From positions 46,583 to 110,582 of IMG/VR virus record IMGVR_UViG_3300033067_001837: DNA of 64,000 nucleotides. One strand, 5' to 3'. The stretch's first letter is position 1. Every line of letters starts with the position of its first letter. Origin of the DNA: a virus. Lineage: Duplodnaviria; Caudoviricetes. The position numbers and the translations under genes were made by a program. The notes beneath the pieces were generated by a model. The model ran no database searches, was not told the DNA's origin, and worked only from the letters and a program-made list of their open reading frames with translations. Positions 1 to 64,000 of the stretch are shown piece after piece.

Positions 1-2265
1 CTCTATGGTCGAGGGTGTGGGTGTAAACGATGGAGCGGTTTCGGTAGGCGTCTTAGGGGTGACAATCAGTGAGTCCAGCGGCTTTGTAGGCTTGCCGTTG
101 ATACTGTCCTGCAACTGTAAAAGCTGTCCATAAGCTTTCGCTTTACGCTGACGCAGTGGTTCAATATCGGGAGCAGACAATCCACGCAGTTGCGTTGATT
201 CATTAATCTGTTGGTCAATCTCAGCAATCTCGTTATTTAACAACGATCGCTGTTTCTCAACAACAGTTTCGTTGAGGGCGTCTAGATAGGAAATCGGAGT
301 GTCAGTGCGGGCAGCTTGGCGAGCAGTCGCGGCTTGCGCTAAGGTTTCAGGGGCTTCTCCGATGACCTGAGCGTGTTTTCTCGTTGCTGTAACCTCATCG
401 TCTAGCGTATCCAGACGACGATCAAAGCGATCTTGCCATTCGGGAGTTTGGGCGTCAATCGCCTCGGGCGTGAGCGGTTGGCGAAGCGCGTCAAATTGGA
501 TGGGGTCGAGGGTCTGAATGTCATTGAGACTAGGGAGGCCACCGACAGAAGTATTGCGGGCGGCTTCGGCTTGCTGTGTAGCCTGCTGCTTCGCTTGTTC
601 TTGAGTACGAACTTCATCAGCGATACGCTGCTGCTCGGTCATTAAGTCGCGATTCACACCAAAAGCAGCGCCACCTTGTTCCAAGACGGGCCTGAGCTTC
701 TGGAGACCTTGCAGATCAATATCGCCGGTTGCAGCCCCTTCGCGGTCTACCCATCCAGTTAATCCTGGACTGTCATTACCCAAAAAACTGAGAATCCCGG
801 CTTGCTGTTTTGGCTCCATCGACTGCCAAAGCTCGCCCAGAACCTTTTGTCGCTCTGCTTGAATATCAGGTGATTCTTCCTTGCGGGACGTGATTTCAGC
901 GTTGATATTCCCGATAGCATTCGCCAAGTTTTCATTCTTGGTTTTCTTCTGTAACCACTGGCCGAGTACCGCCAGGTTATCCAGTGATTGTTCCGGCATC
1001 GCCGACAGGACGTTCGGGTCTTCGGCTAACCCCACCAGAGTTTCAGCATCACGCGGATTTTGTACGAATCGTTCGTGGATTTTTGAACCTGTCTTGACAG
1101 CACCGCCCACCAAGCCAAACATACCTAACAGCGCCAGAGTCGGCGGCGCAACCTTCTTAAACGCCTCAACAGCGCCACTGAGACCCTGATAAGCAGGTAA
1201 CGCGGAATCTATCGGCTGTCCTGCCAGGTACGCATCAATCTTGGCTTGGTTGTTTCCTTGGTTATATTCAGTAACGGTTTCGGTGGCTAACTCACCACCA
1301 ACTGCTGTACCTGCGGCTGCTGCACGAATTCCTGCCTTCTTAAAAGCGTTTCCGGTGATTTTGGAAAGTGCAGACTTACCGAGTAATTTCAGGGCGATAC
1401 CACCACCCACCATCGTCAGAGCATTACCTACTGCCTCGGGGCCGGCCTCCCATAAAGCGGAGTTTTCGGCAATCGGCAGCATATCGGCATAGAGTTTTGC
1501 CTTTTCTTCTTCATTCAAACTACGCTGCTGTTTCTTTTGAGATTCCGCCTCAGCAGTTTGAAAAATATCATTCAAAACTTGGTTGCCCATCATGCGGAAA
1601 GCCGCAGTACCGGACGCACCCATACTTGCTGCGATACCACCCACAATACCGGAACCCGGAATCGGAACCGCCGCTTGAGTTAATGCGCCACCGGCCAAGG
1701 CAGCCGGAATTGCAGCACCCATCGAAACGCCGCTAAATCCGATACTGGGGATCGCTTCTCGAATTGACTCGCTAGTGGAATCCGTATTACCCGCAGCAAT
1801 CTGCTGTTGAATAGCCTCGTTGTTCTTTTGTTCAAGTTCTTTTTGCGCAGCAAACGCAGCTACCGCTTCGGGTGAATACTCATCCGGGCGTTTCAGCCCT
1901 TCCTTCATCTGGTAATAGGCACTCGGTAACGTGGTGCCCAAGCTCTTTCCGGCATCCCATAGGGCGCTGGCGGTATTGCTGAGATCGAATAAAGGTTTAT
2001 CTTCTTGAGATACTGCGGTCTGTACAGGCGGCAAACTCGCCGCGTACTCTTCCGGGGTCTTACCTGTAGGCGTCCCGTACTGACTCAATCCTTGCCGAAC
2101 GCCAGGGGTTCCTGAATAGGTCGGTAGGTCTTGTAGCGCCGATAATCCCACACCGGACAAGCCTTGTTGATAAGCTTGCATCAGCGGATTTTCCGGGAGT
2201 GCCGGAGTTATGGTGGACGGAACCTCGGTGGGGAGAGCAGATTCGTCGTCATACCAATTAGCCAT
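1..2265 (-). CDS. Large putative internal virion/ejection protein, N-terminal part (runs off window start)
   Basis: Not in the ORF track, consistent with no stop inside the window. ATG at 2265 (MANWYDDESALPTEVP...) follows a terminator. Ala/Gly/Gln-rich; last gene of the structural module. Confidence 0.65.
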   Translation of the reverse strand, partial: MANWYDDESALPTEVPSTITPALPENPLMQAYQQGLSGVGLSALQDLPTYSGTPGVRQGLSQYGTPTGKTPEEYAASLPPVQTAVSQEDKPLFDLSNTASALWDAGKSLGTTLPSAYYQMKEGLKRPDEYSPEAVAAFAAQKELEQKNNEAIQQQIAAGNTDSTSESIREAIPSIGFSGVSMGAAIPAALAGGALTQAAVPIPGSGIVGGIAASMGASGTAAFRMMGNQVLNDIFQTAEAESQKKQQRSLNEEEKAKLYADMLPIAENSALWEAGPEAVGNALTMVGGGIALKLLGKSALSKITGNAFKKAGIRAAAAGTAVGGELATETVTEYNQGNNQAKIDAYLAGQPIDSALPAYQGLSGAVEAFKKVAPPTLALLGMFGLVGGAVKTGSKIHERFVQNPRDAETLVGLAEDPNVLSAMPEQSLDNLAVLGQWLQKKTKNENLANAIGNINAEITSRKEESPDIQAERQKVLGELWQSMEPKQQAGILSFLGNDSPGLTGWVDREGAATGDIDLQGLQKLRPVLEQGGAAFGVNRDLMTEQQRIADEVRTQEQAKQQATQQAEAARNTSVGGLPSLNDIQTLDPIQFDALRQPLTPEAIDAQTPEWQDRFDRRLDTLDDEVTATRKHAQVIGEAPETLAQAATARQAARTDTPISYLDALNETVVEKQRSLLNNEIAEIDQQINESTQLRGLSAPDIEPLRQRKAKAYGQLLQLQDSINGKPTKPLDSLIVTPKTPTETAPSFTPTPSTIE

Positions 2266-2286
2266 ATCAATCACCCTTTAAAAACT

Positions 2287-2308
2287 AAAAAACCCACCGA
2301 AGCGGGTT
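2287..2308 (-). terminator. Rho-independent terminator
   Basis: AACCCGC-TTCG-GTGGGTT followed by a T run on the minus strand. Confidence 0.8.
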
Positions 2309-2327
2309 GAATAGAATACTGCTTTGT

Positions 2328-4124
2328 TCAACGCATATTATGAATTTGTTGATAGCTTAACCCATCGACATACTGACCGGTTTTTGGATCAATCATGCCG
2401 TAAGTACCGCTACCTGATTTGTAGATTTGACCCTGTTTGGCAGATTTACCGTCACCTAAAGGTTGGATGTTATTCCATTGTTCAAATAATTCCGTATTGA
2501 AAATTTCTCGACCGTTTTCATCCATGCTTTTATAAACACCAGGCATTTCATTAGAGCCTCCACTAGCAGGACGATTCGCCATAATCGCATTGCGCTGCGC
2601 TTCCAAAGCGCGACCTTGGCCTTTATCCATTATTTCCATATAAGCTTTAAGATCGTTAAGCTTTTGTTCAGCCTGCTTATCACCGCGTTCCGCTGCGTAT
2701 TTCAAAGCAGCAAACTCATTCGCTGCTGATTTAGAAGCCATCTCGTTTTCAGAACCTAACAGGTTTGACGCTATACCCGCCTGTACACCATGGCTCTGTT
2801 GTAAAGCTCGAGTGGCACTATCATTTTGTGCTAGACCAATTTGTAATGCTTCTATGGCAGCACGACGCTGGCGTCCTTTACCCTTCCCATAGTCATTTGG
2901 CGCATCCTTGAGTTTCTGAATTAACGCAGCCCGCTCTTCCTGCAACGCGCTCATATCCGGGGACGGAGCCAGTTGGCTCATCATGGCCCGAATCGCGTTA
3001 GTTTGCGCTTCCTGTTCAACCGTAGGTAGTCCTTGCGCTTTGCGGTTCGCATTGCGAATATCGCGCATCGCGGCTGTCTGAGAGTCAATCGTCTTGACCC
3101 GCGCATCAATCGCGGCTTGTTCTTCAGGGGTGCGTCCGCCGACAACGGAGAGGGTGCCGCCGCTTTGGCGTTGACCATAGAAGGTCGCTGATCCTTTGCC
3201 TGGAACAGCATATTCCGTAATAGCACCGCCATGTTCCATACCGGCTTTAGTGGCGTCGTTGGGTATATATCCTCTTGCTCCGAACGATTGTTCCAACCCC
3301 ATTTGCTGACCAAACCGAGTAACATTTTCATTACTTTGGACAGCAGCAGTGTATTCTTTCGGTGTACCAAAACGTTCCTTCATCAATATATTTTCATCAT
3401 AACCCGGTGGTTTTCCGCTAATAGCGTTATTGACTTCTGGGTTATTCAAGGAACGATAGCCATTAGATATTAAAGGCCCAGCTTCTTGTGCGACTTGACT
3501 TCTCTCTCGCATATCCTTAAGTGCAGCACCATCTCCAAGATAGGAAAGTACACCATTAATGTCGGTTCCCCCTAATTTCTTTGTAGGATCGGGAGGTGTT
3601 ACTCCTACCTGATTAAGCGGCGCTGATACCGGAGCCTTAACAGATTGCATCTGCTTTTGAATAGTCTCTTTATTATTATAGACTTGTCCTTGTGGCCCCT
3701 GAATAATAGGTACATCACCTTCAAACCCGATAACCTTATTAGCATTATTCGCTGCCATAGCCTGCTTCGCTTCTAGACTATCTAATGTTCCTTCGCCTAA
3801 TGGAGATGGGTACATCATCATCCCAACTCCACCTGCCACCCTACTTACAGGAGATGCGGCTATTTTTGTTAATCCGTTAGCTAACTGCGTTCCTACTCCT
3901 ACAGGTTGTTTAGGAATAGCTGTGGTAGTTGTGCTAACTGGTTGTTTTGGGGCGTTTCGCAAATTACGCAATGCGTCATAATCAACAAGACCTCGAGTGG
4001 GTGCTTGAGAAAAATTAGCAGGTGTGGCACCCGATTTTATTTGGCTCGGAGTTACCGGGGTGCCTTGCATTAATGATCGCAATTCACTAGGGGTAAACGG
4101 TCTATCAAACATTAATCCAGCCAT
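2328..4124 (-). CDS. Putative internal virion/DNA ejection protein
   Basis: Track ORF 2328..4211. Start moved to MAGLMFDR at 4124 (AGGAG RBS; a terminator lies in the upstream extension). Low-complexity, helical Ala/Gln-rich. Confidence 0.55.
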   Translation of the reverse strand: MAGLMFDRPFTPSELRSLMQGTPVTPSQIKSGATPANFSQAPTRGLVDYDALRNLRNAPKQPVSTTTTAIPKQPVGVGTQLANGLTKIAASPVSRVAGGVGMMMYPSPLGEGTLDSLEAKQAMAANNANKVIGFEGDVPIIQGPQGQVYNNKETIQKQMQSVKAPVSAPLNQVGVTPPDPTKKLGGTDINGVLSYLGDGAALKDMRERSQVAQEAGPLISNGYRSLNNPEVNNAISGKPPGYDENILMKERFGTPKEYTAAVQSNENVTRFGQQMGLEQSFGARGYIPNDATKAGMEHGGAITEYAVPGKGSATFYGQRQSGGTLSVVGGRTPEEQAAIDARVKTIDSQTAAMRDIRNANRKAQGLPTVEQEAQTNAIRAMMSQLAPSPDMSALQEERAALIQKLKDAPNDYGKGKGRQRRAAIEALQIGLAQNDSATRALQQSHGVQAGIASNLLGSENEMASKSAANEFAALKYAAERGDKQAEQKLNDLKAYMEIMDKGQGRALEAQRNAIMANRPASGGSNEMPGVYKSMDENGREIFNTELFEQWNNIQPLGDGKSAKQGQIYKSGSGTYGMIDPKTGQYVDGLSYQQIHNMR

Positions 4125-4149
4125 TTTTCTTCTCCTACCTACCAGGCAT

Positions 4150-4173
4150 AAAAAACCCCGAAATCTCAGGGTT
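4150..4173 (-). terminator. Rho-independent terminator
   Basis: AACCCTGA-GATT-TCGGGGTT-TTTT on the minus strand. Confidence 0.7.
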
Positions 4174-4210
4174 GTCTTTAATCTACAGAAATTGTTTTGT
4201 TTGTTAATCA

Positions 4211-4942
4211 CTAACGAAACAAAGCACGGGATGCATCCGTAGTTGCAAACGGATCGTTATTTAAACGACTAGTATCATTGTTTTTGTATGGATTTTTAAA
4301 CCCGGAACCACCTGTAGATGCCAATCCGGCACGATTCAAATCACTCTTCAATACGCTATCCATGGGTTTTTGCGGAGTCGCGCTTAATCCAAAAAGACTG
4401 GCTAATTGCGCCATTTGCTTGGGGTCATTCCAGTCTGGTATCGAGGGTGTTGTCGTTACAGCCGGGGTCTGCATCGATTGATAGGTACTGGCTGCTTTAT
4501 TTAGTCGATCCGCCATGGATAAATCTTGACCAGTGACACTCAAGTTGGTGGCAGGGGTAGGCAAAGCAGTGACAGGACTGCTTAATCCGCTGCTTACTCG
4601 CTCGTTCATATCCTTCCCAGCAGCCGATGAGTAATCAATAGTGGGAACGGATGTTTGCGGCAAGGCTGTGACAGACGCGCCAATACCCGGTGTGGTAATC
4701 GGCGCTGTGGTTACAGCAGGCGTTGCGGGACTAGCAGGTTTCTGTGGATTCGTAGCATCACTAAAACTATTGGGCTTTGTTGTAGCTGCCTTGTTAGGAT
4801 CAGGTAAAGCGGCGATACCGGCTTTAGCGCCACCGAGAATCGCGGCGTTATTAGCGGTTGACCCTGGTGGGAAATAGGTCGTTGAGGAACCACTGACGAA
4901 ATTACCGTCGTTGTTTTTGTTCGGGGTTACTGATGTAATCAT
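4211..4942 (-). CDS. Ser/Thr/Pro-rich hypothetical virion protein
   Basis: 243 aa ORF with AGGA RBS, co-oriented with the structural module. Confidence 0.55.
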   Translation of the reverse strand: MITSVTPNKNNDGNFVSGSSTTYFPPGSTANNAAILGGAKAGIAALPDPNKAATTKPNSFSDATNPQKPASPATPAVTTAPITTPGIGASVTALPQTSVPTIDYSSAAGKDMNERVSSGLSSPVTALPTPATNLSVTGQDLSMADRLNKAASTYQSMQTPAVTTTPSIPDWNDPKQMAQLASLFGLSATPQKPMDSVLKSDLNRAGLASTGGSGFKNPYKNNDTSRLNNDPFATTDASRALFR

Positions 4943-4957
4943 TAGAATTCCTATAAT

Positions 4958-4980
4958 AAAAAACCCCGCAAGGGCGGGGT
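4958..4980 (-). terminator. Rho-independent terminator
   Basis: ACCCCGC-CCTT-GCGGGGT-TTTTT on the minus strand. Confidence 0.8.
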
Positions 4981-4997
4981 CGTCAGGTTTGAATACT

Positions 4998-5737
4998 ATT
5001 AGCGAATAACGGCTGCAATCTTTTCAGCAGACCGCTGACAGGATTTGGCGCATGGGGTATTGCCGCGTATATCGTTTTTTTTCAATATCTTCGTCAGCCA
5101 GTATCTCAGCCAACAGGATCGCCGCAATTTCCTTCAACGAGGCGTGATCTCGGAGGTTAGCTTTTGTGGGCAGATTCCGTTCTTTAACAATCTGGTTTTT
5201 GGTTCCGCCGAAAATAGGTTTGTAAGTGGCGTTCGTACAAATCGCAAACCCGGCAGCGCTGACATCGTGGGCCTGCAAAACAGCGGTATGGTGATTTCTA
5301 ACCACCTTTCCTTGCGCCCTGGTGACGGCACGCTGCTGATCTTCGATAGGTGCCTTAGTATTATCAAACACCCGATCAACGATAGAGAGGTCGCCCTCTT
5401 CAACCTTTAAAAAGGTTTCGTTGACCTTGAACCGAAAATCTGGGGATAGGTAGCCAGAGTATTCTACGGCCAGCAGCTTGTGCGCCCAGGTTCCGCCACC
5501 GCGATCTACCCGTGCCTTACTGGTTTTTAACACATCGATTTTGGCTACATGTAGATTTTTACAAACAGAATCAATGGCTTCTATTGAGCTTTCAGTATCA
5601 AGCCAACGTCTAGGCTCTTTGTTCGTCGGACTCCCTGCGGCCACATAAAGGTCGTTGAGGTTGACCATATCGCCGTCCGTGCGAATTTTAAATTGACCAT
5701 CCAGGGTGAAAGTCGTGATAGAATGTTGAGCAGTCAT
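4998..5737 (-). CDS. KilA-N domain protein with a probable frameshift near the C-terminus
   Basis: KilA-N motifs (VNLNDLY; GGGTWAHKLLAVEYSGYLSPDF). Track stop is at 5024. The +1 frame after the A8 run (5075-5082) reads NDIRGNTPCAKSCQRSAEKIAAVIR* to 4998, next to the terminator. Confidence 0.8.
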
Positions 5738-5801
5738 GTTGCTTCCTTAAAAGATTCAGCAGCGTTGATAGGCTCCCGTCTTAATGGAAGACGGGAGTTG
5801 T

Positions 5802-5857
5802 CTACTCAATGGATTAGTAGATGAACGCATCATAACTGCAATATTCTATGCTGTCAA
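5802..5857 (-). promoter_or_regulatory. Sigma70 promoter (TTGACA-17-TATGAT) with downstream 19-bp palindromic operator
   Basis: Operator CTACTCA-ATGGA-TTAGTAG at 5802-5820. Confidence 0.65.
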
Positions 5858-6612
5858 CTCTCCCACTCAGCGGTTTTTCGGCTGCGAACATAGGGTTCTG
5901 GCCGAATCGTGATATTCAAGTTCGCATTCGCCCGCCGACTCTCTAACGTCCGATAGTCCACCGGCTTACCTACCAGATTTTCAAATTCATGGGAATGGAA
6001 GCGTTGCCGACCGGCTTCAACCGTATCCGCATCCCGCTTCTGGTAGGCATAAGACAGCGCACCTTGTATTAAAGCTTCACGCAACTGTTCAGGCGGTTCA
6101 TCCACGTCCGACTTTCTCCCTGCCCAGGTCATTTCTTCTAGTGGGAGTCGATAAACCGTCAAATACAGCTTGTCCGCCACAACTGGAATCGGATATAGTG
6201 CCAGCCGAAATGGCTTATTTTCTTCCAGATAATGTGTCGGGGTTCCGGTGGTAGTACGATGATCCGCAGTTTCCCGATGATCGCGCAACTGAGTTTTAAT
6301 CATCGAAATCCCGGTTGAGTTTAATAGTACGTCTTCAATAGACAGAATGCGCTGATCAAGCTCATAGATAGCTGTACCGGCCCACACGTTAATTTGACAG
6401 AGCTCCGCTTCGGTATCGCGGTAACAGTGAGTGCGAATGGCAATTTCACGGTGAGTATTGTTTAAATACTGAATTAATTCGGCATTCTTGAAAAGACAAG
6501 AACTATCATCGAACTCCCAAAAATAGGTAAATCCAGCCGGGGCAGCGCCGGTATCTCCGCCTAAATCATCACTGCGCAACCGAATATCGTAAACTAAAGA
6601 AAGGGGAGTCAT
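5854..6612 (-). CDS. Putative head-tail adaptor/connector protein
   Basis: Pattern LIQYLN..REIA..T, Y.LD.RIL.I, LALYPIP, ALIQGAL.YAY.K.DAD typical of podovirus adaptor-like proteins. Confidence 0.55.
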   Translation of the reverse strand: MTPLSLVYDIRLRSDDLGGDTGAAPAGFTYFWEFDDSSCLFKNAELIQYLNNTHREIAIRTHCYRDTEAELCQINVWAGTAIYELDQRILSIEDVLLNSTGISMIKTQLRDHRETADHRTTTGTPTHYLEENKPFRLALYPIPVVADKLYLTVYRLPLEEMTWAGRKSDVDEPPEQLREALIQGALSYAYQKRDADTVEAGRQRFHSHEFENLVGKPVDYRTLESRRANANLNITIRPEPYVRSRKTAEWES

Positions 6613-6796
6613 ATTAGGAACCTTCTTGAAAAACCAAGGACGTAATTGCGCATTGGGAAATTTTATGAAAAGTCTGTACTGCTTTCAATTGTTTCATTTT
6701 TTCTTCTTGTGTATTAGAGTATTTATAAGCTAGATCGCTTATCGTAGTTGCTCCGTAATTATTAAAAATCTAATAGTGGACGACAAAAAATATTCT

Positions 6797-9088
6797 TTAA
6801 TAAAGACCTATGGGGTAAATAGTCAGCGTAGGGTCAGTTACCGGTAATTCAGTTAATCTACCCTCATTATCAATTTGGTATACTAGCGGGCCATTCCTGA
6901 TTCCGCAAGAAATCTTATTAATAATTACCGAAAAATAATCAGATATTCCAGTAGTGTTATTATACACAGGGAAATATGATTTTATGTTAAAATTAGCGGA
7001 ATATACAGCATAATCATAGCCCACATACTGCCTCGGATCAATAACGCACGAGAACCCGTATTTACTAGTATCTTTAACAGCCGCCGGAGGATTACTAACA
7101 ATTATAGAGTACATCGCGTCTATAGCAGAGAATCTAATATTAACTGGCGTATTAGTTGTTAATTCAAAGTCATCTGATCCCACCGGAAAATAATAACCTT
7201 GATTAAACCGATCCGAAGTTATTCCTCGATCTACCGCGCCCTCCGTAGTGGCGCTAGTATCCTCGTTTCTACTATTTTCTTGACTGTTATTATTTTCGTT
7301 TACTATATCAATATTATCTATTTTTAATAGGCAAGTAGTATTTCCATACCACTTATAATTATAGTGTGAATCTACTGTTGAAGTTCCATTAGTAGCATTT
7401 GTGTTATAATGAGTAATATAATCCGAGTTGTTTGTGTTTATTACACTTAAAATACTTTTATACTTTACATCAATAAATCCTATAAAAAATACCTGTTCTT
7501 TTTTATACTGCGTTTGATTATCTTGTGTAGATAAATTATTAGATAATACCCCTCCAGTGTATTCGTCTAAAGTATAAGAAGAAACAGAGTCTAAGCTCAT
7601 ATCTGCTATAAAAGACGTTGTATTTACAAGGCTAACGTTAAAAATATTCTCATTATTAACCTTAAATATAACATTCTTTAGGGTATTTTGTACCCCAACT
7701 TCTTTCTTATGATAAGTATTTGCTCGGCTTGCTAAATAATAAGTATCATCTTCTCTTTTATTGTATTGATTTACCTCAGTAAATGCTATTTCATTTTTAT
7801 AATTATAAGGTGGATATATTTCCTCTACCATCATATAAGTAATAACGTCAGAATCATTATAAGTCATTGCAATCGGATATTCAACCGAAGTTGCAGAGCT
7901 AGTTAAATTAGTATAATTATAAGTTATATTCGCACTAAGCAACTGCCCGTTTTCGTGGTATGTTTTATCGGAATTATTAATTATGCTAATAGTATTTATT
8001 ACTTCCACGTTATGCCAATAACCTATTTCTGTCTTCGTAATTTCTACACTATCTGTATTATGAGTAACTAAACACTCTATAGCCCTAATCTCGTCAATAT
8101 TTGTTGATGTTAAATTATTATCTAAAAATGCAAACTTACTTCCATCCTTACTAAAACGCACCGGCCATAATAATTTACGAACGTTATACTCGCCGCCGAT
8201 AAAGAACTTTTTTACTTCTCCAACTTTAGTTAAAGAATTTCCTGTTCCGGCCACGAAAGAGGTTAAAGAAAACTCATTATTATTTGCTACGGTAACAGCC
8301 ACATAGCGATATTCTGTAACACCCTCATCATCTTTTAGTTCTACATTTCCCGCCCAAAATCCAGCGATAAATCCTATTCCGATTAACTTACTAAAAAATT
8401 CTCCATTCTTATACAATAACCCTGTTACGCCAATTGGAGACGATTTGCTAGATAATCTTAAATAACAGTCATACCCTGAAAAATAAGTTCTTGATTCTAG
8501 TAAAATACTCGTATTCTTAAAGCTACCCATCGGCCCATCGCCACAGGAGCTATGCCACCAAGAGTATAAATTATCACTACTATCTACAAAAAACTGATTG
8601 CCTGATTGTTTACGAGATGGAGCTTTGGGAGTAGTTTTAAAAGTATGTTCTTTTTTATTATACTCTACAACTAATGTAGAAAATGGCAAATACGGATCGT
8701 AGTAATAAGTATTATCAACTAACGGTAAAGTATTTAATGGGGATTTAGGAGTATAAATTCCGTTTAAATTATTATCTGTTTTTGGGTAAAAAATAAATCC
8801 CCTGCTTATTTTCTTGAATACTTCGCCAAACGCAGGGTATGTTGCAACCTCAATAGTATTAATCCCGCTATTACTAATCACTCTTATCCTGGTTAAATCA
8901 GGTAAAATAACTACTCTATGCCCGGATTCAATTCCGCCGAGATGCATCCGTTGAACTAGCCCGCCAAGAACGACTCGTGCTATCGGCAAATACCTCGCAG
9001 ACAACACTGTGTCGCCAATAAAACGCTTAATGGATTCTTTCCATTCACGCCCACCGACCGGCTGTTTTGCGAGGTGTTTCCAGTCCAC
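6797..9088 (-). CDS. AT-rich hypothetical tail-associated protein
   Basis: Track ORF 774 aa; likely GTG start at 9088 after GAAGGA. Asn/Tyr/Ser/Thr-rich, beta-type composition. Confidence 0.55.
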   Translation of the reverse strand: MDWKHLAKQPVGGREWKESIKRFIGDTVLSARYLPIARVVLGGLVQRMHLGGIESGHRVVILPDLTRIRVISNSGINTIEVATYPAFGEVFKKISRGFIFYPKTDNNLNGIYTPKSPLNTLPLVDNTYYYDPYLPFSTLVVEYNKKEHTFKTTPKAPSRKQSGNQFFVDSSDNLYSWWHSSCGDGPMGSFKNTSILLESRTYFSGYDCYLRLSSKSSPIGVTGLLYKNGEFFSKLIGIGFIAGFWAGNVELKDDEGVTEYRYVAVTVANNNEFSLTSFVAGTGNSLTKVGEVKKFFIGGEYNVRKLLWPVRFSKDGSKFAFLDNNLTSTNIDEIRAIECLVTHNTDSVEITKTEIGYWHNVEVINTISIINNSDKTYHENGQLLSANITYNYTNLTSSATSVEYPIAMTYNDSDVITYMMVEEIYPPYNYKNEIAFTEVNQYNKREDDTYYLASRANTYHKKEVGVQNTLKNVIFKVNNENIFNVSLVNTTSFIADMSLDSVSSYTLDEYTGGVLSNNLSTQDNQTQYKKEQVFFIGFIDVKYKSILSVINTNNSDYITHYNTNATNGTSTVDSHYNYKWYGNTTCLLKIDNIDIVNENNNSQENSRNEDTSATTEGAVDRGITSDRFNQGYYFPVGSDDFELTTNTPVNIRFSAIDAMYSIIVSNPPAAVKDTSKYGFSCVIDPRQYVGYDYAVYSANFNIKSYFPVYNNTTGISDYFSVIINKISCGIRNGPLVYQIDNEGRLTELPVTDPTLTIYPIGLY

Positions 9089-9090
9089 AA

Positions 9091-11040
9091 TTATCCTTCG
9101 TAGGTATAGGTTTCTGAACAAGAATTACCGGACGAGAACGACGACCCTGACGAAACCGATGCTCCCACGTTCATTGCGCTCATTGCTGATCCCGCTAACT
9201 GCGCCGCAGTTCGAGCAACAGCATCTAATGAATCCTGCGCAATCTTAGTAAGCTGCAACATTTTAGTTTGCTCTAAGTCTGCTTGTTTAATCGTTTTATC
9301 CGCGTTGAACTTATCTACATTCAGCAGATAATCAAGTTTCTGTAATTCGGTTCCGATATAAGCCTTTTCCGCTTCATGCTTTAACGCATACCCCTGCATT
9401 TGATTTCGGTATACATCAGACGCTGCCCCTAACCGGACGGATTCCGCTTGAACCTCGGCTTTATATTTTTCAAGCTGCGCTGTCCAAGTTTGTAGTCCAA
9501 GCTGCAACGTCTCTAATTGCAAAGAAGCCTCGGTTTTCGCAGCGTCTATGTTTTTCGCATACGCTTCTACTTCCGAAGAAAAACCTTGCACCAGCGCTTT
9601 ATAGATTTCTACTTTCCCTTGCTCTGCGCGCACGGACTCCCCATAGGCTTTCCATTCAGCTTCCCAAGCACTAATCTCCGTAGCATACAACTTTACTCGC
9701 TCAGCGGCGTATTGCAATTTACCTAGTTCACCTTGCAATAACGCATTTGTTGCTTCCACTTCAGCCTTATACAAGCTAACTCTACTATTAACTGATTCAA
9801 TTTGCGTTTTATAAAGTTCAACTTCTTGCTGATTTAAATCAGAAATTAATTTCTGTCCCTCTAGCTGTGCTTTATACACTTCAATATTGCTTAACTCTAG
9901 TTGTATCTCGCTATTAATTGTGCTAAATTGGATTTGCCACATTTGCCCTTTAGCCTGAAACACATTAACTGCCGCGTCCAACAGCTTTATCTGTACGTCT
10001 GCTGCCTTCGCTGCTAGATCACCACAGACCCCATAAAGTTTAATTAGCGCATCTTTGTGCATCGCTTCATACGTAATCCCTTGCTGCACAGCAAACCGCA
10101 TGTTCTCAATTTCAAGTTTCGCTTCCTCGATCCATAAATTAAGGTTCAACTCAGACTTTTTATCCACTGACTTCTGACGAATCTCCGTCAGCTTAACCTC
10201 TAACGATCCACCCGGTAGAGTAAAGCCACGAGCCAGCCAATCAGCTATTGCCGTTTGCTCGGCTTGATAAGCCATGCGATCTTCAATGAAGTACGCTCGA
10301 TTTCGCATCGCTAACGCTACATCATTAGGAATTCCCGTACCGCCTGATAGTAACGTATTAATTTTTTCCACAAGCCCTAACACTGTATCACTTATCTGTA
10401 ATTTGGCTGACGAAAAAAACTGATTCACAATGTCGGTAAAGCCAATATCCTGCGGAAGCGACGGGGCTTCTGGAAGATTGTCCCGTAGACCGGCAATAGT
10501 TGCTTGAATCCCTGAAATATCCGGGGGGTCTAACGTGGGCAATACAATATTTATAGGGGAAACTATCTGCGGTAATTCAATGGTCGGTTTATCTGGATAT
10601 GTAGGAGCCTTAAACGGATCAGGTTCATTTGGCGGATTAGGTAAATTTCGTGAAGGCACACCAATAAATTTTAACTCTGGGGATTTTCCTTGAAAGGTCG
10701 GGCGGGGTATCTCAAAAAAGTAATCGCTAAAATCCGCGTCTATAGTAGGCGGTTCAGTAGGGGCGTCCGTATCCTTCCAAGTCAAGTCAGGAACGTCAGG
10801 TTCTGGTTGTGGTCGCATATATTCCGGTAAACTACCCGAATTCACTGATGGATTTAGCGATGCTGAGTCTATCGTACTTATGTTTTGAGTAAACGACTGG
10901 CTAATCATTTGCAGCGCGTCCAGCGCGGTTTGATAAGCCTCATCGCCTTTCTCAGTAAAGTGACTAATCTGACTTTCGACAATATCGAAAGTCCCCGCAC
11001 CTACTCCCGTCACCAACCCACAACCGCCGTCCAGACTCAT
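9091..11040 (-). CDS. Virion structural protein, Pro-rich N-terminus and long coiled-coil C-terminus
   Basis: Track ORF 658 aa, start likely MSLDGG at 11040. WLARGFTLPGG motif and repeated (V/L)ELYK(A/T) heptad-like units. Confidence 0.65.
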   Translation of the reverse strand: MSLDGGCGLVTGVGAGTFDIVESQISHFTEKGDEAYQTALDALQMISQSFTQNISTIDSASLNPSVNSGSLPEYMRPQPEPDVPDLTWKDTDAPTEPPTIDADFSDYFFEIPRPTFQGKSPELKFIGVPSRNLPNPPNEPDPFKAPTYPDKPTIELPQIVSPINIVLPTLDPPDISGIQATIAGLRDNLPEAPSLPQDIGFTDIVNQFFSSAKLQISDTVLGLVEKINTLLSGGTGIPNDVALAMRNRAYFIEDRMAYQAEQTAIADWLARGFTLPGGSLEVKLTEIRQKSVDKKSELNLNLWIEEAKLEIENMRFAVQQGITYEAMHKDALIKLYGVCGDLAAKAADVQIKLLDAAVNVFQAKGQMWQIQFSTINSEIQLELSNIEVYKAQLEGQKLISDLNQQEVELYKTQIESVNSRVSLYKAEVEATNALLQGELGKLQYAAERVKLYATEISAWEAEWKAYGESVRAEQGKVEIYKALVQGFSSEVEAYAKNIDAAKTEASLQLETLQLGLQTWTAQLEKYKAEVQAESVRLGAASDVYRNQMQGYALKHEAEKAYIGTELQKLDYLLNVDKFNADKTIKQADLEQTKMLQLTKIAQDSLDAVARTAAQLAGSAMSAMNVGASVSSGSSFSSGNSCSETYTYEG

Positions 11041-11041
11041 C

Positions 11042-12799
11042 TCACCGTCTCCGACTGAGCGGTTCAACCGCTACTCGTAATTGATCAATTTCTGCTGGGC
11101 CAACCCCTTGCAGACCTAACGCATAGTACACTGACTGAATGCCACGACCCGGCTTAACTACCCCGTCTCGATAGCTCTCTCTAGTCATTGGTGGCAACCG
11201 ATACTGCCACTGTTGTTTACGCCCATACCGATCACTAATAACCTGCAATGTTATGTCACCCTTGGTGCGAGCCTGGCAATTCACGTCGCGAATCCGCTTC
11301 AATAAATCAGTCCCCAGGTTACTAAACCCAGTTTGCATCGTCCACACAATATCACCATCATCATCCTGCTCGGCGTCTACGGCAAACAGACCGTTAGCGG
11401 TAGCTAGATACAGTGTCCCCTGGAACTGCGCCATTCCGCGAACTGCATGGGTAAACAGATAGGTGCTCACTGCGCCGGTTTCTGCGTTCACCACATGAAC
11501 GGTCTCAGTAGTCTGTCCGAGCAACATATCACTGGCAATCAAGGTGTCAGATAACACCCCCGCCAATACTAACGAACTCCCCAAGAGTTCGCTTATCAAT
11601 AACGGTGCGTCTTCTTCCAAAGTCGGCGCGTAAACCGTTATCAGGTTAACCAACGTCTCTGTGATCAGTAATGCGTCAGCTAACACTGGCGCAGATGTTG
11701 CCTCATTACCAACCAGCGTTTCACTGATCGTTAGAACATCGACTATTTCAACCCAGGCAGACGAAGCAATTTCTTCCGTGATATAAACTACATCCGACAG
11801 TCCACCAAGAAGATGTTGGTGGCTATGCAACACATCAATAATCGCTAAAGTATCGACTAATTCAGGCAATAAAAACTGCGAATTCAGTGTTTCGCTGATC
11901 GCTAAAGTATCGACTAACGGCCCATGTAGAACAACGCCAAGCTGTTCTGTCGGCTGCAAATCCTCCTGGATCGTTCCCTGGAGCCATACTGCCCCTGACA
12001 GGTTCTCAGTAATAACCGCCGCGTCTGCAAAAGGCAGTGCAGAATCATCTAGTTCCTCTGAAATCAGCAGCGTATCACGCAGTATGTCACTAACAACGAC
12101 GCCAGTTAGCGTCTCACTAACAACTAGCGCATCTTCAATCGCTTCTACTTCTTGTCGATTAGTAAGAACCGTGATTTCGGTTTGGTCTACAAACTCTTCA
12201 GATATTAATGTCCCAGAAACATCATAAACTAACCGAGCTAAAAGCCCTTCAACAATATCCGGCTTCTCCTTACCATTAATAAACCCTGGCCCAGTATATT
12301 CAATAAACCCAAAATTAAACGATGCAACATCTTGAGTTTCTACCCCGGCAGCAGTTGCAACCCACTTCATTAAAAAGTTAGACGTTAAACTCGCAGCATC
12401 AGGTAACTCTATTGAAACTAATGCTCCATGCCTTACACCAATTCCAACATATCCTTCCCCAGTAAATTCAACAACGTCTGAAGATTCTGTAGCTATTAGA
12501 GTTGTTGTAATATCCCTAGCATCCGTTACTCCTACTAAAGTAACTACATCATGGGCAGAAATGGATATTAGCGTTGCACTAATCGGCTCAACAGGCTGTG
12601 GAACAATAACTTCTAAATACCCAACATCCGCCTGCTCTACGGCTATTAAGCTCGCAGTTATCGGTTCAATATCAGGCGCGGATCGGAGAACTAGCAGAGT
12701 TCCAACAGGATGCTCATAAGGAGACTTTAAAACCAAGTCAGCCGTGTAAACGTGGCTAGTAGGTTCACCGCCGAAGTTAAGATTAACTATTGTTGCCAT
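11042..12799 (-). CDS. Acidic tail-associated protein with D(T/A)L.ISE.L repeats
   Basis: 585 aa with more than 10 imperfect ~16-aa repeats. C-terminal domain (VVNAETGAVSTY...TGFSNLGT..KR) resembles podovirus tail stabilisation proteins. Confidence 0.6.
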   Translation of the reverse strand: MATIVNLNFGGEPTSHVYTADLVLKSPYEHPVGTLLVLRSAPDIEPITASLIAVEQADVGYLEVIVPQPVEPISATLISISAHDVVTLVGVTDARDITTTLIATESSDVVEFTGEGYVGIGVRHGALVSIELPDAASLTSNFLMKWVATAAGVETQDVASFNFGFIEYTGPGFINGKEKPDIVEGLLARLVYDVSGTLISEEFVDQTEITVLTNRQEVEAIEDALVVSETLTGVVVSDILRDTLLISEELDDSALPFADAAVITENLSGAVWLQGTIQEDLQPTEQLGVVLHGPLVDTLAISETLNSQFLLPELVDTLAIIDVLHSHQHLLGGLSDVVYITEEIASSAWVEIVDVLTISETLVGNEATSAPVLADALLITETLVNLITVYAPTLEEDAPLLISELLGSSLVLAGVLSDTLIASDMLLGQTTETVHVVNAETGAVSTYLFTHAVRGMAQFQGTLYLATANGLFAVDAEQDDDGDIVWTMQTGFSNLGTDLLKRIRDVNCQARTKGDITLQVISDRYGRKQQWQYRLPPMTRESYRDGVVKPGRGIQSVYYALGLQGVGPAEIDQLRVAVEPLSRRR

Positions 12800-13677
12800 T
12801 AGCTAGGCACCACTCGATCTTGTATAACGGCTGTTTGCTGGGGTTCAGTATGATCAAACGCTACTACATAAAACTCGCGGGTAGTTGATAATCCGGTAAA
12901 TGTGTATTGTCCGTTAGAATCACTCCAAGTTGTTTGAACTAATGCTCCAGTCTCTGAATCATGTATACGAGCCATGTAGGCACCAGGAACTAAAAATTCC
13001 GTTATAGTCCCAGAAACTACTCCTTCTCCCGCTATAACTTCCCCGCCGTTCGAGTCAAACTCAGGATATTCAATAGAATTGAACCCAGCCGGAGGAGTAT
13101 AAGTAAAATCGGCTTCTGCAAAATGCGCCGTTATATACTGCACAATAGTATAGCTATATACATTAACCGCTGGGTAAAGCGGTAATGATATATTTAACCC
13201 AGAAACAGCCGGAGTAGCGTCAATACCCGGCGTTCCTCCGCCTACCCATACCCCGTCAATAGATACCCAAAAATCTCCAGAGTATAAATCATAAGCAATC
13301 CCTACAACATTATTTGTAATCCATACAGGCAAATAGGCAATAATTTCACTATCCGAACTACCTATTTTCGTATATCTAATGGTACCCTTAGCTTCTACCC
13401 CAAATCCATCCTCTGTTCTAATAAAATGAGAAGTTCCTATATCTGAATTAAGTAAAACATGGTTTTTTGTTACTAATCCTATAGCCATAACTGGATTTTC
13501 TGCAAAATTTGTAACCATATGGCACTCAAAATACCATCGCCCTCCACCCAATTTTGCCCGAGTAGCCCGTGCAATTCTAGGAGTACCAGTTCCAGCTAAC
13601 GGAGTAGCTTTTAAATTTCCATCAGACAATGCAACATTAGCATCTTTATCATCCGGGTTCCACGTTACAGTTGCCAT
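12799..13677 (-). CDS. SPRY/B30.2-like domain tail protein
   Basis: TWNP.DK..NV.LSDGNL, GRWYFE, VVGIAYDL..G, LYPAV motifs. C-terminal prealbumin-like fold (TTWSDSNGQYTFTGL). Confidence 0.7.
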   Translation of the reverse strand: MATVTWNPDDKDANVALSDGNLKATPLAGTGTPRIARATRAKLGGGRWYFECHMVTNFAENPVMAIGLVTKNHVLLNSDIGTSHFIRTEDGFGVEAKGTIRYTKIGSSDSEIIAYLPVWITNNVVGIAYDLYSGDFWVSIDGVWVGGGTPGIDATPAVSGLNISLPLYPAVNVYSYTIVQYITAHFAEADFTYTPPAGFNSIEYPEFDSNGGEVIAGEGVVSGTITEFLVPGAYMARIHDSETGALVQTTWSDSNGQYTFTGLSTTREFYVVAFDHTEPQQTAVIQDRVVPS

Positions 13678-13678
13678 T

Positions 13679-15463
13679 TTAAATTACCGTAATCGCGCCT
13701 AGTGCATCAAAATCCCGCGAGTATGTCTCATAATCAGACTGACTCGCTACTCCCACTACAAAATAATCCCCTGGAGCTACATTATTAAACTCCCAAGCAC
13801 CCGTTAGGCCATCTGATACCGTAGTGCCCACTTTATCTCCATTAGGGTAAGTGTAAAGATGTACCGTTCTAGCTGCAAAATTACCCAATGAAGTATCCAA
13901 TCGCAAAGTGCCACTAATTACTGAAGTATTTTCATTAACATTTACCTGTAACGGAACAATAGCTGAATCTGTTAAAGCAGGAACACTTGAATCTGTTACC
14001 ATAACCTCTACATTTTCACTACCATCAGTAGTAAACGTAGTAGTTAATAACCCGGCAGTAGATAAATTCGCGGCATCTGTCCAACTTTTACTAATTAAAC
14101 TCCAAAAGTAAGGTGAAGTGCCTCCGATAGCTGTACCCACCGAAGCAGTATACGCCACATTAACTGTAGCATCTGGCATTATTGCTGGAACAATACTAAG
14201 TGCCGTCACTCCACCGCTCGTAGTTACAGAAAAAGTAGCTACTCCCGTATCGGTTTGAAGCAGAGCATCAGTAACCGTAACTTGAACTGTATACTCTCCT
14301 AAACTAATCGGAGTAAATGAAATCACATTAGCTACTATTGTAAAAACTGTAACATTAGTCGAATCTTTAACTGTACCAGACCAACTAATAGGAACAATTC
14401 CTCCAGTAGTCGTACCAATCGTTTCATTATATAATTCATTAACGATTGCTGTTGGTAAAGAATTAATTGATAAAATTGGCGGGCCAGATGAAACAGACAC
14501 AACCGCTGTGGTATAAATAGCGGTATAAACGTCGTGGTAACTAAAATCAACTTCTGTAAATGGTGTATAAGTAACAAAGTCAGTTGTTGTAGCCAAACTA
14601 GATACAGCCCCAACAATCATATACTTTGAATCACCATACACAACATCGTTAATAATCTCTGTGTGTGTATAAACTAAAGTCCATGTTGTCCCGTTTGTTG
14701 ACTTATATATCAAATTATCAGATATAATATACAATCCATCACTTGTCGCAAGGCACCCGTTGTTTGTTAAAGGCGCACCACTTCCAATAACTGTCCAAGT
14801 TGTTCCGCCATTTAAAGTAAACACTGAAGTTCTTGGGAATCCAGTCGTGACAATCCCATAACTCCCTGAAATCATACTTACTTTTAATGTACCATCTATA
14901 TAAAAAGTTCCAGAAGATGTACTAGACTCGCTTGACCAAGTAATTCCATTCGTAGATGTTCTCCATTTTAAAGTAGTTAAAGCGCCTAATACCGTATAGA
15001 ATGCATACAATGTGCTGCCGACAATAGTTAATACCGGTATAGAGTTAACAGGGTATGGAGATGGTGAGAACGTGTACATCAAAACCGGGCTACCAGTATC
15101 ATACAATCGCATTAAATGGTAAGACGGACTTGATGAAGCATTTTTATACGGTAAAAAGTCAATTCCGTTAAACCGTAACGGTATCCCATATCTACTATCG
15201 CTAGAGATATAATACGAATTAGAAAAATAATCAATATCTGATAATCGTGATTGCAGCGCACCGATAAACGAAGTTCCAACATAATAGGTAGGAGAAAAAT
15301 AAAAGCTATTTTCCGTTATATGGAGTTTAGTGGTAGAAATAATAGTATCTGTTATATTATTCCCAATAGTAACAATATCCGACACAGTATCGTAAACATA
15401 TAATCGCCGTGCCCCATTAAAAGACCCACTAACCTCGCCAGCTATAAAGACCCAATTGCCCAT
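13679..15463 (-). CDS. Putative tail fibre/receptor-binding protein with Asp-box-like repeats and two Ig-like domains
   Basis: STNGITW, TLNGGTTW and STNGTTW repeats; two (L/M)P.A.VN..Y...GG..P..WS units. Confidence 0.6.
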   Translation of the reverse strand: MGNWVFIAGEVSGSFNGARRLYVYDTVSDIVTIGNNITDTIISTTKLHITENSFYFSPTYYVGTSFIGALQSRLSDIDYFSNSYYISSDSRYGIPLRFNGIDFLPYKNASSSPSYHLMRLYDTGSPVLMYTFSPSPYPVNSIPVLTIVGSTLYAFYTVLGALTTLKWRTSTNGITWSSESSTSSGTFYIDGTLKVSMISGSYGIVTTGFPRTSVFTLNGGTTWTVIGSGAPLTNNGCLATSDGLYIISDNLIYKSTNGTTWTLVYTHTEIINDVVYGDSKYMIVGAVSSLATTTDFVTYTPFTEVDFSYHDVYTAIYTTAVVSVSSGPPILSINSLPTAIVNELYNETIGTTTGGIVPISWSGTVKDSTNVTVFTIVANVISFTPISLGEYTVQVTVTDALLQTDTGVATFSVTTSGGVTALSIVPAIMPDATVNVAYTASVGTAIGGTSPYFWSLISKSWTDAANLSTAGLLTTTFTTDGSENVEVMVTDSSVPALTDSAIVPLQVNVNENTSVISGTLRLDTSLGNFAARTVHLYTYPNGDKVGTTVSDGLTGAWEFNNVAPGDYFVVGVASQSDYETYSRDFDALGAITVI

Positions 15464-15508
15464 CGTCTTTCTCCTACTCCCCGGAGAATCGGGGAGTGTT
15501 AGCTTTGA

Positions 15509-15922
15509 TTAAGCGTTGCCTTCGGTGATCTTCGAGATGCCGCCTGAAGTATCCAAACTCACCTCACCGCCTGTCACAATATTGACGTTGTTCAGGATGA
15601 TCTCTTTTCCCGAACTCGTCGGGCCGACCGTGAAATCCGCTACCGCTGCATCTGCCGAAGTCGTCGCCCGTGCGTAACCTGCCGTACCATCAGCGACCGC
15701 TGTTCCTGCGGTGACTGCCGAAAAGGTCAACACGCCATTGGACACGGTACCAGACGGATCGGAGAACGTCAGCGTCACTAGAAGTGTCCCGGTTGCCGCA
15801 CTGTTAACTCCAGGTGACGTTCCGGTATAGATTTTCAGCTTCCCCGCACCGGAACCCGCATCAATCGCAGTCAGTACGTCAGTAATGCGCGTAGTCCGTA
15901 AACTTGTTATATAAGAAGGCAT
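15509..15922 (-). CDS. Small tail/virion structural protein
   Basis: GKLKIYTGT.P...A.GTLLVTLT...A.ADGTA.YAR motif common in phage tail modules. Confidence 0.65.
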   Translation of the reverse strand: MPSYITSLRTTRITDVLTAIDAGSGAGKLKIYTGTSPGVNSAATGTLLVTLTFSDPSGTVSNGVLTFSAVTAGTAVADGTAGYARATTSADAAVADFTVGPTSSGKEIILNNVNIVTGGEVSLDTSGGISKITEGNA

Positions 15923-15935
15923 CGGTTATTACTCC

Positions 15936-16532
15936 TTACGCATTCGCCAGGGACACAGAATAAGTCACCGATAGCTGATCACCGGTAGTCGGTAATGAGC
16001 GCACCGTTCCATACTTCACAGCGGTTAACAAGACTCCAGACGTACTGGCTTTAGTTGAACTCGACAACAACCCGCAGCCCCATACGGACACGCTATCTGA
16101 TGCAGTCGTAAACACCGCAGGATTACTGGTATTGTGAGTGGTTTTGCTGGCAGGAACAGATTCCACAAACTCAACACGAGTCGCTTGTGAATACTGCGTG
16201 GTCAACTCAGTGGCCGTAGACGAGAAAGTCGCTGCCGTTAGCGTATCCGCTAACGTTATGTTGCCGCTAAAAGGGGCCAGATAGAACGCTGTGTAGCGAG
16301 TTCCGTTCCCAATCGCCGCACTTAACAGATAGTTGATTCCTTCTGTTGTCAATAGGTTCGGGTATTTCTGAGTTCCTAGTCCATCCGGTGCGGTGACCTG
16401 GTAAACTCCCTTAATTGTCGCATGAGCGATCAGTAACTCACCCCGCTCATTAACGTCGTAATTAAAATTACGAAAGTGCCGATACAAATCACGCCAATAT
16501 TTAGGCTTTAGCGCCTGTGTTATTTCCAACAT
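15936..16532 (-). CDS. Tail/virion structural protein
   Basis: NLLTTEGINYLL...Y...TRV...T.N..NPAVFT; related to 19509..20015. Start MLEIT at 16532. Confidence 0.6.
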   Translation of the reverse strand: MLEITQALKPKYWRDLYRHFRNFNYDVNERGELLIAHATIKGVYQVTAPDGLGTQKYPNLLTTEGINYLLSAAIGNGTRYTAFYLAPFSGNITLADTLTAATFSSTATELTTQYSQATRVEFVESVPASKTTHNTSNPAVFTTASDSVSVWGCGLLSSSTKASTSGVLLTAVKYGTVRSLPTTGDQLSVTYSVSLANA

Positions 16533-16536
16533 CGTT

Positions 16537-16551
16537 CTGTCCTCTCGACAG
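16537..16551 (-). promoter_or_regulatory. Conserved leader hairpin CTGTC-GAGAG-GACAG
   Basis: 4 nt upstream of ATG 16532; one of six copies. Confidence 0.55.
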
Positions 16552-16728
16552 TTAAAATTTACCGACTGGACAACGGGTTGCCGTTCTCCCAATAATTAAA
16601 CAACCGCAGTGTCCGCAGCGTTTAAACACAATTCCTTTTAGCGTCGAGCACCGAAGATGCTCACACTTTTCACAAATCGCTTTCCTCCGATCTCGCTCTT
16701 CTTTAGATCGCGTTAAGCGCCACACCAT
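16552..16728 (-). CDS. Small Cys-rich zinc-binding protein (DUF6171-like)
   Basis: RR.AIC..CEH...RC..CGC...CPVGKF. Confidence 0.6.
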   Translation of the reverse strand: MVWRLTRSKEERDRRKAICEKCEHLRCSTLKGIVFKRCGHCGCLIIGRTATRCPVGKF

Positions 16729-17974
16729 TAGCAAAAACCTCAGAAACAATAATGTCCGACGCTTGCTGTTCTGTATGATCTACGGAGTTCGCCATTAACA
16801 CTTGTCGCAGCCCGTCATGAACACAATAGGCGAGTACGCCCTGCTCACTATTCCCAGCGCTATACCTCTCCTGCGTAGTGCGAACCAGAATACCTCCCGG
16901 CTTCCCAACACAGAGATACCCATCCCGATCTAAAAACGCACACTGGCGAGAGGGAAAAGAACCTTGCCCCAGGAATAAATCATAAGGAACTTCCAGGACT
17001 GACCCTCGAGCCGCTCCAACACTGGCGACCGGGCGCTGCGTCATTTCGTAAGCATTACTGCCCTGTAGATAATAGATTCTATCCGCCAGGCCCACATAGA
17101 TTCCGTCCTCGGCGGCTCCTAATAATTGAATCGATGATTCAAACTGGTAGAATCCACGCGACGGAAAAACACAGTGCGGGGATAATTCGCTGGTAAACCA
17201 TAATACGTTCCCAGTCGCGCACCACAGCCGCCCTTTAAACGCTACCAAGCACTGCCCAGCAAACGGGCGAACCGCATAAAGACCTTCCAACCGTTTACCA
17301 ATGGGTGCGTTACTCAACAGCACCGTTGTAGCCTGTGGGGCGATAACAGCCTGCCGCAACAACTCGACTGGCCCGTTTTGTTCAGTTCGATAAATCGCAA
17401 AATTCACCCCGGATGCTGTAGGGGTCGTAACGCTCACCCCCCACCCATCTGGAACATCCAGCGTCACCACTTCAGAAGCAGGTGACTCTAACCCACTGGC
17501 ATTTACCGCTGTCATCGCAACCCGGTATGATCCGCCAATCAGCCCTCCCGCCTCTACCAAACTGGCCTGGGGTGGTGGTGGTGAGTTGAGTCCCCAAGTC
17601 GCTAATTCGCCCTGTGAAGTAATTCGCCCAATCGAACCTTGATCCATCCAGTAAATTTCGTCATTCAGTACTGCGTAGTAAACCGTACCAACCACATCAG
17701 ATAGCTCAACAATCTGATTATCTTTAGTAAGACGACAAAGACTATTATCCTTAACGACTACCGCAAACTGCCCACGCGGATGGACAAAAAACGAATGAAA
17801 ATCTCCACTCAGTATTGATCGCAATCCTTTCCGGCATAGCAACCCGCCATCTCGAGTCACATCCAGATTGCTCGCAGTCCGCAACGCTCCTTCAGGAAGC
17901 GCATATTCTCGGCTACGGTTATCGATCCCGTTAGGAAACTTAAAGGTTAGAGCCTTGTTTTCGGCTTCGGCCAT
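16703..17974 (-). CDS. Tail stabilisation/nozzle-like structural protein
   Basis: F.FPNGIDNR..E...P.G.LR.A.NLDV...G.L..RKG N-terminus; beta-propeller-like. Start MAEAENK. Confidence 0.6.
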   Translation of the reverse strand: MAEAENKALTFKFPNGIDNRSREYALPEGALRTASNLDVTRDGGLLCRKGLRSILSGDFHSFFVHPRGQFAVVVKDNSLCRLTKDNQIVELSDVVGTVYYAVLNDEIYWMDQGSIGRITSQGELATWGLNSPPPPQASLVEAGGLIGGSYRVAMTAVNASGLESPASEVVTLDVPDGWGVSVTTPTASGVNFAIYRTEQNGPVELLRQAVIAPQATTVLLSNAPIGKRLEGLYAVRPFAGQCLVAFKGRLWCATGNVLWFTSELSPHCVFPSRGFYQFESSIQLLGAAEDGIYVGLADRIYYLQGSNAYEMTQRPVASVGAARGSVLEVPYDLFLGQGSFPSRQCAFLDRDGYLCVGKPGGILVRTTQERYSAGNSEQGVLAYCVHDGLRQVLMANSVDHTEQQASDIIVSEVFANGVALNAI

Positions 17975-17975
17975 G

Positions 17976-18182
17976 TTATAAATTACCCGATGGCTGAATA
18001 TATAGATAGGGAAGACCATCCATCTTCTGCAATCGCTGGCACAATTCCTGTCCATCTTTTGCAGTGAACCGTGCGCCTTTATTGCGGAACAGCAAATAAT
18101 CGCCCATAACGAATACAGCGAGAAGGATAATTAAGATAAATAGAGCCACGGAGAAGCGCCAATGCTGTGTCAATTTCCCCAA
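17976..18182 (-). CDS. Small membrane protein
   Basis: One strongly hydrophobic helix (VALFILIILLAVFVM). Confidence 0.5.
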   Translation of the reverse strand: MGKLTQHWRFSVALFILIILLAVFVMGDYLLFRNKGARFTAKDGQELCQRLQKMDGLPYLYIQPSGNL

Positions 18183-18658
18183 CTCCTTACCGTAAATGGA
18201 ATCGCTGGACTCACAAATACCTGTCGCTGCAACAAAAAATCAAACGGATTGCAGTAATAACGCGCATGGATTTGAAAAACACACTGTCCAGGAATAGCTT
18301 CATATGGGACTTGCACCGGAATCGTCAAGCGTCCTTCAAATCCAGCTTCCAGCGTTGAATGTTTGTCACTAATAACGAAATACCCGCATTGTCCCGTCAC
18401 AACGCGATGAATCATCCCGTCGCAGTTTCGCAGCTTCTTGACAGGCTGGTAGAAAACAATTACTTCACTCGGATACGCTAAGTCATTATCGGCGACTGTT
18501 CCTTGCGAAAACTCCACAGCGGGCGCGGTATCTTCATACCAGATGGAGACCTCCCGCCAGCCCCACACGCCCCAGGCAACGAATACCAGGGTGAGGATGG
18601 AGACGATCAGCCATTTGGCTTGCTGGCAAAATTGACAGGTATCTTCCCATAGGTTCAT
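18170..18658 (-). CDS. Membrane-anchored hypothetical protein
   Basis: N-terminal TM helix then a Cys-containing beta domain; start coupled to the upstream stop. Confidence 0.55.
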   Translation of the reverse strand: MNLWEDTCQFCQQAKWLIVSILTLVFVAWGVWGWREVSIWYEDTAPAVEFSQGTVADNDLAYPSEVIVFYQPVKKLRNCDGMIHRVVTGQCGYFVISDKHSTLEAGFEGRLTIPVQVPYEAIPGQCVFQIHARYYCNPFDFLLQRQVFVSPAIPFTVRSWGN

Positions 18659-19074
18659 TACTGATTCCCCATCCACTTCCGAAACGCTTCAATGCTGGCG
18701 GCGGTTCCGCCAATCGTCATGAGGATTGCAATGATAATTGCCATGGCCTTTTGCATCGTACGACTGGCTTCCGACATCGCTTGTGCGGCTTCCAGCGGTT
18801 TCCTATTTGCTTCCTGATACTGAATAAACTCCGTTCGCAACTGCACGAACTCACCTTGCAGCTTTAGAATCAACCGATCTTTGGCAGAGGATTCTTCACG
18901 CAACTGACGTATTTCTGCCCGATATTCCCGCTCGACTTCCTGCTTAAACTGCCGTGCCGAATCAGGTTCACGCAGATCTCGGATAGACCGCCGCTGCTCA
19001 CTCAACTGTTTTTCTAATGAGATTAATGAACCTGTGAGATCGTCAGCGAGTTCAGTGATAGCATCTTGGGTCAT
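18658..19074 (-). CDS. Coiled-coil protein with C-terminal TM helix
   Basis: Start MTQDAIT overlaps the upstream stop (ATGA); AMAIIIAILMTIGG helix. Confidence 0.55.
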   Translation of the reverse strand: MTQDAITELADDLTGSLISLEKQLSEQRRSIRDLREPDSARQFKQEVEREYRAEIRQLREESSAKDRLILKLQGEFVQLRTEFIQYQEANRKPLEAAQAMSEASRTMQKAMAIIIAILMTIGGTAASIEAFRKWMGNQ

Positions 19075-19430
19075 AGCTGTTTCACTACCAGCGTTGCGGA
19101 ATGATCGATATTCAACCGACCGAGATTCACGCTGCCGACCGTTTCCGTAGATTTGCGATGGGTCACGGTCACGGTCGTTACACACCTAGTAACAGAGAAT
19201 TGCACCCCGTAGACCTCGGTAAATGCAGTACCTTCACTATCTGTCATATCGCCCAGGTAAGTGGAATCCGTTACCACGGTTCCACCTTCGCACAAGGCTG
19301 AATGCGCGGTGATCGTCTCGCCATCGCGCAACCAGTCGCCATAACTGAAATACACCCAGTCGGTTCCATCAGGATCAACTGGGTCGTATTTCAGTACAAC
19401 CGGGGTTTTCTTTGTGTGCGTGTAGGCCAT
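19071..19430 (-). CDS. Fibre-tail adaptor-like protein
   Basis: DP...DW..F.YGDWL..GETI motif. Confidence 0.55.
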   Translation of the reverse strand: MAYTHTKKTPVVLKYDPVDPDGTDWVYFSYGDWLRDGETITAHSALCEGGTVVTDSTYLGDMTDSEGTAFTEVYGVQFSVTRCVTTVTVTHRKSTETVGSVNLGRLNIDHSATLVVKQL

Positions 19431-19508
19431 TTAGGTTGTTCCTATCCAGTCAAATCATGTGCTTTCATGCGCCACTCCAAGATACAGTTAAAATGGCGCA
19501 CTATAACA

Positions 19509-20015
19509 TTAAGTAGCAGCAGCAGTTAACGTAATTGTTACAGTTAAACTGTCGCCACTAGAAGCAGCCTTGTTCCCACCCGTAAACGCCCCAGCCCCGT
19601 ACAGGGTTCCGGTACTGCCTGACTTGGTGCTGTTGGATACCACAAACCCGCCACCAATAGTGACGGTGCCATTAATGCTGAACGTGGCTTTCGATGCGGT
19701 ATTGCTGACACTTCCTCCGCTCACAGAACCCAACGTCAAGGTCTGACGAACCGACTCAGAGTAATCAGCAATCTCCGTCCAGCCGCTATGGGAACTCATA
19801 GTATCGCCCGCTGCGACGGTCGGCGTTCCACTGGTCAGCCCGACATACCACGCTGCTGTGTAGGTAGACCCTTTCAAATACTTGTCGAGAATGTCATTCA
19901 GTCCCTCCGTGGTGACGAGGTTTTCAATCGTTTCCCGCCACTTCAACTGGCCATCGGGGCCATGGCATTCGATTTCGTAGTAGTTCTCTAACTTGATGGG
20001 ATTACCGAGTTCCAT
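19509..20015 (-). CDS. Tail/virion structural protein
   Basis: DG.LKW.E...NLVTTEGLN.IL...WYVGL...GWTE...Y...RQ motif. Confidence 0.65.
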   Translation of the reverse strand: MELGNPIKLENYYEIECHGPDGQLKWRETIENLVTTEGLNDILDKYLKGSTYTAAWYVGLTSGTPTVAAGDTMSSHSGWTEIADYSESVRQTLTLGSVSGGSVSNTASKATFSINGTVTIGGGFVVSNSTKSGSTGTLYGAGAFTGGNKAASSGDSLTVTITLTAAAT

Positions 20016-20036
20016 AATTACACCTGTACAAAAGAA

Positions 20037-21887
20037 TCAAGGTTGAATAAAAATGAGCCGTTCATTGGCTTGAATAGAAATGAGTCTTTCGCTGGATTGA
20101 ATAACCACCAGCCGGCCCGTGGATAACGTAACGATGATCTCAAAGAACGCGCCGTCGAGATTTGTCCTGAGCGTCCAAACCAGGCTAATCTCATCGTCCA
20201 TCGCCAAGCCGCCCGTGATCGGCGCGGCTAACGTAGTAGGTAAGGTCAGGTCGGCTTGAAACGCCGCCAGAGCGCTTTGTACTTGCGACAGCACCGCGCC
20301 GAGTTCCAATGAGCCGCCCAGCGAGATTGCTGCGGCATCGGCCAGCGCCAACGACACCGCCAACGACAGAGAAGACGTAATAGCGTTGCCGGTCGTGAAC
20401 AGCGCATTGAGTTGATTCGCCAGGGTCAGCGCGGTTCGGAAGCTCCCGACACCCGCAGGCGTTGCCAGTAATTGCGTAGCGAGAGTCAACTGCGCACTGA
20501 GAATCGCCGTGGCCGTGGTGCTAATTCCAGTCTGAACGTTCAGCGCCAACACGAGGTCGTTGATACCAAACCGTTCACCGTCAATCGTAACCGTAAAAAT
20601 TGCAGGCAGCGTCAGAGTCGCAGAGGTCGATAACGCCGCGTTTAATGCCGTTTGCAGAGTGGTTAGTAACGAAAACTGCGTTGCATATCCTGCGGTCGAT
20701 GATGGCGTCAACGTGGCATTGAGCGCCAATGTCAGCGCTTTATTCAGCGTTGCGCTCGTGCTACTCAACAACCCTTGCGAAATCGCTAGCGACAAACCGG
20801 CCAATAGATTTGCGGTGACGCTACTGGTATAAGAACAAGAAATACTTTCGGTAATTGCCGCCACCGCCGCATTCAACGCCGATACCGACTGTCCTACCGT
20901 CATATCCATCTGCACAGTCGCTAATGCCGTCAGCGCTCGTTGCAGGGTGATACTAACATTCGTATCAAGTGTTAGCGCACTATTAAACTGTGCCGATGGC
21001 CCTGACATCGCTCCAGCGAGAGTTGAGAGCGTCAGACCGGCATTGAACCGAGCGTTTACAGAAGGATAGATACTGGCAATATAAGCAAAAGTTAGCGCGG
21101 AATCATGAGTGGTTGCGCCTCCACTCGGAATAGAATAAAATAGCGGGACACGGGGGGAAAAGAGTTGCCATGGATTTTCTTGAAACAAACTGAGTTCTTC
21201 ATTTCTCAGCGCGCGCGCCCATGCCGCAACATAGAGGATCGCCCCGTCCAGGTAAGTCAATCCATCCGATCGTTTTCCGATATAGAGATTTCCGTTTCCC
21301 GCTGTCGGAGTGCCTGTACCCGTTCCTGAAACAGAAGACATTGTGTAATATGTTGATCTGACAAACGCCTCCGGCGTGATTTCAATTCCTCCTGATGGCT
21401 GTCTGACGCCAAAAAAAGTTCTATCCCCCGCAGAAATGATATCCGCAGGATACGCCCATATTCTATAGCCGGCGTTAGAACGGATAAAACCAATTTTCCC
21501 ATCCGTAGCAGTACGTCCCACACGAAATTCAAAAGGAAGATTTGTCGTTGTCCCCAATCCCGAAGTGATAATTTGCCCGTAGTTCGTCAGCGCGTCTACC
21601 CGAGCATAAGTGGCAATTGTAATCGGCCCAAGAATATTATACGAATCGTCTGAATTAATAATCGTTTGCTGGTTCGTATAATCGCGGGAAACCCCCAATG
21701 GGCTTACTGTGGGAATCGACGTATCTGTGGATACGGTATGCATTTTTACCCACTCAACCATTTTTCCTGCACAGTGGGTAACGAAAACACGCAAACCCGC
21801 CGCTAAGGGGTTTTGGTAATCAATGCGCACCGGCCCCGATGGCTGCCGTTTCCACGCAGCACGGGGCATCCCAATTAATCCAGCCAT
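20037..21887 (-). CDS. LamG/concanavalin-like domain tail protein with Ala/Leu/Thr repeat stalk
   Basis: LYIG.R....YLDG.I..VA.W.RAL..EE...L..NPWQ LamG signature, followed by ~22-aa A.LTL repeats. Confidence 0.7.
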   Translation of the reverse strand: MAGLIGMPRAAWKRQPSGPVRIDYQNPLAAGLRVFVTHCAGKMVEWVKMHTVSTDTSIPTVSPLGVSRDYTNQQTIINSDDSYNILGPITIATYARVDALTNYGQIITSGLGTTTNLPFEFRVGRTATDGKIGFIRSNAGYRIWAYPADIISAGDRTFFGVRQPSGGIEITPEAFVRSTYYTMSSVSGTGTGTPTAGNGNLYIGKRSDGLTYLDGAILYVAAWARALRNEELSLFQENPWQLFSPRVPLFYSIPSGGATTHDSALTFAYIASIYPSVNARFNAGLTLSTLAGAMSGPSAQFNSALTLDTNVSITLQRALTALATVQMDMTVGQSVSALNAAVAAITESISCSYTSSVTANLLAGLSLAISQGLLSSTSATLNKALTLALNATLTPSSTAGYATQFSLLTTLQTALNAALSTSATLTLPAIFTVTIDGERFGINDLVLALNVQTGISTTATAILSAQLTLATQLLATPAGVGSFRTALTLANQLNALFTTGNAITSSLSLAVSLALADAAAISLGGSLELGAVLSQVQSALAAFQADLTLPTTLAAPITGGLAMDDEISLVWTLRTNLDGAFFEIIVTLSTGRLVVIQSSERLISIQANERLIFIQP

Positions 21888-21889
21888 GA

Positions 21890-22408
21890 TTACACGCTCT
21901 GGCCTTGGATACGAGCGTACTGGAACGAGTGATTCCCTCCCGTCGAATCCAGATTGACGCCAGAATCATGCATAACGAATAATCCCCAGTACGTAGGAAG
22001 TTGTCCGAATACAGACGCAATTGATGTTGGAGGCATTTCTAATACCAGCCCCGTTGTTGCGTCTGTCGTTCCTGCCCACAAAAAGCGTAAGCAGCCATAC
22101 GCCACATTGGCGCTGGTCATGGTTTTTACGGCGTCCGTCCCGGTGATGCTGTCTGGATAAGTTGGCGTCCCGCTGGAAATAGATTGCGCCGCATACGCAT
22201 AAACTTGAACGGTTCTCGAGGCTGTCGGCGATGTTCCCAGCTTAATTTTCCCACTAACCAAATGATCTAAATCTAAATTACTGGAATTACTGATGGCTGT
22301 GGACGCTCGCCCGGCCCACGCCGTTGAACTCGCTAAACTAGCGAGTGTAATTGTGATCGCAACAGTATCCGCATTTGATGCTGGATATTTTATCTTAATA
22401 TCCGCCAT
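21890..22408 (-). CDS. Virion structural protein
   Basis: ITITLASLASS...GR.ST.I.N...SIASVFG.LP.YWGLFV pattern. Confidence 0.6.
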   Translation of the reverse strand: MADIKIKYPASNADTVAITITLASLASSTAWAGRASTAISNSSNLDLDHLVSGKIKLGTSPTASRTVQVYAYAAQSISSGTPTYPDSITGTDAVKTMTSANVAYGCLRFLWAGTTDATTGLVLEMPPTSIASVFGQLPTYWGLFVMHDSGVNLDSTGGNHSFQYARIQGQSV

Positions 22409-22414
22409 AAATTA

Positions 22415-22714
22415 TCATCCGATGTTGACGAGTTCAGGCCAAATCTGTTTGATTTGCCAATCAATATCCGAATCACTGGCCGTCGATGGGCTTGACGCAA
22501 TCGTCGCATTTCGCAGGACTTGCATAGCAATCTGCCTTTCCGTGACAGACGACTCGTCACGTAATAGCTTCAACGCATAATTCTTACTCGCCAAAGAGAC
22601 ATCATATCCCTCGTCTTCGACAATGACGTGTTGCGCTGTGATAGTTGCGGCGGCCCAACACCGCCCTTGGAATTCTGCATCGTTCGACGCAATATAAACA
22701 TCAAGAAGTGACAT
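22415..22714 (-). CDS. Hypothetical protein (tail module)
   Basis: 99 aa with GGAG RBS. Confidence 0.6.
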   Translation of the reverse strand: MSLLDVYIASNDAEFQGRCWAAATITAQHVIVEDEGYDVSLASKNYALKLLRDESSVTERQIAMQVLRNATIASSPSTASDSDIDWQIKQIWPELVNIG

Positions 22715-22815
22715 AAAAACTCCGCTAAAATTTGAAGGTTAAATTCAAAATCGGTTAGGTGTTCAATCTAAACGCCTGGCGCATTCGCACGACAGACGGG
22801 TCGGTCTCCACATTA

Positions 22816-22983
22816 TTATCCATCGGGCAAGAAGACGCCCAGAAGCCCCGCGACCGCTGCCCCGCCGGTAAGGATGGCCTCGACCTGCTCCGGGTTCAGA
22901 GAAATTCCCGCAACGGTCAATAGCCATACAATCCCTCTCCAGGTCGATGGCTCTGAAGCTCGGGAAATAAGCCATTTTTTCAT
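22816..22983 (-). CDS. Putative holin (55 aa, two TM helices)
   Basis: Below track cutoff: MKKWLISRASEPSTWRGIVWLLTVAGISLNPEQVEAILTGGAAVAGLLGVFLPDG. EPSTWRG motif of small phage holin-like proteins; near the endolysin. Confidence 0.65.
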   Translation of the reverse strand: MKKWLISRASEPSTWRGIVWLLTVAGISLNPEQVEAILTGGAAVAGLLGVFLPDG

Positions 22984-23379
22984 ACGGTGGCTCCCGGCGA
23001 GTCATTATACGCCAATTTTACGGTTTTTTTGGATAGGCACAGTCGATTCAGCATTCTACTGGGGTTTGATAAGCGGAATGAATTGATCATGTTTTACATC
23101 CTCACGGAAGACAAAGCGACAAACTATGCGACTGATAAAATAGCGTTGATAATGGCGTAACGAAACTCCGAATCAATCCAGATGTACGCATTATGTTTCC
23201 GCACTAAATTAATCCACTATCCAGACAACCACCAAGGTCAAAAATAGCACATTCGTTTAACGTAATTCGACAGGCACTATCAAACCAACAATTCATTTGA
23301 ACTCCGAAAAACTCAGTAACGTTCGTTGCTATTCCTAATTCCAGCAGAGTTAAAATCGTAAATCTACATCTAATCAACA

Positions 23380-23634
23380 TTAGATTAAATCTCCCTTCGC
23401 ACTCATATCATACTGCATTTCTAAGTCAATCAATTTCACCAATCCCATAAACGCATTCCAATCGTCCCTATAAATCTCAATGTTCGGATTACTGTATCCG
23501 ATATGACCAATCACTACGGTACTGTATTCTGGATTTTCTTGGTTGGCTTCAACTTCAGCAATAAACGGGCAATCTTCTGTCATCAACAGCACGTTCTTGG
23601 TTTTAGGATGAACAACTCTCATACTCCATCCCAC
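23380..23634 (-). CDS. Hypothetical protein
   Basis: ORF coupled to the endolysin stop; true start probably MRVVHP. Confidence 0.5.
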   Translation of the reverse strand: MGWSMRVVHPKTKNVLLMTEDCPFIAEVEANQENPEYSTVVIGHIGYSNPNIEIYRDDWNAFMGLVKLIDLEMQYDMSAKGDLI

Positions 23635-24065
23635 TCGGTTCCAGTACGAATTGCATGAACAATCCGTGGCCCACGTAACTTCACTTGCTTAAACCAGCGC
23701 GATTGGATCAGCGCATCCGCCGCTTTGTCCCAATCACCACTCTTCGCGGCATGAAGAAATCGCCGGAAGTCACCGAGCTTGTAACCCAGGTTCACTGAAA
23801 GGTTGATCATTGATCTTTGCCTTACGTCATCTAGCTTTCTCCATCCTGGTAAAATACTATCTAGCTTCCTTTCCGCATCTTTGATGTCATTTTCCAAGAT
23901 AGAAATCGCCTGGTCTTTCGTAATCTCGCCAAACGACTCTCCTTTTTTTATGAGATGACCAACCCCTATTGTCAAAAAACCTAAAGAATCACGATAAGGC
24001 TTTAAAACCATTCCTTCGTCACGAATAAGCTCCTTAACCAACAACTCAAAATTATATAATTCCAT
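23619..24065 (-). CDS. Endolysin, T4-lysozyme-like (GH24)
   Basis: DEG..LKPY.D.LG.LTIGVGHL catalytic E/D/T motif; SRW.KQV..R. Confidence 0.92.
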   Translation of the reverse strand: MELYNFELLVKELIRDEGMVLKPYRDSLGFLTIGVGHLIKKGESFGEITKDQAISILENDIKDAERKLDSILPGWRKLDDVRQRSMINLSVNLGYKLGDFRRFLHAAKSGDWDKAADALIQSRWFKQVKLRGPRIVHAIRTGTEWDGV

Positions 24066-24107
24066 GCTTTACTGACTCCAAAGCTTTACCGTTCTTTATT
24101 TTCCCTA

Positions 24108-24323
24108 CTACCGTTTCGGTATTGCAGGGGGATCATCGTTTGCTGTCCATTTCGTGCGGACATCAGCCCATTCTCCAACTTTCTGATATTCATCACAGAG
24201 TCCAGGGAATTCTTCCCGCTGAAGTTCACAGTAGAAAATATCGGGGTCGTCATCTTTAAACCAGCGGCAAGAATAGCAAGCTAAGGCCGAAGAATCTGTA
24301 CGTTTTTGCAATTGCCCTTTCAC
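24108..24323 (-). CDS. Small Cys-rich hypothetical protein
   Basis: GTG start overlapping the upstream TGA; C..C...C...C pattern. Confidence 0.5.
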   Translation of the reverse strand: MKGQLQKRTDSSALACYSCRWFKDDDPDIFYCELQREEFPGLCDEYQKVGEWADVRTKWTANDDPPAIPKR

Positions 24324-24433
24324 GACATCAGCACCGCGATACCTGCAAATAGGCCCATTACGCCGCCAATAATCACGATGAAGGTGGTTAGGATGATGGC
24401 GATGAATCCGAGCAATCCAATGATGACTTTCAT
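24320..24433 (-). CDS. 37-aa hydrophobic membrane peptide
   Basis: MKVIIGLLGFIAIILTTFIVIIGGVMGLFAGIAVLMS; ATGA and GTGA overlaps couple it to both neighbours. Confidence 0.6.
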   Translation of the reverse strand: MKVIIGLLGFIAIILTTFIVIIGGVMGLFAGIAVLMS

Positions 24434-25074
24434 GTCGCTTTTTCAATCACAGTGAAGGTAGCGGTTCCACCCACCCACGGATTCACCACAAAGCGAATGG
24501 CGCGAGCCACATGAGTAATGGTGTGCGCGGCAGATGCCGTTCCTGTGACCACGGCGCTGGCAATGGGGTAAGCGTCCCATTCCTGGAAACCCACAGCTTG
24601 TACGTCGTCATAGGTGGATTGCATGGTAAACGTCAGATTGGCGCTGGTGCTGAGTTCAATGCCAATACCGATCACCGGACTGGAATACTGATCCAGAGGA
24701 ATCCAGCCGGTTGCGCCTTGCGCGGCAAAGCCCACGGTAATCGCGCCCGTGGTGGCGTCGCTGACATACACCGAAGTAATGGTTTGGAAATTGACGTTGT
24801 AAACCGTTGTCGCCGCGCCACTGGCTCCTGCCGTGGTATACACCATCGGATTGCCGTTGCGATCCGTTCCGGTAATCGTGAAAGTTTTAGTGTTTTCCGC
24901 AGCAGCGGTGACGATAGTGAGATGACGGGGATTGGTGGGCGCAGTATAGACGCCACCCGAGGTATTCGCGCCGTCAATATCCAGGAACCCGGCCCCTGTG
25001 GGCGTTTGAGAAGCACAAACAGCATTGCCTACGGCGGCGCTGAGAGTAATTGATTGGGTGGTGACTCGTTGCAT
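24430..25074 (-). CDS. Virion structural protein
   Basis: TFTITGTD.NG and F.TITS motifs, shared with 25162..25938. Confidence 0.6.
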   Translation of the reverse strand: MQRVTTQSITLSAAVGNAVCASQTPTGAGFLDIDGANTSGGVYTAPTNPRHLTIVTAAAENTKTFTITGTDRNGNPMVYTTAGASGAATTVYNVNFQTITSVYVSDATTGAITVGFAAQGATGWIPLDQYSSPVIGIGIELSTSANLTFTMQSTYDDVQAVGFQEWDAYPIASAVVTGTASAAHTITHVARAIRFVVNPWVGGTATFTVIEKAT

Positions 25075-25108
25075 TCCTACACCTCAAGAATCCATCAATG
25101 GAAGCGGG

Positions 25109-25123
25109 CTGTCCTCTCGACAG
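25109..25123 (-). promoter_or_regulatory. Conserved leader hairpin CTGTC-GAGAG-GACAG
   Basis: Between the terminator and the RBS of 25074. Confidence 0.55.
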
Positions 25124-25132
25124 TCCAAAACG

Positions 25133-25153
25133 AAAAAGCCCCTTGCGGGGCTT
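25133..25153 (-). terminator. Rho-independent terminator
   Basis: AAGCCCC-GCAA-GGGGCTT-TTT. Confidence 0.8.
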
Positions 25154-25161
25154 CGTTAAAT

Positions 25162-25938
25162 TCAGGCTTGCGTAATACCACGTAAACCCGTGGTGCTGTT
25201 AGGATCAGCAACGTGCATCCAGCCTTTATAGGTCTTGGTACCGTTCATATTGCCGACTGTCGCCACTGCAATAGTCCCTCTTGGGTCACCAGTTACTGTG
25301 GTGGCCGGGTCGGTAGTGACCGCAATCGCAATCGCCGATGGAACATCCAGAGCGCCATCAAAAAACATCGACAGCAAGTCAGACTTTTCTGCCAGTTTGT
25401 AGGGCAACCCTAACAGCGAACCAAAACCGACATTGATCACTTTAGCTGAATCATCGGCGTCCGAAGTCAGTGCAATACTGCGGATATACTTGAATGCCTT
25501 AAGACCCACGACCGCTGTTCCTGCTGCGGCAATTGCTAGTGATTCAGTCATAGGTGCTTTATATTGGTCGTACCCGGTAACAAGAACCGTAATATTACCT
25601 ACCGCTGTATTAATCGCAGCAGTCACATTTCGCGGGACATCCAATGGCATCACGGTCTGTCCGTTAACGGTCGTGGTGCCTAATAGTGCAGTTTGATCCA
25701 GCGGGGAGGCAGGATAGGTGTCGGCGGTAATAGTAATTGTATTCGCGTTAGGGGCTTCGGTAGCACCCGTTGCGCCTTTTACAATACCGGCTGCTACAGC
25801 CAGCTTGGGAGCGCCCAAATCAATCTTGGTCATGATATTAACCGGAACACCAGCGCGGCCATTGACGCCATAAACGCCACCGTCATAACCAGCACCAATA
25901 TAAACTTGATCCGCACGGGAAAGGGTTTGTTTCGACAT
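25162..25938 (-). CDS. Virion structural (capsid-associated) protein
   Basis: DVPRNV...V.VTGYD.Y...M.E...G.KAFK.I...ATT.TGD.RGT pattern; directly after the major capsid gene. Confidence 0.65.
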   Translation of the reverse strand: MSKQTLSRADQVYIGAGYDGGVYGVNGRAGVPVNIMTKIDLGAPKLAVAAGIVKGATGATEAPNANTITITADTYPASPLDQTALLGTTTVNGQTVMPLDVPRNVTAAINTAVGNITVLVTGYDQYKAPMTESLAIAAAGTAVVGLKAFKYIRSIALTSDADDSAKVINVGFGSLLGLPYKLAEKSDLLSMFFDGALDVPSAIAIAVTTDPATTVTGDPRGTIAVATVGNMNGTKTYKGWMHVADPNSTTGLRGITQA

Positions 25939-25954
25939 ATTTGTTCTCCATTGT

Positions 25955-25969
25955 CTGCTCTCTCAGCAG
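25955..25969 (-). promoter_or_regulatory. Conserved leader hairpin variant CTGCT-GAGAG-AGCAG
   Basis: Compensatory stem changes relative to other copies; just upstream of the GGAG RBS of 25938. Confidence 0.55.
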
Positions 25970-26084
25970 TCAACGCTCACATGAGCAGAGATTAAAAAAA
26001 TCCGCCGTTAGGGCAGATGGGGAAGGTAGGAAAAGTTAAACAAAAACAGATGGTTTTGTCAATAGATTCATGAATCGCAAGCAC

Positions 26085-26118
26085 AAAAAAATCCCCGAGT
26101 TGGGGAAACAACTCGGGG
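26085..26118 (-). terminator. Rho-independent terminator after major capsid gene
   Basis: CCCCGAGTTG-TTTCCC-CAACTCGGGG-ATTTTTTT. Confidence 0.8.
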
Positions 26119-26230
26119 CTTAGGTTTTTCAATCAGGCGAGATTAAAAATCCCGTTTATCAACTACAGACTCCATTAACAATTGAGTCTGTAGTTTACAT
26201 TAGGCTTGTCTAAACGCCAACAAGTTTACA

Positions 26231-27139
26231 TCAGGCGCCCTCTGAGCCATACATACCGCGAGGGTCAGAAAATCCGAACGCGAACCGCTGACGAGCGCGG
26301 AACACCAGATTACCAGTGTTAAAATCTTCATCAGAGCCGCGTTCCAGCGCCTTCCGATTGAAGAACTTCATGCCGTCCATGCAGTCGGTTTTCACGAACC
26401 ATTGATCAGCATCGGTCAACCGAGTCACCACGGCAGGCATTTCCGGGAATACACCCAGAGTGCGAATCGCGTTGATGTCGTTGTCATTCGTCCCGGTGCG
26501 CAGGGTAGAACGCAGCAGCCGAGCGGCTACATACTCCAACTGCGGGGGGATAATGATTTTCTTCGGCTTCAACGAAATCGGCAGTCCGCGATCATCCACC
26601 GCCGTCCGAATCTGAATCGAAATATCTTCCAGCGCTGTTTCCGACAGGTCAGATGCCGTAGACAGCTTGTTGCTGAACGTACCGCCCCACAGCAGCGGGT
26701 GATCCGTTGCCAACAGTGACTTGCCGTCGCCGCCCAGGTAGCTGCCGCTTGTCGCCCGGTTCAGGACGTTAGCACCCATCACCTCGACGGTTTCGCGCAT
26801 CGACCGGGCCATGGCGCGAGCGTAACGAGAACCCAGTTGCATGTACAGATTATCTTCCAGAGCTTCCTGGGTGACACTGAATTTCATGCCCACAGTAACC
26901 ATCTGATACCGAGAAGACCAACCCTGGCGGGCCTCGTCCTCAGCAAAGGCTTCACCCTCACCCTTCAGCGGGGCCGGGCCAAATCCGGTCATCAGGACAT
27001 CTTCCTCGAATGCTTTGTTCGAGGTAAAGGTATCGAACACCTCGGTATATTCCACCGGATATTCATTGTAAGACATACCGAAGTGCGCATTAAGACCTTC
27101 GGTCAGGTCGCGTGGAAATGAAGCTCTTGTAATTGCCAT
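26231..27139 (-). CDS. Major capsid protein
   Basis: MAITRA.F...L..GLNA.FG..Y; S.KAFEEDV...GFG.AP.K.EG; ARSMR.T.E...ANVLN; GGDGKSLLATDHP; FGFSDPRG.YGS.GA. Confidence 0.9.
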   Translation of the reverse strand: MAITRASFPRDLTEGLNAHFGMSYNEYPVEYTEVFDTFTSNKAFEEDVLMTGFGPAPLKGEGEAFAEDEARQGWSSRYQMVTVGMKFSVTQEALEDNLYMQLGSRYARAMARSMRETVEVMGANVLNRATSGSYLGGDGKSLLATDHPLLWGGTFSNKLSTASDLSETALEDISIQIRTAVDDRGLPISLKPKKIIIPPQLEYVAARLLRSTLRTGTNDNDINAIRTLGVFPEMPAVVTRLTDADQWFVKTDCMDGMKFFNRKALERGSDEDFNTGNLVFRARQRFAFGFSDPRGMYGSEGA

Positions 27140-27172
27140 GATATGTTTTCCTTAGCGGTCAGGGGTCAGCGA

Positions 27173-27742
27173 TTAAACGCCAATAACGCCAGCAGTCGGG
27201 GTGCCAGTCTTATAAGCATGTTCCACAAAAATACCCTCAACCTTTGCATAAGCGCCATAAGCGTTATTGGGGCGAGGCACTAACCGTATAATCTGGAAAT
27301 TCTTGCCGGAAGTTGCACCAGCACTGGCGATAATATAGCTACCACTCATTCCCGTGGTTGCACTACCTGTTCCCGCATGAACATCCGCCAATAGACCAAT
27401 ATCGGCCTCATTGACCGTATCACCCTGTACTTCAAAAACAATCGTCGGGTCGTCATAAACCAGAGCGACCGCATTGGTTGCGCTGACGCTACCCGGCCAA
27501 TAAGCGGAAAACTTCACACTACCGTCCGCAGCAATATAACGGCAACCGGCGAAAACGCCGATATTGAGTTCATCCGTTTCATCCGCCTTGGCAATACCGT
27601 TACCAGTACCGGTCAGCTTTACTTTGTCGCCGCTATAAATAACGGCGGTAGTCGTAGCAATCGAGTATTCGGTCAGACTAATATTGCCGCCACCCAGTTT
27701 GCGAACAGCTTTCAGGCCGCGAGGCCCATTAGTGTTAGCCAT
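27173..27742 (-). CDS. Capsid decoration/cement-like protein
   Basis: MAN.N.PRGL...IGVF.GC.Y...V.DDP..VFEVQ family found upstream of this capsid type. Confidence 0.65.
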   Translation of the reverse strand: MANTNGPRGLKAVRKLGGGNISLTEYSIATTTAVIYSGDKVKLTGTGNGIAKADETDELNIGVFAGCRYIAADGSVKFSAYWPGSVSATNAVALVYDDPTIVFEVQGDTVNEADIGLLADVHAGTGSATTGMSGSYIIASAGATSGKNFQIIRLVPRPNNAYGAYAKVEGIFVEHAYKTGTPTAGVIGV

Positions 27743-27755
27743 GTTTCAACTCCAT

Positions 27756-27771
27756 ACTGTCTCACGACAGT
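27756..27771 (-). promoter_or_regulatory. Conserved leader hairpin ACTGTC-GTGA-GACAGT
   Basis: Directly upstream of the GGAG RBS of 27742. Confidence 0.6.
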
Positions 27772-27783
27772 CATTAGTAAAAG

Positions 27784-28350
27784 TTAATCGTCGGCAATCT
27801 TGGGACGCCGACCAGTTGATATTTTGCGTTCAAACTTATCGACTTCACCGGCGCTAAACCCATGTCCACCCGGCATGGTTTGCGACAGATAGCGTTCAAT
27901 CCCGGAGGTTTGGTTGCGCGTAAGTCGATCTATAAACTCTTTCTGACGCTGATGGATGTTTTCAGGGCGCTCCATCAGAATCATGTCGCCATTACTGATC
28001 ACTTCGCCATACCGGGCGTGCTGCACGGTCGGGCAAAAGAACCCAGGCGGGACCGTATCCGCAGCGCGGGGGTTCCAACCCTCATTGCGCTTGCGCATCA
28101 TATTGGATACGTCGTCAGTACCCAGCGTCGAAATCCTGACCCATCGTTGCACAAAACCCGGTCGCGCCTCGGGAGCGCTGGTCATCATCGGTTGCTGCCA
28201 CTGATCATCACCTGAAGGTTCATGGATCGGTTCAGCATCCCGTGTTTCCTGAGTGCGGGAAAGACGTTGACGGTCGTTTTTTTCGACGGCCTCTTTGAGA
28301 AGGGTGTCTGCCATAAGAATCTCCTGAGAAGTGGTTTTAGAGCGGGTCAT
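27784..28350 (-). CDS. Conserved head-module protein
   Basis: W..P....AP..RPGF..RWVR....G.DD..N......EGW.P; ILMERP. Confidence 0.65.
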   Translation of the reverse strand: MTRSKTTSQEILMADTLLKEAVEKNDRQRLSRTQETRDAEPIHEPSGDDQWQQPMMTSAPEARPGFVQRWVRISTLGTDDVSNMMRKRNEGWNPRAADTVPPGFFCPTVQHARYGEVISNGDMILMERPENIHQRQKEFIDRLTRNQTSGIERYLSQTMPGGHGFSAGEVDKFERKISTGRRPKIADD

Positions 28351-29299
28351 TCCGCTTTATCCACGCTTTACGATGTTCGGGTTTATTGGGATCGAAGCCA
28401 TACTTCCGCATAGTTTCCAAATCCCCACTGGTCAGGCGACGAGCGGGCGTTCGGGTTTCAGCGGTCGATTGACCGTCTGCCGAAGAACCGGCGACACGAG
28501 CCTTGGGGGCGGGACGGGGTGGCGGGGCGTCTGCAACCTTTTCAGCTACGGAAGCTGATTTCTTGGCTAGACGAGGCACCACAGTATGAAGCCGCCGATC
28601 CAATTCCTGATACATCTCAGAATCATCTGGGCTAAACCCTTCTTCCTGCAAGTCCGCATCCAATTGGCGCGCATAGTTCGCGGCTTTTGGATCGTGACCA
28701 TCGACATACCAGCGATTCTGTTTCAACCACTCGCGAGTTCCTGACGGTAAATTCTCGGGAATCGTTGGCACGTCAGCCGGTTTCTCAGAGGCCGGAGGCT
28801 GCTGGAATTTCTGTGCTTGTTCCTTGGCGAGTTCGGTCTGCCTGCGCTTTTCAGCCCATTGCTCCCGTAACTCAAACATCTGATCCTGTGCGGAAATTTG
28901 GGCCTCAATATCACCCTCTTCGACCGCCTTGCGATAATTCGCACGAGCCGCATCCAGTTGGCTCTTGACTTGATATTCCGAATAAGCGACCTGTTGCTGC
29001 AATTCAGAAAACTCGCGTGCCGTATGCTTTGCCTCGATGGTTTCCACCTTAGCTTGCATTTGCTGCACTCGCATTTCGAGTTCCCGTTTTTCGCGGGTCA
29101 GCTTATCAATACGCTTTTGAACCTTGCGTCCGTAAGATTCCTTTCCCTCGCCGCTGGCCGATTCGGTTTGGGTAGGAGATTCTTCTTTCTTGGGTTCAGG
29201 AATTTCGGGTTCAGAGGTTGTTTCCTCTTCCGAAAACTCTTCGTCTAAAACATCATCCTCAAAGAGATCGTCACCATCTCTATCATCAATTTTTGACAC
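28337..29299 (-). CDS. Capsid scaffolding protein
   Basis: Acidic N-terminus, Y...VQKRIDKLT coiled coil, W...N.W, EG.......Y.ELD.R; located between GroES and capsid genes. Confidence 0.75.
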   Translation of the reverse strand: MSKIDDRDGDDLFEDDVLDEEFSEEETTSEPEIPEPKKEESPTQTESASGEGKESYGRKVQKRIDKLTREKRELEMRVQQMQAKVETIEAKHTAREFSELQQQVAYSEYQVKSQLDAARANYRKAVEEGDIEAQISAQDQMFELREQWAEKRRQTELAKEQAQKFQQPPASEKPADVPTIPENLPSGTREWLKQNRWYVDGHDPKAANYARQLDADLQEEGFSPDDSEMYQELDRRLHTVVPRLAKKSASVAEKVADAPPPRPAPKARVAGSSADGQSTAETRTPARRLTSGDLETMRKYGFDPNKPEHRKAWIKRNDPL

Positions 29300-29310
29300 A
29301 AAGGCTCCGT

Positions 29311-29324
29311 CTGTCTCACGACAG
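29311..29324 (-). promoter_or_regulatory. Conserved leader hairpin CTGTC-GTGA-GACAG
   Basis: 2 nt upstream of the GGAG RBS of the scaffold gene. Confidence 0.6.
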
Positions 29325-29381
29325 TCAACGCGATAGCGAATCGCGAGTTACGCTAGGCAATCACCGAAGTGATTGAATGAC

Positions 29382-29456
29382 TGGTAGCAGAAACTGGATT
29401 TGCACCAGTGATCTTTGGTTTATGAGACCAACGAGATACTACTTCTCTATTCTGCA
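29382..29456 (-). tRNA. tRNA-Met(CAU), initiator-like, encoded CCA
   Basis: Cloverleaf TGCAGAA-TA-GAGA-AGTAGTA-TCTC-G-TTGGT-CTCATAA-ACCAA-AGATC-ACTGG-TGCAAAT-CCAGT-TTCTGCT-A-CCA; 1:72 mismatch. Confidence 0.88.
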
Positions 29457-29665
29457 ATTGTTTTTTTCTGTGCTTCCTGGATAATCGTGAATAGCGTTTG
29501 CACGTTGGAAGCGTTTGGATTAGGAACTTTATTCATCAACTCCGTAATCACCGCGTTCACCGATTCTTGTTGGGCATCGGTAGCCCAGACATGACGCTGG
29601 TGAATTTTCAGAGAGTTGTGTTCGGAAACCGCCACAGTAACGATAAACAGCAGTTCGTCGTTCAT
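29447..29665 (-). CDS. Hypothetical protein
   Basis: 72 aa coupled to the GroES stop; its own stop lies inside the tRNA. Confidence 0.5.
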   Translation of the reverse strand: MNDELLFIVTVAVSEHNSLKIHQRHVWATDAQQESVNAVITELMNKVPNPNASNVQTLFTIIQEAQKKTIAE

Positions 29666-30024
29666 CAGATGTAAATCCGCACGACATTGGGATTATCTAC
29701 CCGTGCCAAAACCTCATCGTCGTTCAATAGGCGATAGGCGATATAACCGCCCGATCCGTCTTTCACTTCCATCTTCTGACCGGCATAGCGTCCGTGGGCG
29801 ACATAATCCCCCACCTGGCACCAGCGGCGCTGATTGAATTTGGGATGCTGATAACAATCGTCGCCCATGGCCACGACTTTACCGACATACGTTAAATGTC
29901 CTTGCGCCTCTTGCGTTTCGGTCGCCAGGATAATGCCGCCCTTGGATTTCTCTTCGGCGCGCAGGGGTTCAATCAGCAGGCGATAGCCCACCGGCTCAAT
30001 CGGAAGATTGGATTCTGAGTTCAT
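29665..30024 (-). CDS. groES: GroES-like co-chaperonin
   Basis: PVGYRLLIEP..AEEKSKGGIIL...GKVVAMG...VGDYV..GRYAG...RLLNDDEVLA. Confidence 0.9.
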   Translation of the reverse strand: MNSESNLPIEPVGYRLLIEPLRAEEKSKGGIILATETQEAQGHLTYVGKVVAMGDDCYQHPKFNQRRWCQVGDYVAHGRYAGQKMEVKDGSGGYIAYRLLNDDEVLARVDNPNVVRIYI

Positions 30025-30194
30025 AGGTCTCGCCGCTGTGAAGCGGTAATAAAAAATAGGGCATAAAAAAACCTGCTTTTCTCAGGTTTTTTCCATTCGT
30101 CACCACTTGTGACAAAAATAATTTGTTTTGTCAATACCTTTGTTCATCTTTTTCTCCACGAGAGACTCCGGCATGTTAACTTGGTACGCTAGTT

Positions 30195-30243
30195 GGTTAA
30201 TCCAGCTTGGCAAGCCCCGTACTTTAGGGCGGGGTTATTAACC
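30195..30243 (-). mobile_element. Remnant resembling an IS200/IS605 (IscB/HEARO-type) element end
   Basis: GGTTAAT-AACCCCGCCCTAAAGTACGGGGCTTG-CCAAGCTGG-ATTAACC; no nuclease or transposase ORF follows. Confidence 0.5.
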
Positions 30244-30423
30244 TTCCATCACAAATTGCTGAATCGTGTCGTTTAACTTATCCAGCGCGTAAACTAATCC
30301 TTTACGAAAACCAATGCGGAACTTGTAGTCGTCAAAGGTACTGCAACTTCCGCTGGCAATCGATTCTGCTTGTTCCTGGATCAGTTCGCGCAAGGTCGTT
30401 TGGTAGGACTCGATAAAATCCAT
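30238..30423 (-). CDS. Conserved small protein upstream of GroES
   Basis: G.C.TFDDYK..IG...GL pattern. Confidence 0.65.
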   Translation of the reverse strand: MDFIESYQTTLRELIQEQAESIASGSCSTFDDYKFRIGFRKGLVYALDKLNDTIQQFVMEG

Positions 30424-30596
30424 TATCCCTCCCGTTTCTTGGTAGGCTTACGAACTAGCCTCTCGCTATCTACTTTAGGAAGCGATGGTTTACGAATCGG
30501 CCTTTCACCATCAATCATCATCGATAATGGCTTGGTTCTACGCTTCATCGGACGAGGTCCATCGGGAAGGTCGGCGATTTTGCGGGGGATCATCAT
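30423..30596 (-). CDS. Small basic protein (57 aa)
   Basis: MMIPRKIADLPDGPRPMKRRTKPL...RKPTKKREG; coupled to both neighbours; below track cutoff. Confidence 0.5.
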   Translation of the reverse strand: MMIPRKIADLPDGPRPMKRRTKPLSMMIDGERPIRKPSLPKVDSERLVRKPTKKREG

Positions 30597-30784
30597 CACC
30601 GCTTTCTCTTTGGGTTCAGTACATCCTTGGGCTTGGTCGGAGACGGCATTGCTGTACCGACCTTTGCACCTTCTACCATATCCGCCGCCCCGGCTTTTCG
30701 CGACCGGGTTTTCATGGCGCTTTCGGTGGCCTTGGGTGGAGAGGGGGATTTAATGAAATTAGGCATCTTGTCACGAGTCATCAT
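30596..30784 (-). CDS. Small basic protein
   Basis: 62 aa Lys/Pro-rich with GGAG RBS. Confidence 0.5.
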   Translation of the reverse strand: MMTRDKMPNFIKSPSPPKATESAMKTRSRKAGAADMVEGAKVGTAMPSPTKPKDVLNPKRKR

Positions 30785-30977
30785 GGGCTACTCCATAAAT
30801 ATAAAACGGGTAGTTGTTTTCTACAAACTGACTGGATTTACACATGCGATAAGCATGGAACCCCATCAGCGGGTGTTGTTGATATTCAATATAGCGCTGA
30901 CAGTCTGCTTGTTTCAGACAACCTTTCAACGCCATACACCCAGATAGAGGGCGTCCATCGTGGGTGCCATCCATCAA
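30771..30977 (-). CDS. Small Cys-containing hypothetical protein
   Basis: C....C.....C.RY pattern; ATGA coupling. Confidence 0.5.
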   Translation of the reverse strand: MMDGTHDGRPLSGCMALKGCLKQADCQRYIEYQQHPLMGFHAYRMCKSSQFVENNYPFYIYGVAHDDS

Positions 30978-31357
30978 GGGTTAACGCCCATTGGCGTCAC
31001 CGCTTCCCAATGCGGTGCAGACAATGGATCGTCCGTAATCACTGCCTCTGCTTCCGCTTCACGATAGGAACGCAGCGCATTGGCTAAAACCAACAGGGTG
31101 GCGTTGTTCACCAGTGCTTGTGAAGGATGATCGTCATCTTCAGGGAATAACGACCATTCGACTTCGCTTGCCGCTTCCCAGACATCGAGTAGTCGCCCAT
31201 CGGCATTCAAAACGCACGCTTCGGCGTCAATCTCGTCGAACGTCTGAGCCACCGCCTCTCCTAATTCAATCAAAGGATGAACGGGAACCTCCATCAAACA
31301 CTGAGTCACTGCGTTTTCAACAGCGGTCAAAAAGCTTTCTTTCAATTCGCGGTTCAT
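30974..31357 (-). CDS. Hypothetical acidic protein
   Basis: Start MNRELK after GGAGG RBS; own promoter upstream. Confidence 0.55.
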   Translation of the reverse strand: MNRELKESFLTAVENAVTQCLMEVPVHPLIELGEAVAQTFDEIDAEACVLNADGRLLDVWEAASEVEWSLFPEDDDHPSQALVNNATLLVLANALRSYREAEAEAVITDDPLSAPHWEAVTPMGVNP

Positions 31358-31394
31358 CAATTCCTCCGAGAGAAACCTGTGGCTTGAGGATAAG

Positions 31395-31424
31395 ATTATA
31401 TACTCTACCAATGTGGTTAGTCAA
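31395..31424 (-). promoter_or_regulatory. Sigma70 promoter overlapped by 19-bp operator
   Basis: TTGACT-18-TATAAT; operator CTACCAA-TGTGG-TTAGTCA at 31405-31423. Confidence 0.65.
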
Positions 31425-31486
31425 TTTCAAGTTAAAACATGGGTCAACAAAAACCCCGCAAGCGGGGGTCATTGGGAAACTAAAAT

Positions 31487-32122
31487 TTAACCAAATCCTT
31501 CTGGAAAATATCGTGGTAAAGAACCTGCGGCAGGAGGCGCAAACCATTCACCTCGTACCAGATAAGTTGCTGCATCAGTATGTAATGCATGTTCATCACA
31601 AAAATGATTATGTGCTTTACGGTAAGCAACCAGTTCCAATTCCGAACTATTACCTACTTGCAATTCGCGTAATCTATATTCGGGATTGCGAGAAATTCCT
31701 AACTTGATATTTCCTGTCGCCTTCTCGCGGATTGCGTACACATACATATCTGGAAAGTCGTCTGGAATCTCAAAACTACGCAGTGCATTAATAATTACTG
31801 TTGCATCCTGAATTGAGTCAATCATTTCTACGAGCATATCAACGCCACCTAACCAAGCAGAAAATGCTATAGCAAGTTTTGGATGCATCCATGTCGATCC
31901 TTTAATTCAGCCTCTTGTGGTTGTGCAGTACGATGATATGTTCTCGTGTTTACGCTTTAGAACCTCGATGTATTTCTGTGTACTAGCTAATACCAACCAA
32001 TCTACAGGACGCTTACCAAAATGCGCCGCAGCCTTGGTGGCGTTAAGCCAACCCTCTTCGTTGAATTCGCAAACCAAATCATTGTGATCCATGGAAATTA
32101 TAGTAGACTGGGCGCTGCTCAT
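31487..32122 (-). pseudogene. KilA-N plus T5orf172/GIY-YIG-like gene interrupted by one in-frame TGA
   Basis: Track ORFs 31907..32122 and 31487..31888 are in the same frame: ...TTTRG*IKGSTWMHPKLAIAFSAWL. C-terminal YVYAI...IKLGIS.NP..RL..LQ.GN...E..LH...GEWF. Confidence 0.8.
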
Positions 32123-32220
32123 AATCGACTCCTGTGTTGTCGGTTATCGGGAAGTCTGCCCGGTTGCATGAACAGTCGGGCAGGCGACATTATTCTATCA
32201 AAATTTAAGACTTAACGCTA

Positions 32221-35200
32221 TCAGCGCACTGGGCAAAATCCGCCCGAACATTCTTGGGATTCGATTTCAAGCAGGGACTCGGTATGGTTCAGATTCACCG
32301 GGAGCAAGGTCTGAACGTAAGCGTCATACGTCTCCTGGGTTACTACCTCTTGGGGCAGATAGGGGTATCCGAGGTCAGCAGCGGTTTTCGTGGGGTCATT
32401 GCGCAGAAGGAAGGCGGTCGCGACGTAACTGTCCCAATGTGTGTCCAACCAGTCAATAATGGCGGGTATCTCAGTCGGGTCGTAGGAAACCGTGATACTA
32501 ACGTTCTGGTCAACGTAGTTTCCCATCAGCATCCGATAGCGTTCCAACTGCACTATTGCAGTCTCTCGATTAACAAATCGACCATCTACTTCCTCAAAAT
32601 CCACATTATCCCAACACACGGGCAAACGAACAATCGTTCCTGTTGGGTCGTATGGATTTTCAAAAGTATGATAATTAGAAGCCTGTAAGGTCTTCACTAA
32701 CGGATCATGTTTTGAAAAATTGATATTGTTAAAAATATACTTACCTAGCGGCTTATGAACACCCTCAGTACAATCCATAATCTTTGACAGTGAATTATGG
32801 CTTTTCACTGATCCTGAGTAATACCAATGGGTATTTTCAACTTCTACGTCATACGTTCTCGTTGGTTCTAGGTATTCAATACTCGTAATCTTTCCTGTAA
32901 TTGCTTTTTGTGTTTTCATATTAAATCGACTGTCTTCAGGCAAAGCAGTCATTTTTAAAGAATGTTTTCGGAAAATCTCAAACGATTCTGGTAAAACAGA
33001 AGCGCCAAGCGATAACAACCACATGGATTTATACTTCTGGCAGTTTTTCCCACCAGTATTATGGGATCGACTAAATCCCAAACCAACCGCCCAAGCAACA
33101 TCCTGAAAATGCTGTGCGAACGCAGCATCTGCTGTAGTGTAAGAGATAGAAACAAAATCATCATTTTTATGTTGACTGGCGCAACCATCCGCGTCAAACA
33201 GCCCTGCAATAAATGCAATAATCACTTCGGTTGAGGCTTGGCGGACTTTTGCGGGAATATGAGCTAGACCATCAAAATACCCATATTTAAAGAATCCATT
33301 AGCGTCCAACCAATACCATAACTTAGTTGAAGAAATATCGCATATCCAAGCGCATCTTCCTCCGCTTACTGGCAAAACACTCCCAGAAACTCCAAATAAT
33401 GACTGTGATAATTCAGCAACTCTATCAATATGCGCTTTATAAGCAGACATAAACCGAGTGCGCTTACCACTTTCCGACTGCGCTCCATTACCCCACAAAT
33501 AGCCTAACCACCATGCCAGGTCGGTATTCATGTGCGTCGGTGGATTCAATTCGTAAGCGTCAGAACGAATACTACGAGTTCGCGACCTTTCCATAGGAAC
33601 GATATTTTCTGATCTATAAACACCAAGTTCTACATCAAGAATATCGTCAACACATAACCCATCCGCCCTAACCCAACGGTCTTCGCTGACTACCATCTTC
33701 TTGTATTTGTCTTTAGGAACTTGTCGCCCAATTACTTTCCATAAATGCTCTGTGGTACTTTCTACGGACATCCCGTAAACCATATTAATCTTAATAACCG
33801 GAGCAACTCCATTATCGTAAGTCTTCGTGATGCGCTGACTTCCTTCTTTCTGAATAACCTTAACGTCTTTTTGAAAATACGCCCAATCACCTTCCAAGTG
33901 GTCAGTAAATAATTCATCCATAGACAGAATACCCTGATCGGTCGTAACCAGCGCATACCAAGGACGGCAACCACTAGGCTTAATTACTGAAACACGCTTA
34001 CTGTATGGTAGGTCGAGTTCCTCTGCCATCCCATCTGTTCCTTCCCGAACGAATAAATACAACTCTTTCATTTTTTCAGGGTTATCTTGATATTCCCATT
34101 GAACATATCCTGTTAAACCAACACCGCATAAATGCAGGTATTGATTAAGTTCATGCCAAGTCTTCTGCAATACACCATCGCATAGATTAACGGTGGTCTG
34201 ACGATAATTAGCGCGAGCAATATATCTTGCGGTTTCGCACAACTGTTCAAACCGACCGTTAAATTTAGCTAAATTAATTTCTGTTAAATTACATAAAGAC
34301 TTATCTCCAAGTATCGCCTCTCCGCATTGGCCGGTTACAATCCCGTTAAATGTTCCCCGGTGAGCGAGAGGTTCAGTAAAGCAAAAAGTCTCTTCCTCTT
34401 CGCAGGGAATGACAGCCACCACAGTCACAAAACGACAGGCGTTCTGTCGGGGAAGACCCTGTGAGTATGCATCGGTACGATAATCTTCACCGCCTGTTAC
34501 GACAGGCATAGCGTACTTTGTTAGTCGATCTCCAACGCGCAAGTCTTTTGCTTCAACGCGGCGTTCAACGCCCACATGAGTAGATGTACCATCGAGGATT
34601 AGCCATTTATGATTAGGTGTGCAGTTCAGGCTAGAACCGTCACTCAGTTCAACGCGCAATATTGGATTTACGCCGGTACTAAATGGAGTCACAAATGACC
34701 AATTTTCGCCGTTCCAAACTTTAATCTCTTCCCCGATAGTGTCCTGTATAGGACGGTATCCATCGCTTGTTAATATCTGTGTTTCTCCGGTCACGCAAGG
34801 GTTCAATACTGCAAAATCTGGTGCTCTGCGTACCGCTTCTTGACCGTTAATGATTCCGGGTTCGCTGCCGCCACTATTAACCATCAACTGAAACACCTCG
34901 CGCAACCGTTCTTTCGATGGCTTGGTATAGAACACTAGAGAGTTGTTTGATTGTGCGCGTTGCGGGTTATCGGAAAAATGATTCTGCTTTGCGGTTGCGA
35001 ACTCCCGCCATTGCGGGTGATTGGCTGACAGCATCGCCAACTCAGCGCTGCGTCGGCTGGATAAAATAGAACCAATCCAATTTGCAATATCCAAAATATC
35101 AATCGCAGTCAAAAGTTTCCCCGCAGAGTGATTCATAATTTTAGTAATACCTTCCAACGCTCGCGACAACTGTTCATCACCACTACTGATCCATCCGTAG

Positions 35201-35835
35201 CCGCGCAACCTGGCTCCCGCAGGGCGAATCTGGCTCAGGTCGATAATAAGATGGTTTGCTGGATACTTTCCTGCAATTAGCTTACCAATTGCTTTAGCCC
35301 AAGCTTTTGCTGAGTCACCAACTTGAATGATCCATGTTTTTGATTCATGCAACCATGTTTCGGTGTTATTTTCAGCACCACCTTTAATGGTTCTCGTAGA
35401 GCGAATAATCTCTATACTGTCAATCGGCTTGCAAAATCCATTTAACACTCCGACAACTGGCATAAATCCAACGCCCGCACCTTGTAGGAGTTGCCAGGTT
35501 AAATCAACAATATCAAAAACCGTCTTAATTAATAGTCCACAGCAATTGAAATTACTTCCTTCTCTTGTTCTTGAAATCTCAGTACCACCTAACCATAGTG
35601 TTCTTCCGGCAACGCTACCTTCTCGTTTTAACAAGATACTCTGCAACTGCGCTAATTCGTTTTCCTCCTGCTGCGTCAAATCCTTCCTCTTCGCTCTCTC
35701 CCAGAGCCATCGTTGATGTCGTATCACTCGAGCGACGGTTTGCTCCCAGGTTTCAAAGATGGTTCCTTCTTCATTGAGCGGGCGATTGTAAGTACGACGG
35801 GTAACGATTTCAGCACGGAGGGATGGTGTGGACAT
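32221..35835 (-). CDS. nrdJ: Class II (adenosylcobalamin-dependent) ribonucleotide reductase with two inteins
   Basis: RRTYNRP, AGRTLWLGG, FNC, RRSAE, QSNNS, NP|CGE, CNLTE, KPSG|SLS and C-terminal C.GG.CP.R redox pair. Confidence 0.92.
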   Translation of the reverse strand: MSTPSLRAEIVTRRTYNRPLNEEGTIFETWEQTVARVIRHQRWLWERAKRKDLTQQEENELAQLQSILLKREGSVAGRTLWLGGTEISRTREGSNFNCCGLLIKTVFDIVDLTWQLLQGAGVGFMPVVGVLNGFCKPIDSIEIIRSTRTIKGGAENNTETWLHESKTWIIQVGDSAKAWAKAIGKLIAGKYPANHLIIDLSQIRPAGARLRGYGWISSGDEQLSRALEGITKIMNHSAGKLLTAIDILDIANWIGSILSSRRSAELAMLSANHPQWREFATAKQNHFSDNPQRAQSNNSLVFYTKPSKERLREVFQLMVNSGGSEPGIINGQEAVRRAPDFAVLNPCVTGETQILTSDGYRPIQDTIGEEIKVWNGENWSFVTPFSTGVNPILRVELSDGSSLNCTPNHKWLILDGTSTHVGVERRVEAKDLRVGDRLTKYAMPVVTGGEDYRTDAYSQGLPRQNACRFVTVVAVIPCEEEETFCFTEPLAHRGTFNGIVTGQCGEAILGDKSLCNLTEINLAKFNGRFEQLCETARYIARANYRQTTVNLCDGVLQKTWHELNQYLHLCGVGLTGYVQWEYQDNPEKMKELYLFVREGTDGMAEELDLPYSKRVSVIKPSGCRPWYALVTTDQGILSMDELFTDHLEGDWAYFQKDVKVIQKEGSQRITKTYDNGVAPVIKINMVYGMSVESTTEHLWKVIGRQVPKDKYKKMVVSEDRWVRADGLCVDDILDVELGVYRSENIVPMERSRTRSIRSDAYELNPPTHMNTDLAWWLGYLWGNGAQSESGKRTRFMSAYKAHIDRVAELSQSLFGVSGSVLPVSGGRCAWICDISSTKLWYWLDANGFFKYGYFDGLAHIPAKVRQASTEVIIAFIAGLFDADGCASQHKNDDFVSISYTTADAAFAQHFQDVAWAVGLGFSRSHNTGGKNCQKYKSMWLLSLGASVLPESFEIFRKHSLKMTALPEDSRFNMKTQKAITGKITSIEYLEPTRTYDVEVENTHWYYSGSVKSHNSLSKIMDCTEGVHKPLGKYIFNNINFSKHDPLVKTLQASNYHTFENPYDPTGTIVRLPVCWDNVDFEEVDGRFVNRETAIVQLERYRMLMGNYVDQNVSITVSYDPTEIPAIIDWLDTHWDSYVATAFLLRNDPTKTAADLGYPYLPQEVVTQETYDAYVQTLLPVNLNHTESLLEIESQECSGGFCPVR
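32794..33969 (-). mobile_element. Intein 2 in NrdJ (392 aa) with LAGLIDADG endonuclease
   Basis: KPSG|CRPW...SVKSHN|S; WLGYLWGNG and FIAGLFDADG motifs. Confidence 0.9.
34327..34797 (-). mobile_element. Mini-intein 1 in NrdJ (157 aa) ending in Gly-Gln
   Basis: NP|CVTGET...CTPNHKW...TFNGIVTGQ|CGE; no endonuclease. Confidence 0.9.
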
Positions 35836-35865
35836 GGCGTATTTTGGGGTGTTGATCGGACGATC

Positions 35866-35894
35866 ATTGTACTACCAACGTGGTTGGTAGAAAA
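35866..35894 (-). promoter_or_regulatory. nrdJ promoter with 19-bp operator in the spacer
   Basis: -10 TACAAT; operator CTACCAA-CGTGG-TTGGTAG at 35872-35890. Confidence 0.7.
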
Positions 35895-36176
35895 CCCCGC
35901 AGAGCGGGGTCTGGTGCTATTTCAGCACGGCTTCGGCTTAGGCTTACCTTTCTTCATGGAGATTCTCCAGTGGGATTAAAAAACCCAGCTTTCGCTGGGG
36001 ACGGGTATTATTATAGCGGTTGACCTATGCGAGCCAGGGAGACACAGATACGATCCAAAACATCATGCAGTGGACACCTTGTGTAGCGTGAACGTCCATC
36101 TCCTAGAGCAACAATTCGGGAGGGGTGATACCGAGCGCCAGGATTCGCTGGAAAATGTGGCTGTATTTTACGGCAG

Positions 36177-36779
36177 TCATTCCATAACCCCCACAAAAAC
36201 AACATTATCTGGAATTGTTATGGTTATTGTTTTTGCTACCAATATCCCTGTGCTCCTATTAAAAACACGCATATAACGTATTAGCTGGCTTAACGCACTT
36301 TTATCTGCTTTAGTACGTTTAGCCTCAACAGGACATATATCACCGGACGGTAGTTTTATCCACGCATCCGGTATATGGTTACGGAGTGTTGGCCCTTCTG
36401 TGATTGAAGCGCCCGGAATATAGGTTGAAATATTTTTCTTGAACTTATCTACAATCGCATATTCAGAATAGTCGCGTGATTCCGTTTGCAACTGTCGCGC
36501 TACTGCCGCACGATAAGCATGAGAAAAAATCGCGCAATCTGGTTGATTGTGTCCAAACTTACCAACAAACTGAATCCAATCAAAAAAATCTATATCCCCT
36601 CCCAATAGATTATAGCAAAACAAAGCCTCCATGCATGTAAATAGTTCTTTAGAAAAGAAATCATCTTCTTTTCCAAAAGCTACAGCAATATCTGTAGCAA
36701 AAAACATTGGCTCGTTATCAACAACGATAACGCGAATAGGCGAGGATTCAAACATGAAGGGAACAACTTGAGTCGTCAT
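36177..36779 (-). CDS. Bro-N-like N-terminus fused to a PD-(D/E)xK (NucS-like) nuclease domain
   Basis: PFMFES..IRVIVVDNEPMFFATDIA; HIPDAWI...PVEAK...ALSQL.RYM...GILVA. Confidence 0.7.
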   Translation of the reverse strand: MTTQVVPFMFESSPIRVIVVDNEPMFFATDIAVAFGKEDDFFSKELFTCMEALFCYNLLGGDIDFFDWIQFVGKFGHNQPDCAIFSHAYRAAVARQLQTESRDYSEYAIVDKFKKNISTYIPGASITEGPTLRNHIPDAWIKLPSGDICPVEAKRTKADKSALSQLIRYMRVFNRSTGILVAKTITITIPDNVVFVGVME

Positions 36780-36821
36780 AACAACACCTATGGTTTAAGG
36801 AGTTCCGCCATTTGCGCTGGC

Positions 36822-36883
36822 GGGGTAGGCGCTCCTAACGACCATAGATCGTCCCGGCCCTTACGGGTACCGGACGCCTCCCC
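36822..36883 (-). ncRNA. c4-type antisense RNA
   Basis: Closing stem GGGGAGGCG/CGCCTACCCC with internal CCCGTAAGGG hairpin. CTATGGT and TAGGAG segments are complementary to targets at 36934-36948 and 36787-36802. Confidence 0.75.
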
Positions 36884-37006
36884 ATTGAGGGCAAGGCTAT
36901 AGACACAAAAACCGCCTAACAGGGCGGGGACTGCTATGGTGCTAGGAGATTTCTTTATACGCTAAAATCACAAAGAAATCAACAGCCGAAATAAAACCTG
37001 TCAGCG

Positions 37007-37036
37007 TATTCTACCAACGTGGTTGGTACTTTTCAA
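37007..37036 (-). promoter_or_regulatory. Sigma70 promoter overlapped by 19-bp operator
   Basis: TTGAAA-17-TAGAAT; operator CTACCAA-CGTGG-TTGGTAC at 37011-37029. Confidence 0.7.
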
Positions 37037-37116
37037 GTATCAAAATCACACTATAACAAAAAAGGCTAGTACGAATTTCGTCCAAGCCTTTAAAATCAAC
37101 AACATACAAACAAAAC

Positions 37117-39546
37117 TTACACCATCGGTGGCAGTCCTTCATCAACTTGCAGGGCATTCTTCTGTAGCGCCCCGTTCTGAGAGATGAATTTCATCAGCAG
37201 GTCAGCCTCTTGCTGCGCGGCCTTTCGATTTAAATCCGAAGCTGTCACCGCATTTTTGCGTTCCAGGTCAGCCGCCGTTACCGCATCCCGCCGCCGAATC
37301 TCCGCTCGCACCCGTTCTTCTTCCATCGCAGCACGTCGAGCCGCTTCAGTCTCTTGCGGATCAGGGCCGGGTTTCTCTTCCGGGCGAATTGTCTGAGCCG
37401 CCGCTGCTGCTGCTTGAGAAATCTGCGCCTCGACTTCGGGTGGGACTTCCTGATCAGGTAGCTGAACACCCTGTTGCGCCAGCGCCTGCTGATACTGAAT
37501 GCGGGTCTTCTCAGCAATGTGACGGGCAACGTGATCAAGCAGCGTTTCTTCAATCCGCATCCGCTTTGCGGAGCCTTTTGCGCCGGTATCGAGTTGACTA
37601 ATGCGCGGAATCATATCCAAATGCACAGCGATATGCGCGTCATGCAGTTGATCAGGAAACACCTGAACGGGTTCGCCGGACAAAATCGCGGAATTCTCAC
37701 TGACTGGATCAAGCCTAGGGATCGGCTTCTCGGTCGGCATAAACCGCTCAGGATTTTGCACACGTATTGCCTGGAGCATATCCATGTGAACCGCCCGCAT
37801 GTCATACAAATCTGGTCGAGAGTTCGCCAAATCCAAAACCGCTTGGCTCATGGCGATTCGGTGACTGGATGAGACGATGTTTGGATTTGAAACCGGAATC
37901 ACATCCACCCGCTCATCAAAATCTTCCGACATGACGACCATGTCTTGACCGGGGATGGAGTACGGATAGCTTTCCGGCATCGACTCGTAGCACAGTTCCG
38001 CGAACCGATGCAGTTCTTGCTGCTGACTACGATGCAGGCGCATGTGAATCGCGCTCATCACCTTCAAGCCCTGTTCAATCAGCGCCAGGGTAGTGCCTAC
38101 CGGGCCGTTGTTGTTTGCGTCACCCACCAGAACCTCGGTAGCGCCACCCATACGCCGCCCCAGTTGATCCAGCAGGCCAAGCAAATTGAATAATACCGGA
38201 CTCGGTTCCTTATAGGGCAGCGGGAAGAAAGCTTTACTGAGTTCTTCTATCGTGGACTCGACTTGTTTCCACTCGCCAGGAGATACCGTAGTATCTTTAC
38301 CGCTCAACTTGGCGTCCCGACTGCGATAACCCCCTTGCAGGTTCGCAAACTGCGCTGAATCCAGCAGCGCCCGCAGCGCTCCAGTCGCCGAACGAGTCAA
38401 TCCGCCCATTACATGCAGCAGGCCAAACCCATAGAAGCCTAATCCGGGAAGGAACTTGTAATGCACGACATGCTGCTTGGGTGTACGGGTCGAGTCGTCC
38501 TCTTTCCAGTTCCGATAGATCGCCAGCACCTTCTGCTGTTCTTTTTCGACATGGACAACATAAGGTGATTCCAGACCATCCTCTTCATCAAATCCCTTCA
38601 GCTTCAGGTAACAGGTCTGTTCCAGAATCACATGGCGCTGTGAGCTATCGTCCCAGGTCAACGGACTGCGCGAATCCGCCGCATCCTCTTCTTCACGCAG
38701 CGTCATATCGGTCTGAAAATCCTCATCTGAGGGTTCAAACAACTTTATATCCCGATAGAACCCGGAACGTTGCAGCTTGCGCACGTCGTTGTGAATCATG
38801 CGCAAAACGTGGGTCGTTCGTGGAGCGGACTCCAGGGAATCGCAATGATAGGGCACTACAAAATCGCTGGGGTGAATCAGTTGTCTGGAAATCTTCTGCT
38901 TGATCGGGCACCAATACAGCTTAATGAACGCCGAACCTGATAGCGGCAGGCGGAACAACATCTGGTCGGTGATCGAGAAGGCATCCTTCATCTCAATCGT
39001 ATAAGCGTAATTGATATAATCCTGGACGCGCTTGGCCTGACTTTCCTTCTCGGGACTGAGTTCACCCATCACTACTGTCTTGCAGGGGCCGTTAGAGGGC
39101 CAAATCTCTGACAGGGCGCGCGACTGGAACTGTAAGGTGGCTTCCATCATTAGTGGGTGAACGACCTCACTAGCACCGTCAAAACTAGCCCCACCTTCAA
39201 CGTTCTCCGAGACACCCAGGAGACGAATCCCCATCGCTTCACGTTCAAACCAGTCTTTGCGCGACTGTTGATCCCAGTCAAATCGCTGAATCACGTCATC
39301 AGCAATTCGGGAGAGTTCGGATTCATCCATCTCCAGCGCCAAATTTTCATCAAATGCGCCCGTACTTCCGGCAGGAAGCAGGTCGCCCATCAGCGCCTGC
39401 TCTTCATCAGTCAATATCTCCATCCCACCCTGTTCCATGAGCGCGAACAACCCAGCCATAGCAGGGTCTTCTGGGGCTGGAACCGGAACGGGGAGAGCGG
39501 ATTCGAGGGTGGGTTGTTCTATCAGTTCTTCAGCCAAGATGACCAT
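37117..39546 (-). CDS. Portal protein
   Basis: F.GAS.VVHPL..EA..QFQ.RA..E..P..GP; LPLSGSAF.K; Y.FLPG.GFYG.GL.H; LPYKEPS.VL; PVGTTLAL.EQG.KVMSAIH.RLH. Confidence 0.9.
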   Translation of the reverse strand: MVILAEELIEQPTLESALPVPVPAPEDPAMAGLFALMEQGGMEILTDEEQALMGDLLPAGSTGAFDENLALEMDESELSRIADDVIQRFDWDQQSRKDWFEREAMGIRLLGVSENVEGGASFDGASEVVHPLMMEATLQFQSRALSEIWPSNGPCKTVVMGELSPEKESQAKRVQDYINYAYTIEMKDAFSITDQMLFRLPLSGSAFIKLYWCPIKQKISRQLIHPSDFVVPYHCDSLESAPRTTHVLRMIHNDVRKLQRSGFYRDIKLFEPSDEDFQTDMTLREEEDAADSRSPLTWDDSSQRHVILEQTCYLKLKGFDEEDGLESPYVVHVEKEQQKVLAIYRNWKEDDSTRTPKQHVVHYKFLPGLGFYGFGLLHVMGGLTRSATGALRALLDSAQFANLQGGYRSRDAKLSGKDTTVSPGEWKQVESTIEELSKAFFPLPYKEPSPVLFNLLGLLDQLGRRMGGATEVLVGDANNNGPVGTTLALIEQGLKVMSAIHMRLHRSQQQELHRFAELCYESMPESYPYSIPGQDMVVMSEDFDERVDVIPVSNPNIVSSSHRIAMSQAVLDLANSRPDLYDMRAVHMDMLQAIRVQNPERFMPTEKPIPRLDPVSENSAILSGEPVQVFPDQLHDAHIAVHLDMIPRISQLDTGAKGSAKRMRIEETLLDHVARHIAEKTRIQYQQALAQQGVQLPDQEVPPEVEAQISQAAAAAAQTIRPEEKPGPDPQETEAARRAAMEEERVRAEIRRRDAVTAADLERKNAVTASDLNRKAAQQEADLLMKFISQNGALQKNALQVDEGLPPMV

Positions 39547-39559
39547 AAAGTCTCTCTAT

Positions 39560-39573
39560 CCGTCTCACGACGG
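39560..39573 (-). promoter_or_regulatory. Conserved leader hairpin CCGTC-GTGA-GACGG
   Basis: 13 nt upstream of the portal ATG. Confidence 0.6.
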
Positions 39574-39762
39574 TTTTGGTGGATCAAGTTCTACGCCAGC
39601 AACCAGTGCGGCGATGCGTTGGAGTTGAGCCGCTAAATCCTGGCTACGATCCGGGAGCGACTGCTGATCCAGTTGTTTAAGCCAGGAATGGAGCGATTGA
39701 GAGCGTGCCCGATGGGGGAAAAGGTGAATCCGGGATTGAACCCGTTGGAATCGTGCGTTCAT
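39565..39762 (-). CDS. Hypothetical protein
   Basis: 65 aa ORF between TerL and portal; overlaps its neighbour. Confidence 0.35.
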   Translation of the reverse strand: MNARFQRVQSRIHLFPHRARSQSLHSWLKQLDQQSLPDRSQDLAAQLQRIAALVAGVELDPPKPS

Positions 39763-39976
39763 CAGATACCTGTTGATTGAAGCGTTCTTGAATGCTCTGC
39801 ACTATATCAAATAATTCCTGGAGGTCTTCCGCATTATTCATATCCAGCAACCTCAGACGGGCTGTTAGATTTATTAGATCGCCTTGTAATTCATTCGTGC
39901 GGCGCTCCAGTTGTTTGAAGAGTTTTAAAGCTTCGCAGTCGCATTTTTTCAATTCAGGAATTCCTGACGATACCAA
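39677..39976 (-). CDS. Hypothetical coiled-coil protein
   Basis: 99 aa, co-oriented. Confidence 0.45.
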   Translation of the reverse strand: MVSSGIPELKKCDCEALKLFKQLERRTNELQGDLINLTARLRLLDMNNAEDLQELFDIVQSIQERFNQQVSDERTIPTGSIPDSPFPPSGTLSIAPFLA

Positions 39977-40200
39977 CCTGAAATAAGGGAGGTGTCCTCA
40001 CAGGAGGTATTAGTAAACGTCATCCAGTCCTGTAACGCCCCATTTAATTCATTCGTACGCACATGACTACGAATGATCTCAACAAGAATCTCAAGTTGTT
40101 TGTCGCGAGAAGTCCGATCTAAAGACGGATTCAGTGAGCGATTGAGGATTTCTTGCAGTGTCTTGGAAAACTGTGCGGCGCGAGCGGGATCATTAACCAT
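39949..40200 (-). CDS. Hypothetical protein
   Basis: 83 aa overlapping the TerL stop. Confidence 0.45.
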   Translation of the reverse strand: MVNDPARAAQFSKTLQEILNRSLNPSLDRTSRDKQLEILVEIIRSHVRTNELNGALQDWMTFTNTSCEDTSLISGWYRQEFLN

Positions 40201-43200
40201 AAGCAGCTTTTCTCGGTTTTAAGCGTTTAACATTACTGGGGAGTTCTTCTTCTTTCTCGGCGTCTACGTCAGCGGAGTTGCGCACCAACCATGAATTCGT
40301 CAACCAGATAAACGCTTGAGAAATCGTATCGGCGGTGTCATTGGGATTACCGGGTCGAAAGGTACACATCTCGTCAATCACATCTTCCGCCCATTTCCGA
40401 TCTGGATAATAAACCCGACCGTTCTCAAACAAAGACTGTGCTCGATAGGCACGAGCAATCTTATCATGTTCGGGGTTAAACGCATGAATCGGCAATCCTG
40501 CCTTTCTTAAATCCTGCACCAGAGAGATACCGGAGGATTTCTTTTCGATAATAATCTTGTCTGGACTGTATTCTCGATAAGCAGCTAATGCCTCTTTCCG
40601 TAGAGCCGAATAATCTACCTGTCCTTTCCAACGTTCCAGCAAGATCACGTTCGCATAATCTTCATCGGCATGTTGAAACACACCCCACGTTGTGCGGGCG
40701 CTAAAAGAATTTGCCTTAATGTCCTGTTCGGTATAGGCAGTATCCCAGGATTGAATAATATAACTGCATTCAGGAAGTGGTTTGCTGTCGGGCCATTTCT
40801 TCCACCAACCGCGCCGGAAGATTTCACCCTCTTCAACGAACGGCTTTTGTTGATAAAGAGCTTCCCAATCTCGCGCTGGGAGGGTGCGGCGAATCTTCTC
40901 CAGTTCTTCTATCGGGTAACGCTCTGGCCACAGCGCCTCGCCTTTCTCGTTAATGGCGGGTAAGTCCAGATGTATCCAGTTTTCGTGACGATGTTCTTTA
41001 AGTAACCAACCCGCCAAATCCTCAAGTTGCCACCGAGTCTGACAGACAATAATAGAACCACTATCCATTAAACGAGTGTAGGCAACGCTCGTATACCAGT
41101 CTTTGAGTTTGCGGCGACTTGACTCCGAGTCACTGATTTCTCTCGATTTTATAGGATCATCTACGATTAAACAGTTTTTTACAACCAGGGGCGTCCCCTG
41201 GTCTGTCAGTGCTACGAAATTATGGTGTTCAAAAACCTCTATGTCATACACTTCGACTAAATCGTTGTATACAGGCTCAACCATGCAAATGATGGCCGTC
41301 CCAACTTGTGAACCCTCATGTGGCAGGAATGGCAAATAGTCACCATATTCTCCATTACATTGTTTGCTGGATTCTGGTCGATATGATGGATATGAAGAGT
41401 CTCCGTTGCATGGCAAGCCACACACCGCGACCCATCTCTCGCTAGAATCTCCGGTGTCATCCTCCTTAATGTACCTCGATCTATTTCCGTTCCGTCTTGA
41501 TAATTCGAGTTGTTCTCTCCCATCATTCTTGTTGAATGACCCTTGTCTGCACATTCCTTTGAGCAATACCATATTCCCGTCCTTCCCCGTTTCTTCGCAT
41601 ACTCCATTTCCCTTCGATCCTTCATAAACTCCTTCTGGTATTTCTAGCATTTCGTAGGCAAGTATATTCTGGCCTGCCGTAAGCGATTGGGCTTCGATGT
41701 AGCCGACCCCTGCAATGTAAAATGGGTGTTCTGGTGTGCAGGTGATTGACCCTCTGTTAGTGACAACTCTAACAAGCTCATGTGATTTTCTCCGAGATAC
41801 GGCCACAATCGGCGACCAAACAAACGCATTGTTCTTTTCAGAAAACGACAATGCCATTACCGGAGAATTATATCTTAATATATCGGAAATATATATAATA
41901 CCATGACTTGTTAATATCTTTGTGTCTCCTGGTAGACAATTTGCGCCACGACCCGTGAGCGCCCCGCCGACACCGACTGCGAAGTAGCCACCTGTTTTCG
42001 GATGCGCCAGATTGAATTTATCGACAGCCGCCGAGTCTTCGGCCAGTTTCACGTCAGGAAAGATTTCTTGAAACAGCGGATCAGCGATTTGGTTGCGGAC
42101 TTTTCGTCCAAAGTCAGAGGCGAGGTCTTGCCCGTAGGAAGCCGCGATCACTCGTTTATCGGGGTTGCGTCCTAAATACCAGGCCGGAAAATACTCACTT
42201 AGGAGCATGGAATTGTGGGTAGGGATTAGGGTTCGACCTACAAGGTAGAGGCCGTCTGGAGAATCGACTTGAATACACTTACCTTGCTCACCGTTGGGCT
42301 GATAAATAACCTCAGTAATCGCCAACCTTCTACGATCAATGGCTATCCAGTCGATTTGCTTCCTTGGAATTTTTGTTGGAATATCCAGTGTCGGCTGAAA
42401 TCCAATATAGAAAACCGGCCTTTTTCCTACAATCCCACTACTGCTTGTGCAGGGCTGCTGTTCAGTAACATAAGGTCGTTGCCCAAGTCCTGTTAGTAGA
42501 TCAACAATGGCGTCTTTAAGTATAACCGACACCGTAGAAATACGAACCCGCCCGGTTGAACGCTCAACATGTCCATCAGTATCAATCAGTCCTGCCAGCA
42601 AATCCAAGCGTTGATCTAACGATGACCGAAGATAAATTTCCGGTATATTCTTTTCACCAAGAATTCTCAGTTCTCGCAGGGTTTGTCTAATACCTTGCCA
42701 ACCAAACCCAACACTAACAACACCTGTTGTTGCATGAGTGTTTTCGCTGGTCACCACAAACCCGCGCCGTTCGATCTCTTCTCTCGGCTCACGATCCTTT
42801 GGATGATAAACAAAATCTGATCCAGTAGATGTCCCGTCGCCCAACCAGACTCCCAGAAAATAAGGGTCTAATGGAAGATCGGCGTGATCAAACAACACTG
42901 AGCTAGTATCTGGTAGCTTAAATCTATAGTGATAACCACGTTTCCCAACCGGCCCGTGTCCTGGAGGTTGGGAAAAAAGATACTGAGTTTCTACCACGCG
43001 CCACTGGTGCATAAGGCGATCAAAAACCCGCCATTCGTGTCTAGCGTGACAACGGATGGTTTCTCCAGAAGTTGTTTTAACCAAAAAATCATCTTGGTGA
43101 GTTTCAAACATATCACCACTCGATATAGATTCCGCCAGCACCTCAACCGGATTGCCGGATGGATGAAAAACAAAGTCGCCAACCTTGAGTTCGCCGTGTG

Positions 43201-43798
43201 TTTTCCAGCCATCCATCGTTAAAACTGGGGTACTGTGGGCACATTCCTTTCCGTGCCTCGGTGGAACCGTGATCATCAACCGCTTAATCTCTCCCCGCTC
43301 CACTCGCTCCAGGTACTGCGCGATCAGACGATGATGCGTAGCAGGTTCATAGTTCGCCCACTGCAAGCAGGCGTAGGACAATAGGGCATCGTGCGCGAAC
43401 GCCACCGCAGGATCACCGTCCACAATAATAGGAGGGTCTTGAATCGGGACGCCAGCCCTCATGCGTTTAATGATGGTGTGCCGCTTCTTGATCGACTTCC
43501 TGAGCGCTGCATCGCCCTTGCGCCCCACAGGATTTAAACACCCGCAGCTTTTACGTTTATTGTTCTGTAAGGCATAGGCTGACACCTCGCACAGCGTCCC
43601 GCAGTCGCACCAGCACTTCCAGTACACCCGCCCCTCCGTATGATGCGAAAAGGCGTATACCGTCAGGTGATGAATGTTCTTCCCGCGCATATCAAGAATG
43701 CGATGATTCTTGATCAGGGTTGTTTCAATCTCGGGGCAGGGAACCGGGTTCGGTTGCGGTTCGCGTTCGCGTTTAGGTCTCGGCTGTTTCTTGATCAT
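40193..43798 (-). CDS. terL: Terminase large subunit with two inteins and an N-terminal Cys-rich extension
   Basis: Walker A PPRHGK|S; TGRGAN|CLIVDDP (Walker B); QTRW..EDLAG; LWPE; ALYQQ.P; IQSWDTA; IEKKSSG; D..D..SQA. Confidence 0.93.
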   Translation of the reverse strand: MIKKQPRPKREREPQPNPVPCPEIETTLIKNHRILDMRGKNIHHLTVYAFSHHTEGRVYWKCWCDCGTLCEVSAYALQNNKRKSCGCLNPVGRKGDAALRKSIKKRHTIIKRMRAGVPIQDPPIIVDGDPAVAFAHDALLSYACLQWANYEPATHHRLIAQYLERVERGEIKRLMITVPPRHGKECAHSTPVLTMDGWKTHGELKVGDFVFHPSGNPVEVLAESISSGDMFETHQDDFLVKTTSGETIRCHARHEWRVFDRLMHQWRVVETQYLFSQPPGHGPVGKRGYHYRFKLPDTSSVLFDHADLPLDPYFLGVWLGDGTSTGSDFVYHPKDREPREEIERRGFVVTSENTHATTGVVSVGFGWQGIRQTLRELRILGEKNIPEIYLRSSLDQRLDLLAGLIDTDGHVERSTGRVRISTVSVILKDAIVDLLTGLGQRPYVTEQQPCTSSSGIVGKRPVFYIGFQPTLDIPTKIPRKQIDWIAIDRRRLAITEVIYQPNGEQGKCIQVDSPDGLYLVGRTLIPTHNSMLLSEYFPAWYLGRNPDKRVIAASYGQDLASDFGRKVRNQIADPLFQEIFPDVKLAEDSAAVDKFNLAHPKTGGYFAVGVGGALTGRGANCLPGDTKILTSHGIIYISDILRYNSPVMALSFSEKNNAFVWSPIVAVSRRKSHELVRVVTNRGSITCTPEHPFYIAGVGYIEAQSLTAGQNILAYEMLEIPEGVYEGSKGNGVCEETGKDGNMVLLKGMCRQGSFNKNDGREQLELSRRNGNRSRYIKEDDTGDSSERWVAVCGLPCNGDSSYPSYRPESSKQCNGEYGDYLPFLPHEGSQVGTAIICMVEPVYNDLVEVYDIEVFEHHNFVALTDQGTPLVVKNCLIVDDPIKSREISDSESSRRKLKDWYTSVAYTRLMDSGSIIVCQTRWQLEDLAGWLLKEHRHENWIHLDLPAINEKGEALWPERYPIEELEKIRRTLPARDWEALYQQKPFVEEGEIFRRGWWKKWPDSKPLPECSYIIQSWDTAYTEQDIKANSFSARTTWGVFQHADEDYANVILLERWKGQVDYSALRKEALAAYREYSPDKIIIEKKSSGISLVQDLRKAGLPIHAFNPEHDKIARAYRAQSLFENGRVYYPDRKWAEDVIDEMCTFRPGNPNDTADTISQAFIWLTNSWLVRNSADVDAEKEEELPSNVKRLKPRKAAYG
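41174..41938 (-). mobile_element. Intein 2 in TerL (255 aa) ending in Lys-Asn
   Basis: GAN|CLPGDTKI...CTPEHPFY...VYDIEV..HHNF...VVKN|C. Confidence 0.88.
41257..41625 (-). CDS. HNH endonuclease in an alternative frame inside TerL intein 2
   Basis: YCSKEC, GENNSNY, RDG.RC..C, LHIHHID....NN..EN.VTIC..CH...H; AAGGAG 3 nt before the ATG. Confidence 0.8.
   Translation of the reverse strand: MKDRREMEYAKKRGRTGIWYCSKECADKGHSTRMMGENNSNYQDGTEIDRGTLRRMTPEILARDGSRCVACHATETLHIHHIDQNPANNVMENMVTICHSCHMRVHKLGRPSFAWLSLYTTI
42212..43246 (-). mobile_element. Class 3-type intein in TerL Walker A (345 aa) with LAGLIDADG endonuclease
   Basis: PPRHGK|ECAHSTPV...HARHEW...KCIQVDSPDGLYL..LIPTHN|S; YFLGVWLGDG and LLAGLIDTDG. 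Confidence 0.88.
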
Positions 43799-43858
43799 GG
43801 GTTCTAAAAAAATGGCAGAGCCACAGTTCTTTTTATTATGCGAAAAACCATTGTTTTG

Positions 43859-44308
43859 TCAATCACATTGCTCAATAACCGCTTTATCGGGTTTTTCTAG
43901 CGATACCGATTTTTTCGTAGTCGATAGGGTGTTTAAACAATCAGCACCTTTAAATATCGCCAGCCCTTTCTGATAATCCCGCCATGAATACCGCCAGAGT
44001 ATTTGTGGGTTAATCATTAATCGCATATTGCGGTTTGGCTGCGATAGCTGTTTCACATAGCCTTCATCTTTCAGGATAGAGAGCGCCCGTCTGATATGAC
44101 TGACATCCATATCGGTCATCTCCCCAAGCTCCCGATAAGTCAGATTGACATAATTCATCCTACCCATCTTCGACACCAGCGCCCCAAACACCCGATGTGC
44201 TCCAGCGTTAAGCTTCGGATTCATCTGCATCGCTGTCCACTCTGTTAGGTTAGCTAACAGGTATAGACGATACGGGATAGGACTCCGATTAATTTCAAAA
44301 AGCGCCAT
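43859..44308 (-). CDS. Winged-HTH protein (RepL-like)
   Basis: LTYRELGE.T.MD.S.I.RAL..LK..GY.....MINP...W. Confidence 0.65.
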   Translation of the reverse strand: MALFEINRSPIPYRLYLLANLTEWTAMQMNPKLNAGAHRVFGALVSKMGRMNYVNLTYRELGEMTDMDVSHIRRALSILKDEGYVKQLSQPNRNMRLMINPQILWRYSWRDYQKGLAIFKGADCLNTLSTTKKSVSLEKPDKAVIEQCD

Positions 44309-44321
44309 TTTACCGCCTATT

Positions 44322-44419
44322 TAACTTATTGATTTCTAAGAAAAAACGGTTTTTTATGGATCATTTAACGCAAATATTTGGGTTAAATGTACCATAAATG
44401 ATACGTTAAGTCATTGATT
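44322..44419. promoter_or_regulatory. Two IHF consensus sites
   Basis: AATCAA-TAAG-TTA (44322-44334) and AATCAA-TGAC-TTA (44407-44419) on the minus strand match WATCAANNNNTTR. Confidence 0.6.
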
Positions 44420-44523
44420 TCAAAGGAATTTTATATTTACCTTTATGATTTAATGGGGCATCGTAGCCAACGTGGCCCATGTAGCCAGGCCGTAGGCCCT
44501 AGAGGCGTAGCCACCAAGATTAT

Positions 44524-44553
44524 TTGTAAATCTACTAACCACCTTGGTAAACT
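44524..44553 (+). promoter_or_regulatory. Promoter overlapped by 19-bp operator
   Basis: TTGTAA-18-TAAACT; operator CTACTAA-CCACC-TTGGTAA at 44532-44550. Confidence 0.55.
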
Positions 44554-44632
44554 ATAGCACAAAAATAGCAGGCTGTTCAAGGCACAGCCTGCTAGCCCCA
44601 TCCATTCACTGTCCTTTCACGGAGAACAGATC

Positions 44633-44776
44633 ATGGCTCAACGTGGCCCTAAGAAATTACCACCTGTCAAATGTACTGTCAATGGTTGCGAAACTCTAAC
44701 CAACCGAAAAACAAAAGGCGTTTACTACTGTAACCACCCCATTGATTTCATGCAAGAACGAGGATTTTTACTATGA
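44633..44776 (+). CDS. 47-aa zinc-finger-like protein
   Basis: MAQRGPKKLPPVKCTVNGCETLTNRKTKGVYYCNHPIDFMQERGFLL; GGAG RBS; below track cutoff. Confidence 0.55.
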   Translation: MAQRGPKKLPPVKCTVNGCETLTNRKTKGVYYCNHPIDFMQERGFLL

Positions 44777-45181
44777 AATCAAAAATAGGTGCGAAATGTC
44801 GAGGATATAACATATAAATACATACCCGAGGCGCGGACGGGCGGGGGGGGTCGCATCGCGCAGGCCGGGGGGTGCCCGCGCAGGCCGCCGGATCGTGTGG
44901 GCTGGCGAGATTTCACAGAGGCATCTAAACAAGAAGTGTAGGAAAATTTAGTAAACTTTTTTTATTCTGTTCGCTGGGGCAAGCGAACGGAATATATTTA
45001 TTCTCTCTATAAAGTCAGCAAAGCTTTGAGGGTAGGTCATGAACATCCTTGGCTGGATCGGAAATTTTGCCCTGTAGAAATTCACGATAATAACAATAAT
45101 CTTGAATTTCTATGCGAGCTACGCGAAATCTGGCGGGTTATCCCCTTGCTCGACTCACAGATTTCACGTACAGCGCCGTTT

Positions 45182-45850
45182 TTATTTATTCTTTTGCGCT
45201 TTCTTTATTAGTTTTTTATCCGGGCCGCTCGTTTCGGCAGTTCCGGTTATCAAAATAGGCTCATTTTTATTCGTTTCTGCCATAATCCATTCAGTAGCAA
45301 TGCGTTTTTTTTGATCTTCTGTTAAAGAAAGCGTGTGTGTGTGCTTTATTTCTCCCGAAATATCTATTTTTCGCGTATCGCCGAACATTTGTGGATTAAA
45401 TCTAGCCGCTATCCATCGTTTTGTTTCCGCCTTCAATCTGAGCAGTCCAACCTGCTCGGGCCTATCTTCTGTTTCAATATCTTCCATCATCTGTTCCACT
45501 ATCGATGTAGCGGCACAAGATCGCGCTTCGTGATAGCGTTTCGCAAAATCTGGTTTCGTGGTAATCCAGAAATGGACAGATGCAGGATCAGGCATTCCTT
45601 CGTCTCTCGCAATGCGGAGGATGGTTTCGCCAGAAGCAAGCCTAGCGATAATCTGGTCAGCGATTTGGGGGGTATAGATATAGAGTGATGAAGATCGGCT
45701 AATCTGACGTGGTTCCTGTTCCTGCTGCTGCTGCTGGCGTCGTGCGCTGTCTATTATTTTTTTCAGATTGCTACCTGGTGCGGATTTTTTAGTTTTTCTC
45801 TTTGTGGCTACAGGTACTTCCTTATGTATCGCCGTTGTTTCAGTCATCAT
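45182..45850 (-). CDS. terS: Terminase small subunit (Sf6 gp1-like)
   Basis: YTP.IAD.I..RLA.GE....I...EGMP....V..W.....F...Y.EAR; RL....KW.AA...P..FGD. Confidence 0.85.
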   Translation of the reverse strand: MMTETTAIHKEVPVATKRKTKKSAPGSNLKKIIDSARRQQQQQEQEPRQISRSSSLYIYTPQIADQIIARLASGETILRIARDEGMPDPASVHFWITTKPDFAKRYHEARSCAATSIVEQMMEDIETEDRPEQVGLLRLKAETKRWIAARFNPQMFGDTRKIDISGEIKHTHTLSLTEDQKKRIATEWIMAETNKNEPILITGTAETSGPDKKLIKKAQKNK

Positions 45851-46038
45851 TCAGTCGTTGGGTAGTTGTTGTTGTTTTTTCCCTAGTCTTTTTTTTATTG
45901 AGCGTCAATATTATTTTCTATTTATTTTCAAAAGGGGGTTGTATTCTGGTTTCTTATGGGCTAATATTCTCCTTAGTTCGTTAGGAGGTGGGTTCAGGGA
46001 AAGAGGTGATAGTTCTTTCTAGGTCTTGGAGGTGTGTA

Positions 46039-46368
46039 ATGATGACGAAACTTTCTATTTCTGATTGTCGGTGCCTGGCGTCTAGGGCTTGGGCTATTCG
46101 CAGGTTCCATGCTGCGAGGCTAGGTGTTCCGATACGTTCAGTATCGTGGCGCGAATGTTTGTTGCTGGCTCGGGATGAATGGTTCAGGGCCGAAGAGGAT
46201 CGTAAGCGTGCTTCTTCTCGGTCGGGGTGGTTTCCTCTGGTTCGGGTGAATTTAAACCCGGTTTGTTTGGAGGTTCGGTCTGCTCATTCTGCTCATAGTA
46301 GTTGTTCCTGGAGGACTATAGGGTGTTCGCTGGTTTTGTTTCTTGTAGGGGGGGTAAGTATATGCTAG
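46039..46368 (+). CDS. Early hypothetical protein
   Basis: First gene after promoter TTGTAT-17-TAATAT (~45939-45967); GGAGG RBS. Confidence 0.5.
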   Translation: MMTKLSISDCRCLASRAWAIRRFHAARLGVPIRSVSWRECLLLARDEWFRAEEDRKRASSRSGWFPLVRVNLNPVCLEVRSAHSAHSSCSWRTIGCSLVLFLVGGVSIC

Positions 46369-46637
46369 TCGTTCCACTAATAGAGTCCTATAAAACTCTA
46401 TTTCCTGGGCCAAAGCGGGCTTCACGTAAGGCGCTATATGCTGACATTATGGCACGTTGCGGTGGAAGTCGGAAGGTAGAGCATCGGATTATCAGGAAAT
46501 GGGGAACGCGCGAGGTAGCGATTCCTGATGATGCACGGGAGGCCATGCAGGACGCAGTGATCGAGGCATGGACAGGGGAGTTCGACAAGGAGGGTTTGAA
46601 ATTGGCGATTTCGGTATATCCGAAAGAAATTTCTTGA
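46362..46637 (+). CDS. Early hypothetical protein, possibly DNA-binding
   Basis: Start MLVVP; R.IRKW....V.IP pattern reminiscent of HTH proteins. Confidence 0.5.
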   Translation: MLVVPLIESYKTLFPGPKRASRKALYADIMARCGGSRKVEHRIIRKWGTREVAIPDDAREAMQDAVIEAWTGEFDKEGLKLAISVYPKEIS

Positions 46638-46733
46638 TTTTAGTGTAATTTTTCACTGGGGTGAGTAGATCGAACTACTCACCAAACCAGTCTTTCAACT
46701 GAACAACTACCTGGGGCAACAGAGGAAAGCATC

Positions 46734-46844
46734 ATGGCATTCGTACCGGTGAAAGACCTCCGCAAATTGGAGGGTGAAGAGTTCGAGGCGGCCCATGCTA
46801 AAAACATGGAAATCATGAGCGCTGATGGGGGTGCCAAATCATGA
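46734..46844 (+). CDS. 36-aa early peptide
   Basis: MAFVPVKDLRKLEGEEFEAAHAKNMEIMSADGGAKS; GAGGA RBS. Confidence 0.45.
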   Translation: MAFVPVKDLRKLEGEEFEAAHAKNMEIMSADGGAKS

Positions 46845-47185
46845 TGAGCAAATTGGAGGGTACAGTTATGTTGCGTAGTCTACAGACTAATAATTCATCT
46901 ACGCGTAAAGCGTGGTCAGATGCATATCGAGCGGCTCGGTCTTCTTCGAGGTCTTCTCTTCCAATATCAATATCATTGGACATGCCGTTATTCTTCGAGG
47001 CTTTAATGCTTGTTGTGGACACAGCATCTGCTCTTCGTCATCGGCGCTGGTTGAGCCGTTCCATTCCTGAACTCGTTTCTTCTTCCTCTGCTTCTAACTC
47101 TACTGAAGTAGCGCGCTGGGTAGTTCCAGCGAGGTCAGCGCTGTACAGCCTGTGGAATCTACGTCGGTCGGGGGGTGCATCATGA
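46841..47185 (+). CDS. Early hypothetical protein
   Basis: Coupled ORF; RKAW.DAYRAAR. Confidence 0.45.
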   Translation: MMSKLEGTVMLRSLQTNNSSTRKAWSDAYRAARSSSRSSLPISISLDMPLFFEALMLVVDTASALRHRRWLSRSIPELVSSSSASNSTEVARWVVPARSALYSLWNLRRSGGAS

Positions 47186-47685
47186 TTATTCCGGTGATCA
47201 ATTCTTTCAAGTTTTCGCATCAAGGAATGATGTTTCTTGCGAACGTACTCAGTGATGAGTTCGCCGGAACACCATGGGAGGGTGATAGGGCAGACTTTCA
47301 TGGGTTAGTCTCTGAATGGACTCAACGGGAACGGGTATGTGGTGAACGTGTTTTATGGAGGGATGATGGTTTTCGGAGGCTGTACGATCATCGCGCTTCC
47401 GTACAGCGATTTATGAAGGATTGCGTTTGTACTCGTGATCGGGCGCATGAAATTGCCAGAGAAGATTTCAAGCGTCTTAAAGCATGGTGTAATGGGGAGT
47501 GGGAATATTGTGGACTTGAAGTCAGTTTGCTAGATGACTTCAATGATGAAATCAATGGGTTTGAACAGACATTGTGGGGGCTTGAAAGCGATAATGGTGA
47601 ATACTTGCGAGTTGTGGCAAGTGATTTAGCGGAGGAAATGATCGCGAAAGCGAGTTGCTTTGAAACAGCGGCAGGGGGTGTGTGA
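47182..47685 (+). CDS. Early hypothetical protein
   Basis: RLKAWCNGEWEYCG..V...TLWG.ESD..EYL pattern of phage early genes. Confidence 0.6.
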   Translation: MIIPVINSFKFSHQGMMFLANVLSDEFAGTPWEGDRADFHGLVSEWTQRERVCGERVLWRDDGFRRLYDHRASVQRFMKDCVCTRDRAHEIAREDFKRLKAWCNGEWEYCGLEVSLLDDFNDEINGFEQTLWGLESDNGEYLRVVASDLAEEMIAKASCFETAAGGV

Positions 47686-47954
47686 TGAAGTATCGCGTAT
47701 ACTTTCATGGGGGGTCTAGTTATGGTTGTGCAGATTGGAACGGAGAGCCTGACTATACTGTCTCATCGATAAAAAGGGCATGTGAGTTGCTAGATCGGAT
47801 ACCTAATAGTCGGCGATTTCCATGTGTTGATGCAATTCCACCTGAAGCAGGTGGTCCTGAATTAATTCTGTTTAAGGATGGGAATGATAGTGACTATCCT
47901 GACTTCGCAGTTTTTTTCGGGAAGCGTGGTGGTATTCGGATATCGCGATTATGA
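47685..47954 (+). CDS. Early hypothetical protein
   Basis: F.GGSSY...YPD....G.RGGIR. Confidence 0.6.
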   Translation: MKYRVYFHGGSSYGCADWNGEPDYTVSSIKRACELLDRIPNSRRFPCVDAIPPEAGGPELILFKDGNDSDYPDFAVFFGKRGGIRISRL

Positions 47955-48160
47955 GTAACATTATTATGAAAGCCGTACACAGTTATCTGTCCGCTGATGG
48001 CGCGAATAGCCTGGATGAAGTCCATGCCGTTTTGCGTGGACTCCCGCATCAGGATATAGCGGATCAGATTATCGCTGGGGATGAAAGCCAGCGCGATGCC
48101 GTATTGGCCGAACTGGCCGAAATACTAAGTGATCTTAACAGCCGGGGGGGGTGTAGTTGA
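47951..48160 (+). CDS. Early hypothetical protein
   Basis: 69 aa, ATGA coupling. Confidence 0.5.
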   Translation: MSNIIMKAVHSYLSADGANSLDEVHAVLRGLPHQDIADQIIAGDESQRDAVLAELAEILSDLNSRGGCS

Positions 48161-48324
48161 TGAATCGAGTTAATTATTCTCTGTTCGGCTGGTATTGGCT
48201 TGATTGGAAGAACTACGAGCCTGGCTTGATGGATGATGAGGGTCGCTTTGTTTCGGTCTATCGTCTATTCGATAATACCCCAGCCTCTTTGTTTCTTTAT
48301 CTGGCCGAAAAAGGTTTTTTCTAA
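48160..48324 (+). CDS. 54-aa early protein
   Basis: MNRVNYSLFGWYWLDWKNYEPGLMDDEGRFVSVYRLFDNTPASLFLYLAEKGFF; TGATG coupling. Confidence 0.45.
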   Translation: MNRVNYSLFGWYWLDWKNYEPGLMDDEGRFVSVYRLFDNTPASLFLYLAEKGFF

Positions 48325-48361
48325 TGCATCCTCAAAACGTAGACACTACGGAGAAAATGAC

Positions 48362-48580
48362 ATGAACGCAAAAAACTTTGCGAGAAAAGCTTTTGACGTG
48401 CTTACTGTGACGGGAGACGGCGTTGAACTCTGGAAAAACGATCTGACATTTGACGAAGCGTTGGAGGAAATTAAAAACGCGAAATCTGAATTTGGCGGGC
48501 GTTATTGGATAGAGGAAGGTCGGATAAATCCTCTAGACCGAAAATTTTCTTTTTATGAGAGGTATCTTGATGGATGCTGA
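48362..48580 (+). CDS. Early hypothetical protein
   Basis: Start MNAKNF after GGAG RBS. Confidence 0.55.
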   Translation: MNAKNFARKAFDVLTVTGDGVELWKNDLTFDEALEEIKNAKSEFGGRYWIEEGRINPLDRKFSFYERYLDGC

Positions 48581-48782
48581 ATTTGATCGTGAAATCAATA
48601 GGGTGTTAACGCAGGTGGCGAAAGATCAGTTACAGCTCACTTCGTTGCATAATATCGATCAAAGCCCAGAGGATCGTAAGCGATTTTATCTCTGGGATAT
48701 TCGGAGAGCATTGTTGGATGCTTATCTTCGCGGATTTAAGGACGGAAAAGACGGGGTGTGTGATGACAGTAGTAGTCAGTAG
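48570..48782 (+). CDS. Early hypothetical protein
   Basis: IA/VA...L.L.SL......D.....W.I..AL..AY..G pattern. Confidence 0.55.
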   Translation: MDAEFDREINRVLTQVAKDQLQLTSLHNIDQSPEDRKRFYLWDIRRALLDAYLRGFKDGKDGVCDDSSSQ

Positions 48783-48996
48783 TTATGATGGGGTGGCTCA
48801 TCTGATTGAGGCGTGTTTCGATCTTCGGGGGGCGCCGTACCTTCCGGACGTGTTACCTATCGGATACGTCTACTTGGATGCAGATTTTCAGGTGCATTGT
48901 CCAGCGTGCGCAAACTTGCCGGAGGTGCGGACGTTTATGGAGTCCGCCGACCTAGTCGATGCTGACGATAAATGTGTGGTCTGCGGGGGTCTGTAA
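48763..48996 (+). CDS. Early Cys-rich hypothetical protein
   Basis: HCPACA...C.VCG. Confidence 0.55.
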   Translation: MTVVVSSYDGVAHLIEACFDLRGAPYLPDVLPIGYVYLDADFQVHCPACANLPEVRTFMESADLVDADDKCVVCGGL

Positions 48997-49086
48997 TCCT
49001 CTCTTCTGCGCCTGGGATTTTTATTCCGGGCGCATCGGAGAGGGTTGCATGGGGCGGCTCTCTGTTGAACTTAGAGGTGTGTAATA

Positions 49087-49554
49087 ATGACTGCTATGAC
49101 TCTTTCTGCCGCCAAACAAATAATCCGGGATGCTCGCGAGCATGTATCTCGGTTAGGGAAATTTGAAGGTCAGGAACCGTGGGTAGCGGCGCTCTATTGC
49201 TCGGACTGGTGGGGGTGTGAGGATGAATATGCAGGTGATGAGATGACGTGGTGTGGTCTCTGGATCATGCCGTGGGATGAAGTACGGGCCGAACAGGCGG
49301 ATGATTCATACTGGTTTTTGCTATTCCGTGAATTACGGGGTTCTACGTGTATCACTGTATCTGAATCAGAATACGGGTTTGTGACAGGGGAGGTTCACTT
49401 CGAGTCCGTGGATAAGGTAGCCGCGTTAATGCACAAATGGTTTGATCCTAAATGTCCATACTGCGGGGCTACGCTGGATGATGAATATATAGGGCTTGTG
49501 GATGGAGAGCGGGTATGCACAATGTGCGCGAAGGCTATCGATGAAACAGCGTGA
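49087..49554 (+). CDS. Early hypothetical protein with C-terminal zinc ribbon
   Basis: GKFEG N-terminal motif; CPYCG...CTMC. Confidence 0.6.
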   Translation: MTAMTLSAAKQIIRDAREHVSRLGKFEGQEPWVAALYCSDWWGCEDEYAGDEMTWCGLWIMPWDEVRAEQADDSYWFLLFRELRGSTCITVSESEYGFVTGEVHFESVDKVAALMHKWFDPKCPYCGATLDDEYIGLVDGERVCTMCAKAIDETA

Positions 49555-49612
49555 AAAACTGATTCATCAGGCTATCCAATGGTTGTCGCCGGAGACCCTG
49601 ACGAGGTGTGTA

Positions 49613-49825
49613 ATGGTGTTTACTGAGGTTCGGTGTCTGAATAATCCTGGACGGATTCTGGTCTATTCCCTTCCTCCAAGGATGGCGGTGTTTGCGGCGT
49701 ATCAGCAAAATCTAGGTGATTACAATCATTGGGAGTATGAGCGTTTGATCGAAGCGTCGGTTCAGAGGACGAAGAACGGTTGGGTCTGCGGCAACTTCTG
49801 GGCGCAGGATAATGAGGAGGTGTGA
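49613..49825 (+). CDS. Early hypothetical protein
   Basis: YSLPP..AV.AAY.Q..GDYN.W.Y; RBS GAGGTG before 49613. Confidence 0.55.
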   Translation: MVFTEVRCLNNPGRILVYSLPPRMAVFAAYQQNLGDYNHWEYERLIEASVQRTKNGWVCGNFWAQDNEEV

Positions 49826-49826
49826 T

Positions 49827-50087
49827 ATGTCTTCTAGCGTTCGGTTTTTGTGGTCGGTTACGGCGGGGGGTCTATCCGCTCTTCCACATCAGAATGGCTA
49901 TTCATTTCAATGGGGCGCTACAGTTGTTCAGTCAGCGCATGTCTTCGCAATTGGTCGTAAGGGTTATCAAGCGTATGTGACTGGTCTTCCTGGGGGGGGT
50001 CTCTGGACTAATCTGGGGACATTTCGGCGTTCGAGTTCTGCTCGTAAGGCTTGTCGTTTGGCAATTGAGGATAAGATATGTCTCTAA
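49827..50087 (+). CDS. Early hypothetical protein
   Basis: GGAGG RBS. Confidence 0.5.
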   Translation: MSSSVRFLWSVTAGGLSALPHQNGYSFQWGATVVQSAHVFAIGRKGYQAYVTGLPGGGLWTNLGTFRRSSSARKACRLAIEDKICL

Positions 50088-50266
50088 CAGTTGAACTGGC
50101 ATCGGGGCGAGTAGTTTCGCTTTCTGGCTACCTGGGGGCTGTTCGGGCAATTAACCTGTGTAGTCCCAGAGCACGCGAAGTGCTCAAGGCTGAACTGCAA
50201 CGCACAATACAGTGCCGTATATCTAGGAATTTGCCGTGGTATCGGCACGGGCGAAAATGGGTATGA
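50078..50266 (+). CDS. Early hypothetical protein
   Basis: GAGGA RBS, 62 aa. Confidence 0.45.
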   Translation: MSLTVELASGRVVSLSGYLGAVRAINLCSPRAREVLKAELQRTIQCRISRNLPWYRHGRKWV

Positions 50267-50475
50267 TAGGCCATGATGAGGTATGGCAGGTCGCTGTGGG
50301 GCGGTCAATTCCGTTCCATGGAAAAATGGCGGCAATCCGCTGGTTGAAAGGCCAAGGATATGTCCGATCAGGATCATCTTGGATTCTCGGTGACTGCTCG
50401 GCGAACTGGGTACAAATTCCGGGTAGTGAGCCTTCCGGGGTGATAGTAGTTTCGCAACGGTATGGAGGTGTGTAA
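50263..50475 (+). CDS. Early hypothetical protein
   Basis: ATGA coupling. Confidence 0.45.
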   Translation: MIGHDEVWQVAVGRSIPFHGKMAAIRWLKGQGYVRSGSSWILGDCSANWVQIPGSEPSGVIVVSQRYGGV

Positions 50476-50864
50476 TGACGAATTTTTCTCGTAAGTGGTA
50501 TTCATGCGATGTGCGTGATCCAGTACCGAATATTCGGTTCTGGGTGTATCCCCTTGCTGGGCGGTGCATGTCGGCGGTGAAATTAACGCTACGTCCAGGG
50601 GATGAAGTAGTATTTGAATCATGGGGAAAGCATAGTGAAGGTTGGCATCGAGTGAGTGATGTTTATTCGTATGACGGAATAAATGTCATGCGCGTCTGGT
50701 ATGAAGATGGGGCAGACTGCGATGGTCGGGTAAGCCGTTGTGGGAGAGAGATTTTAGTAGCAGTCTCAGGAGACTGGAATCCTATTTCCCGTGTGGACTA
50801 TCCGATATGGAAAAGAGCTAGTTCTCGGCAGCGTGACTATACCGCAGAGGCTATGGGTTACTAG
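50475..50864 (+). CDS. Early hypothetical protein
   Basis: EGW...DG.DCDGR.S...W....S.QRDY.AEAMGY ending. Confidence 0.55.
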   Translation: MTNFSRKWYSCDVRDPVPNIRFWVYPLAGRCMSAVKLTLRPGDEVVFESWGKHSEGWHRVSDVYSYDGINVMRVWYEDGADCDGRVSRCGREILVAVSGDWNPISRVDYPIWKRASSRQRDYTAEAMGY

Positions 50865-50958
50865 CCAGTTATCGCGCCCTGGTTCGCCAGGGCATTTAGT
50901 TTTGAAATTTTTGCGAGTTCAACCGTTGTAGTATATAGGCAACCAAAAGGGGCGTGTG

Positions 50959-51246
50959 ATGATGAAAACATTGGCAGGGTGGAAAAAGTCCGGGCTAAAT
51001 CTAGAGAAATACCTTCGTCCGGGCGACGAAATAAACGATGAATTGTACTTCTATATGCTTGAGTGCGGGAACCCGGTGTTCTGGAGAGCGGGTGTGTTCG
51101 CGATGGTTGACCCTTCTTGTGAAGCGGGAGGGGAACTGTACTACTCGGCTTTCCAAGATCGGGGAGCGGGTTATCGGTTTTTGGGTAATCAGTCGATTGA
51201 TGCACTAAATCGGTTTTCAAACCGCGTGGTCAGTGCGTTCAACTAA
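50959..51246 (+). CDS. Early hypothetical protein
   Basis: MKT..GW..SGL.LE.YL.PGDE...ELY.Y.LE...P. Confidence 0.6.
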   Translation: MMKTLAGWKKSGLNLEKYLRPGDEINDELYFYMLECGNPVFWRAGVFAMVDPSCEAGGELYYSAFQDRGAGYRFLGNQSIDALNRFSNRVVSAFN

Positions 51247-51500
51247 CGTGTGTTTGACTAGGCTGTATTAACGTTCGATTGTCTCTAATAGGATTTTTAA
51301 ATTATTTTATTTTAAAATAACGAGTTGATTTTTTTTCCCTCGACCGATACTGACCCACAAATCCAGAAAACATTATTGTTAATTTCAACCATAGCCACAC
51401 TGCCAAGTGTGGCTTGGGGTGAACCATGAAAATAAAAGACGCACTTAATTACGCAGTTGCGAAAGAGTCGCTGCAAGCAGCAGCATAAACGGAGAAACTG

Positions 51501-51947
51501 ATGAAATCACTGCATAAGGTTTTTTGCAACGGGAAGCATTTCGGCAACCAACTTGCCAAAACGCCTCAGAGGGCATGTTTCTTGTGGGGTAAAAAAGCAG
51601 GTATTCCCTGGCAACACTTGACCGCTGTGGATGCGTGCTCATCTGACGAACGTATTGAAGCGGCGCGGTTGGCGTCAGAGGGAAAATCCCATGACCGTGT
51701 TCTTAAATCACCGGGAGCTTCTATGTATAAGGAAGTAGTATTCATGTTTGGGCGGTGGGAACCCGTCCATCTTGACCCACAGCATTACGAGCTATGGGTA
51801 TATGGCGACAACGGAATGCCTTATCTGATTCCTGATGGAACCCGAAGCTATTGGTTATATTGGTTGCCGTGGAAAAGTGGTTTCGGGTTCTATGGGAATT
51901 TAAAAATGTATAGGCTGATAAAACAGCCTTCAAATAATTCTAACTAA
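51501..51947 (+). CDS. Early hypothetical protein (possibly two fused ORFs)
   Basis: GGAG RBS at the start and a second GGAG before internal MYKEV. Confidence 0.45.
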   Translation: MKSLHKVFCNGKHFGNQLAKTPQRACFLWGKKAGIPWQHLTAVDACSSDERIEAARLASEGKSHDRVLKSPGASMYKEVVFMFGRWEPVHLDPQHYELWVYGDNGMPYLIPDGTRSYWLYWLPWKSGFGFYGNLKMYRLIKQPSNNSN

Positions 51948-51961
51948 GTGAGGTGTTTGTT

Positions 51962-52240
51962 ATGACGAAACAATCTATTGACAACATCCGGGCAATTTGC
52001 CGGGTGTTTCCTGATGACCAGGACGCAATTTTACTGTTTCCCGATCAAGAAGAGCGTGATGGCAGCGTGAATAGCTGGCAACCTAACCGGAGGTCATGCG
52101 AGTGTATCTCGCGATCTACCCCGTTATACGAGACCAGCCACGAAAGAAGAATTAGCGTCTATAAAGAATCTTTATGAGACGTATTATGACTGCAATCTTG
52201 TTATAATGCAGAGAATGCCGCCAGCGCGGCGGCGTTTTTA
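51962..52240 (+). pseudogene. Early gene with apparent +1 frameshift near 52085
   Basis: RVFP.D.DAILLFP...SWQP continues in the shifted frame as TGGHASVS...RPATKEELASIKNLYE...RRF*. Confidence 0.55.
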
Positions 52241-52285
52241 ATCCCCAATCCCGCAGTTATCTGCGGGGCAATCTAAGAGGTGTGT

Positions 52286-52474
52286 ATGCAAGACGAAACT
52301 TACACTTATCGCCTGATCGATGACGGTAGAGAGTATCTAATCTATCGGAAGTCGACTCAAGCTTTGGTGGCTGGGGGAATTCTAAAGAACCCATCAGCAG
52401 CCGTTGAAGAAGCTAAACGGCATATTGCCCGCTTGCAGCGTAGTGATCGTGCCGCACAACAGGAGGTCGCATAA
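52286..52474 (+). CDS. Early hypothetical protein
   Basis: GAGGTG RBS. Confidence 0.5.
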   Translation: MQDETYTYRLIDDGREYLIYRKSTQALVAGGILKNPSAAVEEAKRHIARLQRSDRAAQQEVA

Positions 52475-52562
52475 TGGGCGAATTTGCCAAGCGCCGCTCA
52501 AACGGTGCGAAGATCAAAATTGTCATCGATAACCCCGATTACCGTCCATTCCAGGAGGAACC

Positions 52563-53021
52563 ATGTACTACGAATCCATAAGTCATCGATCAGTTCCGGT
52601 TGCGAGCGCTATTGATGCCGCGACTTGCATCCACGAATTACGCGCCTTTTCTTGTGACGCCTTGATCTGGAGTACCGGAAATCGCCGGTTCTGCGTGGTG
52701 GCAGACGGGGATTTAGACCATCCCTGGAGCGAGGTAGCCGTGATCGACTTGAACGAGTCGGTTCAAATCGAAAGCATCACTTTCGCATGGGTTAAGACTC
52801 TAGAGGAGAAAATCCAGCATCTTGTCGAGTGCGAAACCACTGAATTTCGTATGAGGAAGGCGCTGTTACCGTTGGATGGTGAGGGTGAGTCCAAGAAGGT
52901 AATGTTTACCTGTTCCTGTTGCGGGAAAGAATTTCAGTCCACAATTAAGGAGCAATGGGTTTTCGATCAGGACGATGGTTATGGAAAATGTCCCAAGTGT
53001 ATCAAGAGGTTCGGCGAATGA
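52563..53021 (+). CDS. Early protein with C-terminal zinc ribbon
   Basis: GGAGG RBS; CSCCG...DQD.GYG.CPKC. Confidence 0.6.
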   Translation: MYYESISHRSVPVASAIDAATCIHELRAFSCDALIWSTGNRRFCVVADGDLDHPWSEVAVIDLNESVQIESITFAWVKTLEEKIQHLVECETTEFRMRKALLPLDGEGESKKVMFTCSCCGKEFQSTIKEQWVFDQDDGYGKCPKCIKRFGE

Positions 53022-53177
53022 TCCATCAAAATAACCGTCCAGGTCGCACTGCTAAGACCTTGACCACTTCCGAAGGTAAGCGGTTCGGTATTAAGGTCTG
53101 GAATGACGTAGAGACCATTATGCCGTGGGGTCACTACAGAACATCTCCCAAAATTGGGGCAGATAAGGAGGTGCGCC

Positions 53178-53486
53178 ATGACGCATGATCAGCAGATTGC
53201 CAAAACCATCCTGGATCAACTAGGGGGTCAACGGTTTATCGTGATGACGGGGGCTAAAAAGTTTATCGCGATAGAGTCCGGACTGCAATTCAAGCTACCA
53301 TCCAGACTCACTCAACGTAGTATCGATACGGTGCGGATCACGTTGACGCCAATGGACGAGTATAACATCGAATTTGGGAGAGTCAGGAAGCTGGATTACA
53401 GTGTAATCGAGTCGGTTGACGGTGTGTACTGTGACCAACTCCAGGAAATATTCACGGAAAAAACCGGGTTGCTTACTCGGCTCTAA
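53178..53486 (+). CDS. Conserved phage hypothetical protein
   Basis: IA.TIL.QLGG.RF..MTGAK...D.Y..EF...GVYCDQLQE.FT..TGL.T.L. Confidence 0.7.
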   Translation: MTHDQQIAKTILDQLGGQRFIVMTGAKKFIAIESGLQFKLPSRLTQRSIDTVRITLTPMDEYNIEFGRVRKLDYSVIESVDGVYCDQLQEIFTEKTGLLTRL

Positions 53487-53869
53487 CCCGCTCTTGATAG
53501 CACAATGCCGCAAAAGGCGCTCTCAGCCCTTTTGCGGCGCGCAGACAGCGCTGGGATGGTCATACCCATCCTGGCCGCAACATCCGCAATTTTGGCGCTC
53601 CTGGCTCGCAAATAGATTGCTTCAATCACCTGCGCTGATTTCCCATCTCGCTCTCGCAGTTCTCGCATTGCGACCGATGCTTGCCGCGCCATCTCGTTGG
53701 GTTCTACTCCCAGGGGGATGGTAGTATTAAACCCCGATTGACCGATACCGACCTGGTCAACTAGCCGGTCTGTAGGACTACGATGATTCCATCCGTGGTT
53801 TTCGCACAACCAGCGCGCCCATTGATTTAGCAAACACTGACAATATTGATGATGCTCTCGATTATCCAT
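53483..53869 (-). CDS. Putative late transcription regulator (Q-antiterminator/sigma region 4-like)
   Basis: LL.QWARW N-terminus and C-terminal HTH (IADVAARMGMT..AL..RR.RAE). Confidence 0.55.
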   Translation of the reverse strand: MDNREHHQYCQCLLNQWARWLCENHGWNHRSPTDRLVDQVGIGQSGFNTTIPLGVEPNEMARQASVAMRELRERDGKSAQVIEAIYLRARSAKIADVAARMGMTIPALSARRKRAESAFCGIVLSRAG

Positions 53870-54185
53870 TTCGTTGTCCTATTTTTATCTTCAAAAACCG
53901 ATATTTAAACCCTTCAAAATCATTTTCCAATGCGGTGCGTATATCTTCGGTACTGACACCTATGACATCGCAAACCCAATTAAATGATCCGATATAAATT
54001 CGCTTATCCTGAAACCACTGCCTTGCTCGGCGCTGTTCGTTGGGTTTATTATCATTAATAAGATCATTCAGCGCCTGCCACAGTACCGATAGCCACAGCC
54101 CGCGTTCACGGGTATATGGGACAGTGGTAGGCGTTAGATTAAGCTCAAACGATAACCACTCGAAAGATGAGCGTTGTCGACCCAT
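53862..54185 (-). CDS. Hypothetical phage protein
   Basis: ER.LW.SVL.QAL.D...AR.WF...GSF.WVC..IG. Confidence 0.6.
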   Translation of the reverse strand: MGRQRSSFEWLSFELNLTPTTVPYTRERGLWLSVLWQALNDLINDNKPNEQRRARQWFQDKRIYIGSFNWVCDVIGVSTEDIRTALENDFEGFKYRFLKIKIGQRNG

Positions 54186-54628
54186 TAGACGCCGGTGCTG
54201 CCAAACCCTCCCTGGTTGCGTTCGGTATCATCCAGGGTGGTAACAGGTTCAAAGTCTCCCAGGAAGCAGGGCACCACCACCAGTTGCGCGATGCGGTCGC
54301 CATCCTCGATCACCAACAATTCATCTGAGTCGTTCCAGAGGATGACGCCAACCGTATTGCGATAGCCTGCGTCAATCGTTCCTGGCGAGTTGCCGATCCT
54401 GACCCGATGTTTCAGCGCCATCCCGCTGCGGGGGGTCACGAAACCCACCCAGCCAATAGGAATCGCAATCTTGATTCCTGCTGGAATCAGGCGTTGTTCA
54501 CCGGGATTGAGAGTAACTTGGCCTTCAGGCAGATAGGCCTTCAAATCAGCGCCCGCATCGCCAAATCGGGCACGGGTAGGAATATAACGGGGGTATTCGG
54601 CAATAATGGGGATCGAGAGTGGGGTCAT
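54185..54628 (-). CDS. dut: Trimeric dUTPase
   Basis: AGADL, PRSG, NSPGTIDAGYR, GDRIAQLV, R..GGFGSTG. Confidence 0.95.
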   Translation of the reverse strand: MTPLSIPIIAEYPRYIPTRARFGDAGADLKAYLPEGQVTLNPGEQRLIPAGIKIAIPIGWVGFVTPRSGMALKHRVRIGNSPGTIDAGYRNTVGVILWNDSDELLVIEDGDRIAQLVVVPCFLGDFEPVTTLDDTERNQGGFGSTGV

Positions 54629-54765
54629 GTGATGCTCCTAATAAAAAAATAATTTTGATTTGGGTTTTTCATTTTACATTTATCTCCATGGTATCTTGCA
54701 AGACTGGATATATTGACTTCTTTATTACAATAATGGCATATCTTTTTTATTTTTGTTGGGTACAT
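54625..54765 (-). CDS. 46-aa C2HC zinc-finger peptide, probable homing-endonuclease remnant
   Basis: MYPTKIKKICHYCNKEVNISSLARYHGDKCK...; very AT-rich; coupled to dut. Confidence 0.45.
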   Translation of the reverse strand: MYPTKIKKICHYCNKEVNISSLARYHGDKCKMKNPNQNYFFIRSIT

Positions 54766-54796
54766 TCCTTCATTTATTATTTGCTGTTTTTTTTGT

Positions 54797-55615
54797 TCAA
54801 AACAGTTTTGGTCTGATTGTTGTTATAGGTTCCTGTATTTCACCAACCATCTCAAAATCAGACGCCTTAAAATCACCTTTACCATCACCATTATAAACCA
54901 ACCTTGGTGACGGCAGTAGTCTTTTTGATACATCGCAATTAATAATTGCCTTAACAACATCGAGATGGGATGGATCACAATAAATGTGGGCGTCTCCTAT
55001 CACATATCTTAATGACCCAACGTTCAGCTTTGCGTGGCTGGAAAAATACATTAACAGCGCCCAATATTGACACCAGTTATGGATAATACCGAGAAGCATA
55101 TCGGCGCTTCGCTGGTAATGAGTCATAAACAAAGTGCCATCTCTTACAAATAGATGAATCATTGACCCATGACAGCAACTAGGTGTCAACGGATTGTGGT
55201 TCAATTCAGTAATATTCGCCATATCGCTCGGATTCCAAGTAGTCATTACCAATCGGCGCGAGTTAGGATTATTACGCAATCCATCCAATAAATACTTAAT
55301 CTGATCAAAGTTGCCTGAATATCCGCTTCTTCGATACTGATGAGAATATCCGCCTCGGTACATACCATTCGTCAACTGATCATTCCACCATGGCAGGAGT
55401 TCATCAGGGCACCTCATGTCTCCAGACATGAACCATTCCATTTCACGCAATGCCATTCTCCATGCGGTCTTGCGTAAAGTCACAAGTGGTGTTTGCGCAA
55501 AGAAAATTGATTCAAGATCGCAACACGACTTGGTTAGATGATTACGTGTCTCAACAAGATCACCGTAATCATTAACCGTTTTCAATAGCTTTTGATAAAT
55601 ATAATCTGTAGTCAT
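54797..55615 (-). CDS. thyA: Thymidylate synthase
   Basis: PLVTLRK, EMEWF..G, DQI......NP.SRR, PSCCH, YQRSAD..LG..HN, GDAHIY. Confidence 0.93.
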   Translation of the reverse strand: MTTDYIYQKLLKTVNDYGDLVETRNHLTKSCCDLESIFFAQTPLVTLRKTAWRMALREMEWFMSGDMRCPDELLPWWNDQLTNGMYRGGYSHQYRRSGYSGNFDQIKYLLDGLRNNPNSRRLVMTTWNPSDMANITELNHNPLTPSCCHGSMIHLFVRDGTLFMTHYQRSADMLLGIIHNWCQYWALLMYFSSHAKLNVGSLRYVIGDAHIYCDPSHLDVVKAIINCDVSKRLLPSPRLVYNGDGKGDFKASDFEMVGEIQEPITTIRPKLF

Positions 55616-55691
55616 TTCCCTATAATCTCCCTGCGTCTATCAAAGATACGGGCATACGGAATTTTCATAATGCAGGTTGTTAGTTTTGGCA

Positions 55692-56051
55692 TCATAATTC
55701 CTCCACTTTCCAGCCGCCGCCATCTTTTTTTGGCTTTGTAAAAATAAGGATAAATCTAAATGGGAAATGTCGAGCGGCGACTTTAATTTTAACCTTTGAA
55801 TCATCCGTCATAATCGCTTTAGCGCCCTTCACCTCGTGCATCTCCATCTCTCCATTACTCAACAACACAACAAAATCTGGTGAGTAGAAGCAGTTGTCAG
55901 CCAGCCGTAGTTTAATCCCCTCGAATTGATACCACAATATCTCACCCTGAGATTTTCGGCGTTCCAACTCCAATTCATACGCCGCTTCCGTCTTGTTGCG
56001 TTCTCCGGGTTTGAGTCGTCCCAGGGCATAGAGTCGATTAGAAGGAGGCAT
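55692..56051 (-). CDS. PD-(D/E)xK endonuclease (DUF1064-like)
   Basis: NKTEA.Y; LRLADN.FYSPDF...E.HEVKG...D.KVKIKVAA. Confidence 0.75.
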   Translation of the reverse strand: MPPSNRLYALGRLKPGERNKTEAAYELELERRKSQGEILWYQFEGIKLRLADNCFYSPDFVVLLSNGEMEMHEVKGAKAIMTDDSKVKIKVAARHFPFRFILIFTKPKKDGGGWKVEEL

Positions 56052-56247
56052 GGCCTTGTCCTTCTCGCAGCCAGTCCGCGATTGATTGACGAATCGATAG
56101 CATCAGGTGGTTATTCACCTGTTCCACAACGCGCAATGTATCTAAAAGATCATGCACCTCTTGACTTCCCACCTTATTGGTATGAATAGCGCGTTTTAAC
56201 TCTTCAGAAACCGCATAAAAGCGATCCAGCGTTTGACGTAGATTCAT
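56038..56247 (-). CDS. Hypothetical protein
   Basis: Coupled ORF. Confidence 0.5.
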   Translation of the reverse strand: MNLRQTLDRFYAVSEELKRAIHTNKVGSQEVHDLLDTLRVVEQVNNHLMLSIRQSIADWLREGQGHASF

Positions 56248-56429
56248 CGGATGGCCCTGAGTTCTTTTTCGGCGTTCAATTCAATTATCAACACCATGGC
56301 GATCATAATGAGCTTACGCACATGATCACGACCTTGAGCATCATTAATACCGTGCTTTAGCCATTGTTGAGCTTCTTTAATTTCTTCTTTAATTTCATCA
56401 TGCATATCAATCCAACCCCAAATATTCAT
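56244..56429 (-). CDS. Hypothetical protein
   Basis: Coupled ORF. Confidence 0.5.
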   Translation of the reverse strand: MNIWGWIDMHDEIKEEIKEAQQWLKHGINDAQGRDHVRKLIMIAMVLIIELNAEKELRAIR

Positions 56430-56694
56430 TTTCAGTCAACTGATAATCAATTATTGGATACCGGGTGGGTTTCGGAGGTATCTGCTGTTCAATCTGCAAG
56501 GTTTCCGCAATAAGATTCTCGATGACCGTTTTAGCTTTGCGCAAATCTTCGACACCGTTTTTATTCCTCCAGCGTGAAACATACTTAATCACTTCACCCT
56601 CTGACCAGCCGATATTGTTTTTCACAATATATTCCCATGGCTGGATTTTAAAACTTTGGTAGTGATTACCACCGACTTGTGGAATATTTTCCAT
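56407..56694 (-). CDS. DUF3310 family protein
   Basis: QVGG.HY....IQPW.YI......EG.VIKYV.RW..KNG.EDL.KA. Confidence 0.85.
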   Translation of the reverse strand: MENIPQVGGNHYQSFKIQPWEYIVKNNIGWSEGEVIKYVSRWRNKNGVEDLRKAKTVIENLIAETLQIEQQIPPKPTRYPIIDYQLTENEYLGLD

Positions 56695-56725
56695 CTAATT
56701 TATCCTTTTCGTAATTATTTTGTTT

Positions 56726-56956
56726 TTAATTCAATTCAAGACCCAACGCAAGAATTTCATGATCCAGCAAAAAATCAAATCGACTTCTAAAAACGTCTTC
56801 ATGGCAAAAATACGTATTGTGTGGATTATCAACAGGGCAGTAAATAATGCCGTTATACCAATGATCAGGGTTTTCATCTGTTTTTTCTGTCGCTATTGCC
56901 AAATAGCGAACGACCTGTTGGGTTTCTCGATGACGCCATAGATAGTTGGTTATCAT
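56726..56956 (-). CDS. Hypothetical protein (DUF1653-like)
   Basis: WRH......Y..IA........IY.........F..RF. Confidence 0.5.
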   Translation of the reverse strand: MITNYLWRHRETQQVVRYLAIATEKTDENPDHWYNGIIYCPVDNPHNTYFCHEDVFRSRFDFLLDHEILALGLELN

Positions 56957-57249
56957 TCTTTTTTCTCTAATTCTAATTCTAATAACGTCATACTTTTACG
57001 AACTGCGTCAATAAATTCATCAACGTTCTGATTATTCAACAACATCCTTACTGTCAAAGTTGCTGTAAATTGATCAAACGCTTCTAATGTAAAAGCCAAA
57101 TCGTCATTTTCATTGACCGCTTCTATCTTGACGGGATATACTTTAATCGTCATCATTAATTTCCTGGTTTGTGTGTTCCGAATCGTCGCTGTAGCGGATT
57201 TCCCTGATTTAAGTGGATAGGGCGTATGAACACTTATATTTACACCCAT
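56953..57249 (-). CDS. Hypothetical protein
   Basis: Co-oriented ORF; start uncertain. Confidence 0.45.
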   Translation of the reverse strand: MGVNISVHTPYPLKSGKSATATIRNTQTRKLMMTIKVYPVKIEAVNENDDLAFTLEAFDQFTATLTVRMLLNNQNVDEFIDAVRKSMTLLELELEKKE

Positions 57250-57258
57250 ATTCGCCTA

Positions 57259-57609
57259 TCAAACGTTTGTCCATAGCCGATAAACCTCAACTGCCAGCCT
57301 GGCAAATCCATCGCATCTTTCTTCTTCATTGAGTGGATCCCTGCAAGGATTGCCCGTGATGTGCGCTAATTCGTGCGCCAGAACTCTAAATCGTTTTTCT
57401 TCACTGACTCTATTATCAAACCAGACATGAATAGTACGAGTAAGAGTATCTGAAAATGCCAAATAACCTTTATTTATATTTAGGTGTTCAATAATTTGTT
57501 CGTCGTTTAATGAAAGTTCCTCATCTCCCCATTCTATTGGTTTATTACCAATACCAATTCCATTTATTTTATTAACACGATTAGCAAAATTTTGATTGTG
57601 GGTTTGCAT
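57259..57609 (-). CDS. HExxH metallopeptidase-like protein
   Basis: RVLAHELAH followed by EE..CD.FA; start probably MQTHNQ. Confidence 0.55.
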   Translation of the reverse strand: MQTHNQNFANRVNKINGIGIGNKPIEWGDEELSLNDEQIIEHLNINKGYLAFSDTLTRTIHVWFDNRVSEEKRFRVLAHELAHITGNPCRDPLNEEERCDGFARLAVEVYRLWTNV

Positions 57610-57640
57610 AATCTTCTTAGCAGATACATATTTAAACAGC

Positions 57641-57877
57641 TTAACAGGTTTTTTTAACACGGTTAATTTCTCCTGGTGAAACGGCAACTTCAACCCGACA
57701 TAGACGTTCGTGTTTCCGCTGGCTGGGTAATTTGACGCTGCCAATATAAGAACCTATCCCGCGCACATGCCGTTGGCTCGTATGTAATTCTTGATGCACA
57801 GCCCGTTCAGCGGCCTGAATGTTGGGCGCTTGAACTTCAATATCAGCAACAAGCTGATAGTGGTAAATTGGCATCAC
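57641..57877 (-). CDS. Hypothetical protein
   Basis: 78 aa co-oriented. Confidence 0.45.
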   Translation of the reverse strand: MMPIYHYQLVADIEVQAPNIQAAERAVHQELHTSQRHVRGIGSYIGSVKLPSQRKHERLCRVEVAVSPGEINRVKKTC

Positions 57878-57908
57878 GGCTCAATTAATTTAAAGTACTA
57901 TAGGAAAA

Positions 57909-58121
57909 TCATTGCCAGAGACCTTCGCTGAAAGAGGTTTGGGAGTCATTCAGTGTACCCGCAAACCCCGGTCGGAGTGAACCGCCCTCAGCAGTCTGGA
58001 ATACATATTTATCCTTTGAGATAATGCGAAGCTGATTATCGCATGTATCAGTAATTTCTAATAACTGACAATCTTTGTCGTTCACGACTACCATCTGGGT
58101 GAAATAGACTTCTTTAATCAT
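57909..58121 (-). CDS. Hypothetical protein
   Basis: 70 aa, TGATG coupling. Confidence 0.4.
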   Translation of the reverse strand: MIKEVYFTQMVVVNDKDCQLLEITDTCDNQLRIISKDKYVFQTAEGGSLRPGFAGTLNDSQTSFSEGLWQ

Positions 58122-58175
58122 CAGGCAACCACCAAATCGCGAGTATCAATAAAGTCGTCGAACATAGCGCGAATG

Positions 58176-58700
58176 TTAAACAGATAATTTAATAAAAATA
58201 ATATCATCTGGAAGAACGCATGTTAACTCTTTAGCAACCGCAACTCCTTTTGCAGTATAGTGTTTCATATATCTTTGTATCTGCCTTAGGGCTGAATTGT
58301 TAAATTTATTTAATTTAATTTCAACAACATGTAGTTCGCTATTTATTTCAATAAATCCATCAGGCATGTGTTCTCTAACAATATCTTCTTTTACAACTTT
58401 AGCATTCGGTATCAACTCATTTAAATTATCAAAAAACTTCTTATGTAAATCAAATTCATTAGGAATACTGCTTTGCTTGATTGTTTGCACCATCCAAAGA
58501 ACGGCATCTTTTAAATAAACAAAATCGGTATCTACTTTCTTTAATAAAGACAAAGCAAGCTTATGATCGTTGTAAGCTAATTCGACTATTTCCTCAAGCA
58601 TAGCAATATTTTTCATCTCTCGGACATTAACGGTTTGAACCGACTCTTCGCCAAAAGTAGACTTGCCAATCGCAATCAGGTTAGAATTCAGGTTATCCAT
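58176..58700 (-). CDS. AntA-like N-terminal stub fused to a PD-(D/E)xK (NucS-like) nuclease
   Basis: LIAI..STFGEE.VQTVN.RE then HMPDGFI...VVEIK...ALRQ..RYM...GVAVA; GGAG RBS before 58700. Confidence 0.65.
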   Translation of the reverse strand: MDNLNSNLIAIGKSTFGEESVQTVNVREMKNIAMLEEIVELAYNDHKLALSLLKKVDTDFVYLKDAVLWMVQTIKQSSIPNEFDLHKKFFDNLNELIPNAKVVKEDIVREHMPDGFIEINSELHVVEIKLNKFNNSALRQIQRYMKHYTAKGVAVAKELTCVLPDDIIFIKLSV

Positions 58701-58759
58701 TTCAAACTCCATTACAGTTGATTTGGTGAGGGGGTTGTTCGTGCAACTCCCGATTTTGC

Positions 58760-58972
58760 TCACGCCTCGTTCCTCGGTGGTTCCTTGGCATAAACGGCAG
58801 CAATCTCTTCGGCTGTATACCAACCGTCCGCTATCACTTCCTGGATCATCGTGGTCTGCATCTGCCAGTCCTCTCGCGTCCACTCAAACCGTTTCGCTGC
58901 TACCTTCATGGCATCACGCAGCGATGGAGGGAACGCGGCATAGATCAGCCGGTCGGCGCTGGGATCAGGCAT
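58760..58972 (-). CDS. Hypothetical protein
   Basis: 70 aa coupled ORF. Confidence 0.5.
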   Translation of the reverse strand: MPDPSADRLIYAAFPPSLRDAMKVAAKRFEWTREDWQMQTTMIQEVIADGWYTAEEIAAVYAKEPPRNEA

Positions 58973-59201
58973 CAGCCGGTATCAGTTGATCGAACAAATC
59001 CACCTGCTCTTGCAGGTCGTCCCGCAGCGCCTTGGCCTTGTCTTTGAAAAAAGCTGTAGCCACCTTCTTAAAAATTGCTGGCTTGATTTTGTGATTGAGT
59101 TCGGCTTCAACGGCAATACGCGCCTGTAGGTCTTTCTCGGCATCGCAGCGGGTTAGGGAGTCGGAAAAATCAGAGATGAGAGAGGTAAGGGTTTGGGTCA
59201 T
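58965..59201 (-). CDS. T4 DsbA-like dsDNA-binding protein
   Basis: SDSLTR.DAEKDL...I......K.....FKKVA..F.K; start MTQTL. Confidence 0.55.
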   Translation of the reverse strand: MTQTLTSLISDFSDSLTRCDAEKDLQARIAVEAELNHKIKPAIFKKVATAFFKDKAKALRDDLQEQVDLFDQLIPADA

Positions 59202-59908
59202 GCGGACACCTGCGGAAATTGACGAACCTTTAGCGGAGTGGGTATAGGGATGTTGTTGGTCATTTGCTTCATGAAAAATGCGACGTTTTGTGACTGGCAT
59301 TGCCGCATGACGCCGATAGCCCATTCCGGGTTCATCCATCGGGCTTTTTGTCCGGCCTTTTCGCCGCCAACAATCACCCAGTGAATCCCGTCCAGGTTGA
59401 GACGGATATATTCCAGTAAGGGTTCGCAGGACAGGAAGCGGACGGTCGCCGGAATAGAGCGCAGGATAGGAATACGGGTATCGGCGGCTTCCTGGTTTTC
59501 AACGGTCACACCGATCAATACGTTCGCCGGGTAGGTAAAATCGGCCATTCGTTCAGGGCGTTTCGTCAAAATTTGAAAGGTGTGCCGAGGGACGTTAGCA
59601 CAGGTCTTTAAAACCGAATTTATTTGCTCGTCAGTGACCGCTTCGTGGAATAGGTCTGACATGGAGTTTACGAAGATGCGCCTTGGTTTCCGCCAGCGCC
59701 GGGGGATGTCCAGTCGCTGTTCGATAAACTGAATCTCGGAAAACGGTCGGGCATACTGCGGGACGTTTTGCAGCTTGCCCTGTTGATAGGCCCGGTGGCG
59801 CTTGTCATGTAGGTCAAAGGCATAGCAGTTCTTACAGCCCGCAGAGACCTTGGTGCAACCCACCACGGGGTTCCAGGTTTCATCAGTCCAGGCGATAGCA
59901 GTGGTCAT
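59198..59908 (-). CDS. DUF5131 (phage Gp37/Gp68) family protein
   Basis: I.WTD.TWNPV.GCTKVS.GC.NCYA; IFVNSMSDLFH; FQILTKRPER; FLSCEPLL; WVIVGGE. Confidence 0.9.
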   Translation of the reverse strand: MTTAIAWTDETWNPVVGCTKVSAGCKNCYAFDLHDKRHRAYQQGKLQNVPQYARPFSEIQFIEQRLDIPRRWRKPRRIFVNSMSDLFHEAVTDEQINSVLKTCANVPRHTFQILTKRPERMADFTYPANVLIGVTVENQEAADTRIPILRSIPATVRFLSCEPLLEYIRLNLDGIHWVIVGGEKAGQKARWMNPEWAIGVMRQCQSQNVAFFMKQMTNNIPIPTPLKVRQFPQVSA

Positions 59909-60246
59909 TCATCCTCGCCTTCTAACAGCTTGGCATAAGCATCATTCGGCGACATTTCGCACACCGCCGAATACCGTTTCGTCATTAACCGAACGGTTTT
60001 TACGGTAAAATCAACATCTTGCGCGAAGTCTCGCAAAAGCGCTTCAACCGCCTTGTGTTTACTGGTAAACACAGTCGGCACCATCTCGTCTATCTCGTAG
60101 GGATAAGCTTCGCCGCTGTCATACCGGCCTTTTATTGCCCGGAAATAATCTTCAAGCAGGACGGTGGCTTCACTGGCTAACACCTTTGCTTGAAACATCT
60201 CGCGATTGACCATCTGTGAAAACGTGGTAATATTTGTTTCAGCCAT
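59905..60246 (-). CDS. Antirepressor-like hypothetical protein
   Basis: SGE.YP...DE.....F..K..AV..L..DF..DVDF pattern. Confidence 0.5.
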   Translation of the reverse strand: MAETNITTFSQMVNREMFQAKVLASEATVLLEDYFRAIKGRYDSGEAYPYEIDEMVPTVFTSKHKAVEALLRDFAQDVDFTVKTVRLMTKRYSAVCEMSPNDAYAKLLEGEDE

Positions 60247-60289
60247 TCAGCCTTCCATTGTCCACAAAACTTGTTAAAAATCAACAACA

Positions 60290-60586
60290 TCAAAACGGTA
60301 TATCACTATCATCCACCACTGCCACAGGAGCCGGAGCCGGGGCCGGTGCTGCCGCGATAGGCTTCCCGTCCTTGTTCTTCGGATCAAAAAATGACAATAC
60401 AATCGAATCCGATCCTTCCTTAAACGGCACGCCAGCCGGGTTAAAACTACGGTTCAACATCACCATCTTCCCGCCATCGTCCATTTGCAGCACCATACCG
60501 ACGTTCTGCCATCGGCCATTCTCTTCGCCGTTACGATCCTTGTAAGTTCCGGTTTTTACACAAACATCTTTGATTTTTCTAGGCAT
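60290..60586 (-). CDS. SSB-like single-stranded DNA-binding protein
   Basis: G.Y.D.NG..K/N.RW..VG; acidic DDSDIPF tail. Confidence 0.65.
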   Translation of the reverse strand: MPRKIKDVCVKTGTYKDRNGEENGRWQNVGMVLQMDDGGKMVMLNRSFNPAGVPFKEGSDSIVLSFFDPKNKDGKPIAAAPAPAPAPVAVVDDSDIPF

Positions 60587-60616
60587 GGCGTTCTCGAAAG
60601 GTAGACGTAGACGGCT

Positions 60617-60645
60617 ATTCTACCAAGGTAATTGGTAGATTACTA
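60617..60645 (-). promoter_or_regulatory. Promoter overlapped by 19-bp operator
   Basis: -10 TAGAAT; operator CTACCAA-GGTAA-TTGGTAG at 60620-60638. Confidence 0.65.
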
Positions 60646-60664
60646 GAGGCTAATCCTCGCTCAA

Positions 60665-61144
60665 TCACAACTCGATGGCGTGCTTCCCTAAGTCATTGAC
60701 CTCGCCGAACTGAAGAATCCATTTTAGACCATTGTGAGTAGTCATTTTTATTTTTTCAAATTTATCAATCTTTTTGCGCATTTGTTGATAGAGTTGGACG
60801 GGGATACAAACGCTATCGTGGGGAATAAAAAGGGGTTCAAAGTGTTCGTGGGTCATGGGTTTTCCTTCGGTTTCAAAAGGATTCGCACACCAAAATGCTC
60901 GAGAATCCTTTTTTTTCGTGATTAATCGTCCGGTTATCCAAGCCGCAGCGAGGCCGGAGTGGGTGTTCCGAACTGTTTTTTGTAGGGCCGTTGCGGATAG
61001 AGGGGACAATCGGGCGCGTTCAATCGGGTCGATGTACTCGGTGACAATACCCGCCGCTGCCCGCTCTTCTCGGAACTTAGCCATCCATCCGTTCCTTGAA
61101 ACCCAAGCGGGGGGGTTCGGTGTCGGGTTTAAAATCAGCATCAA
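60665..61144 (-). CDS. Hypothetical protein
   Basis: 159 aa; may be two fused ORFs. Confidence 0.45.
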   Translation of the reverse strand: MMLILNPTPNPPAWVSRNGWMAKFREERAAAGIVTEYIDPIERARLSPLSATALQKTVRNTHSGLAAAWITGRLITKKKDSRAFWCANPFETEGKPMTHEHFEPLFIPHDSVCIPVQLYQQMRKKIDKFEKIKMTTHNGLKWILQFGEVNDLGKHAIEL

Positions 61145-61297
61145 ACATCAATTTCTTCCTTTTTTTTTCCGGGTCAGACGCCGTCTGGAGCCGGGTAATG
61201 GGGTCAGGTAGGGTTAGGGTAGCGGGTCGGGGTTCTTAGGCGCGTCTACACGGCTTCCGCACAGTATACTACTAACCCGGTTGGGTAGCTCGGGAAA

Positions 61298-63061
61298 TTA
61301 AAACGCCATCCCGGCTTGCGCTGTCCGTCCCTCGATGAGCGGGATATATTCTGGGTTCAGTTCAATCAGGATCGCGTGTCGGCCCAGGCGTTGGGCGACT
61401 TCGCCTGTCGTGCCGCTACCGCCGAAGAGGTCTAAAACTGTGCAGGGTTGCGAAGGAGCGTTGCAGGTGCAGGCAGGGCGGAAGCCGATGGTGCGGGTTT
61501 GATTAACAAATTCCTCTCCCTGTTCGCGGGCGGCTTGGCGCTTCATCGCTAATCGATTAGCGGCCATGCCGGTTTGATAGGCGCTGTCCGTGGTTCCATC
61601 ATTCGGCGGGTTGTCCTTTTCGATGACACGTTCTAAAGGCTTCCCGCACTCGCTACAGCATCCCGCTTCACTGGTTCCGGCCAGGATGCAAGGTTCCACC
61701 AGTTTGCGGGGCATGGTGGCAAAATGGCTTATTTTTTCTTGTACTTCTCGGTATAATTTACATGTACAATCAATGGGAAACAAAGATGAATACATGCGTT
61801 CGTTGTGGGAATCCGTTTGAACCGAAGGACAAACACAAGAATCGTCAGCACTTGTATTGCTCGCGGGCGTGCGCTCAACCGAATCGAAAAGACCGCATCG
61901 TTCTGACTTGTCGCCAGTGCAATCGTCTGTTTGAGAGAAAGCGATACATGCAGAACTGGTCGCAAGATCGTGGCCCATTTTGCGGATTCTCGTGTTACGG
62001 TCAATGGCAGAAAGATCACACGGCTGGAGAAAACAGCCCGAACTACAAGCCGAACTCCCCGCGTCGTCAGTCAGGTCAGTGGGAACGAAATCGGAAACTG
62101 GCTCTTGAACGAGATGGTTATTGCTGCAAAACATGCGGTTCCATAAATCACTTACACGTACATCACATTGTTCCGTGGTTTCCTGGAGCAACATCGCCGC
62201 ATGAACTGGGCAATCTGGTGACACTATGCAGAGGGTGTCACCGGAAACAGCATCGACTTCAACATGATGTCGACGAACGGTTTTTACCCATCCACTAAAA
62301 GGATCAGGCCCAAGCAGCCAGAAGTTGCGAAGGTTGCGCTTGCCGTTCTCCGGGATGCCCATTGCACCCTGCTTGACCGGCTCTTGAGTGCGTCCGCTAC
62401 GGTTACTTTGGTATAGCGGTGTAGAGTTCATTTTGCGCGGCTGGTCTTTGTTGACCGTACCCGATGGCCCGCTGGTGGCTTCTTCCTTGACGGCTTCTGC
62501 GTCATAGAAATATCGGGCGTATTTCGTCAGCAGAAAGACTTTTTCCGTGGCGTTCGTGGGCCGGTCGGTTACGCTCTCAGGCATTGCCGATTTTTTGCAC
62601 CACGTTATTTCGGAGCGCAAATACCAGCCATCGGCTTGAAGCGCCAACGCTACTCGGGCTGGAATCATTATCAGGTCTTTATATTTAAGGCCGGGGGGCG
62701 GAATGGGTTTTTTATCGGCGAAAGAACCGTCTGTTGATTTACCCTCTCTATCAAGCGTTGTTTTGCTTTGATAGCTTGCTCCGCTCGGCCCGCTGCCAGC
62801 GTAAGAATCCCCGATGTTCAAAAAAAGCACTCCATCGTCCCGCAAGACGCGCCGGACTTCTCGAAACACAGCCACCAGTTCATCCACATAAGCATCGGGC
62901 GTAGGTTCTAATCCGATTTCGCAGCATTTAGCGGCGCTGTCCGCAGGCAGATATGATCTTAATCCGTAATAAGGCGGGCTGGTCACGCAACACTGGATGC
63001 TGTTGTTGGGCAGCGTTTTCAGCACGTCCCGGCAATCGCCGAGTAAAATTTGCACGGTCAT
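61298..63061 (-). CDS. Beta-class N4-C/N6-A DNA methyltransferase with large in-frame insertion
   Basis: GDC...L..LP..S.QCCVTSPPY (motif IV), LRSEI.W.K...MPESV.DRP, HFAT.P..LVEPCILAG, VLD.FGGSGTT (motif I), IELNPEY. Confidence 0.9.
   Translation of the reverse strand: MTVQILLGDCRDVLKTLPNNSIQCCVTSPPYYGLRSYLPADSAAKCCEIGLEPTPDAYVDELVAVFREVRRVLRDDGVLFLNIGDSYAGSGPSGASYQSKTTLDREGKSTDGSFADKKPIPPPGLKYKDLIMIPARVALALQADGWYLRSEITWCKKSAMPESVTDRPTNATEKVFLLTKYARYFYDAEAVKEEATSGPSGTVNKDQPRKMNSTPLYQSNRSGRTQEPVKQGAMGIPENGKRNLRNFWLLGPDPFSGWVKTVRRHHVEVDAVSGDTLCIVSPDCPVHAAMLLQETTEQCDVRVSDLWNRMFCSNNHLVQEPVSDFVPTDLTDDAGSSACSSGCFLQPCDLSAIDRNTRIRKMGHDLATSSACIAFSQTDDCTGDKSERCGLFDSVERTPASNTSADDSCVCPSVQTDSHNERMYSSLFPIDCTCKLYREVQEKISHFATMPRKLVEPCILAGTSEAGCCSECGKPLERVIEKDNPPNDGTTDSAYQTGMAANRLAMKRQAAREQGEEFVNQTRTIGFRPACTCNAPSQPCTVLDLFGGSGTTGEVAQRLGRHAILIELNPEYIPLIEGRTAQAGMAF
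61786..62298 (+). CDS. HNH endonuclease antisense inside the methyltransferase gene
   Basis: Two C..C/CS..C zinc repeats, GENSPNYK, W...RK.ALERD.Y.C..CG....LHVHHI.P......H...NLVTLC..CH...H. Confidence 0.88.
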   Translation: MNTCVRCGNPFEPKDKHKNRQHLYCSRACAQPNRKDRIVLTCRQCNRLFERKRYMQNWSQDRGPFCGFSCYGQWQKDHTAGENSPNYKPNSPRRQSGQWERNRKLALERDGYCCKTCGSINHLHVHHIVPWFPGATSPHELGNLVTLCRGCHRKQHRLQHDVDERFLPIH

Positions 63062-63069
63062 ATTGGCTC

Positions 63070-63549
63070 TTAAACCTTCTCAAAATGTTCGCAATAGTGC
63101 TTATGCAGTCCGAAGCGCCCGGTCAATCGCTTCCCGTTGATCGTCACATCGCACAGCCGACAGGCACTCTCTTCATCGCCAGGTAGCGAAAGTCGACCGT
63201 GGGAACAGTCGATACAACGCACAGGGAGCCGTTCTACGGCTATTTTCAGCGCAGGGGGTACTCCGATAGTGATTTTCTCAATCGTCGCCCCAAACGCCGT
63301 TTTTAGCGCCTCTACGTCGCTGTTCGCTTGACGCCGCAGGTAGGCCGCGATGTTAGCTTTATTCGCGGTGATCCAGGCGACCTGCTTCTCGCTCAGTTTT
63401 ATCCGGGGCGAGACCAGCACCTTGTCATCGGGGAGCAGGCTGATGACGAAGCCCGCCGCCACAATCTTGTCCAGCGCCGTTGCAATCCGTGTTAAATCAG
63501 TGGGCGGGGGCTGGCCCTGTGTTTCGTAGAGGTTATCGAGCAGCGACAT
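63070..63549 (-). CDS. Hypothetical replication-region protein (TubC N-terminal docking-like segment)
   Basis: AGF.ISL..D...V.P...LS..Q..WI.ANK..I..YL; C-terminal Cys cluster. Confidence 0.5.
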   Translation of the reverse strand: MSLLDNLYETQGQPPPTDLTRIATALDKIVAAGFVISLLPDDKVLVSPRIKLSEKQVAWITANKANIAAYLRRQANSDVEALKTAFGATIEKITIGVPPALKIAVERLPVRCIDCSHGRLSLPGDEESACRLCDVTINGKRLTGRFGLHKHYCEHFEKV

Positions 63550-64000
63550 CAGAAGTTTTCCTCCGCGTTCGGATTCAGGTAGACCACGGGGTACTCCGTG
63601 GGGCTTTCCAGGAACTGCTGGCTGTCTTCCCGGAACCAGAGCGGTATCGTCGCTTCCCATCCGTTGTAGCGGTTCTTACGGATCGACATCGTTGTATCCG
63701 GGGCGCTGATCAGTTTGGCGTCCATGGGTATCCCGTTCAGCAGTTCATCCTGCTGCGCGTCATACTTTTTCTTGTTCCGCCATACGGTGATGACGTTCGG
63801 CGCGTTATCCACCAGTCCACTAGAACCCTTGATGTCGTACATGTTAGGCGCTTCGGTTTCGTCACGGGGCTTCTTGGGATGGATGATCAGGTGGACGTGG
63901 CAGTGGTGTTCATGGGCGAAGGCGACGAGCTTCTGTATCGCTTGTACCTGAGCGTCATAGTTGTCATGGCCGATACCGAGCATCATCAAGCTGTCCACCA
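63549..64000 (-). CDS. SF4 (DnaB/T7 gp4/Twinkle-like) helicase, C-terminal part
   Basis: VDSLM, HVHLIIHP.K, DIKGS....D...NVITVWR, I.KNR..G; runs off the window end. Confidence 0.85.
   Translation of the reverse strand, partial: VDSLMMLGIGHDNYDAQVQAIQKLVAFAHEHHCHVHLIIHPKKPRDETEAPNMYDIKGSSGLVDNAPNVITVWRNKKKYDAQQDELLNGIPMDAKLISAPDTTMSIRKNRYNGWEATIPLWFREDSQQFLESPTEYPVVYLNPNAEENF

Follow-up and report, generated by a model that had tools for sequence, protein, structure and literature searches.

A homing-type HNH gene on the strand opposite an uninterrupted phage DNA methyltransferase frame

How might an endonuclease gene occupy the middle of a conserved methyltransferase motif and leave the reading frame of its host intact? 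To our knowledge, homing endonuclease genes are thought to persist in conserved genes only within introns or inteins that splice themselves out, or where the host gene is split. The locus analysed here lies in a 64,000-nucleotide stretch of a Caudoviricetes virus (IMG/VR record IMGVR_UViG_3300033067_001837; the window), in which the coding sequence of a DNA methyltransferase on the minus strand is interrupted by an element that carries an HNH gene on the plus strand. The host gene, the element and their junctions are the following.

61298-63061, minus strand: beta-class N4/N6 DNA methyltransferase gene, 587 aa including the insert; matched by PF01555 (N6_N4, E=4.7e-34) in two stretches
61730-62290, both strands read: inserted element of 561 nt, or 187 codons, equivalent to methyltransferase aa 258-444; it separates PFSG from SHFAT
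62291-62302, minus strand: upstream host junction P-F-S-G, with Ser256 in place of the Pro of empty alleles
61709-61729, minus strand: downstream host junction S-H-F-A-T-M-P, a conserved methyltransferase motif

In the host methyltransferase both motif IV (SPPY) and motif I (FGGSGTT) are intact, and since IV precedes I the criterion for the beta class is met. Foldseek matched the fold to CcrM (6pbd), M.PvuII (1boo), M.RsrI and M.BceJIV, and the catalytic motifs are invariant in 101 homologues (S28 P29 P30 and D544 F546 G548). The closest methyltransferases, at 75-82% identity, are empty, and the methylase of phage HC is likewise insert-free. Comparison at the codon level with two empty alleles in which PFPG runs directly into SHFA (P0002/L056 and P0004/L057) fixed the boundaries of the insert; a MAFFT alignment at the DNA level misplaced the gap. 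An identical insertion site is used in 41 unique loci. The residue that follows PF is S, T, N or K in most invaded alleles and P or R in the empty alleles shown. In the window, the TAA stop of the HNH gene (62296-62298) is completed by host codons, TT coming from Phe255 and A from Ser256, and the stop exists because the Ser256 codon begins with A. Only 32 nt of the insert fall outside the HNH open reading frame.

An earlier, sequence-only reading of the window had proposed that the methyltransferase segment is split by about 187 codons at 61727-62298, that the insert keeps the methyltransferase frame free of stops, and that alignment with insert-free homologues would settle its ends. That alignment preserved the split of PFSG from HFAT and its approximate length and moved the ends to 61730 and 62290, as the proposed span takes in the Ser445 codon on one side and the codons carrying the HNH stop on the other. 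The open frame proved correct: no stop occurs in the methyltransferase frame across the insert, while the other two antisense frames contain 14 and 4.

Taken alone, the HNH gene of the window would lack stops in that frame with a probability of 0.011 by synonymous shuffling and 0.0035 by codon permutation. Much stronger evidence comes from its relatives. Embedded loci were found by an alignment-based search with the HNH and not through the methylase, so that the sample is unbiased toward open methyltransferase frames; a search of viral contigs with the HNH as a single sequence recovered no loci. The resulting 59 unique elements, built from 41 unique loci and 25 further loci, have no stop in the methyltransferase frame in any instance (59/59), and the refutation envisaged by the sequence-only reading, homologous inserts that often contain stops, did not materialise. 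All HNH relatives flanked by methyltransferase halves are antisense, and those tested keep both halves in one frame. Every insert is a whole number of codons long, which keeps the C-terminal half of the methyltransferase in its proper frame. The host is a single open reading frame, of 587 aa in the window, and not the two separate reading frames of a split-gene arrangement.

Long antisense open frames are common, and it could be held that chance or base composition accounts for the present ones and that they mean nothing. For some GC-richer members the probability of finding no stop in one gene does rise to 0.2-0.4 (L012, L014 and L022). Over the 41 unique loci, however, the other two antisense frames average ~10 and ~4 stops, the number expected per gene in the methyltransferase frame is 2.9 by synonymous shuffling and 4.1 by codon permutation, and the log10 probabilities of no stops sum to -72 and -84, respectively; even the weaker joint value (~1e-72) leaves chance no room. 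AT-rich members in which four to five stops are expected show none, synonymous codons are fixed at the putative clasp described below, and free-standing relatives with at least 130 matched codons (n=20) always have stops in the corresponding frame, from 1 to 16, with none at zero. The loci are related by descent and the joint probabilities thus overstate their independence, although we argue that the effect of kinship is small given that synonymous sites are saturated. We regard a chance origin as practically negligible. As judged from these comparisons of sequence, the host frame is kept open by selection.

The other strand of the element has a complete gene and, by inference, its own promoter.

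61762-62298, plus strand: HNH homing-type endonuclease gene, 178 aa, with two N-terminal zinc ribbons and an HNH core (PF01844, E=2e-8)
61752-61757, plus strand: perfect -10 box, TATAAT, inside the insert; the methyltransferase frame reads a conserved LY/FY there
61729-61734, plus strand: weak -35-like hexamer, TTATTT, 17 nt upstream of the -10 box and straddling the exon/insert junction

Both the intact opposite-strand HNH gene and the position of TATAAT had been recognised in the sequence-only reading, and the PF01844 match and the sequence itself bear them out. Alignment of the HNH family shows C12, C15, C33, C37, C50, C53, C122, C125, H134, H135 and C156 to be invariant, and N151 and H160 nearly so. 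Entropy by codon position (0.98, 0.92 and 1.51 bits) indicates purifying selection on the HNH frame. Close HNH relatives were not found in GenBank isolate phages, where the best match was 31% identical, in Brucella phages. In many loci a conserved TAnAAT precedes the HNH start at a set position, the -35 hexamer reads TTGACT or TTGTTT in relatives, and in ~17 loci TTGnnn, a 17-nt spacer and TAnAAT occur together at a constant distance from the codon for His446. A two-hexamer promoter scan gave no call for the HNH gene in the window, since the -35 hexamer is weak here. The promoter is thus inferred, from the perfect -10 box together with conservation at the level of the family.

Evidence that the methyltransferase frame is constrained in more than the absence of stops comes from two short stretches near the ends of the insert.

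62201-62221, both strands: 21 nt under double constraint; HELGNLV, from the active-site motif of the HNH, is encoded on the plus strand and S-P-D-C284-P-V-H287 on the minus strand
61760-61768, minus strand: C432-T-C434, the CxC half of the putative clasp, overlapping the first ATG of the HNH open reading frame on the other strand

Third-position entropy in the HNH frame is 0.00 at the His and Asp/Gly codons, as opposed to 0.85-1.0 at all other invariant His and Cys codons. The invariant third positions are exactly those that decide Cys284 and His287 in the methyltransferase frame, and the others are saturated. CAT is used in 37/37 cases against a background of 0.47 (P=1e-13), GAC in 29/29 (P=5e-8) and YTG in 24/27 (P=1e-6), and a simulation of the clasp codons gave z of ~6, against a mean of 2 over all columns. 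Because fixed synonymous codons are required, conservation of the Cys and His does not merely follow from that of the HNH motif, and we consider these 21 nt, as far as codon usage can reveal it, a clear case of a stretch selected for two proteins on opposite strands. Cys284 is present in 40/40 sequences, and the position of His287 is occupied by His in 56, with one Cys, one Asp and one Tyr. CxC is found in 55 of the 59 unique elements; the third base of its codons is always a pyrimidine, with TGG in 0/76, and the motif is retained even in elements with a different placement of the promoter boxes.

The two halves of the putative clasp also vary together. His and CxC have been lost jointly in L011 and P0063, and His is replaced by Cys in L070 and P0094. 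CP[IV]H and CxC accompany distant elements inserted ~10 codons upstream (L085 and L089) and survive in a mini-element, L095, from which the HNH core is deleted. The forecast of the sequence-only reading, that the Cys and His of CPVH and the CxC would stay conserved as the middle drifts, is what the homologous inserts display. That reading had also taken a second Cys-bracketed loop in the same enzyme (CSECG...ACTC) as making such a clasp plausible; the loop is real, but it is native to the methyltransferase subfamily and occurs in insert-free homologues too. The idea that this CxxC...CxC loop is itself a relic of an older HNH element was rejected, as a search of its six frames found no HNH remnant (best E=0.2).

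Structure prediction divides the insert in a similar way.

62177-62287, minus strand: N-terminal folded part of the insert, aa 259-295, predicted as two strands, the CPVH turn and a helix; AlphaFold2 pLDDT 83-92
61730-61771, minus strand: C-terminal folded part of the insert, aa 431-444, predicted as CxC followed by a long return strand; AlphaFold2 pLDDT ~90

In whole-protein and insert-only models alike, pLDDT is 83-93 at both ends of the insert and ~30 in the middle (aa 296-422), which is unconserved in the methyltransferase frame and predicted to be disordered. The criterion for a structural zinc site, four conserved Cys/His ligands from two sequence-distant segments (a knuckle and a helix, treble-clef-like), is met. 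A wide VIA-align search of the Protein Data Bank with the insert-only model gave no clear fold match (best Z=2.0), and no Protein Data Bank sequence matched a profile of the insert with E lower than 0.6. Prediction of a complex of the two insert ends with zinc scored 0.10 against a mark of 0.32, which is evidence neither way. Sequence conservation, co-variation and AlphaFold confidence together suggest that the insert ends probably form a metal-pinned clasp; binding of a metal is inferred.

Could the 187 residues be absent from the mature methyltransferase, removed by RNA or protein splicing of a kind that is not recognised? Like introns and inteins, the element does interrupt a highly conserved motif at a codon boundary, Ser or Thr stands just before HFAT in many invaded alleles, and the ShiLan authors, whose related system is discussed below, left this possibility open in the available part of their text (PMC11855218). 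Yet RNA splicing would make an open in-register frame needless, and the retention of that frame in 59/59 elements counts against it. The 32 nt outside the HNH open reading frame provide no ribozyme core or non-coding flanks, so that the criteria for group I and group II introns are not met, and no match to Rfam intron families was obtained at E<=10 in 60500-63500. With respect to protein splicing, no Pfam family, Hint/intein included, matched the insert at E<=10. The first insert residue varies (W, S, Y, A, F or G), His446 is preceded by S, T, D, N, A, E or G with no His-Asn, and the +1 position is His446 or variable; Hint blocks, Cys/Ser1, a terminal His-Asn and Cys/Ser/Thr at +1 are thus not met as a set of intein criteria. 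The middle is predicted to be disordered and not a splicing fold. The absence of intein termini and of an intron core, also claimed from the sequence alone, is in agreement with these searches. No RNA dataset was listed among the sequencing runs that contain this phage. Contigs of four sequencing runs contained neither a joint across the insert nor an empty allele, which, being contigs only, is uninformative on splicing. We consider unrecognised splicing improbable.

Retention of the frame would also follow if the insert-bearing methyltransferase were catalytically dead and the frame stayed open to avoid polarity on downstream genes, or if the fusion had acquired a new role. Phage methyltransferases are often dispensable, as argued in the accessible portion of PMC11855218, and the insert adjoins the HFATFP motif. 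Against this, all catalytic motifs are invariant in the invaded alleles and the exteins are conserved over ~40% divergence; the insert is always a multiple of three in length, and selection on clasp residues at both ends fits best if the enzyme halves must meet. We hold a dead or repurposed enzyme to be unlikely, without dismissing it. A still less probable inversion of these roles, for which we see very little support, is that the methyltransferase-frame peptide is the primary product, a true accessory domain, and the HNH an overprint that is secondary or in decay. The insert is selected in the methyltransferase frame at both of its ends, which are confidently folded, as such a domain would be, but purifying selection acts on the HNH frame along its whole length, with invariant zinc and catalytic residues, whereas the middle of the peptide is unconserved and disordered and, as L095 suggests, may be lost with the methyltransferase still functional, no family matches the insert, and its occurrence is patchy and uncoupled from the tree of the host.

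This uncoupling is evident from pairwise identities: HNH and extein identity are uncorrelated (r=0.002 over 725 pairs), and the HNH proteins are more alike (49%) than their hosts (41%). By this comparison, the element has moved between unrelated methyltransferases. That the HNH acts as a homing enzyme, cleaving or nicking the empty allele, is an inference from three things: the site is fixed, the distribution patchy and the trees uncoupled. The reading that we prefer, and consider likely, is that of an unspliced, antisense, homing-type HNH gene within a conserved methyltransferase site, with the host frame read through; translation, methyltransferase activity, metal binding and homing are inferences within it. 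A host-sparing homing element that does not splice is what the sequence-only reading had proposed. Selection for the open frame, the lack of a splicing signature and mobility sustain that proposal, and homing and read-through remain inferred, the latter from selection alone, with no RNA or protein evidence.

We propose that the promoter of the HNH gene lies in the 32 nt that separate its start from the host junction, and that the HNH would be made from the plus strand without depending on the host gene. Read on the minus strand, the 561 nt are stop-free and in register, and the ribosome would be expected to read through them to produce a methyltransferase of 587 aa in which 187 residues form a loop. 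The two ends of this loop, ~37 residues at its start and ~14 at its finish, may fold together as a small stalk or clasp, in which Cys284 and His287 from one side and Cys432 and Cys434 from the other would supply four metal-type ligands, and the ~127 intervening residues would be disordered filler with a sequence dictated by the HNH gene. By reuniting the methyltransferase halves, the clasp could keep the enzyme usable and the parasite tolerated. The element would spread when the HNH cuts or nicks empty alleles at the PF(P)G/SHFAT codons and repair copies the element in.

It is also possible that the ends of the insert are a purpose-built, host-sparing zinc clasp. CPVH is encoded opposite the HNH active-site motif, which places the same 21 nt under selection on both strands, and CxC lies over the HNH start and promoter. 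Such a clasp would do at the level of the fold what splicing does, and would outlive the endonuclease, as in L095, in the manner of mini-inteins. We put this forward tentatively, and consider it somewhat less probable than its converse.

Elements of this class are already described in a same-strand version, the ShiLan domain, in which an HNH is hidden on the same strand of mycobacteriophage DNA methylases (Gosselin et al. 2023, PMC9957025; Arsenault, Gosselin and Gogarten 2025, PMC11855218). As far as the available portions of these papers extend, the resemblance is considerable: an insert of ~190-200 codons, in register and without stops, at a conserved position in a phage DNA methyltransferase of the beta class; a host-frame peptide without a known domain, mostly disordered, for which a looped-out structure is predicted; a zinc-ribbon HNH in another frame of the same DNA with its stop at the insert edge; no intron or intein signature; and a patchy distribution uncoupled from the host tree. 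In the same portions, the ShiLan HNH occupies the +3 frame of the strand that encodes the methylase, begins 18 bp inside the insert and is presumed to depend on leaderless or internal initiation, whereas the HNH analysed here is on the opposite strand in all loci and has a putative promoter of its own within the insert. In Applejack, our ShiLan-type comparator (PP978873; gp54/gp55, PMC12613952), gp55 is on the same strand as gp54 and the insertion is near aa 113 of gp54, not between PFxG and HFAT. The Applejack methyltransferase shares only motif-level similarity with the present one (motifs IV and I), and the HNH proteins are 28% identical (E=5e-9). Selection at synonymous sites, a conserved Cys/His clasp and a mini-element are not reported in the available parts of PMC9957025 or PMC11855218, and the words "antisense", "opposite" and "reverse" are absent from the text of the latter to the same extent. 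What is new relative to ShiLan is the antisense layout, the insertion site, the inferred internal promoter and the putative clasp.

Inteins with an endonuclease gene in antisense date back in the literature to Gorbalenya 1998, according to the portion of bioRxiv 10.1101/2025.01.02.630785 available. In inteins with antisense or out-of-frame endonucleases (Gorbalenya 1998; Gogarten et al. 2002; bioRxiv 10.1101/2025.01.02.630785), mainly in phages so far as these sources could be consulted, the endonuclease is likewise overprinted on a host-frame stretch, which must stay open because it is translated through. Unlike the present element, which has no such blocks or nucleophiles, they possess Hint splicing blocks and excise themselves from the protein, and their endonucleases are, in the accessible part of the same preprint, of the LAGLIDADG, VSR-like or endonuclease VII-like types and not HNH. 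The HNH genes of phage group I introns (I-HmuI; I-PfoP3I, PMC3428280) resemble the present one as homing genes at a conserved site of a conserved phage gene that likely spread when the empty allele is cleaved or nicked and then repaired. In contrast to them, the present insert lacks a ribozyme, has almost no non-coding DNA and keeps the host frame open. In the nrdA gene of phage Aeh1, mobE is reportedly a free-standing homing gene that splits its host into two reading frames, the products of which reassemble. There, as here, a homing gene persists in a host gene without splicing, but the present host is one continuous reading frame.

The ShiLan work, in the parts available, proposed translated-through, unspliced insertion as a further route to persistence on the basis of a few mycobacteriophages and without a test of selection (PMC9957025, PMC11855218). 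To this we add a set of ~60 diverged elements, found in uncultured phages and in bins of bacterial genomes; we also demonstrate formally that the host frame is under selection to stay open, and we put forward a testable Cys/His clasp as a possible reason for tolerance of the insert. If real, the zinc clasp would constitute a third general vehicle for homing endonuclease genes, and it could serve as a portable "loop-in" module for placing cargo into enzymes. Since gene callers annotate the methyltransferase or the HNH and never both, such elements are systematically missed; on four contigs the caller picked the HNH over the methyltransferase, and the methyltransferase frame is open nonetheless.

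The virus record that contains the window is complete (110.6 kb) and is a circular contig in one public run. The anatomy of the element it carries is directly observed, and codon-by-codon comparison of the beta-class DNA methyltransferase gene with its two closest empty alleles, P0002/L056 (75% identical) and P0004/L057, fixed the boundaries of the insert:

61298-63061, minus strand: methyltransferase ORF, 587 aa, with a Pfam N6_N4_Mtase match in two stretches (E=4.7e-34)
61730-62290: insert, 561 extra nt between GGA and AGC, corresponding to methyltransferase aa 258-444
61762-62298, plus strand: HNH ORF, 178 aa, with a Pfam HNH match (E=2e-8)
61752-61757, plus strand: perfect -10 box, TATAAT, within the 32 nt that separate the host junction from the first ATG

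In these empty alleles the site reads CC(C/T) TTT CC(A/C) GGA, followed beyond the insertion point by AGC CAC TTT GC. A sequence-only reading had placed the insert, its peptide ends and the TATAAT box correctly to within a few bases, and had rightly described the methyltransferase frame as stop-free over the HNH gene: it contains 0 stops there, and the remaining two antisense frames contain 14 and 4. The stop codon of the HNH gene is finished by host sequence (TT of a Phe codon plus A of the following codon), and because host codons complete it, the residue after PF is Ser, Thr, Asn or Lys in most invaded alleles; it is Pro or Arg in the empty alleles shown. X2, a close relative from a freshwater metagenome run (95-99% identical), has a 3-nt insertion (TCG) at window position 61922, in the doubly coding region, of a length that keeps both reading frames.

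The open, in-register host frame is kept by selection. In a protein search, the closest methyltransferases of the window lacked the insert, and an alignable one was found at the same position in dozens of others that are ~40% identical and 543-660 aa long. Since a sample obtained in this way is biased to open frames, a second search was made by HNH alone, in which an alignment of 55 HNH relatives led to 43 viral, 8 genomic and 80 metagenomic loci. Wherever an HNH relative is flanked by methyltransferase halves, its gene is antisense and the methyltransferase frame runs across it without a stop, as had been predicted for homologous inserts; such loci comprise 41 unique genes and then 25 further loci, or 59 unique elements in all. 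Both methyltransferase halves lie in one frame and codon register is constant, with HNH position 1 facing methyltransferase position 1, in the viral and genomic loci, where this was tested. The expected number of stops per HNH is 2.9 under synonymous shuffling and 4.1 under codon permutation, with summed log10 probabilities of no stop of -72 and -84, respectively; these values overstate independence, because the loci have common ancestors, though the third codon positions are saturated. Among 20 free-standing HNH relatives used as controls (at least 130 matched codons, no methyltransferase flanks), the same relative frame contains 1-16 stops and is never free of them (0/20), and on four contigs where the gene caller chose the HNH, the methyltransferase frame is still open. 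At one locus (L004:2501-3025) the HNH gene has an in-frame TGA at codon 51, in place of a variable residue, and the overlapping methyltransferase frame is open; either the endonuclease is decaying or the TGA is a sequencing error.

Judged by sequence conservation, selection acts along the whole HNH frame: mean entropy at its three codon positions is 0.98, 0.92 and 1.51 bits, and the zinc-ribbon cysteines and catalytic His and Asn are invariant or nearly so in the family alignment. The insert peptide in the methyltransferase frame is unconserved in its middle, and its two ends are conserved beyond the level that the HNH dictates, in keeping with the earlier suggestion that a putative clasp of Cys284/His287 (CPVH) and Cys432/Cys434 (CxC) persists while the middle drifts. 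The peptide S-P-D-C284-P-V-H287 lies opposite HNH residues H-E-L-G-N-L-V, so that Cys284 requires an Asp or Gly codon ending in C and His287 requires that the HNH His codon be CAT. This codon is CAT in 37/37 sequences (background 0.47, P=1e-13), the codons opposite Cys284 are GAC (29/29), GGC (7/7) and AAC (1/1; P=5e-8), and the Leu codon is YTG in 24/27 (P=1e-6). Third-position entropy falls to 0.00 for the His and Asp/Gly codons and to 0.34 for the Val codon, against 0.85-1.0 for all remaining invariant His and Cys codons in the HNH gene. When synonymous codons were resampled in 40 sequences with stops forbidden, Cys284 appeared in 21.6/40 versus 40 observed and His287 in 18.7/40 versus 38, giving z ~6 for these two residues versus a mean of 2 over all columns. 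C432-x-C434 is present in 55/59 elements, also in sub-families where it sits in the promoter spacer and not after the -10 box, and both codons invariably end in a pyrimidine; the absence of TGG (0/76) points to cysteine and not to a DNA motif. Selection thus acts on both strands at the clasp codons. The exceptions, as far as residue patterns can tell, are those expected of a metal site: L011 and P0063 have lost both His287 and CxC, L017 has Asp for His287 along with CxxC, and L070 and P0094 have Cys for His287.

AlphaFold2 models of the whole protein (101-row alignment) and of the insert plus short flanks (40-row alignment) were concordant on the insert:

aa 259-295: two strands, the CPVH turn and a helix (pLDDT 83-92)
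aa 296-422: middle of the insert (pLDDT ~30)
aa 431-444: CxC, then a ten-residue return strand (pLDDT ~90)

For the remaining protein, the predicted fold resembles that of beta-class enzymes such as CcrM, M.PvuII, M.RsrI and M.BceJIV; comparison of the small insert-end module with solved folds gave no clear match, and comparison of the insert with solved structures found no relative. We infer that the insert ends form a metal-pinned clasp and the middle a floppy loop, although ligand geometry is unverified; that the clasp binds zinc is a tentative reading, with chances slightly short of even.

The HNH gene is inferred to be transcribed from an internal promoter. About 17 relatives share one order of elements: a TTGACT, TTGTTT or TTGTCT hexamer starting 5 nt past the host His codon, 17 nt of spacer, TAnAAT (in many cases with a preceding TG) and the complement of CxC. 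Next comes either an ATG with a Shine-Dalgarno sequence or one that falls within CxC; in the second case the message would be leaderless. This layout accounts for 'FY' and 'K.S', conserved in the methyltransferase frame, as shadows of the -10 and -35 boxes. The -35 of the window is weak (TTATTT), and a simple promoter scan of the window did not call the HNH promoter.

Known splicing signatures are absent. As the sequence-only reading had argued, the insert does not look like an intein, with variable junction residues, no Cys or Ser at position 1, no His-Asn and no Pfam family at E<=10; nor does it look like an intron, since no Rfam family, intron or other, was found at E<=10 over 60500-63500. 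Removal by a splicing route of unknown type is conceivable, but an intron would have no need of an open host frame, and the frame is open in all 59 elements; we regard such a route as very improbable. An open frame could also be kept for another reason in an inactive methyltransferase, which we consider unlikely, if less so than hidden splicing. We favor, as the probable explanation, unspliced read-through maintained by selection. The methyltransferase would be translated straight through the insert and remain active, with the insert ends pinned by metal and the middle looped out; the HNH, expressed from its own promoter, would home by cleaving the empty PF(P)G/SHFAT site.

Element and host gene have uncoupled histories. 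HNH pairwise identity does not follow that of the flanking methyltransferases (r=0.002, 725 pairs; mean identity 49% for HNHs versus 41% for hosts), and together with the empty nearest methyltransferases this is, at the level of sequence comparison, what an element that moves between divergent alleles would produce. At L085:1055-2764 and L089:709-2682, distant antisense HNHs (31-33% identical) follow RxVW, some ten codons upstream of where the insert normally sits, with the host frame open and CP[IV]H and CxC present; the clasp therefore belongs to the element and not to the site. L089 also has a partial repeat of the VW..F target. L095 (1-1800) is a mini-element that parallels mini-inteins: its antisense HNH core is deleted, and an in-frame remnant of ~77 codons keeps both clasp halves (CPLH, CLC). 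The methyltransferase frame of this gene is also interrupted directly after the native 'GCC', and a further HNH gene lies beyond the break, possibly marking a second site of invasion at which the gene is split. Several invaded ORFs, those of L003, L018, L033, L036, L014, L032 and L060, are 880-1126 aa long or have a second HNH match elsewhere in the gene (e.g. L032 4036-4338, plus strand; L060 gene at 3308-4057, minus strand), and these methyltransferases look like hot spots at which several mobile inserts accumulate.

An HNH hidden in a methylase is, as a general kind, already published. In mycobacteriophage methylases, the ShiLan domain is an insertion without stops that is neither intein nor intron (PMC9957025); its HNH is concealed on the same strand, in the +3 frame (PMC11855218). 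In contrast to the antisense HNH of the window, that of the ShiLan-type Applejack gp54/gp55 is same-strand and only 28% identical; the gp54 insertion site differs, and the methyltransferases resemble each other only at motifs IV and I. Some inteins are known to contain antisense endonuclease genes (Gorbalenya 1998, as cited in bioRxiv 10.1101/2025.01.02.630785), and no description of the antisense, unspliced form was found in the literature.

Other features of the window are as follows:

61463-61657, minus strand: native methyltransferase loop, ~65 residues between CCxxCG and CxC (C469/C472 ... C531/C533)
40193-43798, minus strand: large terminase ORF, 1201 aa, which appears to carry two inteins
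41257-41625, minus strand: HNH within the second apparent terminase intein, 122 aa, same strand, different frame

The native loop, already noticed as a second Cys-bracketed loop, is real and has a clasp-like ligand pattern; it is present in many insert-free homologues and missing in others, and no HNH remnant was detectable in any of its six frames. The terminase HNH and the methyltransferase-borne HNH are paralogues (31% identity), and the same phage therefore hides HNHs in both same-strand and antisense layouts. The best isolate-phage HNH matches (31%; records H31-H70, from Brucella phages Tb, Pr, R/C and others) lie at the overlap of an annotated large terminase and an HNH gene, which may be another nested endonuclease.
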